The notes: generated by a model from the letters alone, not told the origin. A stretch of DNA of 64,000 nucleotides from Orbicella franksi (GCA_964199315.1 OZ116698.1:21576001-21640000); one strand, 5' to 3'. Shown: positions 1 to 64,000, counted from the first letter of the stretch. Numbers and translations: made by a program.

Positions 1-13704: not shown

Positions 13705-15057
13705 GTTTTTTGGAGTGACCGTCTCCGTTAACCATTTCAAAACAACAAAGAACAAGAGACTTCATTTTGTAGTCCAATGAATTTTCAATGACATTCTGAA
13801 CACAAACTCTGCTGTTGTGGGCACATAAATTAATTGCGAAGAAAGAAACTGCTGAGTAACTGCTAAACTGAAGACTCCTTATCAAAACGTTTTAAGGACT
13901 GATTGATTTTAGCAGTGGTTGTTACAGTAGACAACTACAATAAAATTATTGAGCAGCTAATATTTTTACTCTCTGAAAAGTTGTTTTACAAATTCTATGG
14001 CTTGTCTGAAAGTTTTTTTGAAGAATTCTTTGTTTATGTTTATTCACATTATTATTCATATTCTGCTCTGAGGTGTCATCCACTTTGAACAAATTTATTT
14101 AGAATGCATGTTATTTTTTTGTGATGTCTTTTAGTTTTCAGTTGACCTCTGTTTGGCTATGCATGTCTGTGGCATTTGTAGTTACTGTGCAGTGGCCCAT
14201 TGGTACAAATATGACTTCACCATTAAGTTTATTTATTAACACTTATCCCTTCAGCATGAGTTTGAAAAATATATATTTTGCAAGTTACACAAATCTGCAA
14301 AATACTTGGTGACGACTGGCAGTAAAAAACTGTGAAATATTTTGCTTTTTTCAATCTGTTAATCACCAGTTAAGTGCAATATGCAAGTGTTAAAATGAAT
14401 TGTTGATGAAGTAAAAACAAGTAACTGCACTTTGGTATTCAAAAGTCCTAGGGCAGGGGTACGAGTGTTTTCAAGTTCCAAAATGTCAATTGTGTGTCCA
14501 CTTGCTCTAAGAGATTTAGTTTCGATTTCTACTGAATTCCAATTCCTTTCACAATAAGGCTTTATCAAAACGAAGTATTGATCAGTAGAAAATGAAAATG
14601 GCGATTCCACTTTGCTATTCGGTGGTTTTATCGTTGGTTTTTTATGGAGTTCAAAAACGACTTGCGAGCTTTCAAAAACATTTAATTTTCATTTCATTTC
14701 ATTTTGATTTCATGAATTTAGAAATCAAAATTGGGATTTCACTGTGTGATTCAGATATTTTATTTCTTCTGAAAACTAAACTCTCATAACTTTGTTTGAA
14801 CTTTCGCTGAAGTGATAAGTACAAAATAAATGTCAATTACGTGTTCCATTTATTAATCTCTTTGAAATTAGGCTATGAAGTCTTGGTTGTTTTATGATCC
14901 GGAAGTCGCGGAAAATCCATGAAAATAATTACACCCCATTTGGGTTATGTTTTAACCATCATGGGCCATTGTAAAGTTAGTGATATGAGGGTACAAGGAA
15001 ATCGCTGCTGAAATGCAATGTATGTTATGAAGCTCTCAGAACCACAAAGACGCACAA

Positions 15058-15440
15058 CTTGAAGATATAGCTGTCTCTACATTTCGATACAATATAATCT
15101 CGACGTCATATTTACAGATTCTCTTGAAATATTGCAAAATTCTTTATTATAAATTAACACCTACAGAGAAAAAAATGGAAAAGGTGCTTACTTTTCTTGA
15201 GGATTTAGTCGTCTCTAAACTTGGATACAGTTTAAATTGTAATTCATGTTAAAAGATTTTCTTGAACTACTTGACACTTCTAAAAATTATTTGAAAATTT
15301 ACAATTACAAAGAAAGTTTAAAACATGCATTTAATTTCCTTGAGGATGTAGCCGTCTCCAAAGTTGGATACTATTTAATCTTTAATTCATGTTTTACAGA
15401 ATTATTTGTCTTGAAATATTGCAAAATTTTTAAATTATTT
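15058..15440. repeat. Degenerate ~140-bp tandem triplication
   Basis: The motif cttga(a/g)gat.tag..gtctc.a.a.tt.gatac...ttcttgaa recurs at 15058, 15196 and 15338. Confidence 0.6.
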
Positions 15441-18400
15441 GGAAATTTACTATCACAATTTAAAGTTGCATCAAATTATCGTTGTTTTTGTAATCCCGTT
15501 TATAGTGCGTCTTTGTGTTTAATACCTCATTTCGTTGCTGTATTTGTGAGGCACAAAATGTGCTTAGTTGCTCAGTTTGGGAAATGGCTTCTCCGGATTA
15601 TTTTTTCCTTCGGGATCAACGCTTTTGACGTCAACATCGGGCGAAAAAGTCATTGTCGCGTTCCGCGCGTTATTAAAAAATTAGCATTTTCTTTTACATG
15701 CTGAAATTTTACCGCAGATTTTCAAGGAGCTTCAGTGAGGTGCTACAGTAGTGAGCTACAGTGCAGATTTTCAAGAAGCTACAGTGCTACTTATTCGCAA
15801 TTCGAGGGGATTTTCAGTCGTCCGTGCTTCTATTAAATTAGGACAGCCTAATTGGAGTCGACGATGTTATGCATTTTCGCGCCTGTGAATTGTCGAGATT
15901 TCTGTAACCAAATCAGCGTGACATGCGTCACGCTTACGTTAAGACGTTCTTTGACAGTTGCGCAAAGTGTCGATAGGGAAGGGCCAACTTATTTTTAAGT
16001 CGACCTCTTGAGCAACTAAGTACAGTTTGCAACTCGCAAATACCACAGCGAAAACGCGATAGAAGTACAATGAGAGTTTTATGGCAGACATTGTTTTAAG
16101 TAGTGGTTTTCTTAAAAGCAGAACTTGGTTTGTAGTCCTCTTATTCAGTGTAATCTCTTACGAAACTAATCTCTTAATGTTTTCGATGGCGGTGTGACAA
16201 ATGCGTTGTATGAAACATTGGGTCGTTATCATACCGTGTAACGGACAGAATTTATGCGAAACAGTTGCTTCAGTGGTTGGAGAAAGTTGGAACTTAGTTC
16301 TACTTTCTGTAACCGTTGAAACGACTTGTTTGCAACGTTTTGTCCTTTGCGCGTTGTGTTACACGGCTTGATGTTTCATTTACTTGTCACGCCGTTTTCT
16401 GGAAGATTGCGGGACAGGTTGCGTGACAGATTACACTGTATATCAGGACTTAGTGATGGATACAAGTGTTTGTCTTGTTAGTTATGATGGATTGCTGGTA
16501 AAAACGACAACACGGAACTGTCTCTGTCTCCTTATTTGCGTTTTTGTGCTAAAAAAAATAAAAATCTAGCCAATCTTGTCCCTGCCTGTCGGGTTGTTTC
16601 CACTCTGCTCCGAGTTGAAGTGTTTGTTCTGTTCCTCATTAATATTCCAACTTTAAAATTCTGGTTTGTTTATCTGCCCCGCCATCTTTGATGACCACAC
16701 TTGACCACTTAAATGATATGGCCGTTTGCTCCCAAGTGGAGATGGCATAATGAGGGAGGTACAAGTTTGCTCCCCATGCCTCCTCGGTTTCACTCAACTA
16801 AGTCATAATACCACACATTTGAATTGGAATTTTTATTAGCTTTGAGAGCCGTATATAGTGCACGAAAAGAATGCCAAAAAAGAATGCCAAAATAGTAAAA
16901 TTTAAGATGCGTGTTCCACGCACTGTATCTAGAAATTTCCGTTGGAGGGAAAAGGAAAACAGGAACGCTAAAGTACAAGTCACGTTTAGTAATTTCCATG
17001 GATGTCGAAAAGAATCTAACGCAAAAAATCATTGATCTGACTCGCCGACCAAACCTCCTGCCGACTGTCCTGCCACAAACTTCACCAAAAGAACACAAGT
17101 CACCTGAAACTCTACATCCAAACTGATACAAGTTTAGGAATTTTCGCTTATGTTAAAATAAGATCAAAGTTAAAGCGAGGAAAGATTAGTAATTTGTTTT
17201 CTGGTTTAAGCGTATTTTGCTAAAGTAAATAAATACTAATGCGAAAGCAAACGGGCGATTTTCGTCCGCTCACATCACCTAGAACTGTGTTAACTTTATT
17301 TTGATATTTAATTTCAATTATTTAAAATCGATTGAGTCTAATTTGTACAAAAAAATCCAAAGATTTTTTGAACGAATCGTAGTTTCAATATTCATAGTAA
17401 ATCTTATTAGATATTCACAGTTAAAATCGTCTTTAAAAAAGGCAGACACAGTGGAATTCTGAAATTTATCTGTGCTTTTGTTATTGTTAATCTTGGCTTT
17501 GTATAATATTAAACAACGCAGGATCCTCGGAAACTTAGGGCAGTCAGTCGGAAACCGAACGACAAAATCGACCCGACAAAAGGTTTTACCGCCCGGTTTA
17601 CTTCGTCTCGTCACGATTAACTGCCGATACATCCCCGAGGATAACAACGAAGTTGAGAAACTATTAGAGAAAAAAACGATGAGAACGTTTCCTAGGTTTA
17701 GTTTGCTTAAGACGTAAAGATGAACAATTGCCCTACGAAATTTAAAAAAAAAATTATGCTTGGTTTTAGAAGTTGAATCTATAGTTTTGGTATGCAATAT
17801 TGATAATTAGCTTAAAGTTATGTACTTATTCAAAAAATTAAGTTTCCGCGGTAAATCTGAGGTTTTGGAAATCAAAATGAGAAATTGGCCAAAGTTTAGT
17901 GAGAAAAAAAAAAACTTAAATACCAACTTCAAGATTAAGTGAGTTAAAGAAGACAAGATAAACCCTAGACGTACAAAATTCATATCGAACTCTGGATATG
18001 TTTGGTTACAAAAAACCTTTACGAGGTCAGTTACACGTTTTGGGAGTCAAAATGAACAATTGGCCTACGCTTTGAACTTTGATCACGGAAAATGTAGCTA
18101 TATGTTTAGTACCTAAGATTAAAATCCCCCAAAAAGAAGCCTCCTTCATAGGCGTTATTTGTATCATCACGCAACACTCAGGGAAGAAGTGTTGCGTGAC
18201 AACTCAAGTAACGCCAGCGCAGGAGACTGCTTTTGAGTTCTTTTAGGTTGACTAGTTCCTGGAGTTAACCAGAAAAAAAAGCCAAAGTTGTAATTCCAGA
18301 TAATTTTAATTTACATTTTAAGCGGTTAATGTTCTTAATTTTTCTTTGAACTGTGGACTGATAGTGTTAATAAATTCTGTTCTTAAGATAATTGTGACTA

Positions 18401-21400
18401 ACTTATTTTTATTCGATACCTAATCTGTTTTTATCTTCAGAATTTACACAAAAAGAAATTTTTTTAAATCAAAAAAAGCCCTAAACGAGAATCAGCTTTT
18501 TCAGAAGAATCCCAGATGACTATCAGCTCATTCTAGTGTGGCTTGTGAAATTCCAGTCAAGCCAGATCAGTGACCTTCATTGTTCAAAACTAACCCCAAC
18601 ATCCTGGATGTACTACCCATGAACTATACACTAAAGCACTACTATTTTACGTCCTCAACAACAGAAAAAGTCTAGAAACACTGATTGAAAACAAACATCT
18701 TTCAAGCCAATTGGAATAAAGGTGTGGTTTTCTGACTTTGTCAAGTAAAACAAAAAGACATGAAAAGCAAACCCTCGCCTTCCCCCATGATGTCATCTCC
18801 ACTTGAGAGCAAACGACCACACAATCAAAGTGTCCAAGTGCCTCCATCAAAAATGAGCGGAACGGATAAACTCACCAGGATTTCTCAGTTGGAATATTGC
18901 AGAGAAACGTCAGAAACACCGTCCTCGGAGCAAGAGTTTCCACAACCTTGCAGGGACATCGATCGGCTAGATTTAAATCTGACCATTTGTGTTGTGTGCC
19001 AGTGTATGGGCCATCTCAGTTCCTGAAAATAATCTAAAATATACTAAGTTCAGTGGAAAATAACAAATCCACGAAGAAAAAATCTAACAAGCTCATTAGC
19101 ACAGTAAAAAACTATTCACTTGTGTTAAAAAAAACTTGTACCCTAACTAAATAGTTCTGCTATTGAATTGATACTTAAGTAGTAATAGCACTTAGACGTA
19201 CTCAATCTGCCTTAGTTAAAACTTTTTGGACAAACGTAGGATTAATAAGCCCGATTCCCGAAGTGGTTTTGAACTACTGAAAACTACTGAATCGAAACCC
19301 TTATGAAAATAACCATAAGGGTTAATTTTCTCTCTATTATACATGTACTATGATGCCAATATTATGGCTGACTAGGAACGCCCACTAGATCTGAAGGGTC
19401 TGTTCTACACCCCTGTTCTTCTAACTATCCCCACGTTTGGCCTATCTTTAACACATTAGTGTCAATGCTAATGTGAAGACCTTATGACACCAAAATTTGT
19501 AGTGTTTTCTTAGCTGAGTTAATTAGTAATTGTTTACTTCTGTGCTAATGAGCTCACGGCTGTGGTACCTTTAAACAAAGGAAGCAAAGAAATTATTTTA
19601 GAAAAAATATCGTTTTCTTTAAAACTGATCGAGAAAGAAATAACAATTTTACGTGACAATAAATGCATGTTAGTTATATAAATTTGTGAAATCCTACAGA
19701 TTGGTATTGCATTGATTTCATAATTTCTTAATCCTACAATTGAATATACTTTAAGTGCATTATTTTGGAAAAACGTAGCTGAGAAGTTTTTGCAATACTG
19801 ATCGAGTAATAAATAACAATTTCGTATAACACTTAGTAAATTGAATAAATTTGTGAAAAGTAGCAGATTGGTATTACATTCAATTAATAATTTCTTGATC
19901 AGCCAATCGAATTTACTTGCATTACCACAAAAGAGTAGTTCTAGGAAGCTTCCTTTGTTCAAAGGTGGTAAAATGACAATACTATAGTTTCAAGCGCCAT
20001 CATGCTATTGATCTTAACAACAACAAAAATCAGGGACAAAAATGAAAATGTTGCTCGCCCAAAGAAAATAATTGTGATCAGTGAGAACTGAATTAGCCAA
20101 TGATTTTAGAGCATGATGCACGTTGAAACTACAGAAAAAAACAAATAAAATATTTTCTTGAATACAAGTTTCCTGTTGAGCAGCTACTTTCTCAAAACAA
20201 GTTTATTTGCATTACAAAAATGCATTTTAACTTTTCAAAGTGAATACAGGAAAAAATTTTCTCAAGAAAAGCAAATAGCTTGGCATTCTGGCAAGGGTAT
20301 TTTAAGTACAACATACATGTATATTTTTTTTCAAAATCAGACATAAAAATGAAGAGAACCTTAAAAGGTTTCTTATGTTGATGTTGGCAAAAGATATTGT
20401 TTTTCAACTCCAAATTAAATTTAAGATTTCCAGGAAAACCAATGGAAGTGAACAGATTTCACCATAAAGCTACTCAATAGGAATCTTGCGAGAAGGAGAA
20501 ACTAGGTTTTCATGAGCAAATAAGTGGCTTCTGTAAAATCAAATTTACTGTTAGTAAGGATTATATCCTGCTGTCTGACTTCTTTAGTGGTACACCAAAA
20601 TGCCTGTACATATATCAAAAAAGTGTAACTTCAATTTGTTTTTAGGAACTGAAATAAATTGTCGTTAGAACTCAATAGGAATATTGTTAGCTTTGCATTT
20701 ACATGTAAGAGCATCCTATAATTTAAAGATGAGATTTTTTAATGAGCACTCAAAATGTCTGTACAGGTGTAAAAAATAAATAAAATGGTAAATAAGTTTT
20801 GACTGTAATTTCTAGTAACGGAGGCTTTGGACAAACAATTAGGAATAAAAATCAGTGATAATAATTTTGAATGACCTTTTGATGACTCATCCATCATTTT
20901 CAAATTCGCAAAACTAAAAGTCCGATTCTTATGAGTTCTTTATATACTAAGAATGCCTGTGAAAGTCTGCATCTGATTAAAAACTCTACAATGTGGAATG
21001 CAGAGAGTGTTAATTAAGAACTAAATAGTTATGCTTTGATTGAGTCAGATTGAGTGTTCCATTTATTTGCTTATTTTCTTGGATAAGGAGCATTTCATAA
21101 AATATTTCTAATTGAAATATATTTTAGTTTATTTTCTGCATGGGTTTTTTAAATTTTATTGTCTGTTTCTGAATTCGACAATAATATTGCAAAAATTTAC
21201 TTTTTAAGGCAATGTTGAACAAAATGTCAGCTCTTTTTTGTTTTATGTCTGTACGCATGAAAATACAACAGGAATTACCAAACTTTTAATTCACAGAAAC
21301 AGATTTTACCATAATTGAGTTTCAGTTAATTTTTCGTGATGATTGCTATTGGGATAATTCCCCACTCTGATATAATGAATTGTATGGAAAATGTGATAAG

Positions 21401-21645
21401 CAAGCCACTTATTTGCAAATGAATGACACCCACACAACACACTGGTCAGTTCAATACTCTGTTTACATGTTTGCTAGTTACATGTGTGTCAAACTGGTAT
21501 TGGAATACAATGTTAAAGATCTTCAAATTGCAACTTGATAAATGTAAAGATTGGTAATTGCTATTTTAGTTAGCTGCATATCCTGGGCTTTTTATATATC
21601 TTAACCACTAATTGAGTTATTGAGTGATTTTTTGATTAATTAAAT

Positions 21646-21651
21646 GACTGG

Positions 21652-21711
<60 letters not shown>

Positions 21712-21735
21712 CTGACTGATTGATTGATTGATTGA
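21646..21735. repeat. (TTGA)n microsatellite
   Basis: Direct reading. Confidence 0.95.
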
Positions 21736-21940
21736 CTCGGGAATTTCCCTGTACCTGTGATTAAAAAAGAGATCTTTGAAAAAGACAGAAACTATATAAA
21801 GCTTCTTCCCAATTTGTGCACATGTACCTAGGAAATGAAGAGAGAGTAATAAATTGGTATAATTACAAATGTTTACCCTGAGTAATCAAAGAATTTTTCA
21901 TCTCAATCAACCCACAGTAATGTGTCGCCAATTTTGTTAA

Positions 21941-22038
21941 ATTGGAATTTGGAAATATTGGTTTTTCAGGAGTGAGGGAAACCAGAGTACCTGGAGAAAA
22001 ACCCTCGGGGGAAGGTGCACTGTGCCATCTCTGCTGCC
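21941..22038 (-). mobile_element. Internally deleted tRNA-derived SINE remnant
   Basis: On the minus strand a tRNA-like head start (ggcagcagagatggcacagtg) is joined directly to the body cccgagggtttttctccaggtactctggtttccctcactcc...aaattccaatt. Confidence 0.55.
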
Positions 22039-22156
22039 AGTAATATCTCATATACCTTAATATATCTATAATTCAACTTATGAAAGTTCATCATCCAAGA
22101 CTTGCTTTCATCCACTGTCCTTGATCCCCAGTTGTCAGTCCTCAGTCCTATAATTG

Positions 22157-22392
22157 CTCCATGATCCTCTGTTCTGAGTCCTTGGTCCTCTGTCCTGGGT
22201 CCTCTGAGTTGGGTCCTCTGTCCTAGGTCCTCTGAATTGGGTCCTCTGTCCTGGGTCCTGGGTTCTGGGTCCTCTGTCCTGGGACCTCTGAGTTGGGTTC
22301 TCTGACCTGGGTCCTCTGTCCTGGGTTCTCTGTCATAGGTCCTCTGTCCTGGGTCCTCTGTCCTGGGTCCCTGGTCCTTGATCCTGTGATCC
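22157..22392. repeat. Minisatellite with a 7/14-bp unit (GGTCCTCTGTCCTG)
   Basis: Direct reading; it accounts for the spurious RTEDPG/RTQDRG ORFs. Confidence 0.9.
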
Positions 22393-22413
22393 ATGTCTCT
22401 AACAACTTGCCTG

Positions 22414-22424
22414 CCCGGGGGGGC

Positions 22425-22455
<31 letters not shown>

Positions 22456-22803
22456 CGCTGTGAAGGGTATGGTTTTCAAGCAGTTTACTCTAGGATAGGG
22501 TATATAAATTAGAGCGTTTGGGTCTAGAATAGGGTATAATTTTTCACAAAACTGACTAGTTGGTTAAAGATTTTATCTAGACAAAGGAAACCAGGAATTG
22601 TCACTCAAAAATATAAAAAAATTAAATCGGCAATTTTAAATTTATGCAAATCAGCCTCAACAGTGTCGATAGACGGGGGATTTGGGGAGTTTGCTCTAGT
22701 ATAGGGTGGCAAAAATTCAGCTGAACTAGCTCTGGTATAGGCTAAGGGTTGCAGGGTCCCAGCGGCACACCCCCACCCAGAAATTCCCAAAGTACCCCTC
22801 CCA
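22414..22803. mobile_element. MITE with G-run/C-run termini (related pieces at ~25000-25150 and ~25960-26042)
   Basis: cccggggggggcact... start and ...agtacccctccc end; internal tagggtat repeats. Confidence 0.6.
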
Positions 22804-24240
22804 AATCCAATATGTAACTAGTAAGTATTTTGTACATGACTTTTGCTAAACTTGCATAAAAACAATGTGCAAATAATTATTTTCTCTTAAAATTTTGCTT
22901 CAGAGTCTTAAGAATTTCACTCCCTCATAAAGGACCACCCAAACATTTCTACTCCACCAAAACAAATTCCTTGAACAATCAATCAGTGTTTTTGCAGCAC
23001 AATGTTAGCCTTGAGACTGCAGGAAAAGGCGTTTCTTAGTAGGATAAATGATTCTGAACCAGACATTAACTCTGAAGCAAGAGGTAACAAATTCTGAATC
23101 ATTCCAAGGAATAATATTGACCCAGGAGTAAATAAGCTTGAAAGAGAAACTTAAAATCTTCTGAACTGGGGGACATCTCAATGAAATAAAAACTCTTCTC
23201 TGCTCATTACTCTCCTCATTATGACAACATAAAATTTAACTAGTTGCATATACATTACTTGCAAAAAATTTCAGACAATGTAAATTTCGGGCAAAGAAAT
23301 GTCCAAAAATACAACAGTCTGAAATTTGTAAGTGCTTGGAATTTTAAGGATCCAAAATATTTACAGTACAGTATAAAGCACATACTTTCTTCTTGGACAG
23401 CGCCATCACATGCATGATGAAGCAAGAACTTGAATTACTGGATTTGCTTGTTCTTTTTATCACCTGAAAGGAAATTTTTGTTTCTTATTATTATTATATC
23501 TTTTATGAGAACATAGATGTAATGCAGATCAATTCCATACATTTTCCTGTCTGATTCAAGTTTTGAAGGCAAACATTTAACTAAGCTATGTTCTAGTAGA
23601 GCATCCTACAATTAAACGTCCAAAATTGTTGAAAGTAATGTGCCTTTGGTAATTATTAAATCAAAATTAATGCTTATCAAAAACGTGTCACTGTGAACCC
23701 TGCAAATAACAATAAATCATCGGACTTAGCCTGGCTGGACACTCTGACTGGGCATTTCTGCTACAATAAAAGCTACTAGTAGTCGTAGATTAAAGAGTGT
23801 GTTCGAGTTTTGGTAGGTTTGGTATGTTAAAAAACAAAAATTCGAAGAACAGCATTTTGTGCCTGAGCTGTTAAGTAGATGTGAAATTGACCTTCCTTCA
23901 GTGGGGCGAAAACAAATGAATTAATCACAAAGCACGTACGCATGAGAGGGTTCATTCTCATTTATACATGTAATACATGTAAACTACATACTTGTATATA
24001 AATGTAATATTAGTTATGACCGGTCAGTAAAAAACACAGATTGCAGTCGGTAGGCCGCATTTTATACCTGATCCATTAGTCCATGTGTTATACCTAAGTC
24101 CGTAGCCCGTAGTCCACAGTCTGCAGTCTGTATTTATACTGACCATGTAATGGTACATTTTGCTGACCCCTAGTCCATGGACTTCCCCGATGGACCTGGA
24201 CCATGGACTACTTGAATGGACTACCCACATATTATTTTCT

Positions 24241-24598
24241 TGCTGAGACAGCCTTACATGTACCTATTTTGTCCTGCAAAAAGCAAAACGCAACCCTAAA
24301 ATTACACTTTTTACAAATGCTAGCAAGCCAAAATAACAAGTGTGGCTGGAAAAGCTAACCCATAGTATTAAAATATCATCTTTTAGCAGCTATTCAGGAC
24401 TGTCAGATTTGTATGTAATTTAAACCTGTATTGTCATCAAAGTTTCAAAATTATATGCTTCAACAAGGTTGTGTCATGTCAAAATTTAGTTCAATTTCGT
24501 GGACCAATTTTGCAGTACATGGTTTACATGTATCTGTCGAAACAATTTTACCAGTTAAAAGTATCCCTCAATCTAAGTTTTTATTGCAAATCTAGCTT
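24241..24598. repeat. Dispersed repeat, inverted partner of 530-887
   Basis: See 530-887. Confidence 0.85.
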
Positions 24599-26047
24599 AT
24601 TCCCTGATATTTTGACCTTTCACACCCTGATCAAAATCTCCAACATTGATCCAGAAATGTTTGGCTGTAGGTCTAATTTCCTGTAAAACTGTCTTTAGGT
24701 CTCTAAGATCAGTTACTGTACTTGAAAATACATATCAGGCTGTAAACAAGCATTTTAAGCAGATGTTAATTTTGGATAAGAAATAATACATTTGGCAGTT
24801 GGTGACTCCAGACAATGCACACAACAAAACATCAGATATTATAGTTCACCACAAGCCTGCGCAGCAGGCGTATAAAGGGGAGGGGTGAATGGCATTAGCA
24901 AGAATGAATGGCATTAGCAAGAGCACACAAATGTTCAAAATGTTCAAATGTTGTTGTTTATAGTGGAAATTGCAGAAAATGTGTTCGGCCACCTTAAGAG
25001 TCAGTAGTTAATAGGGTATCAAATTTTTGGTCAGGGCATTAATAGGATAAGAAAAATCATGGCAAGAAAAACGTTGATTTTGTTCTTAAATAGGGTAAGG
25101 ATTTTTGGAAGTGCCCCCACCCAATTTTTCTAGGAGTACCCCCTCCCCTGTGAGCATGGGGAGGGGATGTGGTTGTTTCAAATTGACTGATAGAAATATG
25201 TACATTACAAGTAAAAGCATCTCAAACAAATTAATTTTCAAAACATATAGCAGTTTACACGTGTAAGCTTAATGCCATGCGTTGTCTCATTCCAGATAAA
25301 TTGCTCTAAAAGATCTCGTTATGATTAAACAAAGACAAATAATTCATCTGAGATAAAATTATTCACCTCCTAAGGCAGATATAGCCATTCTACGTCTTTC
25401 ATCTTGTCTGCTGTGTGTGTGTGTGTGTGTGGGAGGGGGGGGAGGCAACACTCGCGAGAATACTGAAGATACCGTCGGTGGGGGGGGCAACACTCACGAA
25501 AATACACATATGGCGGGGTGGGGGGAGATACATGATGATGTTTCATGCAGAACGAAGCTAACTTAGAAGCAAGCTGAAATCCGATCAAAAGGGGAAGAAC
25601 TACATATTACTACATTAACAATGTAAATAAATCAAATATATTTTCTTTGTCCAAAAAGTTTACCTACAATCCGAATCGCTCGCCAACAAAGTTCTCCGGG
25701 TCCAAGCAAAGTTCTTCTCTGAATATACAATAGGTACACTGATTAAGAGAGAGTCCATCATACGAAAAAAGCATGAAAGCACTTCAAGGAAAGGTACTAA
25801 ATACACAGTGAATAAGTACAAATTAACCTTTAAGTCTGCCTTTTTTCAGCCTCGCTCAACTTTCGCGACGAACTGTTGTAAGTTGCAGAGAATGCTGGGA
25901 GCGTTCACTCATCTCGCGCGTTATCCGCGCGAGTTGTTGTCGTGACAATATTCGCGCGTAATCCATATTTGATACCCTATTTGCGACCAAAACGGCTGAA
26001 AATATATCCTTTGCGGCCGCATATACCTATCTCGCCCATATAAAGCC

Positions 26048-26362
26048 TGGTTCTCACATCCTGCCGACCTACCTGCAAGTATCGGTTTGGAAGGGCATGG
26101 CGTTCAACCCCCGCAGAGGGACTCCGATTTTTTTCATATTCGTGTTGGACTCTAGTAACTCTAGTACTCTAGTGACACGATTCGATCCATACTTACAGGT
26201 GGACTGGTTGAAAATTGCGCCCATTCGATTTCCACTTCGCACAAATTTGAGTACGTCGGCCATCCATCGCAGACGCGCCGGGACCCACTGGAACAAATCA
26301 CCGAAAATTCTCACTTACAACCGGCGGCTACGTCGCAGGTAGGTCGGCGGATTATGAGAACC
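26048..26362. mobile_element. TIR-bounded element at the left edge of the array, containing an inverted fragment of the array cassette
   Basis: ggttctcacatcctgccgacctacctgc (26048-26076) pairs with gcaggtaggtcggcggattatgagaacc (26335-26362); 26082-26134 is the 3' half of the cassette plus its T-run, on the + strand. Confidence 0.65.
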
Positions 26363-26367
26363 ACCTT

Positions 26368-26421
26368 GCCCTTCCAAACCGAAGCTCGGAAATGTGACCA
26401 CTGCGCTACAGGGAGGACTCC
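26368..26421 (-). pseudogene. Partial vtRNA-like unit U0 (5' half only)
   Basis: The cassette breaks off after the central hairpin; its 3' half is present inverted at 26082-26134. Confidence 0.65.
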
Positions 26422-26632
26422 TTGAATTGGGTAGCAAATTTAACGCTAACTATATGCACATCAAATGTAGTTTTTATTGACAGGCTAATCTTGCATTGGG
26501 AAATGTGCTATAGAAAAAAAATAACAAACAATGGACCAGTTATCAAGTTTTTTTTAAGTGCATTATTTAATCTTTTCGAAAAAGAAAAAAACTAACTTTC
26601 AAAAAAAAAAAAAACAGAGGAAAACAAAAGTT

Positions 26633-26715
26633 CGAGTCCCTCTGTGGGGTGCTGAACGCCATGCCCTTCCCAACCGAAGCTCGGAAATGTAACCACTGGG
26701 CTAGAGGGGGACTCC
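26633..26715 (-). ncRNA. vtRNA-like unit U1 (stem mismatches)
   Basis: 83-nt cassette; the terminal and central stems each carry a mismatch. Confidence 0.55.
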
Positions 26716-26925
26716 TTGAATTGGGTAGTGAATTTAACGTTACCTATCTGAACATGAAATGTAGTTTTTATTGACAGGCTAATCTTGCATTGGAAAAAAA
26801 AGTGTTATAAAAAAATGACAGACCTTCCATCAGTTTTAGAGTTTTTTTTTACTTTCATTATTAAATCTTTTCAACACAAAACAAAAGTAATTTTCAGAGG
26901 GAAAAAAAAAGATGTAAAAAAATTT

Positions 26926-27008
26926 GGAGTCCCTCTGTGGGGGGCTGAACGCCATGCCCTTCCGAACCGAAGCTCGGAAATGTAACCACTGGGCTACAGG
27001 GGGACTCC
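26926..27008 (-). ncRNA. vtRNA-like unit U2
   Basis: Near-consensus 83-nt cassette with T-run. Confidence 0.7.
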
Positions 27009-27215
27009 TTGAATTGGGTAACAAATTTAACGCTACCTATATGCACATGAAATGTAGTTTTTATTGACAGGCTAATCTTGCATGACGAAATGTGCTATAA
27101 AATAATTACAGAGCTTGCATCAGTTATAGAGTTTTTTTTAACTTAAGTATTAAATCTTTTCAACACAAAACAAAAGTAACTTTCAAGCAAAGGAAAAAAC
27201 AGAAAAAAAAAATTT

Positions 27216-27298
27216 GGAGTCCCTCTGTGCGGGGCTGAACGCCATGCCCTTCCGAAACGAAGCTCGGAAATGTAACCACTGGGCTACAGGGGGACTCC
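27216..27298 (-). ncRNA. vtRNA-like unit U3
   Basis: 83-nt cassette; the closing pair of the tetraloop is lost. Confidence 0.65.
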
Positions 27299-27504
27299 TT
27301 GAATTGGGTAGCAAATTTAGCGCTACCTATATGCACATGAAATGTACCTTTTATTGACAGGCTAATCTTGCATTGGAAAAAAAGTGTTATAAAAAAATGA
27401 CAGACCTTCCATCAGTTTTAGAGTTTTTTTAATTTCATTATTAAATCTTTTCAACACAAAACAAAAGTAACTCTCAGGGAAAAAAAAAAGATGTAAAAAA
27501 ATTT

Positions 27505-27587
27505 GGAGTCCCTCTGCGGGGGGCTGAAAGCCATGCCCTTCCGAACCGAAGCTCGGAAATGTAACCACTGGGCTACAGGGGGACTCC
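27505..27587 (-). ncRNA. vtRNA-like unit U4
   Basis: 83-nt cassette; B box GTTC changed to TTTC. Confidence 0.6.
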
Positions 27588-27790
27588 TTGAATTAGGTAG
27601 CAAATTTAACGCTACCTATATGCACATGAAATGTAGTTTTTATTGACAGGCTAATCTTGCATTGGAATAAAGTGTTATAAGAAAATGACAGACCTTCCAT
27701 CAGTTTGAGAGTTTTTTTTAATTTCATGATTAAATCTTTTCAACACAAAAAGAAAATAACTTAAAAAAAAAAAAAGAGGAAAAAAAATTT

Positions 27791-27873
27791 GGCGTCCCTC
27801 TGCGGGGGCCTGAACGCCATGCCCTTCCGAACCGAAGCTCGGAAATGTAACCACTGGGCTACAGGGGGACTCC
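27791..27873 (-). ncRNA. vtRNA-like unit U5
   Basis: 83-nt cassette; one terminal-stem mismatch. Confidence 0.65.
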
Positions 27874-28076
27874 TTGAATAGGGTAGAAAATTTAACGCAA
27901 CCTATCTGAACATGAAATGCAGTTTTTATTGACAGGCTAATCTTGCATTGGGAAATGTGCTATAAAAGATATGACAGACCTTGCATCAGTTATAGAGTTT
28001 TTTTCCAATTTCATTATTAAATCTTTTCAACACAAAACAAAACTAACTTTCCAGAAAAAAAGAGGACAAAAAATAT

Positions 28077-28159
28077 GGAGTCCCTCTGCGGGGGACTGAA
28101 CGCCATGCCCTTCCGAACCGAAGCTCGGAAATGTAACCACTGGGCTACAGGGGGACTCC
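28077..28159 (-). ncRNA. vtRNA-like unit U6
   Basis: Near-consensus 83-nt cassette. Confidence 0.7.
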
Positions 28160-28364
28160 TTGAATTGGGTAACAAATTTAACGCTACCTATCTGCACATG
28201 AAATGTAGTTTTTACTGACAGGCGAATCTTGCATGACGAATTGTGCTATGAAAAAACTACAGAGCTTGCATCAGTTATAGAGTTTTTTTAACTTAAGTAT
28301 TAAATCTTTTCAACACAAAACAAAAGTAACTTTCAAGCAAAAGAAAAAACAGAAAAAAAAATTT

Positions 28365-28447
28365 GGAGTCCCTCTGTGCGGGGCTGAACGCCATGCCCTT
28401 CCGAACTGAAGCTCGGAAATGTAACCACTGGGCTACAGGGGGACTCC
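28365..28447 (-). ncRNA. vtRNA-like unit U7
   Basis: 83-nt cassette; loop UUCA. Confidence 0.65.
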
Positions 28448-28652
28448 TTGAATAGGGTAGAAAATTTAACGCTACCTATATGCACATGAAAAGGAATTTT
28501 TATTGACAGGCTAATCTTGCATTGGGAAATGTGCTATAAAAAATATGACAGACCTTGCATCAGTTATAGAGTTTTTTTTTCAATTTCATTATTAAATCTT
28601 TTCAACACAAAACAAAAGTAACTTTCAGGGAAAAAAGGAGGACAAAAACTAT

Positions 28653-28734
28653 TTAGTCCCTCTGCGGGGGGCTGAACGCTATGCCCTTCCGAACCGAAGC
28701 TCGGAAATGTAACACTGGGCTACATGAGGACTCC
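28653..28734 (-). pseudogene. Degenerate vtRNA-like unit U8
   Basis: 1-nt deletion in the A box and several terminal-stem mismatches. Confidence 0.6.
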
Positions 28735-28938
28735 TTGAGTTGGTTAGCAAATTTAACGCTACATATTTGCACATGAAATGTAGTTTTTATTGACAGGCTA
28801 ATCTTGCATTGGAAAAAAAGTGTTATAAAAAAGTGACAGACCTTCCATCAGTTTTGGAGTTTTTTTTAATTTCATTATTAAATCTTTTCAAGACAAAACA
28901 AAAATAACTTTAAAGAAAAAAAAGAAGAAAAAAAATTT

Positions 28939-29021
28939 GGAGTCCCTCTGCGGGGGGCTGAACGCCATGCCCTTCCGAACCGAAGCTCGGAAATGTAACC
29001 ACTGGGCTACAGGGGGACTCC
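28939..29021 (-). ncRNA. vtRNA-like unit U9 (consensus copy)
   Basis: Matches the array consensus; followed by AAA and then T8. Confidence 0.75.
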
Positions 29022-29099
29022 TTGAATAGGGTAGCAAATTTAACGCTACCTATATGTACATGAAAAGGAATTTTTATTGACAGGCTAATCTTGCATTGG
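29022..29099 (-). promoter_or_regulatory. Upstream Pol III promoter block of unit U9 (repeated before nearly every unit)
   Basis: On the minus strand TGCAAGATTAGCCTGTCAATAAAAA lies at about -74 to -50, TATA at -33 to -30, and the palindrome GGTAGC-N9-GCTACC at -29 to -9. Confidence 0.55.
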
Positions 29100-29228
29100 G
29101 AAATGTGCTATAAAAAATATGACAGACGTTGCATCAGTTATAGAGTTTTTTCTTTCAATTTCATTATTAAATCTTTTCAACACAAAACAAAAGTAACTTT
29201 CAGGGGAAAAAAAGAGGACAAAAACTAT

Positions 29229-29311
29229 GGAGTCCCTCTGCGGGGAGCTGAACGCCATGCCCTTCCGAACGGAAGCTCGGAAATGTAACCACTGGGCTAC
29301 AGGGGGACTCC
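29229..29311 (-). ncRNA. vtRNA-like unit U10
   Basis: 83-nt cassette; loop UUCC. Confidence 0.7.
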
Positions 29312-29521
29312 TTGAATTGGGTAGCAAATTTAACGCTACATATTTGCACATGAAATGTAGTTTTTATTGACAGGCTAATCTTGCATTGGAAAAAAAGTGT
29401 TATAAAAAAATGACAGACCTTCCATCAGTTTTAGAGTTTTTTTTTAATTTCATTATTAAATCTTTTCAACACAAAACAAAAGTAACTTTCAGAGGAAAAA
29501 AAAAAAGATGTAAAAAAATTT

Positions 29522-29604
29522 GGAGTCCCTCTGTGGGGGGCTGAACGCCATGCCCTTCCGAACCAAAGTTCGGAAATGTAACCACTGGGCTACAGGGGGA
29601 CTCC
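29522..29604 (-). ncRNA. vtRNA-like unit U11
   Basis: 83-nt cassette; loop UUUG; the stem G-U pair has become A-U. Confidence 0.7.
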
Positions 29605-29808
29605 TTGAATTGAGTAGCAAATTTAACGCTACCTATTTGCACATGAAATGTAGTTTTTATTGGCAGGCTAATCTTGCATTGGAAAAAAAGTGTTATAAGA
29701 AAATGACAGACCTTCCATCAGTTTTAGAGTTTTTTTTTTTATTTCATGATCAAATCTTTTCAACACAAAACAAAAATAACTTAAAAAAAAAAGAGGGAAA
29801 AAAAATTT

Positions 29809-29891
29809 GGAGTCCCTCTGCGGGAGGCTGAACGCCATGCCCTTCCGAAACGAAACTCGGAAATGTAACCACTGGGCTACAGGGGGACTCC
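29809..29891 (-). ncRNA. vtRNA-like unit U12
   Basis: 83-nt cassette; hairpin apex altered. Confidence 0.65.
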
Positions 29892-30097
29892 TTGAATTGG
29901 GTAGCAAATTTAACGCTACCTATGTGCAAATGAAATGTAGTTTTTATTTACAGGCTAATCTTGCATTGGAAAAAAAGTGTTATAAAAAAATGACGGACCT
30001 TCCATCAGTTTTAGAGTTTTTTTTAATTTCATTATTAAATCTTTCCAACACAAAACAAAAGTAACTTTCAATAGAAAAACAAGATGAAAAAAAATTT

Positions 30098-30180
30098 GGA
30101 GTCCCTCTGCGGGGGGCTGAACGCCATGCCCTTCCGAACGGAAGCTCGGAAATGTAACCACTGGGCTACAGGGGGACTCC
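30098..30180 (-). ncRNA. vtRNA-like unit U13
   Basis: 83-nt cassette; loop UUCC. Confidence 0.7.
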
Positions 30181-30380
30181 TTGAATTGGGTAGGAAATTT
30201 AACGCTAGCTATCTGAACATGAAATGCAGTTTTTATTGACAGGCTAATCTTACATTGGAAAATGTGCTAGGAAAAAATGACAGAGCTTTGCTTAGTTATA
30301 TAGTTCTTTTAAGTCCATTATTTAACGTTTCACGACAAAACAAAGATAATGTTTGAGAAAAAAAATGGAAAAAAAAATTT

Positions 30381-30459
30381 GGAGTCCCTTTGCGGCTGAA
30401 CGCCATGCCCTTCCGAACCAAAGCTCGGAAATGTAACCACTGGGCTACAGGGGGATTCC
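30381..30459 (-). ncRNA. vtRNA-like unit U14 (4-nt deletion 3' of the B box)
   Basis: 79-nt cassette. Confidence 0.55.
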
Positions 30460-30661
30460 TTGAATTGGGTAGCAAATTTAACGCTACATATTTGCACATG
30501 AAATGTAGTTTTTATTGACAGGCTAATCTTGCATTGGAAAATGTGCTAGGAAAAAATGACAGACCTTTGCTCAGTTATACAGTTCTTTTAAGTCCATTAT
30601 TTAACGTTGTCACGACAAAACAAAGATAACGTTTGAGAAACAAAATGGAAAAACAAAATTT

Positions 30662-30740
30662 GGAGTCCCTCTGCGGCTGAACGCCATGCCCTTGCGAACC
30701 GAAGCGCGGAAATGGAACCACTGGGCTACAGGGGGACTCC
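30662..30740 (-). ncRNA. vtRNA-like unit U15 (same 4-nt deletion, hairpin mismatches)
   Basis: 79-nt cassette; possibly a pseudogene. Confidence 0.5.
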
Positions 30741-30954
30741 TTGAATTGGGTAACAAATTTAACGCTACCTATATGCACATGAAATGTAATTTTTATTGAC
30801 AGGGTAATCTTGCATTACGAAATGTGCTATGAAAAAATCAAAGACCTTGAATCAAGTATAAAGTTTTTTTTTTAAGTGCATTATTTAATCTTTTTAAAAC
30901 AAAACAAAAAACAACTTTTAAGAAAAAAAAAAAAAGAGAGAGAAAAAAAAATTT

Positions 30955-31036
30955 GGAGTCCCTCTGAGGGGGTTGAATGCCATGCCCTTCCGAACGGAAG
31001 CTGGGAAATATAACCACTGGGCTACAGGGGGACTCC
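30955..31036 (-). ncRNA. vtRNA-like unit U16 (diverged)
   Basis: 82-nt cassette with several substitutions. Confidence 0.5.
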
Positions 31037-31241
31037 TTGAATTAGATAGCAAATTTAACGCTACCTATATGCACATTAAAAGGAATTTTTATTGCCAGGC
31101 TAATCTTGCATTGGAAAATGTGCTATAAAAATATGACAGACCTTGCATCAGTTATAGAGAGTTTTTTTTAATTTCATTATTAAATCTTTTCAACACAAAA
31201 CAAAATAAACCTTCCAGATAAAAAAAAAGAAAAAAAAATTT

Positions 31242-31324
31242 GGAGTCCCTCTGCCGGGTGCTGAACGCCATGCCCTTCCGAAACGAAGCTCGGAAATGTA
31301 ACCACTGGGCTACAGGGGGACTCC
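31242..31324 (-). ncRNA. vtRNA-like unit U17
   Basis: 83-nt cassette. Confidence 0.6.
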
Positions 31325-31528
31325 TTGAATTGGGTAGAAAACTTAACGCTACCTATATGCACATGAAATGTAGGTTATATTGACAGGCTAATCTTGCATT
31401 TCGAAATGTGCTATGAAAAAATCAAAGACCTTGAATCAAATATAAAGTCTTTTTTTAAGTGCATTATTTAATCTTTTTAAAACAAAACAAAAAACAACTT
31501 TCAGGAAAAAAACAGAGAAAAAAAATTT

Positions 31529-31611
31529 GGAGTCCCTCTGCGGGGGGCTGAACGCCATGCCCTTCCGAACGGAAGCTCGGAAATGTAACCACTGGGCTAC
31601 AGGGGGACTCC
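31529..31611 (-). ncRNA. vtRNA-like unit U18
   Basis: 83-nt cassette; loop UUCC. Confidence 0.7.
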
Positions 31612-31816
31612 TTGAATTGGATACCAAATTTCACGCTACCTATATGCACATGAAGTGTAGGTTTTATTGATAGGCTAATGTTGCATTTGCAAATATGCTA
31701 TAAAACGAATGACGGACCTTGCATCAGGTATAGAGGTTTTTTAATTTCATTATTAAATCTTTTCAACACAAAACAAAAGTAACTTTCAAGGAAAAAAAAA
31801 AGAGGGAAAAAAATTT

Positions 31817-31899
31817 GGAGTCCCTCTGCGAGGGGTTGAGCACCATGTCCTTCCGAACCGAAGCTCGGAAATGTAACCACTGGGCTACAGGGAAACTCC
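31817..31899 (-). pseudogene. vtRNA-like unit U19 lacking its upstream block
   Basis: Only 31 bp separate it from U20; the B box is mutated. Confidence 0.55.
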
Positions 31900-31930
31900 T
31901 TAAATTGGGAGTCAGAGATAAAAAAAAATT

Positions 31931-32013
31931 GGAATCCCTCTGCAGGGGGCTAAACCTCATGCCCCTCCGAACCGAAGCTCGGAAGCGTAACCACTGGGCT
32001 ACAGGAGGACTCC
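31931..32013 (-). ncRNA. vtRNA-like unit U20 (diverged)
   Basis: 83-nt cassette; B-box region altered. Confidence 0.5.
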
Positions 32014-32218
32014 TTGAATAGGGTAGCAAATTTAACGCTACCTATATGCACAGAAAATGTAGGTTTTATTGACAGGCTAATCTTGCATTTGGAAATGTGC
32101 TATAAAGAAATGAGAGACCTTGCATGAGGTATAGAGTTTTTTTAAATTTCATTATTAAATCTTTTCAACACAAAACAAAAGTAACGTTCAGGAGAAAAAA
32201 AAAGATGAAAAAAAATTT

Positions 32219-32301
32219 GGAGTCCCTCTGCGGGGGGCTGAACGCCATGCCCTTCCGAACCGAAGCTCGGAAATGCAACCACTGGGCTACAGGGGGACTC
32301 C
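32219..32301 (-). ncRNA. vtRNA-like unit U21
   Basis: 83-nt cassette; GGTTAC changed to GGTTGC. Confidence 0.65.
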
Positions 32302-32506
32302 TTGAATTGGGTAGCAAATTTAACGCTACCTATTTGCACATGAAATGTAGTTTTTATTGACAGGCTAATCTTGCATTGGAAAAAAAGTGTTATAAAAAAA
32401 TGAGAGACCGTCCATCAGTTTTAGAGTTTTTTAATATCATTATTAAATCTTTTCAACACAAATCAAAATAACTTTAAAGAAAAAAAAAAAAGAGGAGAAA
32501 AAATTT

Positions 32507-32589
32507 GGAGTCCCTCTGCGAGGAGCTGAACGCCATGCCCTTCCGAACTGAAGCTCGGAAATGTAGCCACTGGGCTACAGGGGAACTCC
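32507..32589 (-). ncRNA. vtRNA-like unit U22
   Basis: 83-nt cassette; loop UUCA; GGCTAC. Confidence 0.55.
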
Positions 32590-32793
32590 TTGAATTAGGT
32601 AGCAAATTTAACGCTACCTATATGCACATAAAAAGGAATTTTCATTGACAGGCTAATCTTGCATTAGGAAATGTGCTATAAAAATATGACAGAGCTTGGA
32701 TCAGTTATAGAGTTTTTTTTGCAATTTCATTGTTAAATCTTTTGAACAGAAAACAAAAGTAACTTTTAAGAAAAAAAAGAGGAGAAAAAATGT

Positions 32794-32876
32794 GGAGTCC
32801 CTCTGCGGGGGGCTGACCGCCATGCCCTTCCTAACCGAAGATCGGAAATGTAACCACTGGGCTACAGGGGGACTCC
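32794..32876 (-). ncRNA. vtRNA-like unit U23 (central stem disrupted)
   Basis: 83-nt cassette; last unit of the array. Confidence 0.55.
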
Positions 32877-34226
32877 TTGAATTGGGTAGCAAATTTAACG
32901 CTACCTATATGCACATGAAATGTAGTTTTTATTGACAGGCTAATCTTGCATTGGGAAATGTGCTATGAAAAAAATTCCAGACCATGGATCAGTTATAAAG
33001 TTTTTTTTGAGTGCATTACTTAATGTTTTAAAATTAAAGCAAAAATAAACTTAAAGTGTTTGTCCATTTCTTAAACATAGGCACGGAAGACGAGCAAGAG
33101 TTTTTTTTTTTTTTGTGAAGTCTCGGAGATAGGAGCATTCATGGAACTGTTTACAAAAAAGATTTTGTTAATTTGACAAGTTTTTTTTGGGTGCGATGTA
33201 CAGGAAGAAAGAAACTGGGAATTTATGATGTACATACGATGTTACATCGGTAATGGTAAGATAGCTAAATAGTAAGCCATAAAAAGTTTGACTGAACAAA
33301 CTACAGTAATCTGACACGTCTCCAGATTAATGCAGATACCATCTTATTTTTTTCTTTGGTTCGTTCTTTGATAATACCCACACTGTAATTGGTGTGACAC
33401 GTGCATATGCATAACTCCCCCACTCACCGATCACATAGCCCTTCCAACCCCCAAGAGGAATTTTTGCTCAAAAATACTCAAGTTAAGAGACCTTTTTGCA
33501 TTTTATACGAGTCGTAAGTTTACCCTTTTCACACAACACAACACAACACAACAACACTACTTCACCGAAAATAGAAAGAAAGAGAAAAAAAAAACTCTCT
33601 TACACATTGAAAGTCTGATTTAATTAAATTGCACTTTAACTTGGTGCCAAGCAGTCTTCAAAGAACATTTGAGCAGTTTTGATACTTTTTACCTTTAAAA
33701 ATATCGGACTGAAAAGAGTGTCATAAAATGCCCATCAAAGGAAAATAAACTGCCACTGCAGAGACGTAAAAACCGTTCAGAAATGAAAGTTTTTTTTGCT
33801 AATATCCTGGGAACAATAGCCGATAACTTGTCAGCTCTAACTGGATTTACTCCCTTATGAAAAACAAGAGTGTGAAATTACCCTTTCTAACTAAAAAATA
33901 AAAACATCTCGTTATATTGGCATGCAACAAGAACAAAAAAATCGTTACCTGCACTTACTATTGTAAACGTTAGAACTGCTTCAAATCTGTTTCAAACCTC
34001 AAGGCTCATCTCGTTCGTAACTAAAATCCTCAACCTAACCTACAGAAAATGTCGAAGTAAGTCCAACATATGAATACTTCTCCTCTTTTATCGAAGAATA
34101 AATATGGCCATTCTAAACTGTGTCGGGATCAAATCTTCTCGCATACCATTTACCTTTACAACAAGAAATTTGATTGGCTGTTTATAGTACATCCAATCTG
34201 ATTGGTGTAACATACATACATCTCTG

Positions 34227-34259
34227 ACTCACTCACTCACTCACTCACTCACTCACTCA
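34227..34259. repeat. (ACTC)n microsatellite
   Basis: Direct reading. Confidence 0.9.
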
Positions 34260-35277
34260 TCCATTGACCCGTCCATAACATTCCCGACGCGCCGACTTAG
34301 AGGTATTTTTTTTTTACAAAAAAATAACTCAAAAATTGTTACTTGCCAGCTATTATCCAGACCATTTGAAACTCGTTTTAATTTTAAAAGTTTTTTTCCA
34401 AGGACTCGTTTTGAAGCAGAAGGAAAAAACAACCGGAAAATGACCTTTTGTCTTGTTGTGCCGCGACAGTTTGCCCCCAACCGACTTCCAGAGAGACAAG
34501 ACATCGCGTGTGGCAAAATGCCCGTGGGAAGGTTAGAACCTGTTTTTCTTGCTCGAGTGGTCTAACGGCGAATGTCACGCGATACAAGCGCTAGCGCTAT
34601 GTTTTCTTTCCAGAAAATGTCCCAGCCTTCCTAAATGACAAAACCTGCGATCAGGCTTTCGTATTTCGAAAGAACGCCTGATCGCCGGTTATAAATTAAT
34701 GACATGACTCAGACCAATTAGCAAATTTTTCATTTTAAATGGAAAACTGTATTTTTCTCTGGCTTTGGTTTGTTGGGCTCCATTCTACCCGTGTTCAAAT
34801 TGAGTTCATACAGCGAACAAGACTCACTAAATACTCCAACAATATATCTTTTTCTTCATCATCTTAAATTCATTTTAATCTCTGTTGTTATACTGTGGTT
34901 CTCTTGAGTTATATTCCATACGAAAACCGTAAAATATTAATAGCTTTCTTGCTGTTTAATATTACTGGAATAATGTTTCTTTTGTTATCGACCAGCCTTA
35001 TTGAGGTATCTTCATTACATTCATATTTCATTCTGATTATTTACAATTGATATTTTCGTACACAAATGCAGCGGCAACTTCATGTAGGAAATAAAAAAGG
35101 TCAATTGAATAATTCAATACAAGAAGGACTGTGACTGGTTTGGCAGAGCGTTCGTCACGATTTCTTTCCAGGCAAATTATCTTATAAATTTCCAAACTTC
35201 CCTTCGGCTGTTCATGTATTTTACACCACGCTCGTTTGTCTAGAGAAATCAAAAGGATTAAGAATTAAGAATTAAAG

Positions 35278-36513
35278 TCAATCGGAAAAAACAGAGCTTG
35301 AGCTCAGCGATGTATCAAGATGTTCGCTGCTGGTTCCTCCACTGAGATGAAACTGATCCAGCAACCATTCCAGTCGAACTTTATCATCGCTCAATTTTCT
35401 CTCGTATTGTCCCTTTAAGATCCTCTTCAGATCTCTCTTTTCGTTTGTAAACTTATTCTCAATTTCCAGCCTGTCTCGGTCGAATTTTAACTGCAGTGTT
35501 TGCATCTCCAACGAGTAACATTTCTCCAGCTGTTCCTTCTGATATTTTAACACAGAGATGTCATGTTCGTATCCTTGAACTTCCGACTCGAATTTCATCC
35601 TTTCTTGCTGAAGTATTCGTCGAAATTCCGTCTCGAATTTTCGCCTGATCTCTTCTTTTTCCTTTCGGAAGGTCTCCTCCATGTCTGATTTTTCTCTCCT
35701 AAAAATGTTCATCAAGTCGTTCTTCTGTTGCTTGAATCTTTGCTCCATGTCCATGATTTCACAGGCGAACTGGTCCTCCAATAGTTTGTGTTTACTAGTG
35801 TAGTGCGACTGCATTCTGCTCTTTTCCTGGTTCAGTGATTTCATCAAGTCTTCCCTGTCGACGTTCAACTCCGCATCTAAGAGCCCTTTGAAGTGCATGT
35901 CCACCTCGGGTTGCTCATGGTTGTATACGGTCTCGAGATACGCATTTTCCTCGAAGTAAATGTTCTCAAGATCACCCAAACCTTCAGACAGTGTTCGCTT
36001 TAATTCGTTTTCCACGTCTTCGATTCGCTCCAGTTTCTTGCGTATCTTGGCCTCCATTTCCGTTTTTTCAGCTCTGAAAGTTTCTTCTTTTTCCCTGAGA
36101 ATCCTCTCAAAATTTAGTCTCATTTCTTTTTTCTCTTTATTAAAATTCTCCACCAGACTTTCCTTCTCTCGATCCCATGATTTCATCAGCGCGCATTTCT
36201 CGTCATCGAATGACAGTTTCAAAACATGTTTCGCCTCCTGAAACTCTAAACGAATATTATCTTTGTCTTTCAAGAAAACCTGTCGCATTTCTTCCTTCTC
36301 GCACTCGAACGCTTTTCTCATATTTTCCTTCTCCGCTTCGAACGCAAATCGCATTTCGTCTTTCTCATCTTCGTGGGCGCGTTCGATAATTTCTCTCTCT
36401 TGAAGAAATCCCCTGACGATTTCTGCCTTCTCCTCGAGTAACTGCCTGTCTTCGTCCGATACATCCACGAAAGACAGGTTTTCCTCGGAATTCTTCGACG
36501 GGTCGCCCTCCAT
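35278..36513 (-). CDS. Intronless coiled-coil ORF (~411 aa from ATG 36513), homologous to the ninein giant exon
   Basis: Open frame with E/K-rich F-x-x-E-K repeats at 11-residue spacing; a gap-free 49-aa block aligns with the ninein exon at 61203-63262. Confidence 0.8.
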   Translation of the reverse strand: MEGDPSKNSEENLSFVDVSDEDRQLLEEKAEIVRGFLQEREIIERAHEDEKDEMRFAFEAEKENMRKAFECEKEEMRQVFLKDKDNIRLEFQEAKHVLKLSFDDEKCALMKSWDREKESLVENFNKEKKEMRLNFERILREKEETFRAEKTEMEAKIRKKLERIEDVENELKRTLSEGLGDLENIYFEENAYLETVYNHEQPEVDMHFKGLLDAELNVDREDLMKSLNQEKSRMQSHYTSKHKLLEDQFACEIMDMEQRFKQQKNDLMNIFRREKSDMEETFRKEKEEIRRKFETEFRRILQQERMKFESEVQGYEHDISVLKYQKEQLEKCYSLEMQTLQLKFDRDRLEIENKFTNEKRDLKRILKGQYERKLSDDKVRLEWLLDQFHLSGGTSSEHLDTSLSSSSVFSD

Positions 36514-37967
36514 GACGTTAACGGCTTGAACTACAAACACAGAATTCACGAATCTAACTTGAAATCAAAGCGTATTTCACGGCGGTGAACTCAAGCCGCG
36601 CCAGTGACCCTTGATCAAGACATTTTATAGACGATCGATAAGCCGGAATCGCCGCTGCGTGCGCACTTTGTCTGACGGCGATTCCTGTTAAACGGGCTGT
36701 CACTTTTCGAACGCGACGATAAATTTTATCCCTGTGTAATAGCCAAGAGTCACTAGAACCGTTCGGTTCTGCTTCACGCTAAGCTGAGTTCAAGAAATCA
36801 GTGATATGTTCAGGCCCGTGATAAACAGGGCATAGTTTCGTTTTGATGACTTTGTCAAGACACGATTGCTAGAAAGAAAATCTGCATATAGATCGATAAG
36901 ATGCTATCTCGAATTGAACTAATTACGCTGTGTTTTTTGAAAGAGAAACATCTCGGCTCAAAAATCACCTGGCGAGGAATAATCGAGGTTAATTGATTCA
37001 GCGCTGGTGAACACACATTTCAAGCTAATTTGAAAAGCGGCATTGACTCATAAAAAACTCCACAAAATATTGCCTTTGGCGAATTATCGTCCTATAATAA
37101 ACAGCTCTGTTCTATAGCTTTATTAGTCCTCTCTAAAAGACAGCGTCAATCTGATACAAAATAACCTTTTCTCCCAAAGTTGACCTCGACCAGACACAAA
37201 TACAAATAGCAATTTCAAGGATTATATATTCTTCTTTATACCCGATGTCAAGCACTTTTGTAATTAATTTTGTATCCTGGGGCCAACTGGTACCCGGAAA
37301 AGATTTAGGTCGCACCCCATCATGGCCTAGTTCCGAAAGAGACATTGTTTTGCAAACAGACGATTGAAAAGTAAAATATAATTTTTCGCTGGTTGGGTGA
37401 TTCCGAAACATAAATACACCCACATCGCTGTTGTGACGTCATTAGCCTTACTAAAACAGTTCTTTGGGATGTATAAAATTCCCACAAGGTTTAAAAATAC
37501 TTCTGCCGACGAATTTAGAGTCCATTAAGGATTGTCTTGTAATTTATTCACCGGCTGCCTGTCGAGATTTTAAACCCAAACAAAACTCTGATAATGAATG
37601 GGTAATTCAAACAAATTCACTACCACTAGAAACTGTGACCAATTCCGTTACGCGCTTTCACTGACTATAAAGTAAGTTTTATCGATTCTGAGTTGTATAT
37701 ACGAAAAAAATACCGCAACTACCTGATAATAACAGACATTTATTTGAAAAGCCTGGGAAAGTTAAGATTGCCAGAGAACGGAGAAGATTGGGTTAACGAT
37801 GAAATTCAGTGATAATTTGTTGATAAAACGGTGTGAGACAGAACTCTCGTCAGCACAATGAAAGGTAAGGCTCGTAAAAAAGGAACACAGACTACAAAAT
37901 GATTAGGAAAGTTAGAAATCGTGTTATAATGAAAAGTCGTAACATTCTGTGGAAGAACTGAAAGGTG

Positions 37968-38088
37968 AGGGGCGCGCTTGTTCGAGGGGAGGCGCTTATT
38001 TCAAATTTTGACCGATAGGAGGGGCGCTTATTCGAAGGGGGCGCTTATTCGAGGAGGGGTGGGAGGCACTAATTCGAGGATTTACGGT
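37968..38088. mobile_element. End of a TIR element with ggcgcttattcga subterminal repeats
   Basis: Repeated gcgcttattcga motifs ending in attcgaggatttacggta. Confidence 0.55.
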
Positions 38089-38535
38089 AAACGTGCTTCA
38101 ACTTTGCGTTGAATGTGTTAATTCAGTGGATCGGAATGTTCAATTTTTGTCTATCCGTTGATCCTTTGAGTTACTTTAAAAACACTGTGTATCACTAGTT
38201 GAAAGCAAAAATATTTTCATGAGGCCATAAGCTGTGTTTTGTGTACGAGAATAGGATTTCTGGTAAGAGAAGGGAGTGGCTTGGCCCTATCTTTACCAGC
38301 GACCTTAAAATACTGAAATCGAATACCATATACGGTAGTTACAAACTTTACTATAAATTAAGAACACTTCAGATCCAGAACAAATGTTCGTGTAAGGGAA
38401 TAGCACCGGAATTAAAATAGGTTTAGAATTATTTCGGCTAGTATTTTAATTACTTTCGATAACTGACCAAAATGTACACGGCTTATCAAATCCTGAGAAA
38501 CATGTTCACGTCCGCACTCATTAAAAATATTGTAA

Positions 38536-38566
<31 letters not shown>

Positions 38567-38606
38567 CTTCTTCTTCTTCTTCTTCTTCTTCTTCTTCTTC
38601 TTCTTC
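38536..38606. repeat. Compound (GTT)n(CTT)n microsatellite
   Basis: Direct reading. Confidence 0.95.
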
Positions 38607-39384
38607 AACATGAAGATGGCTTGTTTAATTTGAGCTTTTGATAATTAGAAGTACCATCATCCTACTGCTGGAAGCTAGTTGTTTTGAGAAATAGTAATGA
38701 ACGATTTAATAATTTCGTCGGCTTATCGGCTCGCTTAAATGAATACTGTCTTGAATTGAGGTTTTTAAAACAAGATTCTTTCGTTGTCAGCTTCGAGCTT
38801 ACAGAGTTGGTCAGTCGAGGTTAACCTCAAAGAATAGTTTTTTAAATAAAAATCTTTCTTTCCGACACTAGGGTGTTGCCTTTAATTTATTGAACGTCTC
38901 CTTTATTTGCATATTTTCTTTTCGACGAAAGTGCTATAAATTCTAAACAGAACGTAAAGTTTGTCTTGTGATCAGCACCTTAGTTTTCCTTACAACATGA
39001 CTGCATTACGGTAACCAAGTAAACATCTGATTGTTGCCAAGATATTATCTCTTGTTGCTGCATGATTTATCGCCAAATTCTCATATCTTACATGAAAAGG
39101 AATGTATGTAACTCAGTTTGAAGAATTAATATTATGAACTTGAAACTGAAGTGATCGACAAAGAGATGTGAAGGGCCTGAACAGTCCTTATTCCGACCCA
39201 CGCCCGAGCCCTTTCGCCTCGTGCGTAAACTAAAACAAATTTAATAGTACCATCCATGTTGGGCCATAATTATGTTTAAAGGAAATGCTTTAGAAGAAAT
39301 CTTCATTTGGATAGTTTTTTTTTTTCAGCGCTATACTGCATCGTGGGACAAGCGTAGCCGAAGACGAAAAGGCACACTGCACCC

Positions 39385-40272
39385 TTAAATTTTAGTCTGA
39401 GTCCAAGGCTTTTGAGCATGGATAATCTTACGTTGAAGCTCCAGTTTTAAATTCTGTCGTAATTCATCTTCTTTTCTTTTATAGCTGAGTTCCAACGCGT
39501 TTTTCTCTCCCTCAAATATTTTAGCCAGTTCATCTTTCTGGATTCTCAAGCTGTCCAGCCCTTCCTTGAGTCCGTCTATGCTGTGAAGCAGGTACGCTCG
39601 CTCGTATGCGTATCTTGCTTGACATTCTTCTTCTACTAGTTTCCTTACAGCCAGTTTTTCCCTTTCAAACCTCTGCGTCATCTCAGCTTTTTCTCTTTCA
39701 AACGACCTTAGCAGAACCTCTTCTTGTTTGCGCAGCACGGTCAAAAGTTCTCCACAGTCGAGGTTAGTGTTGTCATGACAGCCGTTCTTCCCTTCCACTG
39801 TGCCATTTCCGGTAATTCTTGGTTTGGTGCCCAGTTCCTTCTCATATCCGCACTGACTTAGATGTTGAAGTGCATCTCGGTGAACATGCCTAGTGAACAG
39901 ATCGAATGATTTTCTCAAATCGCGAAGTTCGCTCCAAAAGAAATCCTTTTCTTCTGTGAGAACCCGAATAAGCTCGTCTTTGGCTTTGATGATCTCGTTA
40001 TACTCATTTCTCAGCTTAATTTCAAGGTTGCTTTTTTCTTCAATAAACTCCTTCTCCATTTCGTCTCGCTCTAGTTGCATCTCATCTTCAAACTGTTCTA
40101 GGTGTTGATGCAAAATATCATCGAAATCGGTTTGACACGAAATGTCCTTTGTGGTTTCGACTTTTTCGGTATTTTCAGCTTTTGTATCTTTGACTTCATC
40201 ATGATTTTCAAAATCTTCACCTCGAGTGGAATCTTTTTTGCTGGATTCACAATTACTTCCTTCGCTCTCCAT
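39385..40272 (-). CDS. Intronless coiled-coil ORF (295 aa), homologous to the ninein giant exon
   Basis: ATG-to-TAA open frame; the block FEREKLAVRK...LRIQKDELA aligns without gaps to ninein YVQEKIALRS...LKEQKRELE. Confidence 0.8.
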   Translation of the reverse strand: MESEGSNCESSKKDSTRGEDFENHDEVKDTKAENTEKVETTKDISCQTDFDDILHQHLEQFEDEMQLERDEMEKEFIEEKSNLEIKLRNEYNEIIKAKDELIRVLTEEKDFFWSELRDLRKSFDLFTRHVHRDALQHLSQCGYEKELGTKPRITGNGTVEGKNGCHDNTNLDCGELLTVLRKQEEVLLRSFEREKAEMTQRFEREKLAVRKLVEEECQARYAYERAYLLHSIDGLKEGLDSLRIQKDELAKIFEGEKNALELSYKRKEDELRQNLKLELQRKIIHAQKPWTQTKI

Positions 40273-42487
40273 AGGGTTTTTCCGACTCTTCTTCGCTGTT
40301 ACAACTGCGAGGAAGATTTAAAGTTGCATAAAACAAAACCTTCCCAAGATTGAAGTACTTTCGAGGACCAGGATCGTCCACCAGCTTTCCTTGCGGAGAA
40401 GATGAAGATTTCTATCGGAATTCACAGCAAATTTCTCTCTAATTATATTGTGCCAATAATTGCAAACGGCAGGTGATACACTCCTTTGTTTACAGACGAG
40501 ATTCGAAGCTCTTCGTAGCCTTTTGTGTGAAACTGAAAATACCTGTATAATTGAAAAGGCAATTTGCCTAACGACATAGCTACGCTTGGCAACCCCCGAA
40601 GCTTCAATAAAATCCCTGCAATAAAATTTTCATGAAGTTAAGTTTGCCAAACCGCACTCCTTCTTTCTTATTCTTTGTTCAGAAACGTTGTTTATAGTCA
40701 TCCTGTGGATCAGACGCTGCTCTTAAACGTTTAGCTGTTAACTTGACGATAATATACACGACATGTTGTGACCCACACAGGTAATAAAACAGACTCTTTC
40801 GCGCCAATTGTCTCAGTGAATTACAAAACAAAGCGAGTATTTGTGTATAGTAAATTGGGCCAGTGGCCAATTTTAATTATTTTCGTCTGAAATACTCCGA
40901 ATAAATGAATAATCAAGCACTCTTGTGGTTTTTACTTTTTTGCACCACCCGTTTATTGTCTCATAGAATTGCAAAGTATACGCTTAAGGTGTCACTTTAT
41001 AGCGAATTAATGACTTGAGAACTATTCTTCGCCAGATTACTCAGACACTTTGCAGCGCTTATGGTGCCGCGACGTTCATTAAGCTTCCTTGGTCGATTAT
41101 GTGAGCGTTGGAGGGCATTAGAAGAAATTATTAATAATAGAAACACCCGAAGCGCTTATTTTACATATAAACGAAGATGCTCGAAGAATACTAAGCCGCA
41201 AACAGTTTGTGATATAAGGGATGATAATAAGTTTAAGTTGTTCACGAGTCACCAAGAGTCATATTGGAAAGATGTTTCCAATAAAGCTTAAATAAAAGCA
41301 AATAGAGATAGTAAGAATGTAATGTATTTTTACTCCTTGTTTGTGATTAAAACAACGATATGGAAATACCAAAGAATACTTCGAACGATTGGCGAAAAGT
41401 TGGTAGCACGTGACATTTTTTGGGCCAGTCAGATCGGCCCTCCATTACAGCTGTCATCATTTGGCTTCGTTGGCCAGCCTACGTGCAACACGTTTGGGCC
41501 TGTTTACAGCCTTGTGGAGCCCACACGAATTAACCGACTGAAATGTTTTATGTTACAGCTGGAATAAATTCCAAAGGTTAAGAGAAGAAAATACAAAAAC
41601 CAAATCAAACAAAACCCAACTAAACCAAACCGACAAACTTCGCGACTCTTAATGCTAAAATTGTAGACAATTTTGAAATGTTTTCCAACTGAAACTTACT
41701 TTTAAGGCCAATGAAGGCGATATTGTTAAGGTGAAAACTTTGTCTACCATTAGCCGGAAAAGGCTTGGTAGGAGTACAAGGCTTTCTTCCGTCCATCGGA
41801 AAATATCAAGCCAGAGCTGACGGCCCTTAACTCATTTCTGGATGATTCCAGTTAATTCTGGCCAAAGCTCACATGGCCAAAACTTACAGTAAGAATTTAA
41901 CGAATTTTTCGTTTTTGGTTGTTGACGGAGTCCTAATTAGGCAGAGAAATGACAAATGTACGAAGTTGATTATTTCTTTTAATAAACAGGCCTTCACACA
42001 AGAGTTTCTCATAAAGCCTAACTTTTTAAAACCACAACGCTCGATCTCGGTTGCTATGTCAAGTATTTTAAATCTTCTTTCCTGCCCGGAAAAATGTTCC
42101 CAAACAACAGAAAAATTCCACTAAACGCACGAGGAGGTGAGATTCAGGTACCTGGACATCTCAGCAAAAACGTCCTTGGTATTTGAAACCTGAATTATAT
42201 CTGGAAAATTAAGAATTAGTTCACTGTGGGATGAAAATTGATGAAAAGATCCCACAAAAATCAATAAGAAACAAACGTTGATCATAGTCTACGAACAAAA
42301 TGTTAATCATAACTTAATCTTTCAAAATTAGAGCTCAATTCGCTATTTCTACCCTTTAAGAGTTAACCAATTGGTATAATAACCTGCTATTTACTTATGT
42401 CTCTGAGCAACAAAGCGTCCTCATCATTTGGTTTGGAATACTAAATATCTCACACTCTGTTTAGTATTCAAAATTATGTTAAATGTT

Positions 42488-42615
42488 CAATTCCCTCTGT
42501 GAGATGCGCCTGCAAGGAATCATGGTAGTTGTATTTATCATCTTAGACTGAATATTTTGTTTTGATGAATCCAGCTACCATGATTCCCCGCAGGCGCGTC
42601 TCACTGAGGGGATTG
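42488..42615. repeat. Hairpin with 44-bp arms and a 40-nt loop
   Basis: 42488-42531 pairs with 42572-42615 with 6 non-Watson-Crick positions. Confidence 0.8.
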
Positions 42616-42822
42616 GCCATTTGAATGGTAAATTGTATTTTAAAAACTTTAAATGTTGATTATTGAAGACAAAAAATGCAAATGAAATAAAAGCAACGAG
42701 GAACATACCACAGTAGCAGTAATTCAGAGTCATTTAACGAAAATTTTCAACCTGACATAAGTCAAAAGAAGATATTTGACCGGTAGAATTGTATTCACAT
42801 GTCATTCACTGAATGGTGTTCA

Positions 42823-43473
42823 TTAATACGAAGCACTGATTCGCTCAAAGTCTTTGCGTTCAAACCTTGAACACTTACTGCAGGGATACTCCTGGAACTC
42901 AAATGAAAACTGATCGCCTTTGGAGCCTCGGCTAAACTTCTCACCATCGTGCATCTCTTTGAATTCTTTGGTCGTGTACCTGTTTTCGGCATTCGTGTGG
43001 AAATTGTCGTATCGATTATCGTAGCCTCTGTCATATTTGCTCTCATACTTGGAGCCCAGGTATCTTGATGACGCTTTAAATGACGTTCCATCTAACTTCT
43101 CGTTCTCCTGTGCATTCTCATATTTGCTTCTGTGTTTGGTGTCAAGGTATTTTGATGATCCGTTATATGATGTACCATCCGGCGCCTCGCTATCGTGACA
43201 GTAGCTGCTGTCATATTTGCTTAGACGTTTGAATTCCTGATCATATCTTGGTGATGCCTTATATGACGTACTGCCCGGCCCCTCGTCTTTAGTCAGATCT
43301 CCAATGAGGTTCTGAAGAGCAGACTTCTGGTGTCGCAGTTGCTCGTTCTGTAGATGCGACGTTTTCTGTCCTTCTTCCAAGGCTTGAAGACTCTTCTTTA
43401 AATTGTTATTCCTTGTGTGCAATTCCTGAACCATTTCCTCTGACATGCCAGTCATACTTTTTACATCCTGCAT
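42823..43473 (-). CDS. Ninein-paralog module: terminal exon (ninein C-terminal motif plus a novel Tyr/Ser/Lys/Asp-rich tail)
   Basis: Acceptor ttttaacattcag|atg, phase 0; MVQELHTRNNNLKKSLQALEEGQK...LRHQKSALQNLIGDL parallels the ninein C-terminus at 54897-55100. Confidence 0.8.
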   Translation of the reverse strand: MQDVKSMTGMSEEMVQELHTRNNNLKKSLQALEEGQKTSHLQNEQLRHQKSALQNLIGDLTKDEGPGSTSYKASPRYDQEFKRLSKYDSSYCHDSEAPDGTSYNGSSKYLDTKHRSKYENAQENEKLDGTSFKASSRYLGSKYESKYDRGYDNRYDNFHTNAENRYTTKEFKEMHDGEKFSRGSKGDQFSFEFQEYPCSKCSRFERKDFERISASY

Positions 43474-43703
43474 CTGAATGTTAAAATAGGGACATTACTA
43501 TCTAAACATTTTTCGTTTAACAGCTAGCTCACCACTCTCTTGACAGATGACTTTTCAGTATTTACTCGTCACAGTCGAACCTCCTGTTAGTTGACCGCTC
43601 ATGGAAAGTTAAAAATGAAATGTTTAACTTCCTAGTGACCGCTTAGGATAGATATTCCCCATTCTGAGGAAATCGCTTCGAAGTAGGGGCTTGACTGTAC
43701 TAA

Positions 43704-43925
43704 GAGGGTCTGTAGGGTATTCCCAGGATCCGGGATTTAACCAAAATACGGTGCGGGAATCGGGAAAACGCTAAATATCTTGACTGGACCCGGGCTTTGA
43801 CTGCTCCCCGGGAAGCGGGATTTGTCAGAAATTTGGGCGCGGGATGCAGGAGAGATTTTGCTTGTCTGTCGGGAATTTAGGAACTCGTCGCGACCCAAAT
43901 AAACGTTCTAGCGGCCAAAGCAAAT
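43704..43925. repeat. Interspersed repeat (gcgggat/ccgggat subrepeats) in an intron
   Basis: GC-rich island with repeated cggga motifs and no coding role. Confidence 0.45.
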
Positions 43926-44058
43926 CAACCAAATAAATAGGAACTGGATATTGTTCATTCCAAGTAAAAGGCTTAATACATTCCGTAGACTTAGAACGGT
44001 AAAACGGAAAGTTTACTGTCAGAGAGATAGCCACAACGCAAGTACAGCATGTACCGAC

Positions 44059-44403
44059 CTTATCATTCAAACGGGTGACGTATTCATTCATAGCCTCACG
44101 TGCGAGTTTTAGCTTGGTCTCCAATTCTTTCTTTTCCACCTCTAGGTGGGCAATTCGTACTGCATCTTCAGACATTGACCTGTGGGGCATATCTCCTTTG
44201 CTACTTCCTTCTCCAAATTGCGTCTTGATAATCTGACCAATGGTAACAATTTCGGTTTCGATTCTCCCCAGTGCATCAGAGTCCAGTTCTCCACGAGAAC
44301 CTGACAGCTCACGGCCTGTATGCATGAGTCTTTGTTGTAAACCCTGGATGTTGTGAAGACTGTTGGAATTGCGAGTGGATATTTCTGTCTCGAAAGAGGT
44401 AGC
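44059..44403 (-). CDS. Ninein-paralog module: internal exon (115 codons)
   Basis: ttcttgcttcaattctag|gct ... gataag|gtcggt; RIAHLEVEKKELETKLKLAREAMNEYVTRLNDK is homologous to exon 55437-55595. Confidence 0.8.
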
Positions 44404-45153
44404 CTAGAATTGAAGCAAGAATTTAGCACATTTTTTTCCTAACACTTGCCGAATTGGGGTCTTTTACTTCCGACGTCGAACTTAAAGAAGTCAATTGCTC
44501 TGGTGCTACCTTGACGATTTTTCATGAGACCCTTGTGTGTGACTCGTCAGATAAATTAAAAGCTATTGAGCAATATTTCATTTCGCATTGTCGGTTATGT
44601 GGTTCAAACATTAACTTTCTTAGTCACAACCTCTTCTGACCATTTATACAACAGATTTAGGGCAACGCTCTCGCCTGGTCTAGTTTCAATTGCTTTTCAA
44701 AATGAACTTTTAGCTTTTTTATTTCAATTTTGAACTAGGCACTTAGCGGGTTAATGTTGCAAGTTATCACCATTTTTGGGTCTACGCCGAGGACGTTTCG
44801 AGCATTATGCTTAGCCTAAATGGACTATCAGGTGCTGTACCCAGAACAAAGAAACCCTTACCCAAGTGCTGTTACTCTTTTCTACCAACTACTTCGGAAA
44901 ACAGATGCTGTTTCTGGGTGGAAAAAAGGCTGAGACTGCGCCTTCGAAAAAGGAGTTAAAAATCCGGGCGTGTCATCTCATTTGATGCAAGCTGGTGATA
45001 ACAGGCATCGATTTTGCTTGCAACTTCTCGTTAATTCGTGATTAGTTAGATCTTGTTCCTCTGAATATTTTTGCGCTTCTTACATAAACTGAACAACACG
45101 ACGAGAGCGATAGAACAGCCTATACGATGCTAAATATTTTTGTATCGCTTTAC

Positions 45154-45300
45154 CTTTTCCTTCTCGTTCTTGAGTTTTTCTAGCAGCCGATGCAGCTGGT
45201 TTTGTAATTCTGATGTTCGTTCCTTTAGAGATGCATTCTCAGACACCAGCTGTTTCAGTCGTTCAGTTTCGTCACTTTCCTCGGAGGACTTCTCTGGATG
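45154..45300 (-). CDS. Ninein-paralog module: internal exon (49 codons)
   Basis: tttctctttttccag|cat ... gaaaag|gtaaag; open coiled-coil frame, phase 0/0. Confidence 0.8.
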
Positions 45301-45604
45301 CTGGAAAAAGAGAAAAATGGGTCTACTTGTGAGGAGGCTTTACTCATTAACAGTCTTGAATTTAACGTAAAAGAAATTCATTGTATAGAGAATAATGGAA
45401 GAAAGTACCACAAAGCCTGCGAAGTAATGTGGTAGTTACGAGTTTTTTTTACCAACGATGTCCAAAATTGAAGGAATAGATTTGAGAAACTAAAAGAATC
45501 CTGGAGTCCTTCTGTTTAAATTGGCGATTGAAAAGTTATTCTTTGTAAGGACACTCATCCCCTTAAAAACCATTTAACCACAATTGGGCCAAATGTGTGT
45601 TTAC

Positions 45605-45721
45605 CGAGGTGCGTTGCAGTATCTCAGCTTGCTTTTCCTCAAGAGCTTTTATCTTCATTTGAAGTTCTTTAGTGACCTGGAGCAGCTTGTTCTTTTCTTG
45701 CGACACCGCTTCGTATTTTGC
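45605..45721 (-). CDS. Ninein-paralog module: internal exon (39 codons)
   Basis: ttctttcttgttgcag|gca ... acctcg|gtaaac; AKYEAVSQEKNKLLQVTKELQMKIKALEEK. Confidence 0.8.
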
Positions 45722-46390
45722 CTGCAACAAGAAAGAAAATTATACCTCACTAATAGGACTCTTATTCCGCCTACGCGCCACTGAGCTGAAAGAGGAATAC
45801 CAAAACAAAGCAAATGACAATGGTGGAAATTTCAAAGAAGAGAGGTGTAAAATGAGTCAACCCTTTCAATTTTAAGGACAAGAGCGCTTAAGTGCAACAA
45901 GGCACAACAGTTAGAATATACTAGTTACGTAATTTCAAAGATTTCATATGGTACAGAGCAGTTCATCTTTCTCTCTAGTGACTTAAAATTGGCAGTCTCA
46001 TTGATTTGAGATTTTTCTTCACATCATTTGAACTGCCTTACGCTACCGAGTGGCTGAAACACACTCACCTTGTATGAAGGCTCTTGACTGTAATTTCTCG
46101 GAGGAGATTCGTATCGCGACTCATCCTATGGGGCGAACAGAGACAGTTGCGTGAGTCAGTATTTGTCGCAAATTGTACATATGTAAAATACAAAATTATC
46201 GGCTTTTTATACCATTATCAATATAATATTATCGCATAATCATTTGGTGAACGCAAGCTAAACTGAAAGGCTTCCCCTTCTCCGGGTCGCCTTGCTGTTG
46301 AGATCAAACCTCGGGAAATAAATATAAACTTCCCTGAAGGGAAGACTTCGAAGGGAATACAGAAGTTATGGAACGCTCTCAAGTAGTATA

Positions 46391-46696
46391 TATGGGAGGC
46401 GCGGTGGCCTCATGGTTAGTGCGCTCGTCTCCGGATCGAGCGGTCCGGGTTCGAGCCCTGGCCGGGAACATTGTGTTGTGTTCTTGGGCAAGACACTTTA
46501 CTCTCACAGTGCCTCTCTCCACCCAGGTGTATAAATGGGTACCGGCGAACTTAATTCTGGGGGTAACCCTGCGATGGACTAGCATCCCACCCAGGGGGGA
46601 GATGAAATACTCCTAGTCGCTTCATGCTACAGAAACCGGGATAAGCTCCGGCCTGGTGGGCCATTTGGCTCGTATGCAGACTTTACCTACCTTTAC
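46391..46696 (+). mobile_element. Intact tRNA-derived SINE with a 13-bp TSD
   Basis: A box TGGCCTCATGG, B box GGTTCGAGCCC, (CTTTAC)n tail; ctcaagtagtata is duplicated at 46378-46390 and 46697-46709. Confidence 0.9.
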
Positions 46697-46893
46697 CTCA
46701 AGTAGTATACCACATGAGAGCGTTGCATAACTATTTTATACCATGCCTTAAAAAAATACAGTGCCTAACATAATCAATGCGACATACGCGCATTGCACGC
46801 CGAGATGGGAAGTTTGAATTTAATACGGTCGATTTTCTGTATTCTGATTGGCTGTATTTTCTATGGCACGGTATCAACACTAATATTCAATAC

Positions 46894-49599
46894 CTTCAGG
46901 TTTGATGCACTTCGTCTATCACGGATATCAAGGTGACCACCAGGTGAATCCTCTCTTCTCTTCTCTCTTCTTCCCTCATCAGGCATTCGCATCTTGGCAT
47001 CATATTCTCTGTTTGTCTTTTCAGCTTTGGCTGCACGAGTTTCTAACCCTCTTACTTTTCCTTCCAGGTGCGAATCCTTCCTTTCAGCTGTTTTCACTCT
47101 GTCTTCACGGGAGTGCGATTTAACCTGGCTTTCATGTTCTCGCCTTTTCACATTCTCTTTTTCGCTGTTCTTCATCTCGAGATCTTTAACGGCACTTGTT
47201 AAGGTCTGTATCTTGTGCTCATTGTCCTGATTTACTTTCAGAAGCCTTTCCATTTCTGCTTTGGCTTCCTCTTTGTATTTCTTATGAAGGTCGATGTTCT
47301 CCTCCAGCGCTGTCACTTTGGCTTTTAAGCCTTCGTTCTCGCTTTGCAAGGCGCTGATCTCAAATCGTAATGCAGATTCATTCTCTGAAGGTACACGATA
47401 CATAGAATTGCCTCTCAGTCCGGACTGCTCGACTGATCCAATCCCGATCTCTGTAGCGACAGGTTGGTTGCTTGGCAACTCTCGCTTCTTGCTGTATTCA
47501 AAGCTGGCTTGATAGCTAGGCTGCCACGTGGGATCATTCCTTAGACTATAATCATTACCTGCAAGCTGTTGATAACTAGCGGTAACACCGTGTTGTGTAA
47601 CATGGGAACCCGCAGATGCTCCTGTACACACACTGTCTTTATTTGGTTGTTGCTCTTGGTGTCGTTGTTGTTGTTGTGCCCGCTGGTATGGTTGCCAGAA
47701 AGGAAGACCTTTTGTATTACTGCTATCGTCTGTCAGCTGTTGACGGTTTGCAGTCAATTCTATTCTTCCAATTGCAACTTCATTCAGATGATCAGCCTTT
47801 TGCAGTTCCAACCTTTCATTATCACTCATCTGCTCTTTGCTCATTCCTCTACCTCCTTCATCTGTTCGTTCACCTTGGAAGTTCCCCACAGACAGTCTCG
47901 TCCATTTCTCGTGACTTCCCTGCTGTCGCTGTCTATCAATCTGAGCTTGACTTTCCACTTGAAGCCTCTCCTTTGTTCTTATGATTTCATCCTTTTCTGA
48001 CTTCATTTTCTCTTTTTCTCGGTCAAGCTCTTCCTTGATCTGCCGTCTCTCAGCTTGTAACGTTTGATCAAGTACTTCTTTTTCTCTGTGGTATGTCTTG
48101 TCCAATTCCACTTTGTGATCTGCTAACAGTTTTTCAAAGTCATCTTTTAACTTACCACTGAGCCCGTCACGTCCTTTTTGCGTCACTGTCTCCTCAAACG
48201 ATTTCATCTCCACGTTAATTCTCTTTTTCTCTTCAATTTCCAGACGAAGTACGTCGACCTCGGTTTTAAGGCGTTCATTTTCTTTTCTGTTCCACGAATC
48301 CTCGTTGCAATATTTTTCTTTTTCCAGCTCCAATTGTTTCTCTACCTCGAGTCTCAGTCGTCTCTCTTCCTGTAGCTTTTCTTCAACTTGTCGTATCTTC
48401 TCCTGAAAGTCTCTCTCCATTTGCATTCTTTCCTGTGCCAAATTAGTTTCAAACTCTGCCTTAAGTCTTTGAGAATTCGTTTCACTTTCGGTCAACCGGA
48501 GATTGAAATTCTTCTCGATCTCGTGTTTTTCTTTGTTAAAGCGTACCTCCATCTCTGAGTTTTCGCGAAATGCCTCTTGCTTCTGGAGAGAAATTTCCCT
48601 CTTCAACATCACTTGATATTCAGCTTCAAGTTTCTCTTTGAGTTCACTTTTCTCTTTGGCGAAATTCCCTGTCATTTGTCTTTGCTCAGTTGCAAGCTTT
48701 TCTTTAAGATCCTTTAACTGCTCTTGATAATGCTGCTCAAGTTGCTTTCTCTCCTCATTAAACGACTGCGTAAGTTTAGCAATCTCGTCTGCGAAATTTT
48801 TCTGCATTTCCATCTTCTCCATCGACATGTTTCTCTCAAGCTCTGCTTTCTCCGCTCGCGTTGATTCGTCCCACTCCATTTGCCTGCTCCTAAATCCCCT
48901 CAAAAGCTCCTCCATTTTCTTCTTGAAATACATCCCCAGTGATGTCCTCTCTCTTTCAAAGATGTGTAGCAGCTCTTCCTTCAATGCTTCTTCGTCGTTC
49001 TCACTCAGTTCTATCTGGAACTCATTGGATGATTGTGTAAGATGGCCAAATCCCGCAGCCTTGATGAGGTTAGTCTCCGTGTAAACTTCAAACTCGTTAC
49101 TATTTTGGCTTGCGTTGTCCTGCTCTCCAATGCCACTGTCCTTGCTGCTCCGCATTCCACCTTCAAATGATCCATACCGGTAAATTTTTCCTGCAGCTTG
49201 GCTGCTAGTTACTATTCCAGATGAGGAATACACCATGGTCCGTTCGCCAGAGATGTCCTCATTTTCTGTGAAGACATCTCTATTGCTTTCTAACTCACCT
49301 ACAATGACTCCTTGGTTCTCCGTCTTTCCCCCAACATGGCTGCTATTTACATGTCCCGATGTGGAGTACATCATCGTTCGGCCAGAAATGTACTCGTATT
49401 CAGTAAAGCTATCTTCTTTGTTGCATTGCGTTTCGCTAGCAGCTATTCCTTGCAAGGAAATCTGTCCTCCGCTACTATTTGCATATCCCGATGTAGAATT
49501 CAACGCTGTTTCTCTAGCACTCTGTGGAAGAGCAACGCTTGATTTTGTGTTGACTTCGGTTTTCTTGGTGTTTGAATGCATCACGGTTGCCAACCGTTC
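46894..49599 (-). CDS. Ninein-paralog module: giant coiled-coil exon (~900 codons)
   Basis: Open frame; donor ctgaag|gtattg at 46894; start is either ATG 49581 or acceptor tag|gaa at 49599; GLSGKLKDDFEKLLADHKVELDK matches ninein GLKGQLKNDFLCLLAKHKADLEE. Confidence 0.85.
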
Positions 49600-50914
49600 C
49601 TATTTATCGACAGGTAGAATGAATAGACATCTGCAAAGGATTGGCAGGCAAAGCTTAACAGCTCTGCATGGAACAGTCAATCGTGTAAGTCTGTTCGGTA
49701 TGGCAGGCATCTCGGAAAGTTAACACTGAGTAAATGAATTATGCAATGCATTTAAGTTTAATGAGTTAAATTGAGGTTTATGCCACCAGCAGTGTTGGGT
49801 ATACTGTTTAAAGATAACAGGAAAATTTGTCCGCTACAATGGATATAATTGACACAAACTATTACGAAGTTGAATGCTGATGTGCTCATTTTAAATAATA
49901 ATAAAGAAGTGCTTGATTCATGTATTTACCAATAATTCTGTAAGCGATAAAGATCAGTTCATGAGGATAAGGAAGTTCTTGTGCGAATATCGACTAATCT
50001 TCCATAGAATACCACTTAACCGTGGGAAGGTTGCGGTCTAGACTAATGCAGAAAATACTATTAAGTATCTCGGCAGCTCCATGAAAAGTGTGAAATTTCG
50101 GCGAATATGAACCACAGCAAGTCAATAACCATAACATTTGCGGTTTTCAGACTAGCGGTTTGGTAAATCCACTGGGCCAGTGAAATGCCCCATCACCTCC
50201 TGCTGTTACAAAAGAATGGGTCTTCGCCATTTCCACAGACCTAGTCAACACAGACAATATTTCAATATCAACGCTTATACGTATATTTAACAGTATGTGT
50301 TTTGCGCTCTCTAGTAACACAGAATAATCATTTTACTTAAATTTCAGTGCCTTTTTGTCCACTAAAAGTAATGCTTTATAAAGAAAAAGATTCACAAAAA
50401 GTGTTAAAATTAGTCCTGGGATTTCATTTAACAAAGTTGCTTTGTTGCCGACCAATCATGATTAAGGTTACCTGTAGCGACCCGTCACTTACAGGCACCA
50501 GTCCTGTATAAACTGATGAAAAATATGGATTTATACATGCATAAAAAACCAAGACAAGTGAACCTGAATTGATTTAGACCTCAGTCTTGGATGTCGTTCC
50601 GGTTCACACCGAGCCTAGACATGTTTGAAAATGTTAAGTTAAACTAGGCCTGATTTCTTGCTGGTTATATTCAACTGTTAAACTTTACTGCTTTCACACT
50701 AGAATAAACCATAACTGGTGAAATAAAGAAAGAACGAAGTTCACCAAAGTGTTCACAAGAGGAGGTGTGTTTCGCGGATCTTGATCCAACCGTGTTCGAT
50801 GAAGTCACACGAATAACATTTAATGTGACGCCCATTGAAGAAAAAAGGGGAAGCCAGCAACATCCCACAGCTCTCTTTATTTAAGTACAGAAAACCAGCA
50901 AGAAAGAAATGTTC

Positions 50915-52357
50915 TTATTGCTCACTGAAGGCCTCCTCGTCCTTTACATCAGACGCCATTAAAACCCTTACAGTGGATGAAATAGGTTGTTTTGGTAACA
51001 ATGCGGTAAGAAATCTGGAAAGGCCTTGCACAGGACGTTTCTCATAAGTCACAAAAACCAAGATTCTCTTTCTTTCATCAGTCAATCGCATCTTCGAATC
51101 ATATACTTTCACGATTGTATTTTCACTTTCCTCTGAGCGAGTATCTACTGCTCTCGGGTTTCCTTGTAGATCCCATGTATTAGTTTGGACTGTGTTTGCT
51201 CTGTCCTCGAGGGCAGCTCGTCCTTCGCCTTCTTGACTTTTTACACTCCCTTCTTCACTGTTCCTCTTTGCATGCTTTTGTAGATGCCGAGTCAAGGCCC
51301 GTATCTTGAGGTTACCCTCCTTATTCGCTTCTACAAGTCTTTTTATTTCTCTGTTTTTCTCCTCGATTTCTTGGCGAAGTACTTCTACTTCACTTTTCAG
51401 TTGTTCATTTTCCTTTTTGTTCAAACAATCCTCGTTGTGATACTTCGCTTTTTCTTCCTCGAATTCCTTTTCCATACTAATTCGCTGTTGCCGCTCTTCC
51501 TTCAGTTTCACTTCCAGATCCACTATCTTTTTCTGACTTTCCCTTGCCATGCATACGCTTTCCTTCAATTCGGCCCTAACTCTGTGCAAACTTGCCTCAG
51601 CTTCAGTCAACAGGAAATTGAAGTTCTTCTCAAGCTCGAATTTCTCCTTGGTAAACCGTGCTTTTATCTCCGACTTTTCACGCATTGCCTCTTGTTTCTC
51701 TTGCAACGTTTCCCTCATTAACATCATTTGATACTCATCTTCAAGCTTTTCTTTGCGCTTTAATTTACCCTGAGCGGCACATTTCTCTTCAACCCGTTTT
51801 TGTTCTTCTCCAAGCTTTTTTCTAAGGTCTGTCAACTGCTCTTCGTAACACTGTTCAAGTTGCTTTCTCTCCTCGTTAAATGAATGAGTCAGTTTGGATA
51901 TTGCATCTGCAAAATGCTTCTGCATTTCCATTTTTTCCTTCGCCATTTTCCTCCCAAATTCTTCTTTCTCTGCTCGTTTTGTTTCCTCCCACTCTATTTG
52001 CCTGCTTCTAAATCCCCGCAAACGATCCTCCATTTTGCTCTTGAAATACATCTCGAATATTTGCAACAGTTCTTCCTTCAATGCTTCCTGGTTGTTGCCA
52101 TGAGTTTCGCTTAGCTGGCTTCGCATGTCTTCAGCTATTTGCGAAAGATGAGCAAAATTTTCAAAAGTCCCAGTCTTGGCGGCAGTATTAACCTCGATGT
52201 AGCTTCCAGCATCGTTGCTGTTTTGACTAAAGTTGTCTTGCTCCCTGAAGCCACTGTCTTCACTGCTCTGCACTTCGCCTTCAGGTAAACGATGATAAAT
52301 CTTTCCTTCAGTTTGGCTGTTACCTAATACATTGCCCGTTACAGCAGAATACATCAT
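50915..52357 (-). CDS. Truncated duplicate of the 46894-49599 giant exon (480 aa; gene, alternative terminal exon or young pseudogene)
   Basis: Colinear with the other copy, e.g. EALKEELLQIFE / FRSRQIEWEETKRAEKEE / FNEERKQLEQ / YDSKMR; in-frame deletions; ends at its own stop. Confidence 0.65.
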   Translation of the reverse strand: MMYSAVTGNVLGNSQTEGKIYHRLPEGEVQSSEDSGFREQDNFSQNSNDAGSYIEVNTAAKTGTFENFAHLSQIAEDMRSQLSETHGNNQEALKEELLQIFEMYFKSKMEDRLRGFRSRQIEWEETKRAEKEEFGRKMAKEKMEMQKHFADAISKLTHSFNEERKQLEQCYEEQLTDLRKKLGEEQKRVEEKCAAQGKLKRKEKLEDEYQMMLMRETLQEKQEAMREKSEIKARFTKEKFELEKNFNFLLTEAEASLHRVRAELKESVCMARESQKKIVDLEVKLKEERQQRISMEKEFEEEKAKYHNEDCLNKKENEQLKSEVEVLRQEIEEKNREIKRLVEANKEGNLKIRALTRHLQKHAKRNSEEGSVKSQEGEGRAALEDRANTVQTNTWDLQGNPRAVDTRSEESENTIVKVYDSKMRLTDERKRILVFVTYEKRPVQGLSRFLTALLPKQPISSTVRVLMASDVKDEEAFSEQ

Positions 52358-54896
52358 CTGACGCGCGCCTGAAGTGTTTTGGCACAGTTTTGTTAAACAG
52401 TGATAATCCGCTCTTCAACTTGTCAAGCGCTCCGCGAAGGTTCGACCCAGCAAAAGCTGGTTACGTGGACTACGCAGCTGTACCGGATGTATATTGATTA
52501 TTAAGATAAATGGTGAGATCTATGCCACCAACTGTGCAAGAAAGAACTACAAATGGAATTGAGGGTTGCCTCCCACGGACGAAATTTGACACATTCGAAA
52601 GTATGCACTTGTGAGTTCAGCTAGAAATGCTGTTCAAATAAGAGCTCTATTAGCACACTGTTGGAGAGTTTTTTAAGAACCACGTACAAGGACAAGATGC
52701 TTGAAACAAATCAGCGTTTGCTAGGATAACGAGATTCTTCGGAATAAGAATCTAGACAAGATAACGAAAGTTTTGACCCATGTCATGAAATAAATATGAT
52801 ATTTAGGTGAATAGAGACCGAACAGGTCATTAAACTTCCGCTGTGGTTTTAAATAAGACGGACTGGAGAGTTGATGCACATGTAAGTTAACATACTAAAA
52901 CGTAATCCCTTCTGTCAAAAAGAGGACGGAAGTTTATTCTACAAACACAATGACCTCTAATGTTTAAAAATATCTTTTTGTAACCACTTAAGGACTGTTG
53001 CTTCTGCCATGCGCAAAATAGGCGGGGAAATAGGTTGCTTTCGCGGTCGTATAAGGCAATGTTAAGACAAACACCGAGATAATTGATTTGTTTTATAAAG
53101 TTAGAGTTTACAGTGTTTCTTCCGTAGTAACCTTCTAGGAAAAGAGCCAAAGTAAGAAAGAATACTTTAATCCGCAACTGATTTTACGTGAAATCACTTC
53201 CACGTTCGGCGATCGCGATGCACAGGCGAACAAGCGAATAGCTTGATTAAGAAATGAAACTGAAATTAATTAGGTTGCTTTTGAAAGGGAACACTAAAAT
53301 TTTAATATTTGATACTCCACCCAATTTCATAAAAGAATCATAAGCAGTGCACAAGGATTGTAGCTATGGAATAAAGTTCAAAACAGTTGCAATACCCGGC
53401 GTTGAAAATTCACATTGTAACAAATAAAGTCCAACCTCTTAAATTAGTGTCAAACAAATCTTAGAATGCGTGCACAGTTAAATATCCAAGGACCATTTGA
53501 TTAAAGGTAGATGTGATTGAGAAAACACATCCTAAACACAAAACACGTGCGCGTTTGAAGAAACCCGTGAAAAGAACGCCAACAATGAGTTTTGATTCAC
53601 TTGAAAATAGGTTTTGCTCCCTTATTCGAATATATAAAAAGTAAAGTAATAAAAAAACCACTGAATTAAATTGTCAGTGTTAAGCACTGCTGTGCTAACT
53701 GGGGAGTCCGTAACAAGTAAACAAATATTGTAGGCAGGAAACATGCCAAACAAAATGATCAGAATCCTCTGGTGGAACATGGTAAGCAGAAAAACGCGGG
53801 GCTTTTTATGCTACCTTAACAGTCCCTCGTTAAAGAAGAAAACATTCACACACATAAAGAATGGCTGAGTTTATTTGCGATATGTGAAAGTGAACTACGC
53901 GAGAGAATCGTACATTTACACAACGACCGGATTTGCTTGTTTCACATACTGTGTGATTGAAGTTCCGTTTTAAGGACCTAATATTGTTTATACAAATGAT
54001 TATAAATTTCTCAATTTATTATGGACTCGTGCTGACATAATATGTTAAATTTCAGGACGAAACTGCATCGACCAATTGTACAGCTTAATTGTGGACTGAC
54101 TGAGTGATTGATTGGATCGGAAGACAACTTGATACATTGAATGGGTTTCATAATAAGTGTAAACTGTACAAAAATTGAAACTTTGACAACAATTCTGTTG
54201 AGATTCTTAGTTTCCATAAGGCAGTAGCGATCAAATATAGCTGCGCTTTATATCCTTTTTTAAGTTCATAAAAGTATTACGAAGCGGCTTCAGCGGCCGT
54301 TATTTGACACAAACACTATAGAAGTTATGAAAAAACGCTCTCTCATTTTTGGCTTATGTAGTGCTATAGGATTAATATGGATTTAAACTGAGGAATTTAA
54401 GACATTACAAAAATAGTTTCATCTACGTATCAAAATCAGTCGGTTTAAAGCCTTGTTGATCAGTTCAATTGAGGAATGCTTACTAATCCAAAGTGCTGGG
54501 TCTTTGTGGAATAGATGGTATTTGCAATAATATTTTCAAAAAATTCTACCGTTCGTGCAAAAGACAAAAAACGTCTAATTGATGTAAATATTTGTCCTGT
54601 AAGGTTCCTCTTGCACATAGTGAACGGAATGGGAATCGTCCAATAAATTGTCCAAATTTTGTTAGTACAAAACGCGACTGACGTCACACCAGGGACCCAG
54701 GCAAAGATCACAACCTAACTAACAGCGACAAGAACAGAATGCCAGCAGCTCTTCGTGGAAGATCACCACAGCATATACTTGCCCACGAGTTCTAACCAGA
54801 CACTCTCTATAACTCAGGTACTAACATAAGCTCCGGGCAGTTTAAAGGTGACTCTTTGTACAGCTCTGTTCTCTTCTTTTCGATGCATATTTACCT

Positions 54897-55100
54897 TTAA
54901 GCAATGGCATTAGCTCCACAAAGTTTAGAAATAACCCTTTGTAGAGCTCTCTTTTGTTCTGTTAGTTGCCTATTTGCCTTTTCCGCTCTTTTCTCGTTGG
55001 CCTCCGTTTGTTGAAGAGCTTTTGTAAGCTTGGCATTTTCTATGTACAGTTCTTGGACGAGGTTGCTCGAACGCGTTGCACTAACTTCTGAATGTTGAAG
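54897..55100 (-). CDS. NIN: Ninein/NINL-family gene, last exon
   Basis: Acceptor cttgttgtccttcag|ctt; LVQELYIENAKLTKALQQTEANEKRAEKANRQLTEQKRALQRVISKL matches the recalled NIN/NINL C-terminal motif (KDLYVENAxLxxALxxTExxQxxAEK). NIN versus NINL cannot be resolved. Confidence 0.8.
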   Translation of the reverse strand, partial: LQHSEVSATRSSNLVQELYIENAKLTKALQQTEANEKRAEKANRQLTEQKRALQRVISKLCGANAIA

Positions 55101-55436
55101 CTGAAGGACAACAAGAAAAAAAAAAAAAGCATTACTCGTGTATAGAAAGTTAAAGTGGTGAGGAAGCCCCGAGAATTCAGCACCAAAAGATCTCCTACTT
55201 CTGAAACAGAGACTAAGATCAAAAGAGAAGAAATGACTTAAATCTGCAGGCAGAATGAGCTTGCCCATGGTCCAAAGAAAACAAACCTCAATCAAGCATT
55301 CTTGTGTAAAGTAAACTCGCAATGGGACTACTCCCAAATATGGTATAGACTTCACACGGGAGTAGAGGATAAGAAAACGGTGACCAATGACTGAACGAAG
55401 AGGCAAACCATGTTTGGCAAACCATGTGATAATCAC

Positions 55437-55595
55437 CTGTTTACTGAGCCGTGCCACGTGCTCATCTAATGCTTCTCGAGTTTGTGCTAATTTGGTTTCT
55501 ATCTCGAGTTTCTCTTTTTCCAGTTGTCGTATCCTTCCTTCCCACAAATTGCTCGCACTTTCTAGCTCTCGCAGTCTACGAGTCTTTTCTTCGAG
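55437..55595 (-). CDS. NIN: Ninein/NINL-family gene, exon (53 codons)
   Basis: tttgtttttccag|ctc ... aaacag|gtgatt; phase 0/0. Confidence 0.8.
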
Positions 55596-57205
55596 CTGGA
55601 AAAACAAAGCATACTCTTAGATTTTGTGGTTGGTGTACCACAGAGCTAAGGCAGCATGAACAACAACTTCTACTGTGCTGTAGGTTCCAGACTATTTATT
55701 TACTACTACCTTGATTATGTAAAACTTTCTGCAGCTCAAGTTTGGAAAAATGGCTTCCCGCCTTCTACTTATGCAATGTATTTCCGGTTTCATGTTATTC
55801 CTCCAAGGAAATTACTGCTTTTTTTTCACAAATTTGCCAAAAATTCAGCGGTCGTTCAAAGCTAGTTCCCGCTAGTTAGTTAGTCTTTCTGTTCTCGCGC
55901 TGATGTGCTGTATGCAATGAAACACCAAAAGTTTAGAAAAGCAAAGAATTTAAAGAACCTTTTTGCTGAGTGCCATAACCTCCACTTTCGCCTCGTTGAA
56001 AACTTTTTCCCTGAGCGCCTGATCCCGTTCGCTCGCCATATTGGCTCGATGAAGCTGTTCTTTCAACTCGCCTACTTCACGTTGATGGCGCGATTTCATG
56101 GTTGTCATCTCGGTATTCGCAAGTGTTGCCTGCAGGATGAAAAATTCAATTCAGAAGATCGCCCTTAGAACTGAAATTTGTAACGACGAAAAACAATCAC
56201 ATACAAAACAAACGACTTACCGTAATCACAGGACACACCTTACCACATGTCATATAACATTTCACGGGACATCACGCACATGCAACAACAATCACGTAAC
56301 GCAAGCTGAAACAAGATCTAGCAACATATACGTACAAACAAACTAAGTGGTGCACAGTACTAACTACAACGAACAAAGAAATCAGAAGTGAAGCAGCTCT
56401 CGTAAGCTTGTAATTCTCTTCATTGTTAGCAGCTGTTATTGTTTTAGGGCTAGGGCATTGTTTTTGTTGTTTGTTCTATTGCTCTCCCAAAAGGTAGTAA
56501 GCCATTCATGTGAGACCTTACGAGAGCTGCAATATCACCCAAAGAAATACGAGAGCCACACAACAAAACAAATGTACTAGTCACAAAAATACGCTTACTC
56601 CTTGGTGAAGTTGTCCCTAACCTTAAAAGGGTTAAGTCAGGCAAACTAAGGCGACTTGTTTCCTTCCCTATTCTTACAACTTTAGCTTTCTCTTATCGTC
56701 TCTTCTTTCAACTTGTTCTTCACTCAGGATTTACAACTACATACATATATTTCCGCCTCTATATCGGTGTAACCCTTGCTTATTTCCTCGATTTCGTCTG
56801 ATTTCAGGTTGTACATCACAGAATTAGCAAAACAAACCGAGGCACATACAATCCCTCTATATAATGCTGCGAAGAGTCTTAAGATTCACCGCAATTCCTG
56901 GTACTTTTAAAGTGTAGTTAGGGGAATGAGATCTCCCCCACCACTATGCATCTTTTCAACCTCAATTCCAGGGCCCCAACCCTCGCTTATAGGACCTGGG
57001 ATCGACAATGGCAATCCTTCCTTTTGTAAAAGTTCTCATGTCTAGATCTCGTCGCAACAGTTTTTCACGTTGCCAAACAAACCTTCTCTTTAAAAACGGT
57101 CTTAGAATGAGGATATCAATTATTCAGTATAAACCCCGGTACACCTTCCTCTCTGTCCACCGTTTCATAGAGACCAAGGAATTGAAACCCCCTGGCAAAA
57201 CATAC

Positions 57206-57397
57206 CTTCTGCTTTTCAGTCTCCAATTCTCTCTTGTGGGTCGACTGTGCATTAGCGAGTCTCTCTTTAAGCACATACACCTCTTCCTGAAGGTTGTTCG
57301 CTTTAGCGTTCTTTTCTTTCAGAACTTTTTCCAAAACCTGTTTCTTTCCTTGGATATCTTCCAGCTTCTTTTCCATTGTGATGAGATCATTTTTGGC
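57206..57397 (-). CDS. NIN: Ninein/NINL-family gene, exon (64 codons)
   Basis: tttttctgcag|gcc ... cagaag|gtatgt; coiled coil. Confidence 0.8.
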
Positions 57398-57463
57398 CTG
57401 CAGAAAAACGTGAAGTATCGGGAATACTGTGAATTAGGGTCAAGAAGGGCATGAAAACATGAA

Positions 57464-57665
57464 CAGTCGAATCTCCCTTAGGGACAGCGACTAAGTGTTC
57501 CTTTATGGAGGTGTCCCTTACTGAAGGTCACAAAATGTGCTGATCACGTGTGTGCTGATCACCTTTATGGAAGTTGCTCTTGCTCGAGGTAAAAACATTC
57601 CTCCACACAACTTGGAGTCTGCTCTCATGCGTACGGGCTGAAGCTGTCCCTAAGAGGCTCGACTG
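57464..57665. mobile_element. Short MITE with CAGT...ACTG ends
   Basis: cagtcgaatctcccttagggacagc pairs with gctgtccctaagaggctcgactg. Confidence 0.6.
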
Positions 57666-58836
57666 AAAGTGTTATCTCTTAGATACAATAAATACACCGA
57701 TTAATAAGCTACAAAAGGACAACATTGAACGCAAGCTCGATTACATTGATAAGCGTTTCAAACCAATGCCCGCATGAGATAGTAATTACCATGTAATGCA
57801 ATGCATAGGATAGTAAAGAAATAAGATTAACCACAAGAATAAACATTTACAGTTGGTTTGAGGCTATGTGAACATGTCGTCATGTCTAAGTACATTGGTT
57901 TAAGTTCTACAATCGAAACCGCCATAACGCTGACTAACAAGGCGACTTTTCACACTCTGCAACATAAAGCAATGAGGGGCTATAGAAGATGACCGCTATA
58001 AGTTTGTACTGTAATTAAGTAGTTACATAACTCTCTTACAAAGTTTACAGATATATCAGTTTATTTAAATTTAAATTGCATGGGTCACCTACAGTGGTTA
58101 CAATTGACACTGGTAACGTTTACAAAGCCTACATTTAGGAGTACATCACTTATAAGTAAAGGACAGTCAACTAGAGAACAATGCTTTTGATAGTGTAGTT
58201 ATAGAAAGTGTTTAAGACGATATACGATAATATACAACTCATTGCGCACGGAACCCCACCCCCCTGAAAAACAGAAACAACAAAATTTAACATTTAAAAG
58301 TTTCAATGTTGTCAAGATTTAACTTTCGTATCAAAACTTTTAATACTTGCCGTAAGACAAATTCGCAAACCAGATTATTTAAAGGTTGATTACTGCTGTT
58401 GTTATTGAATAATGCGATTTACAATTCTTACGAAACAAAAATCTTAGTTACAAGAGTACCTTAGCAGTTTATTTTTCTCAAAGTCTGAACTTAAAACATC
58501 ATTAATTTAAACCTGGCGTCATGTCACGCTAGATTGTTTCATGCCTTTACAAAATAGCTATTCTCTTTTTCATTAAATCTGCTAACGTTCTTAAATTGTC
58601 GCTTTTTAACACTCCGTGCAAGTTATGTAGTAAATAGTTTCCGAGTCTTGCAAAGTTTATCTTATCTTACATTGTTATTATTTACAAGTTGTCGTTTAGG
58701 GTATTAATTGAGGGCAGAAACGAAGGTGTTACGTTTAATCTCAGGTGTACCAGGTTCCAGTCCACAATTTGGCAAAACTTGGCTTTTCATTGGTCGGTTA
58801 CAAGAAGCCGTCCGCGGAAATTTATTCCGTATCATG

Positions 58837-58985
58837 TGCAGTCACACATTAGTAACCTCAAGTGCAGTCACACATTAGTAAGTCACTCACTGTCACACAT
58901 TAGCAACGTCAAGTGCAGTCACACACGAGTAATTCACGCACTATCACACATAAGTAACGTCAAGCGCAGTCACACATTAGTAATC
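58837..58985. repeat. ~25-bp minisatellite (tgcagtcacacattagtaac)
   Basis: About six degenerate units. Confidence 0.8.
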
Positions 58986-59288
58986 AAAAGTCCTTGTAGC
59001 TGGTGATAGAAAAGAATGCGTGAGAGAGTTGGAACACAAAGAAAACAAGTGACAAAGCATTGAGTTATAAGGCAGTGAGTGCTTACTAAGTTAGCAGCTA
59101 TCAAGCAATAAACTATTGTTAGAAGAGAAGCAGTGCTTTCAACGTGAAACCAGCGTAAGCGTAAGTAGCGAATATCTGGCCAGGATTTTGTGCATATTAG
59201 CAGAGTGGGGCATTAATTTAGCTGCATTTTGCTAAAAACAATTTCAATGCTACAAAAGAACAAAATAAAGACCAACAGTTGACGAGAC

Positions 59289-60230
59289 CTGCTCTGCCTC
59301 AAACTCCTTCTGTCTGATGTTTTCCATGTTGGCAAGCTTTTGAGTCAGCTGTGTTACTTGTTTCTCTAGTTGGCCTGTTTCGTTCCCGCGCTGCTCGAAT
59401 CTTCCCTCGAGGGCCTGGTACGCACTTTCCCGCACGGCAAGCATGCGCTCTAGTTCCTTCACCCTGATGTCATCCTTGTCTGCGATCTTTTGAGTCAGCT
59501 GTCTCACCTTCTGTTCCAACTCGAAATTGTGATTGTTGCGCTGGTTCAGCCTTTGTTCCAAATCCTTGTTTTCAGTCTCCCAGAGTGAGACGCGCGTTTG
59601 CAGTTCTTGGAGTCGAACTGTTTCTGCATCTGCCAGCTGATTGACCAGCTGAGAGATCCTGTCCTCAAGCTTGGTCTTCTGTTTGTTGAACTCATTGACC
59701 TTCTTCTCCAGCGCCTGGTTTTCACTTTCTTTGACAGTTAATAACGCATCAAGCTCTTTCGTCTTGACCATGGATTTTCTCAAATCGCTCTGGAGCTCCG
59801 CCACTTCGTTTTCTAGCTCAGAATTGTTTTCCAATAGGTTCTTGTTCAATTCCTGGTTTTCACGATCGCGAGTGCGTAACATGTCCTCTATTTCCTGACT
59901 TTTGTTCTTGATATCTTTAAGCTCGGCCTCGGTTGAAGCCAAACCATTCAGCTGCGAGTCTCTCTCCTTTAATTTCTCCTGTAGCTGTTCTTTTTCTGAA
60001 ATGCTTAAATTTAAACTGACTTCCAGTTCTTGAACTCTCAGTTTGGTCTCTTGAAGCTCGGCCTCCATGCTCCCGAAAGTTTCTCTCAGCTTCTCGTTTT
60101 CCGAACTGTGCTCGCGAACCTTCGCTTCTAAATCATCGACTTCGGAGGCTCGAAGATTTAAAAGCACGTCCATCTCGTCGACCTTAAGTTTAAGTTCCTT
60201 GACTTCACTTCCCATTCCTTCACTCTTCAC
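59289..60230 (-). CDS. NIN: Ninein/NINL-family gene, exon (314 codons)
   Basis: attatcaaag|gtg ... gagcag|gtctcg; phase 0/0; heptad coiled coil. Confidence 0.8.
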
Positions 60231-60822
60231 CTTTGATAATAAAGCGCCAATACCTTACTTAGATGTCATAAACAAAAACTAACAAATCCACAGCTCAGGG
60301 AATAGATAACAAAAATACTGGAAACAAGAATAACAATATGTGTAGAAATACCAAATCCAGAAGGCGGATAGTTTTTTTCCTGTAGAATAAAGAGTAGTCC
60401 ACAAAAAACATTCCAACACTAATATACATGCCTACAACAAAATAAGAGAACCAGAGCTTTTAATCAGAGGATTTAAAAATACTATTTGTATGGAAATAAC
60501 TTTTATTGTTTTAACTTTGATACCTACTCATTCCGCATCAAAACTTTAAGCTTGAACTGTACTCATGTACGTCGACTGTGAAATCACAGCAACAATGGAC
60601 GCACAAATTTAGTGCTCAAGTCAGTTACATTTTATTTACTGATGGACACCGACTGGCAAATGAGAATTAACAGAATGATCGAAAGAATACTACCTTCATA
60701 CATACAAAACAAATTCTCCCAATCTGGTTCTACAGGAACTGTATAGAGCCAACAAGGACAATTTGAATGTTGATATCATGGCTTAAAAACATTTCCTTTT
60801 GGTGCTGCAAATGTTATTGCCC

Positions 60823-61137
60823 AGGCCCAGGTCAAACGTCGAACTTCACATGAAACACCTAACTGAGCGAAATAAGTTCATGATTAGTTCGACTCAACTG
60901 AGTTCGTCCAACTGAATTTAAATCGATCAACACTGCGGCTCGTGGTTCCACAGCCACTTTGACAATGTTATGACGCAATTTATCATCAATAAGAGGACAG
61001 ACGCATAAAAAACTGACGTCAATTTGTTAATTCGAATTAAGTTCGACGTTTAACCCAACGGTCGAGCTTTACCCGTTTGGATCGACTCAAATTGCAAGTT
61101 AGTTCGTCTCGTGAAGTTCGACGTTTGACCTGGGCCT
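60823..61137. mobile_element. MITE with perfect 27-bp TIRs carrying a nested repeat fragment
   Basis: aggcccaggtcaaacgtcgaacttcac pairs with gtgaagttcgacgtttgacctgggcct. Confidence 0.85.
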
Positions 61138-61202
61138 TAGTCTATCTTTGTTTGAGTGCTGTAAGTAAGAATAAATAACAAAATTATTTTACAAATACTT
61201 AC

Positions 61203-63262
61203 CTTCTCGGCCTCCAGTAGTTCTCCTTCTCTTTCCAAAGCTTCCTTTTCCATGGCTGCCTTCTCCCTTTGTAGTTCATCCAGGTGGACTTTCTGTTCTG
61301 TGATTTCTTTAATGCTGTTTTCCAGAATGAGCCCCTTCTCTTTCTCCAGCGAGTCTACCTTGGTTTCAAGCTCGACCAGTTTCTCGCGAGTTAGTTTCAG
61401 TTCCATGACTTCTTTGTCGCTGCGGGTTAAAGTTTTGAGCTCGAGCGTTTGAACTTTAGCTTCAAGCTCTCGCTTCTGCTCCTTGAGGAAATTAATCTCA
61501 TCTTGCAGATGTTTAACAGTTTGCTCGAGCAGACCGGTTTCGGTTTTCAGTTTTGTGGCGTACTCTTTCTCTAACTGCGACCGGAGTGCAATCTTTTCCT
61601 GTACATATTCTTCTTCTAGCTCTTGCTTTTCTCGCATGTAATTTTTCTGAAGGTCCTTGATTTTTCTCTGGTAGCTCTCTTCAAGCTCGCTTCTCTCGCG
61701 AGAATAGCTTTCCCGTACTTCCTGCAAACCTACTGTCCCGCTCTTCTCAAATGCTTCCTTTTCACGCAAGTAACTTTCCTCTAGCTGCGCCTTTTGCTTG
61801 GAAAAGCTCTCTTCTAAATCTGCCTTGTGTTTCGCTAGCAAGCACAAGAAATCGTTTTTGAGCTGCCCTTTCAGCCCAGCCTCTCCATCGGTGAACGCCT
61901 GTTGCAGCTCGGTGATTTGATCTTTATATCGTGTTTCAAGTTCAGCCTTTTCTCGAGCACCGTTCTGTAAAAGTTTCGCTTTTTCTTCTGTGTAATGTTC
62001 TTCAAGTTCCGCTTTCCACTTTTGAAAAGCCAATTCACTATGCGTCGAATTTTCGTGAAAGCCTTCCTCGATTTTAACTCGTTCCTCGTCGAATTGTTTC
62101 TCCAAAGTCGCTTTTTCCTTCAGGAAACCGTTTTTCAATTCGGCCTCTCTCATCGCCATTGTATGATTGTGATCATTTTCAAGATTCTCCTTCAAGTCGA
62201 CCTTCTCTCGGGCAAACCTCTGTTCAAGCTCATTCCTCTCTCGGGTAAACGATTCTCGTAACTCCGCCTTTTCTCGGGCAAATTTCTGCTCAAGTTCCGC
62301 TTTTTGCTCGACAAAACTTTGCTTCAGGCTTCCCACTTCCTTGGCATGAGCCTGTTTCAGGTCCCATGTTTCGTTAGAGAATTCTTCCTCCATTTTGGAT
62401 TTCTCTTTCTTAAACTTATTCTCCAGCGTACTTATTTGCTGCTGGTGCGCGCTCTCGAGTTCCGATTTTAAAATTGTCCAATCGTATTCGCTCTTCTCCA
62501 TTGCCGCTGCCTTGGTGCTGTTCTGTAGTTCCCACTCGGCCTTCTCTATCCTAAACTGTTGTTCAAGTTCTGCTTTCTCGTTCATCAACTTTAGCTCCAC
62601 TTCGGTCTTTTCCGTCTCTATGGCTTGAAGTTTCTCCACCAGCCGTTTCTCCTCCATTTCCATTTTGTTCTTCTCGTTCTCCAGCTCTCCTTTAAACAAC
62701 CTCTCGAGCATTTCTTTCTCGCCTCTATGCTCCTCCGCCATCTCAGTTTTCTCACTTTCGTACTCAGATATAAGCAGCTCTCTTTCCTGTCTAAAACCAC
62801 TCTCTAGTTCATCCTTAAGGTTCTCCTGCTCGCTCTTCAGCGAACGTTCCATATCCTTCATCTTATCCTGATACTCTTTCTCCACCTGTTCTTTCTCTAA
62901 GTTGAAGTTTTTCTGTAGTCCTTCCATCTCACCAGTAAACTGTGCAGTAAGGTTCGCCAGCTCGGTATCATATCTTTTCCTCGTTTCTTGGCTGTCAGAG
63001 TTAAGGGAACCCGTCAGACTTTCAATGTCGTTCTTGAGTTCTTGGATGGTGGCCTCTTTGGCCTTCAGTTGTGCTTCCTGTTCTCTCACCTGCTCACCAA
63101 GCTGTTGGACTTTCCCTTGGAACTCCGTTAAGGAGACTTTCTGGTCGGACAGGAGTTTTTCTTGCTCGCTAAGCGAAGATTCTTGTTCTTCGACTCTGGC
63201 TTTGTGGTTCATGATCTGCTCTTCCTTTTCCTTCAGTTCGCTCTCAAGCTTCTCGATAACTT
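61203..63262 (-). CDS. NIN: Ninein/NINL-family gene, giant exon (2060 nt)
   Basis: tctttctgcttcag|aag (phase 1) ... gagaag|gtaagt (phase 0); E/K-rich coiled coil. Confidence 0.85.
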
Positions 63263-63354
63263 CTGAAGCAGAAAGAAAACGTGCCACCGATTACGAACCA
63301 TAAAAAAGACATGTCTATAAAAGCACGAGCTATAATGTTTGCCAAAGAACTTAC

Positions 63355-63384
63355 TGCGTTTTTCTTCCAGTTCTGGGGAGTCGT
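63355..63384 (-). CDS. NIN: Ninein/NINL-family gene, 30-nt microexon (gene continues beyond the window)
   Basis: ctctttctttccacag|acgac...cgca|gtaagt; phase 1/1; encodes DSPELEEKR in frame with the giant exon. Confidence 0.7.
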
Positions 63385-64000
63385 CTGTGGAAAGAAAGAG
63401 AATAAAGTGATCGTTAAACAAGATATTCACGAGGGCTTCCACTCATTAACGCCACACCATACACAAATGCGCAAACTTTTCGTGCAGTTCATCTTATTTC
63501 TAGTCATTTCTTTCATTGCTGTAGTGCAGTAGATCCGCACTTCCTCTCTGAACCCCTGATCAAAACGGAGAACGAAGAAACTTCAATCCCGTGTAGAATA
63601 CAGCGGGAAGGGAGCAAAATGTAATCTTCATACACCAGTGATATGTGCTAAGCCAGTACGTTTAGAAAGAGAACACAAGGAAAGCAGAAAATACGTCTCA
63701 TCGAGCCACGTCAAAAAAAATTAATTAACGAATAGAAACAAGAGTTCAGAGCCTTAATCTCAAGAAAATAAATGAGTTTCGCAAGTACGTGGCGAAATAG
63801 GCGATGAAAGAAAAGGAAAAAAAGCTAAAGCAAGCTAAAATGGAAAAGGTAAAGGAACTCTGAGTTGCAGTTGAGACAGGACCAAATGAATGCTTGACAA
63901 AAGAGCACAAAAACAACAGAACAGCAACAAGAGACAGGGGAAAAACCTTCTGTTCTCGCAACGATAATTTGTTCATCGCTTTCCACAGACCACGGAAGAG

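What the first reader, a model, noticed from the sequence alone, without database searches (positions are those of the whole stretch)
26368..33055. Tandem array of ~24 vault-RNA-like Pol III genes in an apparent cnidarian genome
Seen: each ~290-bp unit carries, on the minus strand, an 83-nt cassette followed by AAA and an oligo-T run. Its ends form a 12-bp stem (GGAGUCCC-C-CUG / CAG-A-GGGACUCC), with UAGCCCAGUGGUUAC near the 5' end and GUUCAGCCCCCCGCAG near the 3' end. Established: vault RNAs are ~80-150-nt Pol III transcripts with a 5'/3' terminal stem, internal A and B boxes, a variable central domain and a U-tail. Human vtRNA1-1, recalled from memory, reads UAGCUCAGCGGUUAC (13/15 identical here, including the GGUUAC extension) and GUUCGAGACCCGCGG (CCCGC conserved here). 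It is not a tRNA: there is no D stem, no 7-nt anticodon loop, and the terminal stem is too long. Inference: a vtRNA gene family amplified far beyond the few copies known in vertebrates. vtRNAs are best documented in deuterostomes and trypanosomes, and I do not know of a described anthozoan array, though I cannot check. An array like this would normally be masked as satellite DNA and missed.
Basis: partly seen in the sequence, partly recalled or inferred. Interest (0 to 1): 0.95.

Follow-up and report, generated by a model that had tools for sequence, protein, structure and literature searches.

The report
tRNA-derived Pol III-type tandem repeat family
The ~24-unit array is real, but it belongs to a very abundant coral repeat family built on a tRNA-derived small-RNA gene that looks RNA polymerase III-transcribed, and nothing tested here identifies it as vault RNA.

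Summary
Observation confirmed. Window 26364-33055 holds 24 head-to-tail units of ~287 bp. On the minus strand each carries an 83-nt cassette with a tRNA-type A box, a near-consensus B box, a 12-position terminal stem and an oligo-T run.

Interpretation only partly supported. The Rfam Vault model gives no match, even at E<=10 on single cassettes. The same model does find Vault hits in a hydrozoan (PMC11067881). The motifs said to be shared with vtRNA are generic tRNA A/B boxes.

The cassette folds into a cloverleaf-like four-way junction. It is homologous to a second tRNA-like tandem family in coral contigs.

A metagenome scan recovered 256 copies on about 75 coral contigs, in arrays of ~287 or ~490 bp. 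All share the upstream TATA-containing block, and 91% keep the T-run. The family looks very high-copy.

Evidence for selection is mixed. There is no covariation (91.1% paired versus 91.0% shuffled). Orthologous copies diverge as fast in the cassette as in the spacer. RNA-run coverage mirrors DNA.

Best reading: a tRNA-derived Pol III-type gene-plus-spacer unit amplified at DNA level, with most copies drifting. RNA identity and expression are untested.

The scan flagged similar "vault-like" arrays elsewhere in this genome (s1-228908, s1-237911, s1-228916); these are unchecked.

The parts
26364..33055 (-). Tandem array of 24 units (~287 bp each; one 114-bp short unit), all cassettes on the minus strand
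   Evidence: TRF period 287, 86% matches. 24 A-box anchors spaced 279-296 bp. BLAST of the core against the window.
28939..29021 (-). Representative 83-nt cassette, identical to the array consensus: predicted small-RNA coding part
   Evidence: Folds as a cloverleaf-like four-way junction, -42.3 kcal/mol, z -4.6.
29010..29021 (-). 5' strand of the terminal stem (GGAGUCCCCCUG)
   Evidence: Pairs with 28939-28950 (CAGAGGGACUCC) with one C.A mismatch. 87% of cells are paired across 136 family copies.
28995..29009 (-). A box with extension (TAGCCCAGTGGTTAC); the first 11 nt fit the tRNA-type A-box consensus TRGCNNAGTGG
   Evidence: Exact pattern match. Nearly invariant across the family; part of it was the search pattern.
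28973..28992 (-). Central hairpin UUCCGAGC-UUCG-GUUCGGAA (8 bp with a UUCG tetraloop), in the place of an anticodon arm
   Evidence: RNAfold. Columns >=90% conserved.
28954..28966 (-). B-box-like element GGCGTTCAGCCCC (GTTCAGCCCC against consensus GTTCRANNCC, one mismatch), about 45 nt after the A box
   Evidence: Read from the sequence. A subfamily elsewhere has it broken (GGTGT-CAGCC).
28928..28938 (-). AAA plus a T8 run: predicted Pol III terminator
   Evidence: In the wider family, 196 of 216 copies have T>=4 starting 72-100 nt from +1, mode 81-87.
29022..29099 (-). Conserved upstream block with a TATA-like CATATAGG at about -35/-28 and TTAAATTT at -22/-15: candidate external promoter
   Evidence: 91% conserved within the array against 86% for the spacer. 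0.88-0.91 identity to consensus across 29 loci against 0.66-0.84 for the spacer. Present upstream of nearly all family copies.
31900..32014 (-). Short 114-bp unit: a cassette followed after ~19 nt by the next cassette, with spacer and most of the promoter deleted
   Evidence: The same short unit is present in the orthologous contig L095.
26364..26421 (-). Last array cassette, truncated after position ~57
26082..26140 (+). Inverted partial cassette (positions ~40-83), T-run and the long-form downstream block CATATTCGTGTTGGACTC
   Evidence: BLAST hit on the + strand. Inverted repeats I1 and I3.
26048..26076 (.). One arm of a 29-nt inverted duplication (partner 26335-26363) marking a ~290-bp inversion at the array end
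   Evidence: the repeat finder I4, 86% complementary. The flanking element is contiguous and uninverted in L009.

Best explanation
The array is one locus of a large, tRNA-derived tandem-repeat family of Orbicella-group corals. Its repeat unit is a complete Pol III-type transcription unit plus spacer.

Shown:
- Each unit carries an upstream TATA-containing block, an 82-83-nt cassette with A and B boxes, and an oligo-T run immediately after a 12-bp terminal stem.
- The same promoter-cassette-terminator module recurs in arrays with ~287-bp and ~490-bp units and in short clusters on many contigs.
- The 287-bp unit of this window is a deletion derivative of the ~490-bp unit.
- The cassette is homologous to a second tRNA-like tandem family.

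Inferred:
- The founder was a tRNA-like gene, possibly tRNA-Cys-like, that acquired a 5-bp longer acceptor-type stem, lost a functional anticodon loop (now a UUCG-capped hairpin), and uses a hybrid promoter: internal A/B boxes plus an external TATA-like box, as in 4.5SH, 4.5SI, vault and 7SL genes.
- At least some copies are transcribed by Pol III from the G at +1 to the T-run. The product would be an ~85-90-nt, 5'-triphosphate, U-tailed cloverleaf/panhandle RNA.
- The family grew by DNA-level processes (unequal crossing-over, segmental spread, small inversions), because promoter and spacer are copied together with the cassette.
- Most individual copies, including those of this array, now drift almost neutrally. 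Family-level selection or gene conversion keeps the promoter and the first ~60 nt of the cassette closer to consensus.

What the RNA does, and which protein it binds, is unknown. Vault association is one untested possibility among several (La, Ro-like, tRNA-processing enzymes).
For: Array and motifs.

Fold: cloverleaf-like, z -4.6 for the window copy and -5.7 for the family consensus.

Family size and spread:
- One exact 18-mer scan of metagenome contigs returned 99 stretches, about 75 of them coral contigs. They carry 256 BLAST-detectable copies, mostly same-strand tandem with periods of ~285-290 or ~470-500 bp.
- Summed cassette word depth in a probable genomic run is ~238,000, against 118-250 for single family contigs.

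Module conservation:
- The -40..-1 block is present upstream of nearly all copies.
- The T-run is correctly placed in 196/216 copies.
- Identity to consensus over 29 loci: cassette 1-50, 0.94-0.97; last 60 nt upstream, 0.88-0.91; spacer, 0.66-0.84. Within the array: 95% / 91% / 86%.
- Homology between divergent arrays is often limited to about -63..+105.

Other points:
- The long and short units are homologous.
- The L018 family is related: alignment z = 7 against shuffles, and ARAGORN calls it tRNA-Cys-like.
- Precedent for A/B-box genes with TATA-like boxes at -31/-24 sitting in hundreds of tandem repeats: 4.5SH RNA (PMC7279448).
- Tandem ncRNA gene arrays are common in another cnidarian (PMC11067881).
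Against: No direct evidence of transcription.
- In three RNA runs the depth profile over cassette, promoter and spacer resembles that of the probable DNA run.
- RNA-run contigs cross the predicted +1 into the promoter, for example 26943-27081. They may be DNA carry-over or read-through.

No covariation.
- 91.1% of cells are paired against 91.0% in shuffles. The covariation score is 0.084 against 0.084.

No per-copy constraint in the orthologous comparison.
- Against L095/L046 (97.3% identity), the cassette changed at 2.47% and the spacer at 1.60%.
- The changes are symmetric between the two lineages: 18 and 16.

Other caveats:
- A subfamily with a broken B box has still amplified in at least 9 loci.
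- Part of the cassette's apparent conservation (positions 9-26) is forced by the search pattern.
- The copy-number estimate rests on summed assembler depths without a known single-copy depth.
Confidence: 0.55

Rival explanations
1. One reading: the cassettes are vault RNA genes, the RNA component of the MVP/TEP1 vault particle, amplified into arrays in a coral.
For: - The layout resembles vtRNA genes: terminal panhandle, A box with a GGTTAC extension, B box near the 3' end, U-tail, plus an external TATA-like element.
- Cnidarians have MVP (PMC3762200, listed). Vault RNA hits are reported for Hydractinia.
- vtRNAs evolve fast and are hard to find by homology (PMC2655684).
Against: - Rfam Vault gives no match at gathering threshold. 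It also gives none at E<=10 on the array, on a single cassette, or on the family-consensus cassette. The model does reach a hydrozoan.
- The shared motifs are generic tRNA A/B boxes; the same 18-mer occurs in bacterial tRNAs.
- The interior is a conserved tRNA-like cloverleaf, not a variable central domain.
- The copy number is far beyond any known vtRNA family, with many decayed copies.
- A sister family with the same terminal stem is tRNA-Cys-like.
Confidence: 0.07
2. The unit is a mobile non-autonomous element. It would be a SINE-like or Penelope-/circle-mediated concatemer built around a tRNA-like Pol III unit that inserts as tandem, sometimes inverted, multimers. On this reading it is not a resident gene array.
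For: - Short arrays of 2-7 units sit inside long contigs at many loci.
- Arrays begin and end at various unit positions.
- There are head-to-head inverted junctions in L024 and L085 and an inverted partial copy at the end of this array.
- Other first-reader notes in this genome describe TSD-flanked, circularly permuted or inverted concatemers of tRNA-like units. These are unchecked, and it is not known whether they are the same family.
Against: - The upstream promoter block and the spacer are part of every copy. The T-run directly after the cassette would stop a Pol III transcript before the spacer, so classical SINE retroposition cannot copy the unit.
- No body or LINE-like tail follows the head.
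- No target-site duplications beyond chance at ~45 internal array boundaries. The boundaries are fuzzy, so this is a weak negative.
- No hammerhead ribozyme match in the unit.
Confidence: 0.18
3. The family is an inert satellite. The Pol III signals are relics of the tRNA-like founder, the copies are not transcribed to any useful extent, and the better-conserved cassette reflects GC-biased gene conversion and search bias.
For: - No covariation.
- Orthologous divergence is not reduced in the cassette.
- The RNA-run profile resembles DNA.
- The B-box-broken subfamily amplified all the same.
- The whole ~490-bp unit, spacer included, is a coherent family at ~80% identity to consensus.
Against: - The promoter block, which is AT-rich and so not favoured by GC-biased conversion, is also better conserved than the spacer.
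- The T-run is kept at the right place in 91% of copies.
- The consensus retains a perfect 12-bp stem and a strongly stable fold (z -5.7).
Confidence: 0.15

Closest known systems
Vault RNA genes (Rfam RF00006)
   Same: A Pol III small RNA of ~80-150 nt with a 5'/3' terminal stem, internal A and B boxes, a U-tail, and external TATA-type upstream elements.
   Different: - No match to the Vault covariance model, even at E<=10.
- The interior is a conserved tRNA-like cloverleaf.
- Hundreds to thousands of copies in gene-plus-spacer arrays.
- No evidence of vault association.
Rodent 4.5SH RNA genes (and 4.5SI), PMC7279448
   Same: - A lineage-specific small RNA gene derived from another Pol III RNA.
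- Internal A/B boxes plus a TATA-like box near -30.
- For 4.5SH, hundreds of copies, each embedded in a tandemly repeated unit.
   Different: - The 4.5SH unit is 4-5 kb and 7SL/B1-derived; here the unit is 0.29-0.49 kb and tRNA-derived.
- 4.5SH expression and turnover have been measured; here expression is untested.
Tandem arrays of tRNA and other ncRNA genes in cnidarians (Hydractinia, Nematostella; PMC11067881)
   Same: Evenly spaced head-to-tail arrays of tens to hundreds of nearly identical Pol III gene-plus-spacer units in a cnidarian genome.
   Different: - Those arrays encode canonical tRNAs, 5S, U-snRNAs and similar RNAs recognised by tRNAscan/Rfam. This cassette is recognised by neither.
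- That paper reports no RNA tandem arrays in cnidarians other than Hydractinia and Nematostella.
tRNA-derived SINEs and SINE-derived satellites (e.g. PMC10702118)
   Same: A tRNA-related head with A and B boxes. Tandem arrays can arise from such sequences.
   Different: - Here the external promoter and spacer are part of the unit.
- A terminator follows the head directly.
- No body, tail or TSDs were seen.
Primate snaR gene clusters (PMC3045588)
   Same: A young, lineage-restricted Pol III small-RNA family expanded in tandem clusters from a repeat-derived founder.
   Different: snaR genes are Alu/7SL-derived with tens of copies, and their protein partner (NF90) is known.

Membership tests
Vault RNA (Rfam RF00006) | Significant match to the Vault covariance model (sequence plus structure homology) | tested here: not met
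   There were no Vault hits at gathering threshold on the whole window. There were none at E<=10 on 26000-33400, on a single cassette, or on the family-consensus cassette L096:2105-2215.
Vault RNA (Rfam RF00006) | Pol III gene anatomy: internal A and B boxes, oligo-T terminator, 5'/3' terminal stem | tested here: met
   These features are shared with any tRNA-derived Pol III gene, so they do not discriminate.
Vault RNA (Rfam RF00006) | External upstream elements (TATA-like box, PSE-type block) in addition to the internal boxes | tested here: inconclusive
   A conserved upstream block with a TATA-like element at about -34/-29 is present. No U6 or other type-3 promoter from this genome was available for comparison, and there is no functional test.
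Vault RNA (Rfam RF00006) | Physical association with the MVP/TEP1 vault particle | not testable with these tools
   Needs vault purification or MVP/TEP1 RIP in coral tissue.
Vault RNA (Rfam RF00006) | Expressed as a discrete ~80-150-nt RNA | tested here: inconclusive
   Read laying on 3 RNA runs and 1 probable DNA run. The profiles are alike, and the contigs cross the predicted +1. Only assembler contigs were available, with no small-RNA data.
Canonical tRNA | Cloverleaf with a 7-bp acceptor stem, a D arm and a 7-nt anticodon loop; detected by tRNA finders or models | tested here: not met
   - ARAGORN made 0 calls in the window and 0 on family copies in 60 loci.
- Rfam tRNA and tRNA-Sec gave no hits at E<=10.
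- The acceptor-type stem is 12 bp.
- The central hairpin allows only a 4-, 6- or 8-nt loop.
tRNA-derived SINE | Head followed by a body and a LINE-related or A-rich tail, dispersed with TSDs, without the donor's upstream promoter | tested here: not met
   Nearly all copies carry the same upstream block and a T-run right after the head. There were no TSDs at ~45 array boundaries.
Retrozyme / hammerhead-bearing tandem repeats | A self-cleaving hammerhead motif in each unit | tested here: not met
   No Hammerhead family hits among the Rfam matches at E<=10 over the array.
Pol III-transcribed tandem gene arrays (4.5SH type) | A/B-box gene with a TATA-like box near -30, embedded in a tandemly repeated unit at high copy number | tested here: met
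   compared with the description in PMC7279448. This is similarity of organisation, not homology.
Pol III-transcribed tandem gene arrays (4.5SH type) | Demonstrated Pol III transcription of the units | tested here: inconclusive
   (see above).

The most novel reading that the evidence does not exclude
The cassette encodes an abundant, so far undescribed scleractinian small RNA. It would be either the coral counterpart of vault RNA or the RNA of another RNP, supplied by thousands of gene copies. Alternatively, the unit could be a new kind of tandem-inserting mobile element that uses a tRNA-like Pol III module in place of a ribozyme.
Probability: 0.12. Interest if true: 0.8.

Novelty: new variant of a known kind. 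Interest (0 to 1): 0.4.

Why it matters
If some copies are transcribed, Orbicella-group reef corals would make a lineage-specific ~85-90-nt tRNA-like Pol III RNA from hundreds to thousands of genes. Such an RNA could dominate small-RNA libraries. It would carry 5'-triphosphate panhandle ends of the kind sensed by innate immunity. It could also be mistaken for tRNA fragments or miRNA precursors.

There is a practical side. Such arrays are masked as unclassified satellites, and they are a recurring source of 'vault-like' false leads in this genome.

The family also offers a clean case of how a tRNA gene can turn into a new small-RNA gene and then into a satellite.

If it is inert, it is simply an abundant tRNA-derived satellite.

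Tried and rejected
- **Rfam at gathering and E-value thresholds**. Only chance-level hits (miRNA hairpin models matching the GC stem, AT-rich sRNA models in the spacer). No Vault, tRNA, tRNA-Sec, Y RNA, 7SL or hammerhead.
- **ARAGORN**. No family copy was called. The four 'tRNA-Cys' calls in L018 are a related tRNA-like family that Rfam's tRNA model does not accept.
- **RNAalifold on the raw MAFFT alignment**. It returned essentially no consensus structure because of gap columns. I replaced it with explicit pair counting.
- **Covariation**. None.
- **Expression from public runs**. Only Logan contigs were available. The RNA and DNA profiles are alike, so the result is not informative either way.
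- **TSD search at array boundaries**. Nothing beyond chance. The single 12-nt match is an internal unit sequence.
- **Scans of bacterial/archaeal genome contigs and viral contigs** for the 18-mer. Only an unrelated coding sequence and a tRNA.
- **Exact search for the 29-nt inverted-duplication sequence in the loci**. No match; BLAST then found the flank in L009.
- **tRNA-Sec-like reading** (6-bp D stem with 4-nt loop, ~83 nt, external promoter). Considered and dropped: no long variable arm, no UCA loop, no Rfam tRNA-Sec hit.
- **Literature searches** for coral vault RNA or coral tRNA-derived satellites. No description of this family was found.

Full report
**1.

Tandem Repeats Finder reports a 287-bp period over 26367-33007 (19.2 + 3.8 copies, 86% matches). 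The A-box string TAGCCCAGTGGTTAC occurs 23 times with <=2 mismatches, all on the minus strand inside the array, against 0.03 expected from shuffles. Allowing 4 mismatches gives 24 anchors spaced 279-296 bp, plus one 114-bp unit.

Every unit reads, on the minus strand, GGAGTCCCCCTG / TAGCCCAGTGGTTAC / ATTTCCGAGCTTCGGTTCGGAA / GGGCATGGCGTTCAGCCCCCC / GCAGAGGGACTCC, then AAA and a T-run.

A consensus copy (28939-29021) folds into a four-way junction (-42.3 kcal/mol, z = -4.6 against dinucleotide shuffles). Its parts are:
- a 12-position terminal stem with one C.A mismatch;
- a 6-bp stem with a 4-nt loop over the A box;
- an 8-bp stem closed by a UUCG tetraloop;
- a T-arm-like hairpin over the B box.

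So the interior is a conserved, tRNA-like cloverleaf rather than a variable domain.

**2. Tests of known families**

ARAGORN finds no tRNA in the window. Rfam finds nothing at gathering thresholds.

With permissive filters at E<=10, neither Vault nor tRNA, tRNA-Sec, Y RNA or hammerhead models appear. This was tried on:
- the array;
- a single cassette;
- the family-consensus cassette from another contig.

The hits that do appear are chance-level hairpin or AT-rich matches.

This matters because the Rfam Vault model is reported to detect 3-4 Vault loci per genome in the hydrozoan Hydractinia (PMC11067881). The model can therefore reach cnidarians.

The A-box identity with vtRNA that prompted the finding is not specific. 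The same 18-mer occurs in ordinary bacterial tRNA genes found by my own pattern scan (L084, L090, L093).

**3. The array is one locus of a large family**

A single exact-pattern scan of metagenome contigs (CCTRTAGCCCAGTGGTTA) returned 99 stretches. About 75 are coral contigs. BLAST with the promoter-cassette core finds 256 copies on them, nearly always same-strand tandem, with periods of ~285-290 or ~470-500 bp. Many short clusters of 2-7 units sit inside contigs of up to 14 kb.

Nearly all copies share two features:
- the block ATGTGCATATAGGTACCGTTAAATTTGCTACCCAATTCAA immediately upstream;
- a T-run placed correctly: 196 of 216 copies have T>=4 starting 72-100 nt from +1, mode 81-87.

The family consensus has a perfect 12-bp terminal stem, GGAGUCCCCCUG/CAGGGGGACUCC, and folds even better (z = -5.7).

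The ~490-bp unit is the long form. The 287-bp unit of this window lacks about 200 nt of mid-spacer but is homologous upstream to about -170.

In a probable genomic run, the summed word depth over the cassette is ~238,000, against 118-250 for single family contigs. This points to a copy number of order 10^3, though the single-copy depth is unknown.

An identical 295-aa ORF from the window lies on NCBI assembly GCA_002042975.1. From my own knowledge of the accession, that is Orbicella faveolata. The runs that hold the array are coral or coral-metagenome runs.

**4. Origin**

On contig L018 the family sits next to six copies of a second tandem unit: GAGTCCCCCTTGACCAGGGGTAACGC...GGTTCAAGACCCGCGGGGGACTC followed by a T-run. 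ARAGORN calls four of them as odd tRNA-Cys(GCA). Rfam's tRNA model does not accept them.

The two cassettes align with z = 7 over shuffles. They share the terminal stem, the A-box region and the B-box region.

The cassette is therefore tRNA-derived. Relative to a tRNA, the A box sits 5 nt further from the 5' end, which accounts for the 12-bp instead of 7-bp acceptor-type stem. The anticodon arm has become a closed hairpin.

**5. Evidence for and against function**

For:
- Within the array, identity to consensus is 95% in the cassette, 91% in the 78-nt upstream block and 86% in the spacer.
- Across 29 loci with ~490-bp units it is 0.94-0.97 (cassette 1-50), 0.88 (51-75), 0.77 (76-100), 0.66-0.84 (spacer) and 0.88-0.91 (last 60 nt upstream).
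- Between divergent arrays, BLAST homology is often confined to about -63..+105.
- The architecture combines an internal A box (perfect to TRGCNNAGTGG), a B-box-like element ~45 nt on, a TATA-like element near -30 and an immediate terminator. This is the hybrid Pol III promoter type described for the 4.5SH and 4.5SI genes. 4.5SH is also encoded by hundreds of tandem units (PMC7279448).

Against:
- On 136 distinct cassettes, the proposed 31 pairs are 91.1% paired against 91.0% in column shuffles. The covariation score equals the shuffle mean. Pairing is kept by conservation only, and changes are not compensated.
- Contigs L095 and L046 are orthologous or allelic to this very array. They are 97.3% identical in register against 87-89% out of register, and they share the 114-bp unit. 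In that comparison the cassette changed at 2.47% (36/1458), the upstream 60 nt at 2.29% and the spacer at 1.60% (38/2375).
- Those changes are symmetric between the two lineages. Individual copies are therefore not visibly constrained.
- A subfamily with a broken B box (GGTGT-CAGCC) is present in at least nine loci.
- For expression, only assembler contigs of public runs could be laid. In two poly(A) runs and one random-primed RNA run, the depth profile resembles that of the probable DNA run. RNA-run contigs run from inside the cassette across +1 to about -73. This shows presence, not a discrete Pol III transcript.

**6. Mobile-element reading**

The promoter and spacer travel with the cassette, and the T-run would end a Pol III transcript before the spacer.

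I found no target-site duplications beyond chance at ~45 internal array boundaries and no hammerhead motif.

However, the arrays are structurally restless:
- L024 and L085 have head-to-head inverted junctions.
- The array in this window ends in a ~290-bp inversion marked by a 29-nt inverted duplication (26048-26076 / 26335-26363). An inverted partial cassette lies at 26082-26134, and the flank is contiguous in L009.

Other first-stage notes on this genome list TSD-flanked or circularly permuted concatemers of tRNA-like units. I could not check whether they are the same family, so I keep a mobile reading at about 0.18.

**7. Verdict**

The array and its anatomy are real. Calling it vault RNA is not justified: the one available homology test fails, the resemblance is generic to tRNA-derived Pol III genes, and the family behaves like a high-copy repeat.

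The best-supported description is a tRNA-derived, Pol III-type gene-plus-spacer unit amplified at DNA level in Orbicella-group corals. Most copies are drifting. Expression and function are unknown.

In organisation it is closest to 4.5SH-type tandem Pol III genes and to cnidarian ncRNA gene arrays, but it encodes an RNA that no current model recognises. I rate it a new variant of a known kind, of moderate interest.

The scan has flagged similar 'vault-like' arrays elsewhere in this genome (s1-228908, s1-237911, s1-228916). They should be read in the light of this result.

Noticed in passing
window 26048-26363: There is a ~290-bp inversion at the array end. A 29-nt inverted duplication (26048-26076 / 26335-26363) brackets an inverted partial cassette with its T-run and part of a flanking element. 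About 17 nt of the cassette (positions ~40-57) are also duplicated. This is the pattern expected from staggered-break inversion.
   Followed up: partly
window 25867-26363; L009 417-772; L005/L038 ~7790-7865: The GC-rich sequence flanking the array ('X') is itself repeated. It is contiguous in contig L009, again next to family copies. Related pieces (tacctatMtMgcccatataa...) replace the promoter beyond about -30 in L045 and L088. Its nature was not determined; it could be part of a larger composite element or a gene fragment.
   Followed up: partly
L018 1387-5225: This contig holds a second tRNA-like tandem family of six copies spaced 450-1170 bp. It shares the terminal stem GAGUCCCCC/GGGGGACUC and has a canonical B box (GGTTCAAGACC). 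ARAGORN calls four copies tRNA-Cys(GCA) with the anticodon at an abnormal position. Rfam's tRNA model gives no hit.
   Followed up: partly
window 31900-32014; L095 ~130-250: A 114-bp short unit (cassette directly followed by the next cassette) is shared with the orthologous metagenome contig. The deletion therefore predates the ~2.6% divergence between the two sources.
   Followed up: yes
L013, L021, L030, L032, L035, L044, L052, L063, L066: These loci carry a subfamily with GGGC>GGAC, GGCG>GGTG, a 1-nt deletion that breaks the B box (GGTGT-CAGCC), and an ATAGGGGGACTCC 3' strand. The copies are very similar to one another across many loci, which suggests recent amplification despite the broken B box.
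   Followed up: no
L024 1380-2400; L085 9700-10200: Two family copies meet in head-to-head (divergent) junctions. One partner has a promoter shortened by a deletion between two CCAAT motifs. The same junction type occurs in two contigs.
   Followed up: partly
L011, L034, L074 (Ga0123355/Ga0123357 contigs): An unrelated repeat shares only the A-box 18-mer (TTTAWCCCCCTGTAGCCCAGTGGTTACTATATGTACCACCAGTTTAAC...). It looks like a tRNA-head SINE of another organism.
   Followed up: no
window 35278-55607: Long minus-strand ORFs lie upstream of the array on the same strand (other notes call them ninein-related). The array lies 3' of them, so read-through transcription could contribute to array sequence in poly(A) RNA runs.
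   Followed up: no
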